A stretch of DNA of 64,000 bases from Pristiophorus japonicus. Taxonomy: Eukaryota. Under the pieces are notes generated by a model. That model did no database searches, was not told where the DNA came from, and saw only the letters and a program-made list of their open reading frames with translations. The stretch covers positions 23,374,001 through 23,438,000 of the forward strand of contig NC_091999.1 of NCBI RefSeq assembly GCF_044704955.1. Reading direction: 5' to 3'. Each line of letters begins with the position of its first letter. Position 1 is the stretch's first letter. Positions 1-64,000 of this stretch are shown piece by piece. Made by a program: the position numbers and the translations under genes.

Positions 1-179
1 CAGCAAGTGACCAGAAACATAACTTTGTTTCCTGCTGTCCCATAAATCCTGAAATTAATTTGACACTTGTTTTGAACCAGAGTAATGCTGGTGTAGACCT
101 CTAGACCTTCGGGCTATTTGGGTTACACTATTATAACCAGCGGAGATGCGTTTGGATGCAAGGATCTACAGATGGGTGT

Positions 180-2941
180 AAACATAGAAACATAGAAACA
201 TAGAAAATAGGTGCAGGAGTAGGCCATTCGGCCCTTCTAGCCTGCACCGCCATTCAATGAGTTCATGGCTGAACATTCAACCTCAGTACCCCATTTCTGC
301 TTTCTCGCCATACCCCTTGATCCCCCTAGTAGTAAGGACCTCATCTAACTCCTTTTTGAATATATTTAGTGAATTGGCCTCAACAACTTTCTGTGGGTAG
401 AGAATTCCACAGGTTCACCACTCTCTGGGTGAAGAGGTTCCTCCGCATCTCGGTCCTAAATGGCTTACCCCTTATCCTTAGACTGTGACCTCTGGTTCTG
501 GACTTCCCCAACATTGGGAACATTCTTCCTGCATCTAAACTGTCTAACCCCGTCAGAATTTTAAATGTTTCTATGAGGTCCCCTCTCATTCTTCTGAACT
601 CCAGTGAATACAAGCCCAGTTGATCCAATCTTTCTTGATAGGTCAGTCCCGACATCCCGGTAATCAGTCTGGTGACCCTTCGCTGCACTCCCTCAATAGC
701 AAGAATGTCCTTCCTCAGGTTAGGAGACCAAAACTGTACACAATACTCCAGGTGTGGCCTCAACAATGCCCTGTACAACTGTAGCAACACCTCCCTGCCC
801 CTGTACTCAAATCCCCTTGCTATGAAGGCCAACATTCCATTTGCTTTCTTAACCGCCTGCTGAACCTGCATGCCAACCTTCAATGACTGATGTATCATGA
901 CACCCAGGTCTCTTTGCACCTCCCCTTTTCCTAATCTGTCACCATTCAGATAATAGTCTGTCTCTCTGTTTTTACCACCAAAGTGGATAACCTCACATTT
1001 ATCCACATTATACTTCATCTGCCATGCATTTGCCCACTCACCTAACCTATCCAAGTCGCTCTGCAGCCTCACAGCATCCTCCTCGCAGCTCACACTGGCA
1101 CCCAACTGAGTGTCATCCGCAAATTTGGAGATACTACATTTAATCCCCTCATCTAAATCATTAATGTACAGTGTAAACAGCTGGGGCCCCAGCACAGAAC
1201 CTTGAGGTACCCCACTAGTCACTGCCTGCCATTCTGAAAAGTACCCATTTACTCCTACACTTTGCTTCCTGTTTGACAACCAGTTCTCAATCCATGTCAG
1301 TACACTACCCCCAATCCCATGTGCTCTAACTTTGCACATCAATCTCTTGTGTGGGACCTTGTCGAACGCCTTCTGAAAGTCCAAATATACGACATCAACT
1401 GGTTCTCCCTTATCCACTCTACTGGAAACATCCTCAAAAAATTCCAAAAGATTTGTCAAGCATGATTTCCCTTTCACAAATCCATGCTGACTTGGACCTA
1501 TCATGTCACCTCTTTCCAAATGCACTGCTATGACATCCTTAATAATTGATTCCATCATTTTACCCACTACCGATGTCAGGCTGACCGCTCTATAATTCCA
1601 TGTTTTCTCTCTCCCTCCTTTTTTAAAAAGTGGGGTTACATTGGCTACCCTCCACTCCATCGGAACTGATCCAGAGTCAATGGAATGTTGGAAAATGACT
1701 GTCAACGCATCCACTATTTCCAAGGCCACCTCCTTAAGTACTCTGGATGCTGTCCATCAGGTCCTGGGGATTTATCGGCCTTCAATCCCATCAATTTCCC
1801 CAACACAATTTCGCGGCTAATAAGGATTTCCCTCAGTTCCTCCTCCTTAATAGACGCCCCGACCCCTTTTATAACCGGAAGATTGTTCGTGTCCTCCTTC
1901 GTGAATACCGAACCAAAGTACTTGTTCAATTGGTCCGCCATTTCTTTGTTCCCCGTTATGACTTCCCCTGATTCTGACTGCAGGGGACCTACGTTTGTCT
2001 TTACTAACCTTTTTCGCTTTACATATCTATAGAAACTTTTGCAATCCGTCTTAATGTTCCCTGCAAGCTTCTTCTCATATTCCATTTTAACTGCCCCAAT
2101 CAAACCCTTTGTCCTCCTCTGCTGAGTTCTAAATTTCTCCCAGTCCCCAGGTTCGCTGCTATTTCTGGCCAATTTGTATGCCACATCCTTGGCTTTAATA
2201 CTATCCCTGATTTCCCTTGATAGCCACGGTTGAGCCACCTTCCCTTTTTTACTTTTATGCCAGACAGGAATGTACAATTGTTGTAGTTCATCCATGCGAT
2301 CTCTAAATGTCTGCCATTGCCCATCCACAGTCAACCCCTTAAGTATCATTCGCCAATCCATCCCAGCCAATTCACGCCTCATACCTTCAAAGTTAGCCTT
2401 CTTTAACTTCTGGACCATGGTCTCTGAATTATCTGTTTCATTCTCCATCCCAATGCAGAATTCCACCATATTATGGTCACTCTTCCCCAAGGGGCCTCGC
2501 ACAACGAGATTGCTAATTAATCCTCTCTCATTACATAACACCCAGTCGAAGATGGCCTCCCCGCTAGTTGGTTCCTCGACTTATTGGTCTAAAAAACCAT
2601 CTCTTATGCACTCCAGAAAATCCTCCTCCACCGTATTGCTTCCAGTTTGGTTAGCCCAATCTATGTGCATATTAAAGTCACCCATTATAACTGCTGCACC
2701 TTTATTGCACGCACCCCTAATTTCCTGTTTGATGCCCTCCCCAACATCACTACTACTGTTTGGAGGTCTGTACACAACTCCCACTAACGTTTTTTGCCCT
2801 TTGGTGTTCTGCAGCTCTACCCATATAGATTCCACATCATCCAAGCTAATGTCCTTCCTAACTATTGCCTTAATCTCCTCCTTAACCAGCAATGCTACCC
2901 CACCTCCTTTTCCTTTTATTCTATCCTTCCTGAATGTTGAA
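180..2941 (-). mobile_element. Young CR1-clade LINE, 5'-truncated (partial APE endonuclease + RT), in the intron upstream of IgM CH3
   Basis: ORFs 380-1729, 1714-2541 and 2581-2892 give CR1 ORF2 (VYRPP, GDFN, GVPQGSVLGP, FADDT) broken by a few frameshifts/stops; 3' end is (TTTCTATG)n, read as catagaaa repeats on +. Confidence 0.95.
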
Positions 2942-3252
2942 GCAGCAAGGAATTTCAGGATGAGCGCTCTTCAGTGCCTAACACAATAGCACCACAATGT
3001 ATTCCCGTTTTACGCCGGTTATTTGCTTCACAGCCCATTACAGGTGGCTCTGGCTTCAAATACACAGGAAATGTTACAGATCTCCCGGAATCGTTGCCAA
3101 TACATTGTCCTTCCAATAACGCCGGTGTTAAAGCAGCAGCGTGAGGTTGATATCTCAAAAGTGATTTATCCCCCTTGAACGAGTTAAGGCTAAAAATTGG
3201 TGTCCGGATTCTGAAGATGCAGCTTTTCCTGACTTTCATTCCTGTTTTGCAG

Positions 3253-3560
3253 TGGATGTCCCATGCAGCGATTCAAAAATCACTCTTCGCCCACAGTCAC
3301 TGGCACAGGACTTACTGGAGCGACGGTGACCTTAAACTGCGTCGTGTCTGATGCTCCTTATGGGCTCACCGTGTCCTGGACCTGAGAAAAGGAGGCTTTG
3401 AAATCAGAGATTGCCGTCTAACACGGAGAGGATCCCAGCAGCGTAATCAGCAACTTAAACATCTCGACACAAGACTGGCTGAGTGGGGATAAGTTCTACT
3501 GGATGGTGAGCCATTAGGATATACCGACTCCTATCAGAGATTCCATCCACAAGGAAAAGG
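3253..3560 (+). pseudogene. IGHM: Shark IgM heavy-chain CH3 exon, pseudogenised
   Basis: Acceptor ttttgcag at 3245-3252. Translation VDVPCSDSKITLRPQSLAQDLLE[fs][76 protein letters not shown] matches shark Cmu3. One frameshift, three stops, second Cys>Trp, donor GT>GA. Confidence 0.93.
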
Positions 3561-4464
3561 GATAGCGCGGAGATTGTTGCAATAAGTCAGATACTGTGAC
3601 TATTTGTGCTGCATGTGCAAGGGCCAATTCATTATTTAAAGTGTTTAATGGGCTACTCTGATCATTCAGTTTGGTAATTCCACGAACTCAGCACTCTGGG
3701 ACCTGATGTTATGTATTTTAGGGGAAACTGGATAAGTCCATGAGCGAGAAAGGAATAGAAGGGTATGTTATTAGGATGAGATTAAGTGAGCTAGGAAGAG
3801 GCATGTGTGGAACATACACACCAGCATAGACCAGTTGGCCAAATCTCCTTGATCTGTGCAGTAAATTCAACTCCAACCCTTCAAGATTTCAGAGAGAAAG
3901 ATTATGTTCACTCTGCTGCGGGATGGTAAACCAGAGAGGCCCCAGAGGGGAAATAATAAAGCGTTAAATGTCAACGAAGAGCATATTTCTCTGACGTACA
4001 ACCACGGGACATTGGCGAATGTAAACAGAGAAAGCGAGTTGGTGGTGGTCTCAAAGGCCACCCGGGAGCAGAGGAGGATTGGAATCCGAGTGAGGAGCTC
4101 TCGGATCGCGGGGGGTGGGTTAGGCAGGGAACCTGGATCCAGGAGGGAGGTGTAAGGGCAATAACCACCTGGGTGCAGCCGTCCCCGCATCGCTGTAACT
4201 GCTGCGATTTACACAGTGTGTCAAGCCGGACCAGCTACAGTTAAAAACCGAATGGAGGTTAAAATAGAGGATTCCAGCCTCCTATAAATATATTATTCAA
4301 ATACAATATTACAACCAGGAGTGGTCGGGTTGATGTCGGGATGCCGATTTTTACCAATTTAATCACCCCCACACCCTCAATACGCCTGCTTTATTAGATT
4401 AAAACTCCCACCATTGTATCTGGAACTGTCCAGTTCATTTGCCTTTATTGTAACTGTTGTACAG

Positions 4465-4855
4465 CGAAAGATCCACGGGAACCAGCCGTGTCTGTCCTGC
4501 TGCCCTCGGCAGAAGAAGTCTCTACTCAGAGGTTGGTCAGCCTCACCTGCTTAGTGAGAGGATTCTCCACCCGAGAGATCTTCGTCAAATGGACCGTCAA
4601 GGACAAGCCGGTGGTTCCGACAACTACCAGAACACCGAGGTGATGGCGGAGAATGGCAGCAGCTCCTTCTTCATGTACAGCCTGCTATCCATTGCAGCCG
4701 AGGAGTGGGCCCGCGGCGCCTCTTACTCCTGTGTGGTGGGACATGAAGCGATTTCCTTGAAAATCACCAACAGAACCATCAATAAATTCAGAGGTAAACC
4801 CTGTTTTGTGAACATTTCCCTTGCTCTGATGGACAACATCAATTCTTATCAATGA
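4465..4855 (+). pseudogene. IGHM: Shark IgM CH4 exon plus secretory tailpiece, frameshifted
   Basis: Acceptor ag at 4463-4464. [49 protein letters not shown][1-bp loss ~4613][79 protein letters not shown]. Internal donor gag|gtaaac at 4794 serves the membrane form. Confidence 0.95.
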
Positions 4856-4893
4856 GAATCTCTCGATTGCCTTTCAGTTCTTAAGTAAAAAAC

Positions 4894-4899
4894 AATAAA
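4894..4899 (+). promoter_or_regulatory. Polyadenylation signal of secretory IgM transcript
   Basis: AATAAA 38 nt after the tailpiece stop codon. Confidence 0.7.
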
Positions 4900-5289
4900 G
4901 GCCTTTTCTTCCAATCGTGAGTTACACACACAGCCGCTCAATTAATTTTGTTTCCTATTTTAGCCAAGGGGCGGGCTGTTAATCTGAAGCAGAATATTTG
5001 TCGGACTTGTGGCCAAAGCTGGTACATTCAGCGCTCTCAGCTCATATACACCACAGGTTTGAGAGAAAGAGAAGCTCTTTAATGACAGGATACCTCAAAG
5101 TCATTTCAGCAACTTTCGTCCCACTGGGAGAATCTGCATAGTTCTATTTCCCGATAAACAAATGCTGTACATTTATATTTCGGTGCCCTTGTTTCTCGTG
5201 TTGTCCATCCCTTCAGATTTGGGGACAATTTTTTTTGGCAGCATCGCACACTCTGGGATCTGAAATGAGGTCCACACACGAACACGAAC

Positions 5290-6250
5290 TGAATCTCCCA
5301 TCGCCCCACCAGAGAGAGGTGAAATGGAAATTGTTATCCCCCTGTACCTTCCACTACACCACCAGAGAGAGATGAAAGGGCAATTATTCATCCACTGTAA
5401 GACCATTGCCATACAAAAGAGTGGTGAAATGGCAATTCTGAACCCACTGTGCTTCCCACTGCCCCACCAGAGTGAGGGGAAACGGCAATTGTTAATGCAC
5501 TGTAACTTCACTCCGTCTCTGCAAGATTCTACAAGTTCCCTGGCAGGACAGACGCGCCAAAATTAGCGTCCTCGTGCAGGCCAACATCCCAGCATCGAAG
5601 CACTGACCACACTTGATCAGCTGCTCTGGGCAGGCCACATTGTCTGCATGCCAGACACGAGACTCCCAAAGCAAGCGCTCGACTCGGAACTCGCCCATGG
5701 CAAATGAGCCAAAGGTGGGCAGGGGAAACGTTATAAGGGACCACAAAGCCTCCCTGATAAAGTGCGACATCCCCACTGACACTTGAGAGTCCCTGGTCAA
5801 AGACCGTCCTAAATGGAGGAAGGGAGGAAGTAGATCCGGGAGGGCGCTGAGCCCCTCGTGTCTCGTCGCCGAGAGCATTCAGACATCAAGCGCAGGCAGT
5901 GGAAGGAACGTGCGGCAAACGTGTAAAATCTTCCCCTTCCCGCAACCACGGTCTTTCCCACCTGTGACAGAGACTGTGGTTCCCTATTGGACTGTACAGC
6001 CACGTAAGAAATCAGGCTAAGAGTGGAAGCAATTCTTCCTTGATTGCGAGGGACTGCCTTTGATGATGTAAACCCTCTCCCCCACCAGAGAGAGGGGAAA
6101 GGGCAATTGTTAACTAACTGTCCCGCCCACTACCCCAGCATAGTGAGGGGAATCTGCAATTGTTAACCCAATGTATCCGACTTCCGCACAAGCGAGAGGG
6201 CAAAGGGCAATTGTTAAATCATTGTACCCCTCAATGTCACCAGAGAGAGA
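5290..6250. repeat. ~53-bp degenerate minisatellite, split by an RTE fragment
   Basis: Units like ccccaccagagagaggggaaagggcaattgttaa at ~5305, 5358, 5410, 5463, and again at 6080-6250. Confidence 0.75.
5515..6068 (+). mobile_element. RTE-clade LINE 3' fragment
   Basis: Degenerate RT C-terminal motifs (LRWAGHIV-like, CPTC-like zinc knuckle) and tail gagggactgcctttgatgatg; homologous to 36100-36645. Confidence 0.85.
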
Positions 6251-6369
6251 TGCCCATCGATTCATTTGTTGCATTCCGTCAGCTGATGTCACATTGTGTC
6301 TCACAATGAACACATTTACACAGAGCGAGGAAGAATGCGTGGAAACGTTAGTAGTGTATGTTTTTGTGG

Positions 6370-7000
6370 AAGTTCACACTTACACATAAACACAACACGG
6401 ATTTACACATAAACGCACAGCGACTTACACATAAACACACACATTGACACACTGACACAAGATATTACGCATACCCAGAATATAATACACACCGTCATTT
6501 TCAGAACCACAGCACCATTAATATGACAGCAAAAATAAACACACCGTTAAATAAAACAGAAGCACTAACACACACACACACACACACAAACACACACACT
6601 TTCACTTGCATAAACACATATTCAACACAAATTAACTAACGCATAACACACACACATTTACATGCGAACACACACAGTTACACATAAATGCACACATTGT
6701 TACCCATAAACATACACAACACGTACACATAACCATACACAAACACATTAAAACACGCACATGAACGTACTTACAAAGAATAGACATATTTAAACATAAC
6801 CACAAACAATTGCATATATACACGTAAAGGCTTACATGTAAACATACACAATCTTACAAAAATACACAAACACTTACACATAAATATAAATATATGGAAT
6901 GACACATTAAAAAAATTCAAACTTACATATCAACATACATCAACACACAAACACAGACAACATCAAAAGAAGAGATCGTCATACACACAAACACAAACAC
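6370..7000. repeat. CA/ACA-rich low-complexity tract
   Basis: Degenerate (CA)n and acacataaac runs. Confidence 0.85.
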
Positions 7001-7641
7001 TAAAGTGCAAAAAATACGTCAGGTAACAGACGAATATAGAATTAAAATAAATTCTTTGAACAGACAGTCTGCAACGATTGTATTAAATAAATCATTTCTG
7101 ATACCATAATATCTAACATTCCTATATTCTGGTCCTGAACGCAAACTGAATCAAAGTTCTTAGTTGGAAACTCATGCAAATTAATTATGTTCAGAACCTT
7201 GACTACCACAAATTAATCCAGATTATAACTCACATCTGATGTCTTACCCTGTCCCTTTGACAGTCTCCGAATAATTAGCTATCTGAAGCTATTGTTAAAT
7301 TAATCGATATCATTCAGTATAGTTCCCCCGATATTACATCATACTATTCCCGAATGGTAAATCCTATGAAATTGATGCAAAATCAATTAGCCTGTGACAT
7401 TGAAGGAAAACTGTCATATTTTCCAAAACCGACTATAGAAGAATCATAAAGAAAGAACGACTGTGGAATTAGAAACACAGATAGATTACTGAGCGTGATT
7501 AACTTAACACAGGACATACATTGAACATTAAAATAGAGAATAATCTAACACCTTAAAAAAAGAAAATAGAATACGTAATAATAAGATGAGATCTTGGGTT
7601 AACAAACGATCTGAATATATTTCCTCCCCTACATCCCGTAG

Positions 7642-7769
7642 ATTCCTCAGACCACATCTGGAGTGAAGAGTATGAGGACGAGAGCAGCAACTTCTGGTCA
7701 ACCGCTTCCACATTCATCGTCTTGATCTTCCTGAACATTTCCTACAACGCTGCCATCACTCCGGTGAAG
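7642..7769 (+). pseudogene. IGHM: IgM transmembrane exon TM1
   Basis: Acceptor cccgtag and donor gtgaga intact. DSSDHIWSEEYEDESSNFWSTASTFIVLIFLNISYNAAITPVK matches shark mu TM (acidic spacer, TASTF CART-type segment). Confidence 0.92.
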
Positions 7770-7907
7770 GTGAGAAGATTCAATGCACTCAGTTCGAGTT
7801 GATTGAAGAGGTTTGACAAATCTCTAAATGTTTCATTGATAACAACCCTGAAATTAATGCCCCAAACCACTAAAACGCTGCTTCAAACTTTTATCCCTCT
7901 TTTACAG

Positions 7908-7916
7908 GTCAAGTGA
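7908..7916 (+). pseudogene. IGHM: IgM TM2 exon (VK-stop)
   Basis: ttttacag|GTC AAG TGA completes the KVK cytoplasmic tail; AATAAA at 7975-7980 and 8329-8334. Confidence 0.88.
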
Positions 7917-8501
7917 TTGACTGAATTTCGGCCGCCGGGGATTTTTCTCCTCTGGTTGTTAACTGTGTCTTGAAAATAAATTATGTCCTCTTGGTGATTC
8001 CCGGAGTAAATTGCCTTCAATTTTTTCATTTCTCTGTTTGAAATGTGTGAGATAACCGTGGCTATAATGTAAATGTATCTCGGAGTCAAACAATTGTTTG
8101 AATATCTCATGTGTACATAAGTCACTTTTATCATTCATGATTCACAATTATTCACTTCCCTTGGTGTTGAACATCTGTTTCTCTCTCCCTGATGTCTGTT
8201 AGAGTTGTACAAATAGCTGGCAGCTCAGACCGACTGTGTTCTGGTATTAATGTGACGCTCATTTGTTATATTCAATTTGTGTGAACATTTGAAAACCTTC
8301 TCTGTAAATTGTTCTCTGTGAAATTGTTAATAAAACTGCAATGGCAAATGGAATAATTTGGACTTTGCTGAACTCTTTACTCCAAGGCTCCTTCACACTG
8401 TTCTATTTCCCTATCACACGTTGTTTTATTTCCATGAAATTTATTCTTCCCGCGTCCTATCCTGATGTTTTTGAATCCAAGTCCCTTCGGTTAAGGAGCC
8501 A

Positions 8502-8519
8502 CTGCGCCACCTAGTGTCC
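8502..8519 (-). promoter_or_regulatory. CTCF-binding-site-like motif 3' of the IgM cluster
   Basis: Minus strand GGACACTAGGTGGCGCAG, close to the CTCF core CCAC/GYAGR(G/T)GGCGC. Confidence 0.45.
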
Positions 8520-8679
8520 CATCAGAGTGACGGCACATTTTCCCCTGCCTTGTAACATCATGCACCAGAGGCGGAATGACTGCACAGTGACCAGGCGGTC
8601 TCCTCTAATATTATGGCCTTTCACGTGCCAGGTTATATTAAAGAGCAGGCCTCTGATGCACCATAGTCCGATACAGTAT

Positions 8680-9005
8680 AGTATGTGTCAGAGCAAATCT
8701 CCCTCTACACTGTCCTAACAAACACTCTCAGGGCAGGTACAACACAGGTTAGATAAAGAGTAAGGCTCCCTCTGCACTGTCCCATCAAAAACTCCCAGGG
8801 CAGGTGCAGAACGGGTTAGATACAGAGAACAGCTCCATCTACACTTGCACACCACACCCTCCCAGGGCAGGTACAGCACGGGTTAAATATAGAATAAATC
8901 TCCCTCTACACCGTCCCATCAAACACACCCAGGTCAGGAGCAGCACTGGTTAAATACAGATTAAAGCTCACTCTATACTGTCCCATCAAACACTTCCAGA
9001 CACAC
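8680..9005. repeat. 67-bp satellite, ~5 copies
   Basis: Unit acagagtaaagctccctctacactgtcccatcaaacactcccagggcaggtacagcacgggttagat. Confidence 0.9.
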
Positions 9006-9429
9006 TAGAGAGCACAAACTCTTGGAATGATTCCCAAAAACTGGGGCCGAACTGACACACAGACACGCGCTCCAATGTTTCTGTTATACACATATAGAAA
9101 GCCAAGAAAGAGACGACAGGTGGAGAGATTTTCTTTGACAGAGAGGAGATGAGAGTTCACGCGGCATCTGCAGGTACATTTGGAGCTTTGTGCCCGTTGG
9201 GCACCTACATACAAAATGTGTGATGCACGGGCAATATCAATTTCTGATGTAAAATCATTGTCGTTTTGTTCTACCCAAATATATGATTGACATCCTCCTC
9301 TCTGGGAGGGCATTCGTAGAATGTAAGTTTCGTTTACGATTCAACTCTTTAAAGGTCACCTGAATGCATATGGTCCATACGGACAGAAATGCGTAGGGTT
9401 ATCACTGCCAACCGTTCTCCATTATGAGG

Positions 9430-10240
9430 AACATACATAAAAACATAAGAATATAAGAAATTGGAACAGGAGTAGGCCATACTGCACCTCGAGCCTGCTC
9501 TGCCATTCATGGCGGTTATGATAATGGACTGAGCTCCACTTTCCTGCCTGCTCCCCATAGCCCCTTATCGTTTAAAACACTGTCTATTTCTATCTTAAGG
9601 TTATTCAATGTCCCAGCTTCCACGGCTCTCTGAGGCAGCGAAGTCCAGACATTTACAACGTTCTTAGAGAGGAAATTTCTCCTCATCTCTGTTTTAATTG
9701 GGCGGCCCCATATTTTAAGATCATGCCCTCCAGTTCTAATCTCCCCCATCAGTGCAAACATCCTCTCTGGATCCACCTTGTCAAGCCCCCTCATAATCTG
9801 ATACATTTCGATAAGATCACTTCTCATTCTTCTGAATTCCAATGAGTCGAGGCCCAAACTACTCAACCTTTCCTCATAAGTCAACCCCCTCATCTCCGGA
9901 ATCATCCGAGTGAACCTTCTCTGAACTGCCTCCAAAGCAAGTATATCCTTTCATAAATATGTAAACCAAAACCGCACACAGTTCCAGGTGTGGCCTCCCC
10001 AATATCCTTTATAACTGTAGCAAGACTTCCCTGCTTTTATACTCCATTCTCTTCACAATAATGGCCAAGATGCCAATGGCCTTCCTGATCATTCGCTGTA
10101 CCTGCATATCATCCTTTTCTGCTTCATGCACAAGTACCCTCAGGTGCCGCTGAACTGCGGCACTTTGCAATCTTTTTCCATTTAAATAATAACTGTCTCT
10201 TTGATTTTTTTCTGCCAAAGTGCATGATCTCACGTTAAAC
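9430..10240 (-). mobile_element. CR1 LINE 3' fragment
   Basis: ORFs 9516-9935 and 10009-10242 are RT C-terminal; cataagaa-type tail. Confidence 0.9.
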
Positions 10241-10279
10241 ACGACCCGCTGTCACCTCTTCCCTGGACTGCCTTTCTGT

Positions 10280-10485
10280 CTGCTCTGCACTATTCCCTCT
10301 GATACCATCTCGCTTAACTCACTGAACATCACCCACAGATTTGTTCTCACTGCTCTGCTCCATTCCTTCTGATACCATCTCCCTGAACTCACTGAACATC
10401 ACCCTGAGGATTCTGTCTTCCTGCTCTGCGCCATTCCTTCTGATACTATCAACGTGAAATCAGTGAACAACTCCTACGGATACGG
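10280..10485. repeat. ~70-bp tandem repeat x3
   Basis: ctgctctgc(n)ccattccttctgataccatc...actgaacatcacc repeated three times. Confidence 0.8.
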
Positions 10486-11005
10486 CAGTCACCTTCGAAG
10501 AAACAGCCAATCACTGTGCTATGATGTATGCGAGGGATTATGGCGTCATCCACGGAATCCAGGTACGCAACTCAGTTGAAGTTAGTACCAGGGACAAACA
10601 TATTTCCTGATGTTTGATTTCTGATTTAAGCAAATTGGAAAAGGAGCCTGAGGTGAAAAGGGCCGAATTTATTGATGCAGGTTTGATCAGGAATATACTA
10701 CGTGAAAGAGTGGGGAAAAGAATTAATATTAACTTTAAGAAGGGAATTAGTTAAATATCTAAAAGGAGAAAATTGCAGGGCTTTAGGAAAAGAGTGGGAC
10801 TAATACGATAGCTCTTTCAAAGTGCCAGCACAGGCTTAATATTCTGATTCTAGATTCGAGGCGATGCCAGCGAATGTTGTCATTCTGTTCTCACAATTAA
10901 CTTTAGCTGCAACCAGTTGGCTTCTGCTTCGTGCATGTCGCTAAGATACTCAACCTGCCCAATTGATTGGCTCTGCAGGACATTGCCACGAGTATCAAGA
11001 AATCA

Positions 11006-11077
11006 GTTTATTGTGAGCCCTTCATACAGGATACTGTCCTTTGGGTCCATCTCAGTGTGTGTCGGCTCACAGGAACC
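11006..11077 (-). pseudogene. Degenerate D-segment-like cassette flanked by RSS remnants
   Basis: Minus strand: nonamer GGTTCCTGT, 11-bp spacer, heptamer CACTGAG, 7-12 nt core (ATGGACC...), poor heptamer, then nonamer ACAATAAAC at 22-23-bp-type distance. Confidence 0.5.
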
Positions 11078-11147
11078 AATGTGGCAGAATCTGCCCGCCG
11101 TTATATACGACTTCAGCAGTCGGAGCCAAGATCTACAAAGTGGCGGG

Positions 11148-11186
11148 AGGTTCTGTATGAGGGTTGAACTGAGTTCCATCACTGTG
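11148..11186 (-). other. 23-bp-spacer recombination signal sequence (RSS) of the V segment
   Basis: Minus strand CACAGTG (11186-11180) + exactly 23 nt + ACAGAACCT (11156-11148). Confidence 0.88.
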
Positions 11187-11353
11187 AGTGCCAGGGCACG
11201 TTAATAAACTGCAGGTCCAGTCATCTGCAGCCCAGAGATGGTTAAACCGGTAAACTTAGTCACAATTTAGAGATCTGCAGTGAAACGTCTCTGGCAAAAT
11301 ATATTACCTTCATAATAGCCGATGTATTTCACCAGAATAATCTCGATCGCAGG
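11187..11353 (-). pseudogene. T-cell receptor alpha/delta-type V segment, 5'-truncated pseudogene (end of FR2 to FR3)
   Basis: PAIEIILVKYIGYYEGN..FAR(D)RFTADL*IVTKFTGLTISGLQMTGPAVY*RALA resembles shark TCR Valpha/delta FR3 (RFSAELQ..KFTSLTISGL.LTDSAVYYCAL). YYC has become Y*R; the segment abuts a 23-RSS; leader, FR1 and CDR1 not found. Confidence 0.82.
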
Positions 11354-11410
11354 TAGGTTGTGGTAAGTGTTCCCTGTGCTGGTTTAAATTGTGCTAATTA
11401 AGAAGGACAT

Positions 11411-12886
11411 TAGAAACATAGAAACATAGAAAATAGGTGCAGGAGTAGGCCATTCGGCCCTTCTAGCCTGCACCGCCATTCAATGAGTTCATGGCTGAAC
11501 ATTCAACTTCAGTACCCCATTCCTGCTTTCTCGCCATACCCCTTGATCCCCCTAGCAGTAAGGACCTCATCTAACTCCTTTTTGAATATATTTAGTGAAT
11601 TGGCCTCAACAACTTTCTGTGGTAGAGAATTCCACAGGTTCACCACTCTCTGGGTGAAGAAGTTCCTCCGCATCTCGGTCCTAAATGGCTTACCCCTTAT
11701 CCTTAGACTGTGACCCCTGGTTCTGGACTTCCCCAACATTGGGAACATTCTTCCTGCATCTAACCTGTCTAACCCCGTCAGAATTTTATATGTTTCTATG
11801 AGGTCCCCTCTCATTCTTCTGAACTCCAGTGATTACAAGCCCAGTTGATCCAGTCTTTCTTGATAGGTCAGTCCCGCCATCCCGGGAATCAGTCTGGTGA
11901 ACCTTCGCTGCACTCCCCCAATAGCAAGAATGTCCTTCCTCAGGTTAGGAGACCAAAACTGTACACAATACTCCAGGTGTGGCCTCACCAATGCCCTGTA
12001 CAACTGTAGCAACACCTCCCTGCCCCTGTACTCAAATCCCCTTGCTATGAAGGCCAACATGCCATTTGCTTTCTTAACCGCCTGCTGCACCTGCATGCCA
12101 ACCTTCAATGACTGATGTACCATGACACCCAGGTCTCTTTGCACCTCCCCTTTTCCTAATCTGTCACCATTCAGATAATAGTCTGTCTCTCTGTTTTTAC
12201 CACCAAAGTGGATAACCTCACATTTATCCACAATATACTTCATCTGCCATGCATTTGCCCACTCACCTAACCTATCCAAGTCGCTCTGCAGCCTCACAGC
12301 ATCCTCCTCGCAGCTCACACTGGCACCCAACTGAGTGTCATCCGCAAATTTGGAGATACTACATTTAATCCCCTCATCTAAATCATTAATGTACAGTGTA
12401 AACAGCTGGGGCCCCAGCACAGAACCTTGCGGTACCCCACTAGTCACTGCCTGCCATTCTGAAAAGTACCCATTTACTCCTACTCTTTGCTTCCTGTCTG
12501 ACAACCAGTTCTCAATCCATGTCAGTACACTACCCCCAATCCCATGTGCTCTAACTTTGCACATCAATCTCTTGTGTGGGACCTTGTCGAACGCCTTCTG
12601 AAAGTCCAAATATACCACAGCAACTGGTTCTCCCTTATCCACTCTACTGGAAACATCCTCAAAAAATTCCAGAAGATTTGTCAAGCATGATTTCCCTTTC
12701 ACAAATCCATGCTGACTTGGACCTATCATGTCACCTCTTTCCAAATGCACTGCTATGACATCCTTAATAATTGATTCCATCATTTTACCCACTACCGATG
12801 TCAGGCTGACCGGTCTATAATTCCCTGTTTTCTCTCTCCCTCCTTTTTTAAAAAGTGGGGTTACATTGGCTACCCTCCACTCCATC
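11411..12886 (-). mobile_element. Young CR1 LINE, 5'-truncated, near-identical to the 180-1660 copy
   Basis: ORFs 11509-11814 and 11833-12888; catagaaa tail. Confidence 0.95.
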
Positions 12887-13109
12887 AAATGCTGTTACCC
12901 AATTAAAGAATTTGGTGCCTTTTACCAGGAGAAGAATTGCATGCAATGCTTCTTTACTTTCTGTTATACCTCCCTGCCAAACAGTTGCTCACTTTACTGA
13001 GTATAGCAGCTTGCAATGGGAAATAGAATTTAAATTTTAAGGTGTTGTTCGTGACATTGTAATAGCGCCCATATCGTACCATCATATCATTATATTGTGG
13101 CTGGTGCAG

Positions 13110-14420
13110 GATCATAGAATCATAGAATGGGTAAAGCATAAATTGACACATTTCGGCCTGTGGAGCCCCCGTCCGCACTCTGCAAGAGCACCTCAGCTAT
13201 TCCCACTCCCCACCTTTTCCTCATAGCCCTGCATTTTTCCCCTTTAGTTAGCTATCCAACATCCTTTTGAAAACTACGATTGAACTTGCCACCACCATCC
13301 TTTCAGGCAGTGCTTTCCAGATCATAACCACTCGCTGCATAAAAAAGTTATTCCTCAAGTCACCTTTGGTTCTTTTGCCAGTCCACTTAAATCTGTGTCC
13401 TCTTGTTCTCGAACCTTCCTCCAATGGGAAGAGTTTCGCCCTGTCTTTTCTGTCCCGAACACTCATGATTTTGAACACCTCTATCAAATGTCCTCTCAAG
13501 GTTCACTGCACCAGAGAACAACTCCAGCTTCTCCAGTCTATGCACGTAAATTTAATCCCTCATCCCTGTAACCATTGTTCTAATTTTTCTGCACTCTCTC
13601 GAAGGCCTTCACATCCTTCCTAAAGTGTGATGCACAGCATTGGATACAACATCCAGTTGAGCACGAACCAGTGTTTTATAGAGGATTATCTTAACTTCCA
13701 TGCTTTGGTACGCTATGCCTCTATTTATGAAGCCCAGGATGGCGATTGTTGTTTTAACTGCTTTCTCAACCTGCCACTCTCAACGATTTGTGAACGTGTA
13801 TCCCAGGTTTCTCTGTTCATGCACCCCCTTTAGGATTGTACCCTTTAATTTATACTGCTTCTCCTCGTTCTTCCTACCAAAATGTTACACTTCACACTTT
13901 TCTGCATTGGATTTCATCTGCCACGGATCCGCCCATTCCAACAGCCTGCGGTGCCCTTTTGAAGTCTATCACTGTCCGCGTCAATGTTCACCATACTTCT
14001 AAGTTTTGTGTCGTCTGTAAATTTTGCAATTGAGACAAGTACACCCAAGTCCAATTCATTAATATATATCAAGAAAAGCAACGTTCCTGATAAAGACTCC
14101 TGGGTAACACTGATATCAGTCAGAAACACATTCCATTCATCACTAATCCCTCTTTCCTGTCATTCAGCTAATTTGGTACCCATGCTGCAACTTTCCCTCT
14201 TACTCTATGGGCTTCTACTTTGCAGGCAAACGTATTAGCTGGCACTTCGACTTTTTGGACGTTCATGTATACCACATCAACCGCATTGCCCTCAACTACT
14301 CTCTCTGTTACCAACGTAAAAAAACTCAATCAAGTTATTTAAACACAATTTACCTTTAACAACTGCATACTGGCGCCCTTTAATTAATCCATACTTGTCC
14401 AAGTGACTGTAAATTTTGTC
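13110..14420 (-). mobile_element. Older CR1 LINE fragment
   Basis: Degenerate RT (KFTDDTKL, RTRGH, FFMQRVV); catagaat tail. Confidence 0.88.
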
Positions 14421-14569
14421 TCTATTTTTCGCAGGATCACAGAGACTGCTGCCATGATCCACCACTCGCAATAGTCCTGAGAGTTATGGATCAAGGATAT
14501 TCAGAGCGGTCTCTACAGGATAACAACTGGTTGTCACATAGTCGCATAATCCTGACTCTAAGAAGGAAA

Positions 14570-14680
14570 GAAAGAAAGTACTGGATTTATATAGCACCTT
14601 TTACAACGAGTGGATGTCTCAAAGCGCTTTACAGCCAGTGAAATACTTTTTGAAAGTGTAGTCACTGTTGTAATGCAGTG
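14570..14680 (-). mobile_element. SINE 3' fragment (same family as 42965-43410)
   Basis: atttatatagcacctt...aaagcgctttacagccagtgaaatactttttgaaagtgtagtcactgttgtaatg is the reverse complement of the SINE tail at ~43300-43400. Confidence 0.6.
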
Positions 14681-14829
14681 AGCCGATGGTGATTCATGAG
14701 AGCACGATAGAATGGAAAAGTATCTGTTAGCATTGGTTTGATAATACTACTCTGAGGAAACAAACCGCCGGCAGTACTGAAAAAGGGCCCTCTGATTAAA
14801 ATATAATCTTAATTACACGCAAATCAGTT

Positions 14830-14920
14830 GTACGATTTCTCACACATGGATGTCAAGATGTACGATATCGCGCATGTGGATGTCGAGATATTCAATTTCT
14901 CAGACTTGGATGTCGAGATG
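14830..14920. repeat. 30-bp tandem repeat x3
   Basis: gtacgatttctcacacatggatgtcaagat and variants. Confidence 0.75.
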
Positions 14921-16319
14921 GGCCATGTTATTGGGGCTGATGGAGCTGGACAAAGCTGGTTCAGAACTGACAGGACAGGATGGCCCACTGGGTGTGATGT
15001 AATGCAGAATTAACACGAAAATACATTTTTATAATTTGATTAATTTTATAATGAGATTCATTGGATATTTCAGCGCATCCATTAACTCCTCTCTGAATTT
15101 ACTCTGGATCACTGAATAAATACACGTGTTTGTGCAGGAACTCAAAAGCTGAAGACTATTTCCGGTTTCTTGGAGAATACATTTTGGGTCTTTGAAATTG
15201 GAACCTGAGAAATAATTATTCTTTGTAATTCGGACATACAAGAAATTTACAACGTACACTGTCCATAATAGGATGAAACTGCCCGAGATGGTAAAGTGTA
15301 AAACGATTAATTTTCTCCGGCTCTCCAACTCTGGGTCGCTTTGATTCTCTCCATTGCTGTGGGCCCGGAGCCTTCTGCGGGCTCTGCTCGTCGCTAGAAT
15401 ATGTCTGACGGTCAGAGCATTGAGCAGCAATATCAGGAGAAAGTCATGGCGTTAAAATTCTGTCAAGCCATTCATATACTATCCATAGAGGAGAACGATA
15501 AAATATTACTTTGATGTTACATAACCATGGGACATTGTCAGTTATGAACATAGGTTCATAAGTGAGATAAGAAGTGATGTTTTTTTAAACAGCCAGGGCA
15601 CCGACCATGACTATAATCAGAGCTGCACTTTTCTCAGTGCAATATTTTGTTTTCAGTTTCTGGCATCATATCGCCACAAATCGATCGAAGGTGAAAGCGA
15701 CTGTTAACCAGATGGAACTATCCGTGGCTACATAAATTAGGATAGATGTTATAGTACAGCCTGGAGTAGTGGACAGCAGACTAAATTGAAAATAAATTCC
15801 AATGATCCGGTTTAATATCACAGCGGTGATAATGACCAGGAGATCTGCCACTGCCATGGACAGCAGGTACTAAGTGATACATCTGGCAAGACCGCACTTT
15901 CCTCGGGACAGGATCACAATTATCACCAAGTTAGCTGCAGGAAATAGACAGAAAAGAAAACAGTAACATTAAGTATCACTCCTCCTTGATGTTTATTTAT
16001 TTTGATCATATTTCAGCCTCGCGATGGGAATGATTCAGTGACCTGTCGGCAGAGATTGATCTGTTAAGATTTGAATAATGTTTGAGGAAGGGAAGCAGGA
16101 ACAGCGAAAGTGAAGGAGCGTGGGCGGACTAAAGCAATGAATGAGGAGCAGGACAGTGAGAACAGGCCAAGGAGTTTTAGGTGCAACTTCGTGACTACAA
16201 CCGTTTATCGTTCACTGATTGCCATCCATTTAATGACTCAGAATATCCCTTCAATAATTGCATGGCTAAAATCACACGTCAATCATGCAATCACTCAATC
16301 TGTTCAGAAATTCGATCAT

Positions 16320-17180
16320 ATAGACTCATAGATTCATAGAAGCTTACAGCACGGAAGGAGGCCCTCGACCAACAAGAAGCTTTTCAGCTTAATCACACGT
16401 TCCAGCTCTAGGTCTGTAATCCTGCAGGTTACGGCACCTATGGTGCATATCCAAGTACTTTTTAAATGTGGTGAGGTGTTCTGCCTCTACCATCCTTTCA
16501 GGCAGTGAGTTCCAGAACACTCTGCATGAAGAAATTCCCCTCAAATCCCCTTTAAAACTTTTAATTATTTTAAATTGATGTATCCTGGTTGTTGATCCCT
16601 CTGCTAATGGCAATAGACCCTTTCTATCCACTATATCTAGGCCCGTCATAACTTTATACACATCAATGAAGTTTCCCCTCTGTTCCAAGAAAAACAAATC
16701 CAGCCTATCCAATCTGTCCTCGTGGCTAATATTCCCCACTACCGGCAACATGCTCGTAAATCTGCAGTTCAATCATCTCCTTCCTGCAATGCGGTGACCA
16801 GAACTGCACACAATACTTCAGCTGTGGCCTAGCAAGTGTTTTATACAGTTGACGCATAAGCCCCCCCTGCTCTTGAATTTTATGCCGCGGCTAATAAATG
16901 CAAGCTTTAATTATGCCTTATTAATCACCTTATCTACTTGTACTGCTAACTTCAGGGATCTGTGGACATGCACTCCAACGTCTCTTTGTCCCTCGACACT
17001 TCTCAGTGAACCATTTAATGTGTATTCCCTTTCCTTGTCAACCTTCCCCAAATGCATTACCTCACAAACCTCTGGATTAAATTCAATTTGCCACCGTTCT
17101 GCCCACCTGACCCGTTGATAGACATTTTCCTGCTGTCTGCACCTTTATTCTTCATTATCAACCACACAGTTGATTTTAGT
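16320..17180 (-). mobile_element. CR1 LINE 3' fragment inside the GPCR intron
   Basis: ORF 16389-16772 is RT C-terminal; catagatt tail. Confidence 0.85.
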
Positions 17181-17604
17181 ATCGTTTCAACGCAATAGCC
17201 AGAAAGAGATGCATTTTAAATACCCTTTACACGCATCATTTCTGGACATTTGTCCGTCGACAGCATTTGTGAACCTGTGTTTGATCACCAGAATTAACTG
17301 TACTGATAAAAAGTGGCGGGAAATACATATCAAGATACACATTATTGACCGATCATTGTCGCATTGGTTCACTTCAGATTTTTTCATCAGTCACACGATT
17401 CTTACTTTTTAAAAATAACGACTTTTGGACTTGAACAGAGATTATTAGCTGAAGGCAGTGCGAATATAGATCTGGGACAGAAAGTCACGCTGATGCAGAA
17501 TAATGTTGTAATAAATTTTGCTTTGGACACCCGGGGAACTTTACAATTCCAATAAAATGTCACACTGAACAGGGATACAGAAGACACATACTCTGACTCA
17601 GGGA

Positions 17605-17700
17605 GATTTGAAATGAGACCAGAAAACCTGGAAGGTCAAGCAACATCTGTGGAGAGAGAAAATGAGTTAATGTATCAGATCAGTGATCTTTCATCAGAAC
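17605..17700 (-). mobile_element. Penelope-like terminal-repeat fragment
   Basis: Minus strand ctgatgaaagatcactgatctgatacattaactc...tctctccacagatgttgc; homologous to 56790-56880 and 59045-59175. Confidence 0.55.
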
Positions 17701-18247
17701 ACAATGAACAAAGCGGCTGTGAAGCAAAATCTCGAAACACAAAATGCCAAATCGGGTAAAGATGCAGATCATCAGCAGAAACCGTGATATCCTTAACAAC
17801 CAATGACTTGCTGTAATACCTTACCTGGAACACCGACAGCAGCGAGAAGCAGATAGTAAATGGCAAGTATTGGACTGTTTCCAGGGGCGTGCATTCTCTG
17901 TGAGAAACGAATTGCTGGAGACAATAGCTCCAATATGAGTTGTGGCTCATTCTAATGATCCCTTAGTTATACCGAATGTTAATCCCTAGTGAGCCAATCA
18001 GATTATGCAATTTTATTGTGAGCTACGGTCATTGAAACAAACAAGTTAAGGCAGCCATTTTCGAGTTCACCTTTTCTACATTACAATAACTTCCAATGAA
18101 TATTGCACCATGTGGCAGGGGAAAAAAGACTTCCGTATCTTTCTAAGGAAAATATAATGTAAATCTCCATCTGGACATTCGAAGATGGCATAAAACCATA
18201 CACAGCATAGAGGTCCGAGTTCAATTCCTGGTGTTTTCTTTTGAACT

Positions 18248-18555
18248 ATGGGGCACAGTCTCAGGATAAGGGGAAGCCCATTTAGGATCGAGATGAGGAG
18301 GAATTTCTTCACTCAGAGGGTTGTGAATCTTTTGAATTCTCGGCCTCATCGGGCTGTGGATCCCGAATCTCTGAATATATTCAAGACTGAGGTAGATAGA
18401 TTTTTGGAGTCTATGGGGAATCTGGGGATATGAAGATTGTGCAGGAAAGTGGAGTTGAGTTCGATGATCAATCATGAATTTATTGAATGGCAGAGCAGGC
18501 TCGAGAGGCATAGGACCTACTCCTGCTCCTATTTCTAATGGTTTGTTATGTTCCT
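18248..18555 (+). mobile_element. CR1 3' end
   Basis: GHSLRIRGSPFRIEMRRNFFTQRVVNL plus CR1 3' UTR. Confidence 0.88.
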
Positions 18556-18959
18556 TAATCAGACCCAAATTATCTCAATGGGAGAAAGCAGTTGTGCGAT
18601 CTAATGATAACTTTTGTCTCCCATCCTGCAATAAAGCAGTCATAGTGTAGTAGGTGGTGCTATCTTTGGACAGAGCACCCCTTGTTCTGCAGCAAACCGT
18701 CATACGGCAGAAGGGCTGCTACAATTATAAAGCACATCCCTCATCATCCGATAAATCAATAATCGGGATGGTACAACTAGACAGACAAATAAGATGTAAA
18801 CAGAAACGTGTTTTATCAATTAAAACATGCAATACTCAAATAAACAGGGTTGAATACAGGAAACAGCTAAAGAAAATGATGGCTGCTATCACAACATCAA
18901 ACACTAATGGACTAATGGTTTGTAGACAACTGTGGCAGTAATGGGATCAGGATTTTTCT

Positions 18960-20865
18960 TTACGTGGTGAATCAGAGACTTATCAAAGATTGAATTGGGC
19001 CACTGAAGGGTGTTCAAGGGCAGGTTTCAAAGGAATCACTAAGAATGGTGGAAATATTACATTTGTACTTTGCATCAGTCTTCACCCTTGAAAATGATTC
19101 TCGAATATTAGAATTTAATTCTACTAGTTTTGTTAGCAGCATTACCAAAGATAAAAACGTTAGGGTAAAAATAATTAAGAACTTGAAAATAGATAGAGCA
19201 GCCGCGCTGGATGATATCCACCTGATGGTCCTCTGGGAGATAGGACATGAGCTGTGAGAGCTGCTGGCCTGTATTTATAATAGCTCACTGCTCTCTTGAA
19301 TGGTTCCTACAGATTGGATGGAGACCAATGCAGACCCCATTTTTGAAATAGGTGACAAGACAGACTCGGGCAACTATAGGCCCATCAGTTTAACATCAGT
19401 AATATGTAAGATGCTTGAAGCAAACATAAGGGATTTAAGAATACTTGGATCGGGAGGCACATTTTAGGCATACCAATATGACTTCATAAAAAAGAGGTAG
19501 TATCTCACAAATCTAATTGTATTTTTTGAAACAGTTACGAAGTTTGTGGATCAGGGAAGCCCAGTAGACATTGTCCACTCAGATTTCCCAAAACATTTTG
19601 AAAAATACCGCACAAAAGGCTTTTGTATAAGATCGGAGCCTCTGGCATACGTTGAAATATATTGAGTTGGATTCAGAACTGGCTGGCAGGAAACAGTCAA
19701 AAAGTAATAATTGATGGATTTGAATCTGATTGTAGACTAGTCACCCGTGGTGTCCCGCAGGGGTCAGTGTTGGGTATATTGTGTTTTACTCTTTTTAATA
19801 ATGATCTAGATTTTGGGATTGCGCGCAAAACTTTTAAATTTGCAGATGATACCAAGATCTGAGTGAGATTTTGAATTATAGCAGATGCTCGACTGCTTCA
19901 GGCAGATCTTAATGTGCTGGTAGATTATGCTCAAGGCTGGAAAATTATGTACAACTTAGATAAGTGCATATTTATGCATGTAGTTAGGGCAAATGTTCAC
20001 ATTCTTACACCCTCCAGGGAAAGGTATTAAAGTTGGCGCAGATAGAAATGGAATTGCGCATTCTAGTACATACACCCTTAAAGTTACATGAGCAATGCCG
20101 TGCAGTGATAGTTACAGCAAATAAGGCATCGGGGTGTATCCAAATGACTTTTGATTATAATAGGACGTATACTGTTATGTCCTTGAACAAGGCCTTAATC
20201 AGACTGAGCTTTGAATACTGTGTCCAGTTTTGTCCTCCTCACATGATAGGTGATATTGACACTCTGAAAAGGAGAACAAGAGGGTCACGAGGCTATTTCC
20301 AAGTATAAAGCATTTTAATTACCAATATAGGTTGAATGTGTTGGTACTCAATTCCTTAGATCAGCGTAGACTTAGGGGGGATCTGATTGAGGTTTATATA
20401 ATAATGAAGGAAATAGAAGGTTTTCCAACCGATATTTAATTTCAATTAAATAGGTTAGGTTGGACCAGGTATCACACATTTAAGTTGTATAGGACTAGAT
20501 CTAGGTTAGATGTCAGGAGGTGGATCTTTTCCCAGAAGATAGTAGACCACTGTACAATCTGTCGTTTCATGTAATGAATGCAGACTCACTGAATTCCTCA
20601 AGTGAAAGCAGGATTTGTTTCTGGCTGCGGTAGAGATCACATGTTATAGAAGGGAGGTACTGCAGGGAATTCAAGGCCAGAGTAATCACCTGGACTAGTT
20701 TCGATCATCTAGATGGATCAGAGAAGAATTTGCCAAATTTCTTCCCCCAAATTGGCCTGGGTTTTTAATCAGTCTTTTGCTACTTCCAGGAGATCACATG
20801 GTTTCGGGCGGCGTGGGACAGGCTCAATGGACCAGATGGTCTTAACCTTTCCATCATTGCATGTA
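18960..20865 (+). mobile_element. Old, heavily mutated CR1 LINE
   Basis: YFASVFT, NYRPISLTS, GVPQGSVLG, KFADDTK remnants with many stops. Confidence 0.88.
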
Positions 20866-21094
20866 TGCTCGTATCTTTGTTTGTAGAGTGTCCGTTCTCT
20901 TGCAGAAAATCTGTCATATGGCAGTGGGCGTTGCTAAATGTATACAGAGCGTCGTTTGTCTTGCGGCAAATCAGTCAGAGGGAGGCAGGGGGCGCAACAA
21001 TTATTAAAGAACATACTATTCCATGCGTTAAAAAATTAAGAAAGCAGTAGGGGGCGCTACAATTATAAACGAATAAAGATATTGAAAAAGAGAT

Positions 21095-21520
21095 NNNNNN
21101 NNNNNNNNNNNNNNNNNNNNNNNNNNNNNNNNNNNNNNNNNNNNNNNNNNNNNNNNNNNNNNNNNNNNNNNNNNNNNNNNNNNNNNNNNNNNNNNNNNNN
21201 NNNNNNNNNNNNNNNNNNNNNNNNNNNNNNNNNNNNNNNNNNNNNNNNNNNNNNNNNNNGAGAGAGGGATAATCTGCCAGCTAGGCAGATAGAAAGATAG
21301 ACAGACAGCCAAATAGATTGATAGTTGCATAGATCGACTGATACATACATAGATAGATAGACAGACATACCGACAGACAGACTGATAGACAGACTGACAG
21401 ACTTACTAACAGATAGATAGTTAGACAGATAGACAAAGAGGGCTAGAAGAATCTATAGATATATCGACAGACTGAAAGATAGATATTGATAGGGCACACA
21501 GATAGCTCGGTAGATAGGTA
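21095..21520. repeat. N-run followed by (GATA/GACA)n microsatellite
   Basis: N at 21095-21259 then gatagaca repeats. Other N-runs at 22400-22770, 41817-41962, 46321-46513, 47286-47654, 50849-51137 and 56514-56732 mostly abut simple repeats, so they may be masked repeats rather than true gaps. Confidence 0.7.
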
Positions 21521-21989
21521 AATATCATGTTGAAAGCAACATATTAATGAAAGGAATGTCCTTGAAGAGAAAATGAGCGCTGTTTGCAGTTCGAGTTGTG
21601 TGTGTGGAAAAGTTACAATTTCAAAATCAAGTTATGGAAATCTCATTTTGTACAGACATATAATGCACTGCATGGTGGGACTGGTGACCAGAGTCTGCAA
21701 TAACATAATGCAGGAGAGGGGCGAGGGTCAGGAGATGGAAACAGCAGGGTGTATTGACACTTGATAAATGTACATTTGGCACACTGTAATTAAAGAATGT
21801 AAACAACTTGCTCATCCAGTCTGAATCAGACCGACCTTCATCTCCTTTCCTTGTTGCTGGATGTGATGCTATGTCTCAGGATCAAGTGGACACTATCTCA
21901 ACAGTCCTTAAAACCGTGGATGTACATTACGAGTCACATCAGAAATTATATTCAAATGAAAATCAGTGAGGTACAATGCAGGGATACAT

Positions 21990-22399
21990 AATAACATAAA
22001 AAATCGGAGCAGCAAGAGGCCATTTGGCCCTGCGAGCCTCTCCGCCCTTCAGTAAGGTAATGGCTGATCTTGTACCTCAACTGCACTTTCCAGCACTATC
22101 AAGAATCCCTTGATTCACTTATTATCCGACAATCTATCGACATGTGCATTGAATATACTGAACGAGTATGCCTCCACTGCCCTCTTGAGCAGAGAATTCC
22201 AAAGAATCACCCCCCTCTGTGAAGACATTTCTTTTCATCTAAGTCCTGGTTTATCCTGAGATAGTGAAAGCCTAGTTCTAGACTCTCCTGCCAGATCTTC
22301 CCTGCGTCTACTCTGTAAAGCCCTGGATGAATGTTGTAGTTTTTATATGACATTTTATTCTTCGTAACTCTAGAGGATATAGGAGTAGTCTACTCAATC
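21990..22399 (-). mobile_element. Degenerate CR1 3' end
   Basis: Recognisable CR1 3' UTR and RT C-terminal remnants. Confidence 0.75.
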
Positions 22400-22770
22400 N
22401 NNNNNNNNNNNNNNNNNNNNNNNNNNNNNNNNNNNNNNNNNNNNNNNNNNNNNNNNNNNNNNNNNNNNNNNNNNNNNNNNNNNNNNNNNNNNNNNNNNNN
22501 NNNNNNNNNNNNNNNNNNNNNNNNNNNNNNNNNNNNNNNNNNNNNNNNNNNNNNNNNNNNNNNNNNNNNNNNNNNNNNNNNNNNNNNNNNNNNNNNNNNN
22601 NNNNNNNNNNNNNNNNNNNNNNNNNNNNNNNNNNNNNNNNNNNNNNNNNNNNNNNNNNNNNNNNNNNNNNNNNNNNNNNNNNNNNNNNNNNNNNNNNNNN
22701 NNNNNNNNNNNNNNNNNNNNNNNNNNNNNNNNNNNNNNNNNNNNNNNNNNNNNNNNNNNNNNNNNNNNNN

Positions 22771-23490
22771 GCAAGCAGGGACTAAGAGGCACCCGTCACC
22801 GTGCAGATATTACCATGAGGGTTTCAGACTGAGACACCAGTCGATGTACTGATATGTCCCTGAGGAAGGAAGTCATATGGATACCAATCAATGTCGAGAT
22901 CTCCCCCTGAAGGAGAGGGAGTGAGAGAAATCAGTCAATGTACAGATATCTCCCTGTGGAGTGGAACTGAGGGACATCAGTCAATATTCTGATATCTCCA
23001 TGAAGGAGAGGGACAGAGATAAACCGTCCATTGTACAGATAGCTCCTCAGGACATCAGACAGAGAGACACCCGTCAGTGTCCAGATATCTCTTGAGTATG
23101 CAGGTATAGCCATGAGGGATAGGGGAATGAGGACAACAGTCGATATATTGATACCTCCATGCTTGACAGGGATGGAGAGACAGGAGCCAGTGCATAGCTA
23201 TCTCACTCAGAGAGAGGAGACTGAGACGCCAGGCACTGCACAGATATCTCTTGTGCGAGCAGGGACTGAGGGACACCAGCCAGTCTATAGAAATCTCCCT
23301 GAGTTGGGAAGGGACTGAGAGATACCAGCAGTGTACAAACATTTCTTGAGTGAAAGAGACTGGGAGACACCAGTCAATGTAAATATGTTTTCCTGCGAGA
23401 GAGGTGGGGGTCATCGAGACATCTGTAAATATACAGTTAACATCGGGAGGGAGAGGGACTTAGATATTAGTCAGTGCACAGATATCTCGC
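22771..23490. repeat. ~47-52-bp degenerate satellite
   Basis: Unit like gagagggactgagagacaccagtcaatgtacagatatctccct. Confidence 0.85.
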
Positions 23491-23649
23491 TTTCTCACGT
23501 ATAGGATGACATTATTTTCAGTATTTCAATAACTTTAATCATATCCGTCCATTTACAGGATGCAATTTCCTCCTTGATGTGTGAAATTATGCATGCTGGA
23601 ACCTCAGGGATCTCTTGTATCTACTGGTTTCCAAAGATTTCAGAGAGGA

Positions 23650-24890
23650 ACATCATAGAATCACAAAAGTCTACAGCACGGAAGGAGGCCATTTTCTCCC
23701 ATCGTGACTATGCCGGTCAATCAGAGGCAAACCAGCCAAATCCCACTTCCCATCCTTGGTCCGTAACCCTGCAGGTTACGATACTTCAACTGCACATTCA
23801 AGTACTTTGTAAATGTGGTGAGGGTTACGCCCTATACCACACTTTCAGCCAGTGAGTTCCAGACCTCGGAAACGCTCTGCATTAAGAAATTCCCCTCAAC
23901 TGCCCTCTAAACCTTCTACCAATTACTTTAAATTTATGCCCGGTGTAAGTCGACCCCTCTGCTATGGGAAATAGACCCTTTCTATCTATTCTATCTTGGC
24001 CCCTCATAATTGAATACACCTCAATCAGTTCTCCGCTCAGCCTCGTCTGTTCCTAGGAAAACAAATTTAGCCAATCCAATCTGTACTCACAGCTAATATT
24101 CTCCACTGCTACCAATATCCTCCTAAATCGCCTCTATACCCTCTCGAGTGCAATCACGTCCTTCCTGTAATGTGGTGACCAGAACTGCACTCACTACTAC
24201 AGCTGTGGCCTAACCAGTATTTTATACAGTTCAAACATAAACCACCTTTCTTGTATGCTTTGCTTTGCCAAATAAAGGCAAGCATTCCGTAACCTTCTTA
24301 ACCAGCTTATCTACCTGGTCTATTACCTTCAGGGATCTGTGGACATGCACTTTGGACATCCAAAGTCTCTTTGTTCGTCTACACTTCTCAGTTTCCAACT
24401 ATTTAAAGTGTATTTCCGTTCCTTGATAGCCATCCTCAAATGCATTACCTCACAGTTCTCTGGATTCAATACAAATTTGCACTATTCTGCCCCCCTGACC
24501 AGTTGATTGATATCTTCCTGCATTACGCAACTTCCCTCTTCATTACCAACCATATAGCCAGTTTTAGTATCATCTGCAAACTTCTCAATCATACCCCCAT
24601 ATTCAAGTCTAGATCATTGATGTATATCACAAAAAGTTGAGATCTAGTACTGAGCCCTGTGGAACCCCACTGGAAAGATCCTTCCAGCCACAAAAACACC
24701 CATCAACCGTTACCCATTGCTTCCTGCCTCTGAGCCAATTTTTGGTCCAACTTGCCACTTTGCCCTGTATCGCAAGAGTTTTTACTTTTGTCATCAGTTT
24801 GCCATGTGAGACCTTATCAAAAGCCTAGCGAAAATCCATATTCACTACTTCATATGTTTGGCTCTCATCGACCCACCTGGTTAATTTCTC
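23650..24890 (-). mobile_element. Older CR1 LINE fragment
   Basis: catagaat tail; reverse strand carries GVPQGSVL and FADDTKL remnants. Confidence 0.88.
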
Positions 24891-25070
24891 AAAAAGGAGG
24901 TAACTTCAACCAGTCAAACCCAGTGAGATCGGATTAACATGGTGGAGAAGCAACTGATAACTTCAACAACAAATAACCTTACATTGCAGTATCAACTGTT
25001 TTTGCAGAATATATCTTTAATTTACCCCATATTTTGATCGGTTGCTCTTTATTATTTGCCACAACATCAA

Positions 25071-28000
25071 ATGGTTAGTTTTGAGGGTTGGAACGCAAGT
25101 CAACAGATCAGGGTCGGAGATCAACTCATCCAATCAGACTGGGCCCTCGATGGACAACGCCTATGACGAAGTGGCACAGAACAAAACCATCGTCCTTCCC
25201 TGTTTCCTTGTATTAGTGCTTGTATCGGGCATTACCGGGACCTCAAGTGCACTGTGGCACATCGTACGAATGAAGAAGGTCTCACAAGCAAGTGATGTCC
25301 TCCTTCTGGATTTAATGATCACCGACTTCTTGATTATCCTGGTCTCTATACTTTCTCTTATGCAATTTATCCTTGGAAGCAGATTATGGAGTAATTCCGT
25401 GATGTCAGTGCCCTCTTGCGTCTAATCAATCTTTATGGCAACGCACTTTTCATGACCTGCATTGCTATTACATAGAAACATAGAAAATAGGTGCAAAGGT
25501 AGGTCATTCGGCCCTTCGAGCCTGCACCACCATTCAATATGATCATGGCTGATCATGCAACTTCATTACCCCATTCCTGCTTTCTCTCCATACCCCTTGA
25601 ACCCTTTAGCTGCAAGTGCCTCATCTAAGTCCCTTTTGAATATGTCTAACCAACTGGCCTCAACAACTTTCTGTGGTAGAGAATTCCACAGGTTCACATT
25701 TCTCTGAGTGAAGACGTTTCTCCTCATCTCGGTCCTAATTGGCTTACCCCTTATCCTTAGACTCATGGTGCTGGACTTCCACAAGATCGGGACCATACTT
25801 CTTGCATCTAACCTGTCCAATCGCATCAGAATTTAGCATGTTTCTATGAGATCCCCTCTCATTCTTCTAAATTCCAGTGAATATATGCTTAGTCGATCCA
25901 GTCTTTCTTCATATGTCAGTTCTGCCATCCCGCGAATCTGTCTTTTGAACCATCGCTGCACTCCCTCAATAGCAAGAATGTCCTTCCTCAGGTAAGGAGA
26001 TCAAAACTCTACATAAATATCAAGGTGTGGCCTCACCAAGGCCCTGTACAACTTCAGTAAGACCTCACTGCTCCTATATTCAATAACTTTCGCTATGAAG
26101 GCCAACATGCCATTCACCGCTTGCTGAACCTTCATGCCAACTTTCAATAACTGATGTACCATGACACCCAGGTGTCGTTGCACCTCCATTTTTCTTATTT
26201 GTCACCATTCAGATAATATTTTGCTTCCCTGTTTTTGTCACCAAAGTGGATAACCTCACATTTATCTATATTATACTGCATCTGCCATGCATTTGCCCAC
26301 TCACCTAACCTGTCCAAGTCACCCTGCAGCCTGTTACCATCCTCCTCACAGTTCACACTGCCATCCAACTTAGTGTCATCTGCAAACTTGGAAATATTAT
26401 TTTCAATTCCTTCGTCTAAATCATTAATGTATATCGTAACTAGCTGAGGTCCCAGCACTGAACCTTGAGGTACCCCACTCGTCACTGTCTGCAATTCTGA
26501 AAAGGAACCGTTTATTCCTACTCTTTGCTTCCTGTCTGCCAATCAATTCTCTATCTATGGCAATACATTACCTCCAATACCATGTGCTTTAATTTTTACA
26601 CACTAATCTCTGATGTGGGACCTGGCCAAAAACCGTTTGAAAGTCCAAATACACCACAACCACTGGTTCTCCCTTGTCCACGCTACTGGTTACATCCTAA
26701 AAAAAACTTCTAGACGATTTGGCAAACCTGATTTCCCTTTCATTAATCCATGCTGACTTGGACCGATCCTGTCACTGCTTTCCAAATGCGCTGCTATTAT
26801 ATCTTCAACGATGGATTTCAACATTTTTCCCACTACCGATGTCAGGCTAACCGGTCTATAATTCCCTGTATTCTCTCTCCCACCTTTTTTAAAACGTGGG
26901 GTTACATTAGCTATCCTCCAATCCATAGGAACTGATCTAGAATCTATAGAATGTTGGAAAATGAACACCAATTCATCCATTATTTCTAGGGCAACTTCCT
27001 TAAATACTCAGGGATGCAGAATATCAGTCCCTGGTGTTTTATCGGCCGTCAATCCCATCAATTTCCCTAACACCTGATTCTGACTGCAAGGGAACTATAT
27101 TTGTCCTAACTAATTTTTTTCTCTTTACATATCTATCGAAGCTTTGCAGTCAGTTTTCATGTTCTCGGCAAGCTTCCTCCCTATACTCTAGTTGCCCCCT
27201 CCTAATTAAATCCTTTGTCCTCCTCTGCTGAATTCTAAATTTCTCCCAGTGCTCAGGTTTGCTGCTTTTCTGGCTAGTTTATATGCCTCTTCCTTGGATT
27301 TAACGCAATCCCCAATTTCACTTGATAGCTACGGTTGAGCCAATTTCCCCGTTTTATTTTTATGCCAGACAGGGATGTGTAATTATTGAATTTCATCCAT
27401 GTGATCTTTAAAAGTCTGCAATTGCCTATCCACTGTCAACCCTTTAAATATCATTCGCCAGTCTATCCTAGCCAATCCACGTTTCATTCCATCGAAATTA
27501 ACATTCTTTAATTTCAGGACTTTATTCTCTGAATTAACTGTGTCACTCTCCATCTTAATGAAGAATTATATCACATTAAGGTCACTCTTCCCCAAGTGGC
27601 CTCGTAGAACAAGATTGCTAATTAATCCTCTCTCATTACACAATCTAGGATGGCCAGCTCTCTGGTTGGTTCCTCGACATATTGGTCTCGAAAACCATCC
27701 CTTATGCACTCCAGGAAATCCTCCTCCACCATATTGCTACCAGTTTGGTTAGCCCAATCTATATGTAAATTAAAGTCACCCATGCTAACTGCTGTACCTT
27801 TATTGCACGCATTCCTAATTTCCAGTTTGATGCCACCCCAACCTCACTATGACTGTTTGGTGGTCCGTACACAAATTCCACTAGCGTTTTCTGCCCTTTG
27901 GTGTTCCGCAGCTCTACCCATACAGATTCCGCTTCATCCAAGCTAATGTCCTTCTTTACTATTGCTTTAATCTCCTCTTTAACCAGCAACGCTACCCCAT

Positions 28001-28566
28001 CTCCTTGACCAATATATTTTTTTGTCCACCACATTAGGTCTCATGTCTGGTGAAGGCCTTGATGCTACCTCATTCTAGTCTATGCAATTTGGGTGGCAGT
28101 GTTGGCCCTGAGCCTGATAGCCTTTTCGTAATGAGAATTAGCAGATAAGGTTTCATGCAAATATATGCAATTATCGTGGCAAATTTTCATGCAATTTGTT
28201 TAAATTAAATTATTTCTGATCCTGATGTTGTTGATCTGCTATACCCTAACCGCAAAAGTAATGATAGAAGTGGGAGCTGAGAAGGAATCTATGGAGCTGA
28301 TGAAGAAGAAAGTGCTGAAGTACATTCGTGTAATTTTGGTGCTTCTTTTCTGCTTTGACCCTTATCACATCCCTGAACTGTATTTTGATTGTATTTTGAG
28401 ATTAAGGATTTGCTAGATCCAGCGAATCCATTCCCAGTTTTTTTACAGTGGCAATAGTAAATTTTACAACTGGACCCTCCCTTCATTCATTGCCTTCCTC
28501 AATCCCTTGCTGTACATTTTCAGGTCGCAGAGCTTTGAATGGCGATCGCGCTGCTGCACTGTGTAA
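25071..28566 (+). pseudogene. P2Y/LPAR-type (delta-branch) class A GPCR pseudogene, single exon interrupted by CR1
   Basis: 5' part: N-glycosylation-rich N terminus, TM1 VLPCFLVLVLVSGITG, TM2 LLDLMITDFL, TM3 INLYGNALFMTCIAI. After the CR1: DQY..VH, TM4 YAIWVAVLAL, TM5 LLICY, TM6 LFCFDPYH, TM7 FLNPLLYIF, stop at 28564-28566. Several stops and frameshifts; true start uncertain (ATG 25071 or 25150). Confidence 0.85.
25470..28006 (-). mobile_element. CR1 LINE (5'-truncated, internal deletions) inserted in the GPCR
   Basis: ORF fragments 25566-28034 covering APE and RT; catagaaa tail at 25470. Confidence 0.93.
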
Positions 28567-29084
28567 CATGCTCGAAACAGTAACACACACGCTCACATCA
28601 GCAGGGTCTGAGTTAGAGTGTAAGAACTCACCATCTGCTTTTCCACATTAAGTACGGAGAGAATGTGCTGAAGACACGGACATCAGGAGCAACAGTGTTT
28701 GTCCAGTTGTTGCGACTGAGCAAATAGGCTACAAATTATAGCAGATTGAACTTGCCTGAAGTGAAATCATTCCAAACTTAGCTTATGTGTCCATCAAGAA
28801 CGAATGATTACATTTATCTATCAATGTTACGTACTCATAAATTTGTTTTCTGACAAGAAAATACGAACCTAAATGATGGTCACGGAAGTTCGAACACTGG
28901 TGCTCCTGGGCCTCTACAGGTACGCAGGCATAAACGTCCACATATCCCAGGGGTGCACGCGTTTAGCATGTGACCCTGGGACCATTTGGGCCAGGCCGAC
29001 CAAACAAAAGGTGAATCCCAGTTATGTTCATGGAGATTCCACTAACTTTTGGAATCAACAAAAGCATAAATAGGAATGTGCCTG

Positions 29085-32060
29085 TTGGACATGGCCAGAA
29101 AAAGCAGCAAACCTGAGGACTGGGAGAAATTTAAAATTCAGCAGAGGAGGACTAAGGGTCAATTTCGGACCGTGGAATATAGATTATGAGAGGAAGCTTT
29201 CTGGGAACATAAACACTGACTGCAAAAGCTTCTATAGATATGAAAAGAGGAAAAGTTTAGTGAAGACAAACGTAGGCCTCTTTCAATCAGAATCAAGTGA
29301 ATTTATAATGGGAAACAAAGAAATGGCAGACAAATTGAACAAATACTTTTGTTCTGTCTTCACTGAGGAAGACACAAATAACGTTTCAGAAATACTAGTT
29401 CCTCCTTCTCGATGGTCTATCGAGAAGGAGGAACTGAAGGAAATTCTTATTGGACAGGAAATTGTGTAAGGGAAATTGACGGAATTGAAGGCCAATAAAT
29501 TCCCAGGGCCTGATAGTCTGCATCCCACGAGTACTTACGGAAGTGACCCTAGAAATAATGGATGCGTCGATGATAATTTTCCAACAGTCTATCGACTCTG
29601 GATTAGTTCCTATGGACTGGAGGGTAGTTAATGTAACACCACTGTTTAAAAAAGGAGGGAGAGAGAAAAGGGGAAATTATAGACCAATTAGCCTGACATA
29701 AGTACTGGGGGAAATGGTGGAATCAATTGTTAAAGATGAATTAGCGGCATTTGGAAATCAGTGAAAGGAGCGCTCCAAGTCTGCATGCATTTAGGAAAGG
29801 GAAATCATGCTTGAAGAATCTTTTAGAATTTTTGAGGACTCAACTAGTGGAGTGGACAAGGGAGAACCAGTGGATGTGATGTATTTGGACTTTCAAAAGG
29901 CTTGTGACAAGGTACCACACAAGAGATTGGTGTGCAAAGTTAAGCACATGGTAATGGGGGCAATGTATTGACGTGGATAGAGAAATGGTTAGCAGACAGG
30001 AAGCAGAGAGTCGGGTTAAACGTGTCCTTTTCAGAATTGCAGGCAGTGACTAATGGGGTGCCACAGGGGTCAGTGCTGGGATACCAGATATTTACAATAT
30101 ACATCAATGATTTAGATGCAGGAATTGAGAGTAATATCTCCAAGCTTGCAGATGACACTTAGCTGGGTGGTGGTGTGACCTGTGAGGAGGATGCTAAGAG
30201 ACTGCAGGATGACTCGGACAGGTTAGGTGAGTAAGCAAATGCATCACAGATGCAGTATAATGTGGATAAATGTGTGGTTATCCAATTTGGTGGCAAAAAC
30301 GTGAAGCCAGAATATTATCTGAATGGTGGCAGATTATGTAAAGGAGAGGTGCAACAAGACCTGCGTTTCATGGTACATAAGTCATTGAAGCTTGAAATGC
30401 AGGTGCAGCAAGTGGTGAAGAAGGCAAATGGCATTTGGGCGTTCACAGCTAGGGGTTTTGAGTATAGGAGCAGGGAAGTCTTCCTGCAGCTCTACAGGGC
30501 CTTGGTGACGCCTCTCTTGGAATATTGTGTTCAATTTTGGTCTCCTAATCTGAGGAAGGAAGTTCTTGCTATTGAGGGAGTGCAGCGCAGGTTCACCAGA
30601 CTGATGCCCGGGATGGCAGGACTGACATCTGAGGAGAGACTGGATCGACTGGGCGTCTATTCGCTGGAGTTTAGAAGAATGAGAGGGGATCTCCTACAAA
30701 CATACAAAATTCTGACGGGTCTGGACAGGTTAAATGCCGGAAGAATGTGCACGATGTTGGGGGAGTTCAGAACTAGAGGTCAGAGACTAAGGTTGAGGGG
30801 TAAGCCATTTAGGACCGAGATGAGGAGAAACTACTTCACTCAGAGAGTTGCTCTCCTGTGGAATTCTTTTCCGCAGAGAGTTGTTGATGCCAGTTCGTTA
30901 GATATATTCAGGTGGGAGTTGAATATGGACCTTATGGCTAAAGGGAGCAAGGGGTATGGAGAGAAGGCAGGAAATGGGTATTGAGGTGAACATAGAAACA
31001 TAGAAACATAGAAAATAGGTGCAGGAGCAGGCCATTCAGCCCTTCTAGCCTGCACCGCCATTCAATGAGTTCATGGCTGAACATGAAACTTCAGTACCCC
31101 CTTCCTGCTTTCTCGCCATAACCCTTGATCCCCCGAGTAGTAAGGACTTCATTTAATTCCCTTTTGAATATATTTAGTGAATTGGCCTCAACTATTTTCT
31201 GTGGTAGAGAATTCCACAGGTTCACCACTCTCTGGGTGAAGAAGTTTCTCCTCATCTCGGTCCTAAATGGCTTACCCCTTATACTCAGACTGTGACCCCT
31301 GGTTCTGGACTTCCCCAACATTGGGAACATTCTTCCTGCATCTAACCTGTCTAAACCCGTCAGAATTTTAAACGTTTCTATGAGGTCCCCTCTCATTCTT
31401 TTGAACTCCAGTGAATACAAGCCCAGTTGATCCAGTCTTTCTTGATAGGTCAGTCCCGCCATCCCGGGAATCAGTCTGGTGAATCTTCGCTGCACTCCCT
31501 CAATAGCACGAATGTCCTTCCTCAAGTTAGGAGACCAAAACTGTACACAATACTCCAGGTGCGGCCTCACCGAGGCCCTGTACAACTGTAGCAACACCTC
31601 CCTGCCCCTGTATTCAAATCCCCTCGCTATGAAGGCCAGCATGCCATTTGCTTTCTTAACCGCCTGCTGTACCTGTATGTTAACCTTCAATGACTGATGT
31701 ACCATGACACCCAGGTCTCGTTGCACCTTCTATTTTCCTAATCTGTCACCATTCAGATAATAGTCTGTCTCTTTGTTTTTACCACCAAAGTGGATAACCT
31801 CACATTTATCCACATTATACTTCATCTGCCATGCATTTGCCCACTCACCTAACCTATCCAAGTCACTCTGCAGCCTAATAGCATCCTCCTCGCAGCTCAC
31901 ACTGCCACCCAACTTTGTGTCATCCGCAAATTGGGAGATACTGCATTTAATCCCCTCGTCTAAATCATTAATGTTCAGCCATGATCTTATTTAATGGTGG
32001 TGCAGGCTCGAAGGTCCGAATGGCCTACTCCTGCAGCTATTTTCTATGTTTCTATGCTTC
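29085..32060 (+). mobile_element. CR1 LINE with a younger CR1 nested in its 3' UTR
   Basis: ORFs 29260-30984; the 3' UTR resumes at ~31971 and ends in tttctatg repeats. Confidence 0.92.
30989..31974 (-). mobile_element. Young 5'-truncated CR1 nested in older CR1
   Basis: ORFs 31091-31726 and 31730-31912; absent from the paralogous site at ~39505. Confidence 0.93.
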
Positions 32061-32299
32061 GATGTTCCTACTGACCTGCTCTATCAGTTCCTCTCTACCT
32101 GGTTTTCAGAGATCACATTGTAGGTGAGCACCTTAATCGTGGAGCAGTTTGCGGACTTCTGCATAGTATACTGACACAGTGCCCCGCCCCCCGCCCCCCA
32201 CCCCTGCACCACTTCCAGCACGTGACTCTCCTGCGCTTTCCGATTCTCTCTCCAACAGCTCACACTTTTGTCGTTGGTTATTTTCTACTGACCACGTAT

Positions 32300-32900
32300 T
32301 TTCTGGCCTCGTGTCTCGACTTCGCTGCTAGCCACCTGTGACGGTATTTTCTGCATCTTCCCTGGGTCCCGATCTCCTTGTTGGTCCGTGCTGTACCTTT
32401 CCTGGTCACAACCTACCTGTTGGACCGTGCTGTACCTTCCCTGGGTCCCGATCACCCTGTTGTTCCGTACCTTACTTTCCTCGAGTACCGATATTGCTGT
32501 TGGCCTCAGCCTCCGACCTCACTGCTGATTTGTGATGAACTTTCCCTGGATGCCAACTTTATTGCCTGTCTTGGCTTCCCGACCTCGCTTCTGCGCTGTG
32601 CCTCACGACCCTGCAGCTGGTCCGTGCTTTTTCTTCCCAGGGTCCCGACCTTACTGCTGGCCTTGGCTTCCCAACCTCGCTCCTGCACTCGGTCTCCGGA
32701 CCTAGCTGCTGGTCTGTGCTGTACCTTCCCTGGGTTCCGTACTCGCTGCTGACCCCTGCTAAACCGTTCATGGGTCCTCCGATCCTCGCCGGCCATCGAT
32801 TCCCACCGGTCCTCCGATTCTTCATTCCCGCCGTCACCCAGCAACTGGTGCCACGTATTTTTACCGGGGTTTTACCCGTTTTCTTGCCAATCGCTGCCCG
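32300..32900. repeat. GC-rich degenerate minisatellite
   Basis: Recurrent gctgtaccttccctgggtcccga...gctggccttggcttcccgacctc; paralogue at 39840-40500. Confidence 0.8.
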
Positions 32901-32949
32901 ACTTGGATGGATTGGAGACACCCGGTGTTTGCGCCACACACACCTTGAC

Positions 32950-35900
32950 ACCCATGCAGCAGAGTCTCGTCTCCAATCATCTTGCATCCCCTTGCCATTG
33001 GTCCAAGACTTAGTCTGTCAGGTTCGGTGGTAGCTCGTGTGCAAGGGACACACCTCAGTAATATAATTCATGCAGGGGTATATTCTAACCTTTAAAATGA
33101 AGTTCAGGACCTGAAAACTTTAGGACCCTCATGGACAATCCCAACATTAACAGACCAGAACGTCATACTGCTGCCATTGTCCGGGAACTGAGATGCTTCG
33201 ACATCGACAACACTGCCCTGAGTGATACAATGTGGGCAGGACAAGGTCAGCTCAAGGAACTAGGTGGTTGATACACATTCTCAAACGGCACACCAGAAGA
33301 ATAACACCGTCTCAATGGGTCATACGCACCAACCCTGGAAACTACGGACACGGACAAAGAGGAATTCTACTCCATCCTGGAACAATCCCTGTCCCGACTC
33401 CCAATAGGCAACACGCTGATTATTCTTGATGACTTTAACGGCAGAGTTGCAAAGGACACAGACCTCATGAGAGGGGTGATTGCCAGGGAAGGAGTAGGGA
33501 AAACCAACTCCAATGGGATCCTCCTCCTGAGGAATTGCTTATAACATGGTCTTGTCATATCCAACACCTTGATTCGTCAGAATGACTACTACAAGGGCAC
33601 ATCGCAACACCCTCGTTCCAGGCACTGGCATCCGATTGAGGGACCACAAGGATGTCCGCATCACTCATGACATGACAGGAGCTGCTGACTGCTGCATTGA
33701 CCACCGCCTAATCCGTTCTATTATCTCCATCAATATAGCCTCAAAACAGCAGGGGCAACATAAATCCTGCCGTAAAAAATCAACATTGAAGGTCTCAAAG
33801 ACCCTGCAAAGAAAGTCCTAATCAGCCAACTGCTCACAGCCTACCTAACGACTTCCAATCAACCAAAGCCGCAGAGTGTCCATCGTGCCTGTTCTGCCCT
33901 AAATCCACTAAAATTAGCATCTGCGAATAAACACTTGGCTACAATACCAGAAAATATCAAAACTGGTTCGATGCGAATGACCAAGAGATCCAGGAGCTAA
34001 TAAACCGCAAACGCAAATCATTTCTGAATTGGAAACAACACCACAACTCGAGTGAAAGCAAGCAGTTCTCGAGGCAACTAAAGGCTGATGTACAACAAAA
34101 ACTCGTGACATAAGAACAGATGGTGGGTGGAAAACGCGCAGGAGATCCAGCAATTAGCTAACAATCATGACGTGCGTGGATTTTTTTTTAGCACAATCAA
34201 GATCACCTACGGGCCAAGCACACTGTCCGATTCTGCAGAGAACCGAGAATGGAGGAGTGCTCTTCATGGACAGAGAGGCAGTCATTAGCCACATGAAGGA
34301 GCACTTTGTGGATCTCCTCAACCAAGCCTCTGTCTTTGATGTGAGTGTCCTTGAACCCATCCCACAACATATAACCCGTCACCACATCGGTAAAATCCTG
34401 ACCCAGCACGAGAGTGAAAAGGCTATCTGACAACTAAAGAACAACAAGGCCTCAGGAATCCCCGCCGAAGCACTAACATATGGTGGAGTAATACACTTGG
34501 CGCGAATTCATGTCCTCATATCCCTTAACTGGAAGGAGGAGAGCATACCAGGGCCTCTCAAAGATGCCGTAATCGTGCCCATCTTCAAGAAAGGTGACAA
34601 GTCCGATTGCAGTAATTACAGAAATCCGCAGGGAATATTATCGCACAAGTCATCCTCAATTATCTCCTCCCAATGACTGAAGAGCTCCTCCCACAGTCGA
34701 AATGCGGATTCCACAAACTAAGGGGCACAATGGGCATGACATTCACCGTGTGACAATTCCACGAAAAATGTATAGAGCTACTTCAATCTCTGTACATCGC
34801 TTACTTTGCTCTCACAAAGGTCTCCGAATCCGTCAACCATGAGGGATTATGGAGTGCCATTGTTGAAAACAAATATGTAGTGGGAACCTAATTGGTTAAT
34901 AAGGGGACCTAATTAAGTAAAGCTAAAAATTAAAAGCAAGTTTGTAAGAGAAAAAAATACGTGCTACGAACATAGGGAAAATGATAGAACTAGAACGCTC
35001 AGGAAGATAGATCAACTTATCACAGTATAAACCAGACAGTTTGGAAAAATACATTCCATAGCTAGGTTACATGGGGTAGTAAGAGATTACGGGAAACAAA
35101 AGATGATTGAAGAATATCTCACCTGATTCAAAGCAGTTAGGCAAAGAGGAGAAGAGCAAAGATTGATGTGACACTTAACTTATCATATAAAAAGTGCACA
35201 AGGACGTAACGAAGCTTGCTTTCAAAGCAATTGCATTAACCAATTAATATTTGTAATCGTAGTAGATAGGCGAAAATTTTGTGATGCAGCAGGAAAACAA
35301 CAAATGCAAAGCCTCTACATGGAACTTTATGATTTTGTATGTATTCATAGACAAACTTGTGTCGAGTATCTTTTTTAATACTCCATATCAGTCATTCTCA
35401 AATTTTGATCTCCTCTGAAATTTGTCACCAACGGATCTACTACAAACACAATATAAGTGCAGAAGGAGGTTAAGCAAGGCTGTGTCATCACAAGGACGCT
35501 CTTCTCAATCTTCCTCGCTGCAATGCTTCACATCATCTTTAAAAATCTCCCCACTGGTGTGTAGTTAATCTAATGGACAAGCAGGAAATTGTTCAACCTG
35601 TGACGCCTCCAGTACAGATCCAAGGTAGGTCCAGGCTCTTTCATTGAATTACAGTATTCAGACGTTGCTTGCTTTTGTGCACATTCGGAGCCCATACACC
35701 AAACCTTCATTGACACTTTCACTGGAGCATACGAGAGTGTGGGCCTTTCATTAAGCATCAGTACGACAAACGTTCTCCAGCAACCAGACCCCGCTGCACA
35801 GTACTACTTCTCGATTATCAAGATCCATGTCGGGATCTTTGACAATCGGGACCACTTCCCATAACTTGGAAGCCTACTTTCAGCAAGGACAGACATCGAT

Positions 35901-36645
35901 GACTAAGTCCATCACATTATTCAATGTGCCAGTGGAGCCTTTGGTCGTCTGAGGAAAAGAGTGTGCAAACACCAAGATCTCAATCCCAGCAACAAGCAAA
36001 TGGAGTAAAGTGCAGTCGTGGTATCCGCCCTCTTCTATGCTTCAGAGACATGGACTATATACAGTAGGCACCTCAAAGCACTGGAGAAGTAGCACCAATG
36101 CTTCCTCCGCGAGATCATGCGAACTTATTGGCAGGATAAGCGCAACAACATCAGGGGTCTCTCTCAGGCCAAATTCTCTTGTATCATGGCATTTAATATG
36201 CTCGATCAGTTCCGATAGACGGGCCACATGGTCCACATGTCCGATACTAGAGTTCCGAAACAAGCATTCTTCTCTGAGCTATGTCACAGCAGCGAGGTCG
36301 AGGAGGGCAGAGAAAACGCTTCAACGACACCATCAAAGCCTCCTTGATAAAAATTAGCATCCCCACTGACCCTTGGGAATCCCTGGCCCAAGTGGATCAG
36401 AAGAATCCGACAAGGCACCAAGGACTTCAAGTTTCTCCGCCGTGATCAAGTAGAAGCCAAGTATAAAGAGCGGAAGGAGTGAACGACAAATCAAGCACCC
36501 CATCCACCAGTCCCTCCAAAAACCCTCTGCCCCACCTGTGAGAGAGACTCTAAATCCAGCATTGTTCTCAGCAGTCACCTTAGAACCCATTTTAGTTTGG
36601 AAGCAAGTCATCCTCAACTCGGGGGTCTGCCTAAGAGAAGATAAT
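32950..36645 (+). mobile_element. Near-full-length degenerate RTE-clade LINE
   Basis: MKF.TW..RTLMDN-like APE start at ~33097, DFN.RV, DH.LI, IFKKGDKSDCSNYR, VKQGCVI, RTE-type 3' end; many stops; interrupted by a solo LTR. Confidence 0.88.
34861..35390. mobile_element. Solo LTR inserted in the RTE
   Basis: 530-bp AT-rich insert starting TGTTG and ending ATCA, flanked by gccat/gtcat (5-bp TSD, one mismatch); TATA-like catataaaa at ~35184. Confidence 0.7.
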
Positions 36646-36759
36646 AGGAAGCCCCTAATAACAGAACTACACACCTGTTAATTATAAATCAAGCAATACA
36701 TCAAAATGAATTAAAATACAATTAAATTAAACATTTTAAACAAATATTAAACTTTTTGA

Positions 36760-37125
36760 AAAATAAATGTAAACGTTTTCAAGAAGTTAAGTTAACATAA
36801 TAACTTTTAAAGGTTTTATTATGTTTAAATGATTAAAATATATTTTAATAATAACTGCAATCTTACACTGGTAAAATAAAACACTCTGCCTCCTTTTAAC
36901 AGGTGCAAGATTTTCATGGGCATTCGCTAGGCAAATAGCCAAAATCTCCATCATCAAATGTCCATTTCCCAGGGATGCGGACGATCTGTCAAGCAAAATC
37001 TTGACAGATTGCAATTTCTGTGTTTTCATGCATGCACATCACTCCCAGAAAGCTGGAACTTGCGTGGCACTTATGGCCCCATTGGCACCATGTATGCATT
37101 AAATGCCATGGAAATTCCTGGCCAT
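36760..37125. repeat. Unclassified interspersed repeat (MITE-like), related to 41171-41750
   Basis: Shared block aatcttgacagat...catgc...ggaa(c/g)ttgcg with ~41610-41680. Confidence 0.4.
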
Positions 37126-38350
37126 TATATTTATGTAACTCTATATATGTCTAAACCGTGTTGGAGATATTCCCACTGTTATGATGCTCATTATTTCTGC
37201 GAACCAATCACCAACTTGCCGTACTGGACACTGGGCAGGGGAATGGAGAGGGATTCACAAATGGGACTTGTTCTGGAATATTCTCTTGTCCCTTTGAAAC
37301 CAAAGCAGGGCAGTACACTGTAGGCTATGGGCAAAATGCAAGATCTGAAATGGAGGACTTGAAAGAACCTGCAACGACCATCAGTCCATCAGCTTCACAG
37401 CAGCTGTCCAACGTTGTAGAGTTTGCTGACTATACAATGTACCACTTGCTTAAATTGTGGCGTAAATTTTACAAATTCAATGTTAATTTTTTTGATCAGT
37501 ATGATAATTGATGCAAATTCAAAATAAATGGTGGAGTTTCAGAATAAATGTAACTTACGTTGATTGTAATGTATTATATACATGTTGAGAAAAAGCTGAT
37601 GTGGCGACCTGGAGGGTCTGGAGCTGCCTTAAGGCGCTAATAGGAATAAGTAGCATTTCTTAATGTGCTGATATGTTGAGAACCTGTGATTATTCCATCA
37701 CGTGCAAGTCAGAATGACATTTCAATGGATGCTGTAGCTATGTTAGTAACAAGCTATTGTCATCGTAAGGCATGACGTTTCGTTTGGCCATTTGTAAGCT
37801 GAACATGTTAAAACTGCAGGCTTAGCAGTTTAGAACAAAGGACAGAAATTTCAACTTGAGACTTCAGATATGGTGGTTTAGAACCACCGAACGTGAGATG
37901 TAAATGTCTTGATACTGAAACATTTGAGATAACGGAAAGCATCTTCCAAATCCTACGTGCGAGACTCTGATCGCTTTGGAAGAGAAATGGGTGTATACAT
38001 TAACCAGTCACATGGGCAGAGCCAACGGTTGAACAGCTGCTAGTCACAGACATATATGGATGTTTTTTATCATTGTAAATTGTCAAGCTTACGCTTCCGC
38101 ACAATCATTTATAAAACCTGATGCAATTGTTTATCGGAGAGAGCCTTTGCTAATATTCTCTCCCCTGCATGCTTGTAATAACGTTTCTCACATCATAGCC
38201 TGCCCACGACCCAGGGTAGTTTCTTTCCACATCAACAACTGAGGAGTACTGTGAGGTAGGATGAGGTGGAGCAATTGGAATGATGTAAAACAAAAATCAG
38301 AAGCCACTATCAACCAGGACCCAGAGATTGTTTTTCACTCTTGAAGCATG

Positions 38351-38617
38351 CTGCCAGTGCGTCTGCCGTATAATACCGGAAATTGGGTTTTTGAAGTCCT
38401 TTTAATTGGACTCTGGATTTGTGGGACATGAATACACCAGAATTGTAAATTAGGCTATATTTTACTGTCTGATACAAGCATTATTTTGCTTTCGATGATT
38501 ACTAGTCGAAATCACCTAGCATTTTATATAGTGACCAAGAAACAAGTGTAGTTCTCAGTTTAAATGGAGTTGGAAAGATGAGGGAGAATTAAGATCAGAG
38601 ATATGCAGAAATAATTC
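38351..38617 (+). repeat. ~265-bp direct repeat, copy 1 (copy 2 at 40559-40828)
   Basis: ctgccagtgcgtc...gcagaaataattc alignable along its whole length. Confidence 0.9.
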
Positions 38618-39600
38618 ATCAATGATATGGATACAGGAATTGTGAGTAATATCTCCAAGTTTGCAGATGACACTAAGCTGGGTGGCAGTTTGAGCTGTGA
38701 GGAGGATGCTAAGAGGCTGCAGGGTTAATTAGACAAGTTAGTTGAGTGGGCAACTGCATTAAAGATGCAGTATAATGTGGATAAATGTGCGGTTATCCAA
38801 TTTGGTGGTAAAAACATGAAGGCAGATTATTATCTGAATGTTGGCAGATTAGGTAAAGGGGATGTGCAACGAGACCTGGGTGTCATGGTACATCAGTCAT
38901 TGAAGGTTGAAATGCAGGTGCAGCAAGCGGTGAAGAAGGCAAATGGCATGTTGGCGTTCCTGGCTAGAGGATTTGAGTATGGGAGCAGGGAGGTCTTGCG
39001 GCAGCTCGACAGGGCCTTGGTGAGGCGTCACCTGGAATATTGTGTTCACTTTTGGTCTCCTAATCTGAGTAAGGACGTTCTTGCTATTGAGGGAGTGCAG
39101 CGAAGGTTCACCAGACTGATGCCCGGGATGGCAGGACTGACATATGCGGAGAGACTGGATCGAATAGGCGTCTATTCGCTGGAGTCTAGAAGAATGATAG
39201 GGGATCTCATAGAAACATATAAAATTCTGACAGGACTGGACAGGTTAGATGCAAGCAGAATGTTCACGATGTTGGGGGAATCCAGAACCAGGGGTCACAG
39301 TCTAATGATAAAGTGTAAGCCATTTAGGACCAAGATGAGGAGGAACTTCTTCACTCAGAGAGTTGTTAAACTGTGGAATTCTTTTCTGCAGAGAGTTGTT
39401 GAGGCCAGTTCGTTCGATATATTCAAGCGGGAGTTGATTATGGACCTTACGACTAAAGGGATCAAGGGGTATGGAGAGAAGGCAGGAAAGGGGTACTGAG
39501 GTGAATGATCAGGCATGACCTTATTGAATGGTGGTGCAGGCTCGAAGGGCCGAATGGCCTATTCCTGCACCTATTTTCTATGTTTCTATATTTCTATGTT
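38617..39600 (+). mobile_element. CR1 3' portion, duplicated copy of the 30102-32060 element
   Basis: ORF 38765-39499; shares the unique downstream flank gttcctactgacctgctc... with 32063 onward. Confidence 0.92.
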
Positions 39601-41170
39601 CCTACTGACCTGCTCCCTCATGTCCTCTCTAAAATGTTTTCAGAGATCACAGTGTAGGTGAGCACCTTAATCTTGGAGCGGTTTGCAGAATTGTGCATAG
39701 AATATTAACATTGTGCCTCCCCCACCCCCCGCGCCAGCCCCGCACCAGCACCAGCACGCGGCTCTCCTGCACTTTCCTATTCTCTCTCCAACCGCACACA
39801 CTTTTGTCGTTGGTTGTTTTCTAGTGACAACGTTTATTCTGGCCTCGTGTTTCGACCTCGGTACTGGCCTCGGATCCGGGCCATGCTGCTAGCCTCCTGT
39901 GCCAAACTCCCTGATGGTCTTTTCTGTATCTTCCTTGCGTTCTGACCTCCTTGTTGGACAGTGCTGTACCTTCCTTGGATCCCGACCACCCTGTTGTTCT
40001 GTGCTGCTCTGTACTTCCTCGTGTCCTGACCTCGCTGTGGGTCTCAGCCTCCCACCTCACTGTTGGTTCGTGCTGTACCTTCCCTGGGTCCCGAGCTTAC
40101 TGCCGGCCTTGGTTTACCGACCTCGCTGCTGCGCTCTGCCTCCAGGCCCTGCTGCGGGTCCATGCTGTACCTTCCCTGGGTCCCGAGCTTACTGCTGGCC
40201 TTGGCTTCCCGACCTCGCTGCAGCATTTGGACTCCGGATCCTGCTGCTGGTCTGTGTTTTACCTTCCCTGGATTCTGTCCTTGCTGCTGACCCGTTCTAA
40301 ACCGTTCCTGGGTCCCGACCTCACTGGTTGTCCGTGCTGACTCTTTCCTGGGTCCTCGCGACCCGCCGATTACTGCCAGTCCTCCGATCCTCGCCGGCAA
40401 TCGTTTCCCACCAGTCTTCCAATTTTGTAGGCCCGCTGTCACCCGGCAACTGGTGCCGCATTTTCTTTACCGGGATTTTACCGGTTTTCTTGCCAATCGG
40501 TGCCCGACTGGAACGGACTGGAGACGCCGGGTGTTTGTGCCACATACATCTTCACCAACTGCCAGTGCGTCCGCCTGTATAATGCCAGAAATTGGGTTTT
40601 TGAGGTCCTTTTAATTGGACTCTTGATGTGTGGGACATGAATGCACCAGAATTGTAAATTAGAATATATTTTACTGCCTGATACAAGCATTATTGTTGCT
40701 TTAGATGATTACAAGTGGAACTCACCTGGCATTTTATATAGGGCGCAAAAAACAAGTCTAGTGCTCAGTATAAATGGGGTTGGAAAGCTGCGGGAGAATT
40801 AGACCAGAAATAATTGCAGAAATAATTCTTCTCCATTTTAAAGTTATACATGCTGCATTCGTTTCATTATATTATGTTTTGGTTTCATGTTATTACCTTT
40901 AGGTAAATAACAAGAGTTAGTGTATTTTGGGAAGGAGAGAAGTAGATTTGTATCGAAAATCGGGCATTGCTTGCTGTCGAGGCGGGGAAGGCTGGAGATG
41001 CAAAACTGAGGCACTACAGCGCCACCGCTATCGGGAGAGTGTAATCAAAGCGTGGCACGTTTGCATAAGCAGTTTCCATTATAAATGTAGAGATAGGAAC
41101 ATAAAATGCGAGAAGTCCGCACAAAGATCGCAAAGATATAAGATTTCTATGATATTATAGATAGATATAT

Positions 41171-41750
41171 GGGTCCTGAATTTGAGGTCTGAGGCATACA
41201 CCCGGAGTACGCCACCAACACGAAAATAAATTGGTGTCTCTGGAGCTTTGGAGTCTTCAGGTCTTCGGACTCAATGCATATATCTGCATAAAGGCCAATG
41301 GATCCCAGGGAAGCAGGCGGTTCGGAAGCATTCCTGGAATCACCTGGCTGGGCCAGCCCAACCAATTAAATAGAGGGAATCACCATTACCTTATGGGGCT
41401 TCCAATTACAAAATAAATTCCCATAAGCTTGTGATAAATCTCTCAATAAAACACAATTCTAATAAAAATAACGAATCCCCAGTTCCAAATGAATGAAATG
41501 TCCCTTTTATTAAGCATTTAAAATGTTTCAGGGGCATTCGGTGGGGCGCAGTTGGGCCCTGCACAAGGAAGAGTGTTTTCGGGGTGATCGCAGATGATCA
41601 ATAAAGATGAATCTTGACAGATCGGAACTTCCGGGATTTACGTGCATGCGCAGCGCATATGGAAAGTCAGAAGTTGCGGACCCATTCTGAGGACTTACGA
41701 CGGCGCACGCTGTGCAGACACCATCATCAGCCCGGCTAAATCCGGGCAAT
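41171..41750. repeat. Unclassified interspersed repeat (MITE-like)
   Basis: GC/CpG-rich ends with AT-rich core; similarity to 36760-37125. Confidence 0.4.
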
Positions 41751-42639
41751 TATGAATATTCATCATTTTATTCCAATCGTAAATGGACAGACAGACATAT
41801 CGATAGATAGACAGTTNNNNNNNNNNNNNNNNNNNNNNNNNNNNNNNNNNNNNNNNNNNNNNNNNNNNNNNNNNNNNNNNNNNNNNNNNNNNNNNNNNNN
41901 NNNNNNNNNNNNNNNNNNNNNNNNNNNNNNNNNNNNNNNNNNNNNNNNNNNNNNNNNNNNNNACATATATACAAACATATAGTGAATGTTGTTGATATAA
42001 ATTATGACAGATAGTTCAATATATAGGTTGACATGCAGACAGACAGACAGTCAGATACAGAGAACGGTACAGTGATGCAGAGAGATCGATAATACTTTTC
42101 ACAAATCATTTTAATATTTTAAGAGACTAATGAGTAGCCTTGAGTACAGATGGATAGATTGCCATGGTGAATGAATGTTTGTTTGCTGTTCGTGTTAAGA
42201 AAATGGAAAAGGCTCTTTGTCAACATGAGGGTATGGAAATCTCAACGTGCAGTGGCATCTGATCTATAGCAACGTGGCATTGGGTACCAGAGTCTGTAAT
42301 AATATAATTGAGAAAGGGGGACAGGAGCTGGTGATCTCCCTCTGTACTGACGTCTGATCTACAGCAGTTTAGGACTGGTCCCGGGACCGTAATAATATAA
42401 TGCGGAAGGGGTGGAGGGGTGGGGGTGGGGGGGGGTTGCCTTGTGTAGTGAAACCTGATAAAAAAGTAGTGAGCGATTTGACTAAAATATGTAGACAAAT
42501 CATGGTGGTTGGAGGGGGTGGGGCAGAGAATTGAATATCAGTGAGTACAGACACTTGAACTACTGAAGGTTGGGACGGGGTGTCAGAGTTTGTAATAATA
42601 TAATGTCAGGAGATGGAAATCTTAATGAATAGTGAACTA

Positions 42640-42960
42640 CTACGGGGCAGTTCAATTAGTACTAATCTTGCCCCATAGCCATTTACATCTTTATTTTTGA
42701 AGAATATATCAAGGTAATTATGAAGGTTACTAATAAAAACTGCTTCCACCTCCCTCTCAGACAGTGCATACCCTGTCACAATATCGCACTGCACAAAAAT
42801 GCCTCCTAATTTGCCATCTCTTTTAATACCGATTAACTTAAATCGATATTGCCTGGTTACGATCCTTCCTCCAGTGGAAACTGTTCAGTTTTATTTACTC
42901 TATCGATATCTTGTCTAATATTGAAGACCACTATCAAGTCTCCACGTAATCCTCTCTGCT
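42640..42960 (-). mobile_element. Very degenerate CR1 3' end
   Basis: ccccatagcc...gcttccacctccctctcagacagtgcat CR1-type remnants. Confidence 0.6.
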
Positions 42961-42964
42961 CAAG

Positions 42965-43410
42965 GCGTCAGCGTTTGCTCAGCAGTCGCACCCGCACCTC
43001 TGACATCAGAAGGTTGTGGGTTCAAGTACCGCTACAACGATTTAAGCACATAATGTAGTCTGGCACGCCAGTGCATTGCTGAGGGAGTGCTGCACTGTCG
43101 AACGTGCCGTCTTTCTAATGAGATGTTGGTCTGAGGTTTTCCCTGCTCTCTGATGTGAATACAAAAGAACCCATGACAGGGGAATTTTCCTGGTGCTCCG
43201 GCTAATATTTATCCCTCACCCACCATCATTAAAGTGCATTATATGCTCATTAATCTCATTGCTGTTTGTCGGGTCTTGCACTGCATCGATTGGCTGCTGC
43301 GTGCCCTACAATGAACAGTGGCTTCACTTCAAAAGTACTTCATTGTTTCTAAAGCGTTTTGAGACGTCCTGAGCTCATCAAGCGCGCTAAATTAATTCGT
43401 TATTTATTTC
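42965..43410 (+). mobile_element. tRNA-derived SINE (DeuSINE/SacSINE-like)
   Basis: tRNA-like head with B box gggttcaagt, body ctgagggagtgctgcactgtc, L2-like tail. Confidence 0.75.
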
Positions 43411-43419
43411 CTTTCCACA

Positions 43420-44590
43420 CGCAAACAAGAAAAAATCTCCTTCCCTTCACCCTTCCCCCACTCCATCAGGGCCTACCCATTGGTTTGAGTAGAAACCTCT
43501 TTCCACACACTGCCAAAAGCCAGGGCTACTCTTCGCGGTCTCACGCTGTTAACTGGTGTCCCATAAGTATCTATCCCTGGCCCCCAGATATTTCTCATCT
43601 AAACGGCGCCCGTCGGGGCCGTCATCCAAAAACACAATATCACGTTCCACATATATGCTAACGACACACAGCTCGACCTCACCACTATCTCTCTCCACCC
43701 CACCAGTTTCTCTAATTTGTCAGGCTGCTTTTGTGACATACGGTATTGGATGAGCAGAAATGTTCTCCAACAAAATATTGGGAGTACTGAAGCATCGTCT
43801 TTGCTCTCGCCACAAAGTCCGTTCCATAGCCACCCACTCCATTCCTTTCGCTAGCGTCTGACTGAAGCTGAACCAGTCTATCTGCAATCTTGGGATCGTA
43901 TTTGACTCCGAGATGAGCTTCCAACCACCTTTGCGCTCCATCACCAAGATTGCCTATTTTAACCTCAGTAACCTCGCTATATACCACTCCTACCTCAGCT
44001 CATCTGCTGCGGAAACCCTCATCCATGCCTTTCTTACCTCTAGACTTCACTATTTCAACGCTCAGATGGATGTGCTCCCATCTTACACCCTCTATAAACT
44101 TTACCATATCAAAAGCTCAGCTGCCCGTGCCCTAACTCACACCGACCCGTTCCTCCATCACTGAACTTCATTCGCTCTCGTTCCAGAAAAATCTCCATTT
44201 AAAACTCTCATTGTTTTTTTAATTCATCCCTTTCTCGCTAAGCTCTGTAACCTTCTCCAATACAACAACCCACCGACATCAGTGCACATCTCTAAATCCC
44301 GGCCTTTTGCGCATTCTCTTTGTTAATCATTCAACATTGGTGGCCGCACATATAGCTGCGTCGTTCCTCAGCAAAATAATTCCTCCTTAAACTTCTCCAC
44401 CTCTCGACCTCGCTCTCAGTCTTTAAGACGCTGCTTAAGACCTACATCTTTGACCAAGCTTTTTCTCATCCATCCTAATTTCTTCTTATGAGGCTCGGTG
44501 TCAGATTCTGTTTAAAACCTCTCCTGTGTAGCACCTTGGGACGTTTTTCTTGGTTAATGGCGCTACATTGACATAAGTTCTTGTTGGTGT
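43420..44590 (+). mobile_element. L2-clade LINE 3' fragment
   Basis: FHIYANDTQL, AAETLIHAFLTSRLHYFN; L2 tail with (gtt)n-like end. Confidence 0.85.
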
Positions 44591-44959
44591 TGACAGACGA
44601 GGAACGCATTGCTATAACCTTGAATTAGTAGATTGTGGTGTTTTTTAAAAATTAAATGGTTCGGCTCTTTAACATATACATTCAGAGTTTATTGACTGCC
44701 AATTTTAGAATTACAACATTCACAGATTCAAACAACATTTCGCAGCAAACAGCAGGTAAAGAAACAGACAATGAGAATTAATATCTATGTTGAGAACCTG
44801 ATCGCATTTCTCCTTGATGAAGCAACTAATTAATAAATTGTTTACTTTGACCAAATGCAAGTGTCCACATATAGAATCTGGGATATGAACCAAAATTTTA
44901 TAGCGGCACAAACTGAAGCCATTCATTCAGATCGGAATTACTGATTGCAATTTTGCCCC

Positions 44960-45745
44960 TTGTGTGATCCTGTCCCCTCTCTCTCCAGAGCCGTATATAA
45001 ATATCAATCTAATCCCACAGCCGCGCTCATTCCTCATAGTGCTGTATAAACCGAAACTAATCATACAGCCACTCTCTCTCGGAAGCCCGGTACCAATTGC
45101 TAACTAACACCAATGCGCCTCTTTCCCCAGATTCATGTAGGAATTCTAATCTAATCCCACAGCCTCGCTCATTGCCTATACCCCAGTTACAATCCCAAAC
45201 TAAGTATGCTTTCTTCTATTTCCCTATATTCGTCGAACTATTCCACTGCATACTCTCCACAAAGCTCTGTATTACTGAAAAACAAATTGCTCTTTCCCCT
45301 CTTTCCCCATATTTCTGCATCAATTCAAAACGAATCCCACTGTCCAGCTCACTCCTCATTGCCCTGTACAAATCCCATACTAATCCGACAGCCCTCTCTC
45401 TCCCCACAGCCCTCAATCTCACCCAAACTGCTCCTGCTGCCCCACTGTCTCCCCATAACCCTGTATCAATCCCAAACTAATCGCATGGCCCCGCTCTCTC
45501 CCCATAGCCCTATATCATTCCCACACTAATCACACTGCCACACCCACGCAACATAGCCCTTTATCAATGCCACAAAAATCACACTGCCCACCCAAGCACC
45601 ATAGCCTTTATCCATCCGAAACTAACCTCAGTGTGCCACTCTCTCCCTATTGTCGTATATGAATCCCAAACTAATGCCACTGCCATGCTCTCTCCTGGCT
45701 CTCTTCACGTAGCCTTCTATCAACGCCAAACAATTCCCACTGATC
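44960..45745. repeat. ~49-bp degenerate satellite, ~16 copies
   Basis: Unit ctaatcccactgccccgctctctccccatagccctgtatcaatcccaaa. Confidence 0.85.
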
Positions 45746-46539
45746 CATCATGAAGGAAGGGAAAAAGCACATGGACCTGCTCCATGCAGTCGCTATTTTC
45801 CAATTGAGGAACATGGGTGGAGACTCGGTAAAATCAAGTCCCCACATCAATTCTAACCATATACCATCCCGAAAGACTAATGCCTTCCTATTGCCTCCCC
45901 GCCCTGTCTACACACAGCATGTCTTAAATTTTATCGTCTTCCATCAGTGAATTATTTGGTCCCATAACTAGATCTACCGTATGCAAACTGCATGTGAAGC
46001 ACCACTGCTGGCTTGGAGTCGCCGGAAACGTTACAGTACGTCACCAGCAATGAGGTCCAGTAGTCCGAGGTTCGCTCGTGACTTCCGATATTCAGCAGCA
46101 GATTGCTCGTGGCGTTGCCCAGGTCAAATTGATGCATGCAATTTGTTTTCATATACTTAAAATGGCAACACATTTGGGATCGAGACAGTAGAAACGAAGT
46201 GGCCTCGTAGTGAGTCTCAGCAATTACAACTACATTTAATAATGCACAATTGAATGAAAAATGTTGATGTAGCAATTTGCAATGGGAGATGGTGAGAGAA
46301 AAGCATGATCGAGAGATAGANNNNNNNNNNNNNNNNNNNNNNNNNNNNNNNNNNNNNNNNNNNNNNNNNNNNNNNNNNNNNNNNNNNNNNNNNNNNNNNN
46401 NNNNNNNNNNNNNNNNNNNNNNNNNNNNNNNNNNNNNNNNNNNNNNNNNNNNNNNNNNNNNNNNNNNNNNNNNNNNNNNNNNNNNNNNNNNNNNNNNNNN
46501 NNNNNNNNNNNNNAGATTGGGAGATAGATCGATAGATAG

Positions 46540-46760
46540 ATCCCTACCACAGAGAGTTATTAATGCCAGTTCATTGGATATATTCAAGAGAGAGTTAGAT
46601 ATAGCCCTTGTGGCTAAAGGGATCAAGAGGTATGAAGAGAAAGCAGGAAACGGGTTCTGATGTGAATGATTATCCATGATTTTATTGAATTGTGGTGCAG
46701 GATGTAAGGGCCGAATGGCTTACTTCTGCACCTATTTTCTGTGTTTCTATGTTTCTATCT
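46540..46760 (+). mobile_element. CR1 3' end
   Basis: SLPQRVINASSLDIFKRELD plus 3' UTR and tttctatg tail. Confidence 0.88.
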
Positions 46761-47654
46761 CCCATTTCCTCCCGCCACCCCAATTGGATGTGATTTCTGG
46801 GGTAAAATTCGATAGAGATAGACGGGGTACAGTTGACCCCCACCTATTGGGGAACTGGGTAGGCCAATGGTCCTGAGCTATGTTATTACAGTGCGACAAA
46901 TATTCAAATTAGATCCGGTGTCAGTCAACACAGAGATTTTCAGCAGTGACTTCCTCTCACTACATTTGTATATGACTGGTCCCCACTGCCACGGTGCAGT
47001 AGATCAGCTGTCAGTACACAATAAGATTTCCATACCCTGATGATAAAGCTCAGCATTTTCTACATTCTTAATCCGAACTACAAAAAGAGAAAGGGTTTTA
47101 TTCAAAATAATTCAGATATCCGTCCATTCACATTCTTGTTCTAATCTTTCAGATTGAACTTTTAGCAATCAACCAAATTGTTCAATGCATCAATATCTTT
47201 CTATCTATCAGTCTGCCCTATAATCTACATAGAGCTCTATTTGTCTTAATTTCTTAACTTATATCAACAACTCTCTCTATATGTTNNNNNNNNNNNNNNN
47301 NNNNNNNNNNNNNNNNNNNNNNNNNNNNNNNNNNNNNNNNNNNNNNNNNNNNNNNNNNNNNNNNNNNNNNNNNNNNNNNNNNNNNNNNNNNNNNNNNNNN
47401 NNNNNNNNNNNNNNNNNNNNNNNNNNNNNNNNNNNNNNNNNNNNNNNNNNNNNNNNNNNNNNNNNNNNNNNNNNNNNNNNNNNNNNNNNNNNNNNNNNNN
47501 NNNNNNNNNNNNNNNNNNNNNNNNNNNNNNNNNNNNNNNNNNNNNNNNNNNNNNNNNNNNNNNNNNNNNNNNNNNNNNNNNNNNNNNNNNNNNNNNNNNN
47601 NNNNNNNNNNNNNNNNNNNNNNNNNNNNNNNNNNNNNNNNNNNNNNNNNNNNNN

Positions 47655-50045
47655 GGCCTTCACGGTTCACGACACTAAAAACATCCCAATAATAGACAAC
47701 AAAGTGGAAATGGGGAGGAGGAAACATAAAACATTTCACTTAAGAAAAAGTATTGGTTAGCATAATGGGACTAAATTTTCACAAGTCGCCTGGAACTGAT
47801 GGTCCGCATCCTCGGGTCTTAAAAGAAGTGGCTGCAGAGATATTGGATGCATTGTTTGCATTCTACCAGAATTCCCTGGATTCTGGAGATATCGCAATGG
47901 ATTGGAAAATCGCAAATATAATGGTGCTATTTAAAAAATGAAGACGACAGAAAAAAGGACATTATACACTGGTTAGCCTAGCATTTGTCGTGGGGAAAAT
48001 GCTCGAATCCTTTCGTAAGGAAGTAATAGCATTGCATTTGCAAAAGCATAATACATTCAAGCAGAGTCAGCATGATTTTTTTTAAAGTAAATCATGTTTG
48101 ACAAATATTCTGGAATTATTTTAGAATGTAACTATCACGGTGGATAAGAGGGAATGAGTGGATGTTGTGTATTTTGATCTCCAGAAGGCATTCGATCAGG
48201 TGCCACATAAAGGTTACTGCACACGATACAAGCTCAGGGGGTCGGTGATAATATATTGGCATGGACAGAGGATTGGCTAACTAACAGAAAATAGAGAGTC
48301 GGGATAAACGGGTCATTTTACTTTGGGAAAACCGTAATTCATGGGATGCTACAGTGATCAGTGCTATGGCCTCAACTATTTACAATGAAGATTAACGATT
48401 TGGATGAAGGAACCATGTGTAATGTCGCCACGTTTGCTGTTTATACAAACATGGGCGGGAAAGCATGTTGTGAGGAGGACACAACGAATATAAAACGGGA
48501 TATAGACAGGCTAAGTGAGTGGGAAAAGATTTTGCAGATGGTGCATAATGTGGGAAAAAGTGAGGTTGTCCACTTTGGCATGAACCATAAAAAAGCAATT
48601 TAATATTTTAATAGAGAAGGACTACAAAATTCAGCAGTACAGAGGGACCTATTTCTCTATCCCTCTGTGAACAAACATTTGGTTTCGATCTTCACGGTAC
48701 AAGACACTAAACACATCCCAATAATAGACAATAAAGTGACTATAGGGAGGAGGAAACGTAAAACAATCACTTTCACGAAAGAAAAAGTATTGGGTAAAAT
48801 AATGGAACTAAAGTTGGACAAGTCGCCTGGAACTCATGATCCGCATCCTCAGGTCTTAAAAGAAGTGGCTGCAGAGATATTGGATGCATTGTTTGCAATT
48901 TACCAAAATTTCCTGGATTCTGGAGAGATCCCAACGGATAGAAAAATCGCAAATATAACGGTCCTATTTTCAAAAAGTAAGATGACAGAAAGCAGGAAAT
49001 TAGACACTAGTTAGCCTAACATCTATCGTTGGGAAAATGCCACAGTCCTTTAGTAAGGAAGTAGGAGCATTGCATTTGGAAAAGCGTAATTCATTCAAGC
49101 AGAGTCAGCATGATTTTTTTGAGAAGTAAATCATGTTTGGCAAATATACTTGAGTTCTTTGAGGATGTAACTATCAGGGGAGACGAGTGGCTGTGCTGTA
49201 TTTGGATTTTCCAGAAGGCATTCGATCAGTTGCCACATAAAAGGTTACTGCACAGGAGACAAGCTCAGGGGGTCGGTGGTACTATATTTGCATGGATAGA
49301 GGATTGGCTAACTAACAGAAAACAGAGAGTCGGGATAAACAGTTCATTTTACGGTGGGCAACGGTAACTAATGGGGTGCCACAGTGATCGGTGCTATGGC
49401 CTCAACTATTTGCAATCTATAATAATGACATGAATGAATGAATGGAGTGTAATGTGGCCAAGTTTGTTGATTAAGCAAAGGTGGGTGGGAAAGCATGTGG
49501 TGAGGAGGACACAGAGAATCTGCAAAGGGATATAGACAGTCTAAGTGAGTGGGAAAATATTGGGCAGATGGGGCATTATATGGCAAAGTGTGGCAGGAAC
49601 AACAACAAAAAAATTAATATTTTAATAGAGATGGATTACAAAATGCCGCAGTACAGCGGGACCTGAAGTCTTGAGCATGAAACACAAACGTTAGTATGAA
49701 TGTAAGGCAAGTAATCAGGAAGGCAAATTGAATGTTGGCCTTTATTGCAATGGGGATGGAATATAAACGTAGGAAAGTCCTGCTACAACTGTACAGGATA
49801 TTGGTGTGACCACACCAACAACACTTCGTACAGTTTTGGTCTCCTTATTTAACGAGGGATATACTGGCATTGGATGGAGTTCAGAAAAGATTCACTAGTT
49901 TGAATCCTGAGATAAATGTGGTGACTTATGAAAAAAGGTGGAGCAGGTTGGATCTATACACATTGAGGATTAGAAGAATGAGATGTGAACACGTTGAAAC
50001 ATATAAGTTGCTGAGGGTGTTCGACAAGTTAGATGCAGATAGCAT
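47655..50045 (+). mobile_element. Two tandem paralogous fragments of an older CR1 (47655-48650; 48667-50045)
   Basis: Both start at the same point (FTV.DTK.IPIIDNKV) and carry degenerate RT. Confidence 0.88.
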
Positions 50046-51290
50046 GCTTAACTATCTATCTACCTCTCCGTTTTCCTCTGCCACCCCAATTGGATGCGAA
50101 TTCTGATGTGAACCTCAATAGTATACAAGCATTGGTGGGATGAGTGTTTGATTCACCCCTGGAACTTGAGGTGAAATGCAAACGCGGACAAGGGGATGAA
50201 GGTCTGCTCTATCTATTGGTGGATAGGATGTGTCAGTAGCTCAGTGACTTCCGTTTGGAGACGGGATCAAATTCATACACAGATAGACGGGATATAGTTG
50301 TCCTCCCTCTATTGGGGGACTGGTTAGGGCAATGTTCCTGGACTTTGTTATTACAGATAAACACGTGTTCATATTAGATCCAGTGTCAGTTGACACAGAT
50401 ATTTTCATCTGTGACTTCCTCACACTACATTTGTACATGACGAATCCCCATAACCACAGTGCAGTAAATCATGTGTCAGTACATACTGAGATTTATATCT
50501 CCTGACTTCCTCCCACAGTATTAGTGTATGATTAGATCTCATTGACATTGTGCAGTAGATCAGGTGTCAGCACACAATAAGATTTCCATACCCTGATGAT
50601 GAAACTAAGCATTTTACACATTCTTAATCAGAACTTCAAACAGAGATAGGGTTTTATTCAAAATAATTCACAATTCATCTGTTCACATTCTTATTCTACT
50701 CCTTGGGATTCAACATGACATTTGTCAATCTACCAAATTATTTATTGCATCAATACCTTTCGATCTATCAGTCTGTCCAATAATCTACATATTGCACTCT
50801 CTGTCCTAATTTATATCAACAACCCTCTCTATAATGTTGTACATATATNNNNNNNNNNNNNNNNNNNNNNNNNNNNNNNNNNNNNNNNNNNNNNNNNNNN
50901 NNNNNNNNNNNNNNNNNNNNNNNNNNNNNNNNNNNNNNNNNNNNNNNNNNNNNNNNNNNNNNNNNNNNNNNNNNNNNNNNNNNNNNNNNNNNNNNNNNNN
51001 NNNNNNNNNNNNNNNNNNNNNNNNNNNNNNNNNNNNNNNNNNNNNNNNNNNNNNNNNNNNNNNNNNNNNNNNNNNNNNNNNNNNNNNNNNNNNNNNNNNN
51101 NNNNNNNNNNNNNNNNNNNNNNNNNNNNNNNNNNNNNTCACACACAATCCCTCGCTCTTTTTCTCCATCTATCCATCTATCTACCTTTATATGTACATAT
51201 CTACCTATCCATCTATCTATCTCTCTATCTATATATGAACGAATATTTGTTATCGGTCTTCACGGTACACGATACTAAAAACATCCCAAT

Positions 51291-54200
51291 ATAGAAACAT
51301 AGAAACTAGGTGCAGGAGTAGGCCATTCGGCCCTTCTAGCCTGCACCGCCATTCAATGAGTTCATGACTGAACATGCAACTTCAGTACTCCATTCCTGCC
51401 TTCTCGCCATACCCCTTGATCCCCCTAGTAGTAAGGACTTCATCAAACTCCTTTTTTAATATATTTAGTGAATTGGCCTCAACAACTTTCTGTGGTAGAG
51501 AATTCCACAGGTTCACCACTCACTGGGTGAGGAAGTTTCTCCTCATTTCGGTCCTAAATTGCTTACTCCTTATCCTCAGACTGTGTCCCCTGGTTCTGGA
51601 CTTCCCAACATTGGGAACATTCTCCGTGGATCTAACCTTTCTAAACCCATCAAAATTTTAAACGTTTCTATGAGGTCCCCTCTCATTTTTCTGAACTCCA
51701 GTGAATACAAGCCCAGTTGATCCAGTCTTTCTTGATAGGTCAGTCCCGCCATCCCGGGAATCGCCGCACTCCCTCAATAGCAAGAATGTCCTTCCTCAGG
51801 TTAGGAGATCAAAACTGTACACAATACTCCAGGTGTGGCCTCACCAAGGCCCTGTACAATTGTAGCAACACCTCCCTGCCCCTGTACTCAAATCCGCTCG
51901 CTATGAAGACCAACATGCCTTTTGCTTTCTTAACCGCCTGCTGTACCTGCATGGCAACCTTCAATGACTGATGTACCATGACACCCAGGTCTCGTTGCAC
52001 CTCCCATTTTCCTAATCTGTCACCATTCAGATAATAGTCTGTCTCTCTGTTTTTACCACCAAAGTGGATAACCTCACATTTATCCACATTATACCTCATC
52101 TGCATGCATTTGCCCACTCACATAACCTATCAAAGTCGCTCTGCAGCCTCCTGGCATCCTCCTCGCAGCTCACACTGCCACCCAACTTAGTGTCATCCGT
52201 AAATTTGGAGATACTACATTTAATCCCATCGTCTAAATCATTAAGGTACAATGTAAACAGCTGGGGCCCCAGCACAGAACATTGCGGTACCCCACTAGTC
52301 AATGCCTGCCATTCTGAAAAGTACCCATTTACTCCTACACTTTGCCTCCTGTCTCACAACCAGTTGTCAATCCATGTCAGCGCACTACCCCCAATCCCAT
52401 GTGCTTTAACTTTGCACATTAACCTCTTGTGTGGGACCTTGTCGAAAGCCTTCTGAAAGTCCAAATATACCACATCAACTGGTTCTCCCTTGTCCACTCT
52501 ACTGGAAACATCCTAAAAAAATTCCAGAAGATTTGACAAGCATGATTTCCCTTTCACAAATCCATGGTGACTTGGACCTATCATGTCACATCTTTCCAAA
52601 TGCACTGCTATGACATCCTTAATAATTGATTCCATCATTTTACCCACTACCGGTGTCAGGCTGACCGGTCTATAATTCCCTGTTGTCTCTCTCCCTGCTT
52701 TTTTAAAAAGTGGGATTACATTGGCTGCTCTCCACTCGATAGGAACTGATCCTGAGTCAATGGAATGTTGGAAAACGACGGTCAATGCATCCGCTATTTC
52801 CAAGGCAACCTCCTTAAGTACGCTGGGATGCAGTGCATCAGGCCCTGGTGATTTATCGGCCTTCAATTCCATCAATTTCCCCAACACAATTTCCCGACTA
52901 ATAAGAATTAACTCAGTTCCTCCTCCTTACTAGACCCTCTGAACCCTTTTATATCCGGAAGGTTGTTTGTGTCCTCCTTAGTGAATACCGAACCAAAGTA
53001 CTTGTTCAACTGGTCCGCCATTTCTTTGTTCCCCGTTATGATTCCCCTGATTCTGACTGCAGGGGACCCACCTTTGTCTTTACTAACCTTTTTCCCTTAC
53101 ATATCTATAGAAACGTTTGCAATCCATCTTAATGTTCTCTGCAAGCTTCTTCTCGTAATCCATTATCCTTGCCCTCATCAAACCCTTTGTCCTCCTCTGC
53201 TAAGTTCTAAATTTCTCCCAGTCCCCGGGTTCGCTGCTATTTCTGGCCAATTTGTATGCCACTTCCCTGGCTTTAATACTATCCCTGATTTCCCTTGATA
53301 GCCACGGTTGAGCCACCGTCCCTTTTTCATTTTTACGCCAGACAGCAATGTACAATTGTTGTAGTTCATCCATGCGGTCTCTAAATGTCTGCCATTGCCC
53401 ATCCACAGTCAACCCCTTAAGTCTCATTCGCCAATCTATCTTTGCCAATTCACGCCTCATATCTTCAAAGTTAGCCTTCTTTAAGTTCTGGACCATGGTC
53501 TCTGAATTAACTGTTTCATTCTGCATCCTAATGCAGAATTCCACCATATTATGGTCACTCTTCCCCAAGGGGTCTCGCAAAACGAGATTGCTAATTAATC
53601 CTCTCTCATTACACAACACCCAGTCTAAGATGGACTCCCCCCTAGTTGGTTCCTCGACATATTGGTCTCGAAAACAATCCCTTATGCACCCCTGGAAATC
53701 CTCCTTCACCGTATTGCTTCAAGTTTGGTTCGCCCAATCTATGTGCATATTAAAGTCACCCATTATAACTGCTGCACCTTTATTGCTTGCACCGCTAATT
53801 TCCTGTTTGATGCCCTCCCCGACATCACTACTACTGTTGTGAGGTCTGTACACAACTCCGACGAACGTTTTTTGCCCTTTGGTGTTCTGCAGCTCTACCC
53901 ATATAGATTCCACATCATCCAAGCTAATGTCCTTCCTAACTATTGCATTAATCTCCTCTTTTACCAGCAATGCTACCCCACCTCCATTTCCTTTTATTCT
54001 ATCCTTCCTGAAAGTTGAATACCCCTGGATGTTGAGTTCCCAGCTCTGATCATCCTGGAGCCACGACTCTGTAATCCAAATCACATCATATTTGTTAAGA
54101 ACTATTTGCACAGTTAATTCATCCAACTTATTACGGATACTCCTTGCATTAAGACACAAAGCCTTCAGGCTTGTTTTTTTAACATCCTTTGTCCTTTTAG

Positions 54201-54415
54201 AATTTTGCTGTACAGTGGCCCTTTTTGTTCTTTGCCTTGGGTTTCTCTGCCCTCCACTTTTCCTCATCTCCTTTCTGTCTTTTGCTTTTGTCTCCTTTTT
54301 GTTTCCCTCTGTCTCCCTGCATTGGTTCCCATCCCCCTGCCATATTAGTTTAACTCCTCCCCAACAGCACTAGCAAACACTCCCACTCGGGCATTGGTTC
54401 CGGTCCTGCCCAGGT
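51291..54415 (-). mobile_element. Young CR1 with the whole ORF2 region and the end of ORF1, nested in an older CR1
   Basis: LCLNARSIRNK, ITESWL, GDFN and RT motifs (ORFs 51809-54267), with frameshifts; splits the host CR1 between cccaat and gacaataaag. Confidence 0.94.
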
Positions 54416-55730
54416 AGGACAATAAAGTATCTATAGGGAGGAGGAAACTTCAAACAATCAGTTTCACTAAAGAAAGATTATTGGGTAAAATAATAGGACT
54501 AAAGTTGGATAAGGCGCCTGGAATTGATGGTCTGCTTCCTCGGGTCTTAAAAGAAGTGGCTGCAGAGATATTGAATGGATTGGTTGCAATTTACCAAAAT
54601 TCCCTGGATTTTGGAGAGATCCCAACAGGTTGGAAAATCGCAAATATAACGGTCATATTTAAAAAAGTAAGACGACAGAAAGCAGGAAATTGTGCACAGG
54701 TTCCTTTAGTAAGGTATAAGAAGCATTACATTTGGAAACGCATGACACATTCAAGCGGAGTCAGCATGCTTTTTTGAAAAGAAAATCATGTTTGGCAAAT
54801 TTTCTTGAGTTCTTTGAGGATGTAATTATCAGGGTGATAAGGGGGTACGAGTGTATGTGCTGTATTTGGATGTCCAGAAGGCATTCGATAAGTTGCCACA
54901 TAAAAGGTTACTGCAAAGGATACAAGCTCAGGGGGTCGGTGGTAATATAATGGCATAGATAGAGATTTGGCTAACTAAAGAAAAGAAAGTGTTGGAATAA
55001 ACGGGTCATTTTACGGTGAGCAAACGGTTACTATTGGGATGCCACAGTTATCGGTGCTATGGCCTCAACTATTTACAATCTATATTAATGAGTTGGTTGA
55101 AGGGACCGAATATAATTTAGCCAACTTTGCTGATGACACAAAAATGCGTGGGAAAGCATGTTGTGAGGAGGACACAAATAATCTGCAAAGGGATATAGAC
55201 AGGCTAAGTGAGTGGGAAAACATTTGGCAGATGGTGTATAAATTGCGAAAGTGTGAGCTTATCCACTTTGGCACGAACAATAAAAAAGCAATGTAATATT
55301 TTAATGGAGATGGATTACAAAATGCAGTAGGACAGAGGGGCCTGACGTCTTGAGCATGAAATACAAAAGTTAGTATTTATGTACAGCAAGTAATCAGGAA
55401 GGCAAATTGAATGTTGGTCTTTATTGCAAAGAGGATGGAAGTTAAACACAGGGAAATCCTGCTACACTGTAGAGGTTATTGGTTTGACCACACCAACATT
55501 ACTGCATACAGTTTTGGTCTCCTTATTTAAGGATGGATATCCTGGTTTTGGAGGCAGTTCAGAAAAGTTTCACCACTTTGAATCCTGTGATAAAAGGGGG
55601 GACTGATGAAAATAGGTTGATCAGGTTTGATCTATACACATTGGGGATTAGAAGAATGAGAAGTGATCACATTGAAACATATAAGTTACTGAGGGTGTTC
55701 GACAAGGTAGATGCAGAGAGTATGTTTAAC
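54416..55730 (+). mobile_element. Third paralogous copy of the older CR1 fragment (begins at ~51236, before the nested insertion)
   Basis: Collinear with 48667-50045 and truncated at the same 3' point. Confidence 0.88.
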
Positions 55731-56789
55731 TATCAATCTAGCTGTCCATTTTCCTCCACCCACCCGAATTGGATCCGATTTCTGATGTGAATCTCAATAG
55801 TATACAAGCATTGGTGAGATGAATGTTTTACTCAACCCCAGAACTTGAGGTGAAATGTAAACGCTGCCAGGGGTTGAAGGACTGCTATTTCTAATGGTGG
55901 ACAGGACGTGTCAGTAGTTCAGTACCTTTATTTGGATCTGGATTCAAATTCAGACACAGATAGACGGGATACAGCTGTCCTCCCATATTGGTGGACTGGG
56001 TCGGCCAATGTTCCTGAGCTATGTTATTACAGAGTGACAGTGTTCATATTCGATCTGGTGTCAGTCGATACTGATATTTTCATCTGTGACTTCCTCACAC
56101 TACATTTGTACATGCCTGCTCCCATAACCACCGTGCAGTAAATCTTGTGTCAGTACATACTGAGATTTATATCTCCTGACTTCCTCCCACAATATTTGTG
56201 TATGACTAGTTCTCACTGCCATTGTGCAGTAGATCATGTTTCAGCACACAATATGATTTCTATACCCTGATGATGGCACTAAGCATTTTCCACATTCTTA
56301 ATCCGAACGGAAAACTGAGATGAGCTTTTATTCAAAATAATTCGCTATCCTTCTGTTCACATCCTTGATCTACTCCTTGGCATTCAAAAGGAATTTTGTC
56401 AATCAACCAAATTGTTTATTGCATCAATACCTTTCTATCTATCAGTCTGCCCAATAATCTACATATTGCTCTATCTATGTTAATTTATATCAACAACTCT
56501 CTCTATATGCTTGNNNNNNNNNNNNNNNNNNNNNNNNNNNNNNNNNNNNNNNNNNNNNNNNNNNNNNNNNNNNNNNNNNNNNNNNNNNNNNNNNNNNNNN
56601 NNNNNNNNNNNNNNNNNNNNNNNNNNNNNNNNNNNNNNNNNNNNNNNNNNNNNNNNNNNNNNNNNNNNNNNNNNNNNNNNNNNNNNNNNNNNNNNNNNNN
56701 NNNNNNNNNNNNNNNNNNNNNNNNNNNNNNNNCCATCGATCTGTCCATCTATGCACATATCTATCTATCTGTCTATCTATCTGTCTACT

Positions 56790-57340
56790 GAACATGCTGG
56801 ACATAATCAGCAGGTCTGACTGTGTCTGTGGAGAGATAAGTAGGTTTAAGATTTCAGGTCGAAGACCCTTCATCAAAAGTGGAAACAGTTGGATATGTTA
56901 CATATTATTAAGCAAGTTTCAAGTCAGGGTTAGGTGGTGTGGAGTAAAGAACAAATGATAAGCTCTGTGATAGAATGGAAGGCAAGAGTGATATATAGAC
57001 AAAAGCGATGATGGTGCTAGGCAAAAGGAGATGGTATGGGACAAGTTAAGAAACAAATGTTTGGTCCGCATGAAGTATAAATGGGAACGGCAGAACCATC
57101 AACTGCTGCCATTTGGCAGAAAAACATAGAGGGGGAAGTTCTGGTCTGAAATTCTATTGAATTCGATATTGAGCAAGTAATGCTATAAAATCGAAGATAA
57201 GGTGCTATTCCTCGTGCTTGCATTGAGATTCGTTGGAACCGTGTAAGAGACTGAGGATGGAGACGTCAGTGTGGGAGTGGAGCAGAAAATTAAAGCGAGA
57301 AGCGGGTTCATGCTTATGGGCTGAATGGAACTATTCTTCA
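56790..57340 (-). mobile_element. Penelope-like element 3' fragment
   Basis: Terminal motif ttgatgaagggtcttcgacctgaaa...tctccacagacacagtcagacctgctga plus adjacent degenerate coding remnant. Confidence 0.6.
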
Positions 57341-57940
57341 AAGGTGTACAAGTGTGGTCTCGATATCACACTTAGGACGCTGTGTTCAGTTCTGACCTAC
57401 ATAATCACACTTAATTTACTGAGCATAGTTCTGGCTTCCATATGAGAAGAATGATACAGAAGCACTGGAGAAGTGCAAATAAAGATTTCCAAGGAGAATA
57501 CCAGAACTGAACGATTTTAACTGCCAAGAATAAATTAAACCGGCTGGGGATCTTTTTTTTCAAGAAAAGGGAAGGCTGAGGGGTGACCGAATAAAGTTTT
57601 TTGAAATTATGAAGGGGTTTGAAAGGTTAGTCGGGTCGAAGATATTTCTGCTTGAGTAGGAGCCTGATACTAGGGCCCATAAATATAAGATATTCAATAG
57701 GTAATTCAGGAGGGTCTTCTTTACCCAGAGAGTGGGTAGATTGTGGATCTCGCTACCATAGGTAGTAGTAATTGAGGCAAATATCATAGATGCATTTCAG
57801 GGGAATGCAGATAAGTACACGACGGATAAAGGGATCGAAGGTGATGATAGGTGGTGATGAAGTAGGGAGAGAGGAGACTCATGTGTAACATAAAAATCAG
57901 CCTATTGGACTGAATGGCCTGTTTCTATGAAAAAAACTCT
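57340..57940 (+). mobile_element. Old CR1 3' fragment
   Basis: RT C-terminal remnants (TRAHKYKI, FFTQRV) and 3' UTR. Confidence 0.75.
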
Positions 57941-58000
57941 TCACAATTCTTAATTGTTTGGATTGCAATAAATCATATCAATAAAATAAATTTCTTGCAC

Positions 58001-58282
58001 ATCGTGTGGTACATCATTCAACCGTTATCCTCATCCTGACGTCCGTGAAGAAATCACCAGCATCAAATATGCATCAGCTGTGTGTTCAATCCTCGAATTC
58101 CGTCCAAAGAGTGAGACCTTGAATTGGCTGAGCACTCATGCATTAGGGCTTCGTCACCTCTCCCATCTGTGAAGTGAACTGAAACTTCTCGGTGACCAGT
58201 CGGCTGACATTGCCCCTTGTCTCTACCTGCCAGGTCTCTCATCAAGTGTTCACACAAAGCCAAAACTTCGCCAGATCTCACG
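58001..58282 (+). pseudogene. IGHM: Shark IgM CH2 exon, degenerate and isolated
   Basis: DRVVHHSTVILILTS[fs]EEITSIKYASAVCSILEFRPKSETLNWLSTHAL[fs]GFVTSPICEVN*NFSVTSRLTLP[deletion]TCQVSHQVFTQSQNFARSH matches shark Cmu2. Acceptor CAG>CAC, donor GT>AT. Confidence 0.88.
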
Positions 58283-58619
58283 ATAATGGACACCAGCCCG
58301 CGGAGTCCCAAATGATTATGAGCGCGGATGTCAATCAGAGCTTTTATTCGAATTAGTAAAGAGCACAGAACTTTTTTCATTGCCAAACATACAGATTGGA
58401 CTTCCTTTCGTTGTACGTCCTAAGTTAAGTTCCCTCATGGTTCAGGATTCCATAACCTCGTCAAAGGTTTCCCTGAGCGGTGATGTCGGATAGTGAGTGA
58501 GGTGTCCTTAGTCTGAGGTTTATGCTGAGAAAGCTCTATTTCTAATATACAATCGTGCTGTTTATGGTTTCTTCCATTATAATATAAAAGAAAGAAATGC
58601 CATGGCCGAACTCCAGTTG

Positions 58620-59003
58620 TCCTAAAGTGCTTCACCACCAAGGAAGTTCTTCTTGAATTGTGGTCACTGTTTTACTGTAGAAATCGCGTCGGCCAATGTT
58701 CAGACAGTAAGGTCCCACGAACAGCAATGTGATAATGACCAGATAATCCTTTTGTTTAGTGCTGTTTGTTGAGTCGTAAGTATTGTCCAGGACAACTGGG
58801 AGAAATGCCCTGCTCATCTTCGAAATAAACCCAAGGGATATTTTCCATCCACTTCAAAGGGCAGATGGGGCCTTGGTTTCCTATCTCATCCGAAATATGG
58901 TACTCCCACAATGCAGCGCTCCCTCAGTATTGCACTGGGAGTAGCAGCTTACATTTTTTGTTCAAGAATGTGGAGTGCGACTTGAACCCACAATCTTCTG
59001 ATT
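58620..59003 (-). mobile_element. tRNA-derived SINE (same family as 42965-43410)
   Basis: Reverse complement contains gattgtgggttcaagtc and ctgagggagcgctgcatt. Confidence 0.75.
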
Positions 59004-59044
59004 CGGGATTCCTCATGGTTCAGGATTTAATAACCTCGCAACAT

Positions 59045-59180
59045 GTTCGCCCTGGCGAAGGGTCATCGACCTGAAACGTTAACTATTTTGTCTCTCCACA
59101 GATGCTGCCTGACCCGCTGAGATTTCCAGTATTTTCTGTTTTTTTTTCAGATTGCAGCATCTGCAGTATTTTGCTCTTGC
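59045..59180 (+). mobile_element. Penelope-like terminal-repeat fragment
   Basis: gaagggtcatcgacctgaaacgttaac...tctccacagatgctgcctgacc. Confidence 0.6.
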
Positions 59181-59319
59181 TTTCCCTCTGCTCTAATTTC
59201 ACATAATATGTCTGCTGCCCTTGGTCTCAGGTTTATACTGAGATGGAGCGACAGGCGGTGTTGGAACCCTTTGCTGGTAACTGTCTCAGGACCCACTGCT
59301 AAAAAGGGCGCCTGCCCTA

Positions 59320-59766
59320 TTTAGAACATTGTGTTCAGTTCCGTGCACCGCGCTGCAGGATGGATATACCGGCTTTAGAACGGGTGCAATGCAAATTCAC
59401 CCGAATCATACCGGGGCTAAAATGCGGACAGGTAGCACAGAATAGGCTTGTATTACTTTGCATTTTGAAGGTAAAGAGGTGATATAAGTTGTTTAACTTG
59501 ATAAACGGAATTGTTAGGGTAGAGAGAAAATATTTCCTTGGTGCGGGATTGAGAACAAGGGGCAGAAACTCAAAATTCGAGCGAGCCCATTGAGGAGTGA
59601 GGTCAGGAAGGATTCTTTCACACAAATGATAATAGTAATCTGGAAATCTCTCCCCCAACAGCTGTTGAGGCGGAGGATCAATTGAAAATGTCAAAACTGA
59701 GATTGATACATCTTTGTTAGGCAAGGGGTTACACAAATGAGGCGGATAGATGATATTGAGGTATAG
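59320..59766 (+). mobile_element. Old CR1 3' fragment, cut by the Gypsy insertion
   Basis: LEHCVQF, LERVQCKFTRIIPGL remnants. Confidence 0.75.
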
Positions 59767-62700
59767 TATTGTGTTCCTAACACAGATGAGACTTCAGAGG
59801 AAGGTTAAAGTAACAGTGACCTCAGTCTTTATTAAGACAATCCAGAGTGAGTAACAGACCTTCGGGGCCAGCTTATATACAGTGCTCTCAAGGGATGCTG
59901 GGATCCCTTGGGTCTTCTGGGGATGCGCTCCCTGGTGGCGGAACATGGGAGTGCATGCTTTACAGATGCACATCATCACTCCCCCTCAAAGTCAAAGTGA
60001 AAACTATTTACAAGGTGAGGCGGTCGGGAGCCTTTCTTTCCCTGGTGGACGGCCTTGATACAAATGTCGGTTCTGGTGTGTTGGCTGCACCCTCGCTGGG
60101 CTGGTGTGTTGTTGGCCCTGCAGAGCTGCTGGGTGAGCCTGGCCTTGCTGGGCTGTTGGGCGTGATGGGTTCGATTTCCTGGTCCGGCGTGGTGTTGTTG
60201 ATCCTTTTGGTGTGTGTTATGCGCTCGAAAAAGGTGGTGTCTGTTGTGGGTTGTTCAGGGCAGTCTATGAACCACAGCCTCGTGTGGTCCAAGTGCTTCT
60301 GCAAATTTGTCCATTGGCTAGTTTGAGTACAAACATCCTACTCCCTTCTTTAGCTATCACCCTGCCCGCGATCCACTTCGGACCATGTCCATAGTTTAGC
60401 ACATACACAGGGTCATTCAGATCAATTTCCCCTGACACAGTGGCGCGACCATCGTTTACATTTTGTTGCTGCCGCCTGCTCTCTACCTGGTCATGCAGGT
60501 TGTGGAGAACCAGTGAGAGTCTGGTTTTAAGTGTCCTTTTCATGAATAGCTCAGCCGGGGGAACCCTTGTGAGTGAGTGGGGTCACGTGCAGTAGCTGAG
60601 CAGCACTCGGGACAGGCGGGTTTCGAGTAAGCCTTCTGTGACTTGTTTGAGGCTCTGTTTGATTGTTTGTACTGCCCGCTCTGCCTGCTCATTGGAGGAT
60701 GGTTCAAACGGGGCGGAGGTGAAATGTTTGATCCCATTGCGGGTCATGAATTCTTTAAATTCGGCACTGGTGAAACATGGCCCGTTGTCACTGACCAGTA
60801 TGTAAGGCTGGCCGTGGGCGGCAAACATGGCCCTCAGGCTTTCAATGATGGCGGTGGCGGTGCTTCCCGACATTATTTCACATTCAATCCATTTTGAAAA
60901 ATCATCCACCACCACCAGGAACATTATACCGAGAAACGGGCCCGCATAGTCGACATGGATCCTCGATCATGGTCTGGAGGGCCAGGACTACAAATTTAGT
61001 GGTGCCTCTCTGGGCGTGTTGCTCAACTGAGCACGCATGCTGCATTGGCATACACAAGACTTCAAGTCAGAGTCGATACCGGGCCACCACACGTGGGATC
61101 TGGCTATCGCTTTCATCATTACTTTACCCGGTGGTGTGCTTTGGAGATCCGAGATGAACGTCTCCCTGCCCGTTTTGGGTAGCACTAGGTGGTTACTGCA
61201 CAACAGGCAGTCTGCCTGAATGGACAGCTTGTCCTTTCACCGCTGGAACGGCTTGATTAGCTTTTGCATTTCAACGGGTTTCCTGCCCAGCTCGCATGCA
61301 GTACACAGTTTTTTACTCGTGACAAAAGGGGTTCTTGGCTGATCCAAGTCCGAATCTGGTGGTCCGTGATCGGTGATTTATCATTTTCAAACGCTTCCAT
61401 GCCCATCAACAAGTCTGCGGGCTGCGCCACCGTCAATAAGTTTGCAGGCTGCGCCATTTACACCCCCATGGTGGGCAATGGTAGCCAACTGAGAACAACT
61501 GCACAGTTATCGGTGCCTGGCCTGTGGCGGATGGTATAGTTATACGCTGATAGTGCGAGTGCCCACCTTTGTATGCGGGATGAGACATTAGTATTTATCC
61601 CCTTGTTTTCAGTGAACAGGGATATGAGGGGCTTGTGATCGGTTTCTAGCTCAAATATGAGGCCAAACAGGTACTGACGCATTTTATATACCCCGAACAC
61701 ACACGTTAATGCGTTTTTATCAATCATTCTGTAGGCCCTCTCGGCCTTAGACAAGCTCCTGGAGGCATAGGCGAAATGTTGCAACTTCTCCACATTGTTA
61801 GCTTGTTGTAATACACACTCGACTCTGTACGACGACGCATCACATGCTAGCACAAGTCTTTTACATGGGTTATGCAATACAAGCAGCTTAATGGAGCATA
61901 AAATATTTCTGGCTTTCTCAAAAGCAATACTTGTTTTTTTCCCCATAACCAGTTCTCACCTTTAGTCAATAACACATGTAGGGGCTCTAAGAGGATGCTT
62001 AACCCCGGCAGGAAGTAATCAAAATAGTTAAGGAGTCCCAGGTACGACCGAAGCTGAAGGACCTCCTCCAAGTTTTGTAGGTGCTCGATGGTGTCCCGAC
62101 CTGTGACCAATATGTCGTCATGAAAAACCACCGTGCGTGGTACTGACTTGAGTAGGCTCTCCGTGTTTCTCTGGAAGATCGCTGCAGCCGACCGAGTTCC
62201 AAATGGGTATCTGTAGTAGATGAACAATCCTTTTGCGTGTTGATGCAGGTGAGGCCATTCGAAGACTCCTCCAGCTCTTGCGTCATGTAGGCCGAAGTCA
62301 GGTCGAGCTTGGCCAACATCTTGCCTCCTGCCAGCGTCACAAATACGTCATCTGCCTTAGGTAGTGGGTATTTGTCCTGTAGAGAGAAACGATTAATAGT
62401 TACTTTATAATCGCCACAAATCCAGACCGTGCCATCACTTTTGAGTACTGGAACAATCGGGCTGGCCCACTCGCTGAATTCTACTGGGGAGATGATGCCC
62501 TCGCGTTGCAGCCTGTCCAGCTCGATTTCCATTCTGTCCCTCATCATGTGCAGTACCGCTCGCGCCTTGTGGTGAAAGGGTCGTGCCTCTGGGACCAAGT
62601 GGCACCTTCGCCCGGAAATGTTTCCAATGCCTGGCTCAAAAAGGAAGGACATTTTTGAAGAACCTGTGATAGCGCTCGGAAGTCATCCCAGTTCCGACGG

Positions 62701-64000
62701 ATTTTGCCCAGTCAGCTCCTTCCAAGCAGTGTGGGGTCATCCCCCGGGACAACCAGAGTGGCAGTTCATGCACCGTGCCCTCGTAGGTGACGTTGACCAT
62801 GGCGCTGCCCATGACAGTGATAAGCTATTTGGTGCAAGTTATCTGTTTCGTGTGGATGGGGCTCAGGGATGGTCTGAGTGCCTTGTTGCACCACAGTCTC
62901 AGAAACATCTTTTTACTCATGGTAGATTGGCTAGCGCCAGTGTCCAGTTCAATGGCTACGGGTAAGCAATTCTATTTTATATTTAGCATCATAGGTGGAC
63001 ATTTCATCAAAAATGTGTGAACCCAGTGTATTTCAGCATCTGCCTCCTCTCTCTGTGGCTCGAAATAGCTTTGATCCATCATGGACCGATCTTCCTCTGC
63101 CACGAGGTGATTAGCACGTTTTGCCGAGCTTGCAGCTCATCTGCAAGCTCGTTGGAGGAGCTCCATTGTTCCACAGCTCTTGCAACCATACCCTTTGAAG
63201 CGGCATAAATAGGCTGAATGGAAGCCTCCACAAAGCCGTCAAGGTGGAATTGCCTTGCAGTCATCCTTTGTTGCGGGCTCTGAGTCATCTGGGTCACCTG
63301 AGGCCTTCTGGCAGTTGCAGACTCGTGCGTTCTGCCCTGTACATTTCTGCTCGAAAACACAGTTCCAGTTAATTTATGAACATTGCTAGCACTTGTGTAC
63401 TGAGAGATTTGTTTGCTGTTTTCACTGGTGGACATAAACGCCTGTGCTATCGCAGTGGCCTTAATGAGGGTAGGTGTCTCTACAGTCAAAATTTTCATAG
63501 GATGGTCTCGTGTCCAATACCCAGTGCAAAAAATCTGAGCATTTGCTCCAGGTAGCCATTAAACTTACATTGTCCTGCAAGTTACCTTAGCTCAGCCACG
63601 CAGCTCGCCAATTCCTGACCTTCAGATCGCTGGCACATGCAGAACCGATAGCTCGCCATCAACACGCTCTCCCTCAGGTTAAGATGCTCCCAAACCAGTG
63701 TACAGTGCTCCTCATATGACATATCTGTGGGTTTCACCAGAGCCAGAAGAAACTTCATGAGGCTGTAGGTCGGTGCCCCGCACACCATGAGGAGCACCGC
63801 TCTCCTTTTTCCAGTGCTTCCTTCTCCATCCAGCTCGTTGGCTACAAAGTACTGGTCTAGCCGTGCGACATCCACTTCCCAGTCCTCACCATCCGAGAAA
63901 TTCTCCAGGATGCCCACAGTTTGGTGCATCTTTGCGTTGGATTCGTATACTCGTCGCCAGTTATTGTGTTCCAAACACAGATGAGACTGCACACAGGGAG
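59767..64000 (-). mobile_element. Ty3/Gypsy LTR retrotransposon, degenerate; 3' LTR 59767-59978, 5' LTR from 63962 runs off the window
   Basis: Matching LTR ends tattgtgttcc(t/a)aacacagatgagact; PBS TGGCGACGAG at 63959-63950; PPT at ~59979-59986. gag, protease (LDTGAS), RT (WASPIVPV, KLDL, FHDDILV), RNase H (LACDAS, TDHKPL) and integrase (LVSDNG, AERAVQ) in Gypsy order. Confidence 0.93.

Follow-up and report, generated by a model that had tools for sequence, protein, structure and literature searches.

Two decayed antigen-receptor elements lie on opposite strands near the start of the window, the whole 64,000-nucleotide stretch of Pristiophorus japonicus DNA analyzed here. The exons of an Ig heavy-chain constant region run along the plus strand, and a fragment of a TCR alpha/delta-type V segment with its 23-RSS lies 3′ of them on the minus strand. 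The coding end of the V fragment is 3.27 kb from the end of the TM2 stop (7916, plus strand), in accordance with the initial annotation, which had placed an oppositely oriented V 3.3 kb 3′ of TM2. The features are collected in Table 1.

Table 1. Coordinates of the antigen-receptor elements and of the DNA around them (window positions; a dot marks features given without a strand).
Feature	Position	Strand	Basis or remark
Young LINE in the would-be CH2-CH3 intron	178..2970	-	Fills the window start
CH3-type exon, pseudogenized	3253..3560	+	C1-set
CH4 exon with secretory tailpiece	4465..4855	+	C1-set split over two frames
TM1 exon, open frame	7642..7769	+	Contig X6 record 27 covers 7641-7771
TM2 exon (VK, stop)	7908..7916	+	Sequence
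CTCF-like motif, putative	8504-8517	-	13/14 positions; 175 bp past the membrane poly(A) signal
67-bp tandem array	8689-8999	.	Between IgM and V
Old LINE remnant	9421-10236	.	Between IgM and V
70-bp tandem array	10280-10469	.	Between IgM and V
23-RSS	11148..11186	-	Heptamer CACAGTG 11186-11180, 23-nt spacer, nonamer ACAGAACCT 11156-11148; motif and read-through
TCR alpha/delta V pseudogene, 3′ half (FR2 end, CDR2, FR3)	11187..11344	-	Homology, HMM, tree
Gap from the end of V homology to the LINE tail, 66 bp	11345..11410	-	No confident FR1/CDR1 alignment
Young LINE, 5′-truncated	11411..12886	-	RVT_1 E 9e-34

Translation of the window confirmed the minus-strand peptide RFTADL-stop-IVTKFTGLTISGLQMTGPAVY-stop-RAL. 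Its in-frame stops occupy 11269-11267 and 11203-11201, the codon of the second Cys is CGT (Arg, 11200-11198), the DxAxY motif has Gly in place of Asp, and 8 of the 14 near-invariant residues of the family are kept. The relic therefore lacks both an open frame and the second Cys, which a functional TCR V requires. The homology to V domains ends at approximately 11344, so that the domain is present as its 3′ half only. What had initially been called a V segment is thus half of one: no leader, FR1, CDR1, first Cys, or conserved Trp belonging to it was found in the whole 64 kb window. An HMM of the 5′ half of the V had no match in the window (best E 0.22), whereas the same HMM detects distant V domains with E values of 1e-5 to 1e-11. 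A leader HMM gave no match in the window, and no J-like motif was found within it.

The LINE on the 5′ side of the relic (11411-12886) shares 98.2% identity with the copy at 185-1661, and we take it to be of the CR1 type from its 8-bp tail repeat. A target-site duplication was looked for at this LINE and none was found, and its excision in silico left the V homology no longer than before. The decay of the relic is far older than this LINE. A public contig over 10383-11412, from a run possibly connected with the source of the assembly, differs from the window at nine positions and has no gap; because it shows the truncated form, the truncation of the V is not an assembly slip of the window. Several young LINE copies in the window are 92-98% alike, approximately 42% of the window is self-matching through LINEs and tandem repeats, and seven N gaps occur from 21095 onward.

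Other remnants are also found in the window. A single-exon pseudogene of the rhodopsin GPCR family (15030-15940, minus strand) lies 3.7 kb beyond the relic; it carries stops and a frameshift, matches 7tm_1 in two frames (E 6e-11 and 0.003), and is GPCR-like in the Atlas. A possible second GPCR N-terminal piece (25150-25422, plus strand; 7tm_1 E 0.013, a weak match) is cut by a LINE at 25470. Decayed pol remnants of an LTR retrotransposon, with integrase and RNase H-like domains, are located at 60580-63560 on the minus strand.

Judged by its sequence, the relic is a TCR alpha/delta-type V and not an IgH V. This family call of the initial annotation was borne out by the protein search, the PDB search, the HMM, the profiles, and, with the reservation given below, the tree, and the best V match was a conventional TCR-family V of the horn shark rather than an IgSF or IgH/IgL V. 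The family HMM, searched against the window in six frames, matched the relic with an E value of about 1e-8, the next best value being 0.69. With the horn shark V as the query, tblastn against the window gave 7.6e-14, and the alignment continued through the RSS. A search of 1.84 billion representative proteins with the relic gave three matches; the best V match was horn shark XP_067869908.1 (P0005), a leader-bearing V-set protein with 54% identity over 52 aa. The two nominally better matches, P0003 and P0004 (a repetitive ORF and a beta-propeller protein), were set aside as non-Ig chance matches. In the PDB at E≤10, eight of the nine matches were TCR Vdelta1 or Valpha and none was an antibody, at weak E values of 1-1.8. 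The relic alone found no family in Pfam, a word-index search with it gave no match, and Rfam gave none.

The relatives of P0005 include complete chains, one of which, whale shark XP_048475117.1 (P0009), is a TCR delta chain according to its PDB matches. The C of P0017 and P0022 differs from that of P0009, which suggests the label alpha for these two. Because its best similarity is to V domains joined to TCR delta/alpha C, the relic is a conventional Valpha/delta by descent. It has the FR3 signature KFT.LTISGLQ.T in common with the conventional shark Valpha/delta family. According to PMC5931798, alpha also uses five of seven delta V families. Automatic annotation names delta chains 'alpha chain-like'.

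For the comparison of V groups, 63 V domains were extracted from the searches, and 56 were used in the tree and the profiles; the group labels are our own, and the VH rows of the reference set are from teleosts (n = 4), with no shark IgM VH among them. The profile of conventional Valpha/delta (20 V) scored the relic at 45.2 bits. The corresponding scores were 15.6 bits for NAR-TCR supporting V (9 V), our label for the V in second position in V-V-C chains, 13.2 bits for other Valpha (6 V), 7.8 bits for VL (4 V), 1.8 bits for Ig-like V (3 V), and 4.2 bits for Ig-like V plus VH. The identity of the relic was 35-53% to conventional V, 27-33% to the nine supporting V, and 22-24% to Ig-like V (20-24% once teleost VH are included), where one of the three shark Ig-like V (P0028) may correspond to the IgW-V/TCR delta entry in table S1 of PMC12227049. 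In a decay control, the conventional profile won 0 of 270 supporting V, 0 of 90 Ig-like V, and 270 of 270 conventional V, a result that is optimistic because near-copies stayed in the profiles.

A phylogeny had been suggested as a check on the family, and its outcome was mixed. The trees placed the relic within the conventional clade (support 100/98 and 99/98), on an end branch of 1.06 compared with a median of 0.18. However, the fragment is short (about 50 residues) and its branch long, and the AU tests rejected none of the forced placements, with p values of 0.20 for Ig-like V, 0.11 for NAR-TCR supporting V, and 0.32 for Ig-like V plus VH. No match to NAR V or supporting V was found in the window at E<0.01, and tblastn with five NAR V-bearing chains found none in the window outside the C exons; upstream DNA may be deleted. 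A non-rearranging IgSF V (UrIg and the like, with V and J in one exon and no RSS) was also considered and rejected, since the relic has an RSS and the window is without a J-like motif.

The heptamer of the 23-RSS is exact, and its nonamer has three differences from the consensus. Heptamer, spacer, and nonamer are as initially described, except that the heptamer does not follow RAL directly: five nucleotides (11191-11187) lie between them. Scoring of the RSS, likewise suggested as a check, put the motif alone at chance level (one match compared with 0.69 expected, reached in 46 of 100 shuffles); the family read-through, in contrast, supports a true RSS. Read in frame, the RSS agrees with the horn shark V at 9 of 14 residues, as it does with one bamboo shark V, and in a bamboo shark V the nonamer likewise reads QNL; five other germline read-throughs have 4-7 of the 14 residues in common with it. 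Because the spacer read-through matches the family, the RSS can be assigned to the V family rather than to chance. It is well preserved for such a decayed V, its read-through identity being about equal to that of the coding part, and this counts against the reading of the whole as a relic.

By sequence, the RSS looks compatible with RAG, and the initial proposal to this effect stands. Besides its exact heptamer, it has GAA at nonamer positions 4-6, in agreement with the purine-A/T-purine motif of PMC12711392. Position 7 deviates from the A-tract, and changes in the A-tract lowered RAG binding in vitro in the same study. Two further RSS-like motifs, at 4212 (plus strand, 22-nt spacer) and 7967 (minus strand, 12-nt spacer), were rejected; they are at chance level and adjoin no V, D, or J homology. 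Several shark and ray V gene models (P0005, P0007, P0011, P0013, P0030, P0031, and P0032) are read in frame through the RSS. This read-through makes the RSS spacer a family marker for protein searches.

The Ig constant exons of the window are CH3, CH4, TM1, and TM2 only. The CH3 contains three stops, a one-base frameshift near 3319, and GA in place of GT at the exon end; all contigs counted at the frameshift site have one extra base there, and the exon end at 3560 is also where a probable RNA contig stops. The CH4 has a one-base frameshift near 4613, where other copies in public contigs have one base more. None of the stop and frameshift alleles of the window's CH3 and CH4 was seen among the contig matches listed, and contigs drop minority variants; the IgM lesions therefore rest on the present assembly. 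The frames of both TM1 and TM2 are open, and the membrane poly(A) signal (AATAAA) is located at 8329. Since the young LINE fills the window start, CH1, CH2, and the VDJ of the cluster lie outside the view. The full IgM constant region of the initial annotation is consequently reduced to a few exons, of which CH3 and CH4 are broken.

The last domain and the tailpiece match mu and alpha chains in the PDB. The neighbor is likely IgM and presumably not IgW. An Atlas search with CH4 gave no isotype information, and a metagenome scan for relatives of the IgM found none. IgM pseudogenes are described for the nurse shark (PMC2435157). A 53-bp tandem unit occurs in the intron between the tailpiece and TM1 (patches 5303-5505 and 6074-6249, plus strand) and, by contig depth, is shared with other copies.

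Positions 1-21094 of the assembly are free of N gaps. No contig among the matches listed spans TM2 to the V, and the linkage between them therefore rests on the assembly. Near-identical contigs cover 6826-7524, 7736-8007, 9040-9474, and 10383-11412 at similar single-locus depth. In the bin of the V, the summed depth equals that of its single contig (61.8 vs 61.3 and 31 vs 30.6), and the bins of the IgM exons have 4-16 times the depth of the V bin, in a measure that is no copy number and is blind below 85% identity. These depths hint that other IgM clusters are without the V at an identity of at least 85% and that a cluster does not normally include it. In runs X5 and X6, which look like RNA because their contigs end at exon borders, the depth over the V bin is about 1; it was not counted as evidence of expression. 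Among the sequencing runs listed as containing the sequence, none was labeled RNA, which says nothing about expression.

The membrane poly(A) signal is followed, before the V is reached, by a putative CTCF-like motif that matches 13 of 14 consensus positions. The window has three such motifs compared with 0.63 expected, a number reached in 4 of 100 shuffles. The bin of this motif has about three times the single-locus depth, and the region may be common to several IgM clusters as a 3′ boundary, although the boundary role is a guess. No report of such a CTCF-like boundary of IgM clusters was found by title in the literature search.

TCR alpha/delta V exons, pseudogenes included, have been described between elasmobranch IgM clusters, in either orientation and as one antigen-receptor complex, in a study from 2025 (PMC12227049). 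TCR V, V pseudogenes, and 'IgM pseudo?' entries are intermixed in the tables of that study. The linkage of an Ig constant region with a TCR V, inferred in the initial annotation, is present in the assembly, but TCR V exons between IgH clusters had already been published. In the white shark sheet, the 28 TCR-type V entries taken comprise 16 on the plus and 12 on the minus strand. Across 17 IgM entries of table S1 from three species (16 with C exons and one V-only), the smallest distance to a TCR-type V is 7.1 kb for the V-only entry and 28 kb for a C-bearing IgM, or 70 kb on the 3′ side. The present 3.3 kb is shorter than any of these tabulated distances; being unusual among gene models, it counts against an ordinary relic, but tables of gene models would miss such relics. 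Relative to the published linkage, this short distance between V and IgM is the only new detail. The initial family call was right, and its significance was overstated.

The same study notes that at the beta and delta loci a V lies inverted behind C (section 15), and it lists NAR-TCR units near IgM in the white shark (table S1). Ig-TCR linkage in the elephant shark and a summary of NAR-TCR and VH trans-rearrangement are found in PMC3964593 and PMC6795676, respectively. Searches of the literature, mainly its openly accessible part, yielded neither a TCR V described only a few kb from the TM exons of an IgM nor a TCR-V/C-mu transcript; closer cases may have been published.

On this evidence, the relic is very probably functionless, the 3′ half of a conventional shark TCR alpha/delta V that has been truncated and interrupted by stops but retains its 23-RSS, located behind the broken constant region of a likely IgM. 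A V of a scattered array and an IgM cluster may each have decayed. The 5′ half of the V would have been removed by a deletion, which would be older than the young LINE or simultaneous with its arrival, and loss of spacer DNA or local duplication in this repeat-rich antigen-receptor region could have led to the separation of 3.3 kb. Since its promoter, leader, and frame are missing, the V cannot yield a receptor chain even if RAG cuts the RSS.

Occasional cutting of this kind, with non-productive inversions between the 23-RSS of the dead V and a 12-RSS of an IgM D or of a TCR delta D/J alpha, is possible but doubtful. The exact heptamer, the 23-nt spacer, and nonamer positions 4-6, which fit the motif of PMC12711392, are consistent with it, as are the QNL read-through of the bamboo shark V and the partly rearranged IgH loci of shark thymocytes (PMC2435157). 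However, nonamer position 7 is off the A-tract, where changes reduce RAG binding in vitro (PMC12711392); a promoter or leader to open the site was not found; D or J of the cluster is absent from the window; and Southern blots of the nurse shark did not show its IgM pseudogenes to be rearranged (PMC2435157). Such cutting would be compatible with a functionless relic and would add no function, the products being non-coding. The missing spanning contig among those listed, the tandem arrays and the LINE remnant in between, and the seven N gaps further along the scaffold would suit an assembly join across repeats, with the V located elsewhere; this is very unlikely, because positions 1-21094 have no gap and the near-identical contigs at four places between 6826 and 11412 have similar single-locus depth.

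It is highly improbable that the relic is the fossil of a dedicated inverted 3′ V of some IgM clusters, which would have joined the IgM D-J by inversion to give TCR-V/C-mu antibodies. Its geometry would fit, with the opposite strand, a position 3′ of C, and a 23-RSS pointing at C; an inverted V after C exists at the beta and delta loci (PMC12227049, section 15), the family is used with a delta C (P0009), and the V is closer to the C exons than is any TCR V to a C-bearing IgM in table S1. Nevertheless, both orientations of V are about equally common in the complex (16 vs 12, in the sheet taken from PMC12227049), the V is at single-locus depth and the IgM exons are multi-copy, and nurse shark IgM rearranges inside its minilocus according to PMC2435157. 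The putative CTCF-like motif lies between C and V, no TCR-V/C-mu transcript was found in the mainly openly accessible literature, and V and IgM are both dead here, with no support from conservation or expression. The identification of the fragment as a NAR-TCR supporting V or an Ig-like (TAILV/IgW-type) V is largely refuted and is the least probable of the alternatives. The AU tests reject neither placement, and white shark NAR-TCR units near IgM are tabulated in PMC12227049; against this stand a profile deficit of 30-43 bits, the decay control (0/270 and 0/90 won by the conventional profile, which is optimistic), the lack of any NAR V or supporting-V match in the window at E<0.01, and an RSS read-through that is nearest to conventional V.

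The functionless relic can be compared with several known systems. Like V exons of the published complex, it is a TCR alpha/delta-type V outside the main translocon and beside IgM, where either strand is used; unlike the tabulated entries, it is a half-domain 3.3 kb from C exons. It has the FR3 signature, the 23-RSS, and the spacer read-through of conventional shark Valpha/delta (XP_067869908.1 and XP_048475117.1), but it lacks the leader, FR1, CDR1, Trp, and second Cys and contains two stops. The inverted V at the TCR delta and beta loci, which we take to be TRDV3 and TRBV30, similarly lie on the opposite strand, 3′ of C, with the RSS toward C. However, these V are intact and stand behind a TCR C, whereas the relic is dead, stands behind an Ig C, and does not appear to be conserved from cluster to cluster. 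VH-to-C-delta trans-rearrangement, NAR-TCR, and TAILV are likewise cases of Ig/TCR mixing favored by close linkage. These place an Ig-type V on a TCR C, whereas here a TCR-type V is near an Ig C; the relic gives no evidence of a joint product with the Ig C, and it groups with no V of the VH, NAR-TCR, or TAILV type.

The relic thus represents one more close-range case of the mixture of Ig heavy and TCR alpha/delta genes already published for sharks, and it suggests that tables of gene models undercount V relics in the complex. If an inverted TCR V turned out to be conserved as a part of IgM clusters, or to yield V-TCR/C-mu products, it would be the reciprocal of the VH/C-delta chains. Such products or a conserved 3′ V, if true, would bear on the separation of the Ig and TCR loci.
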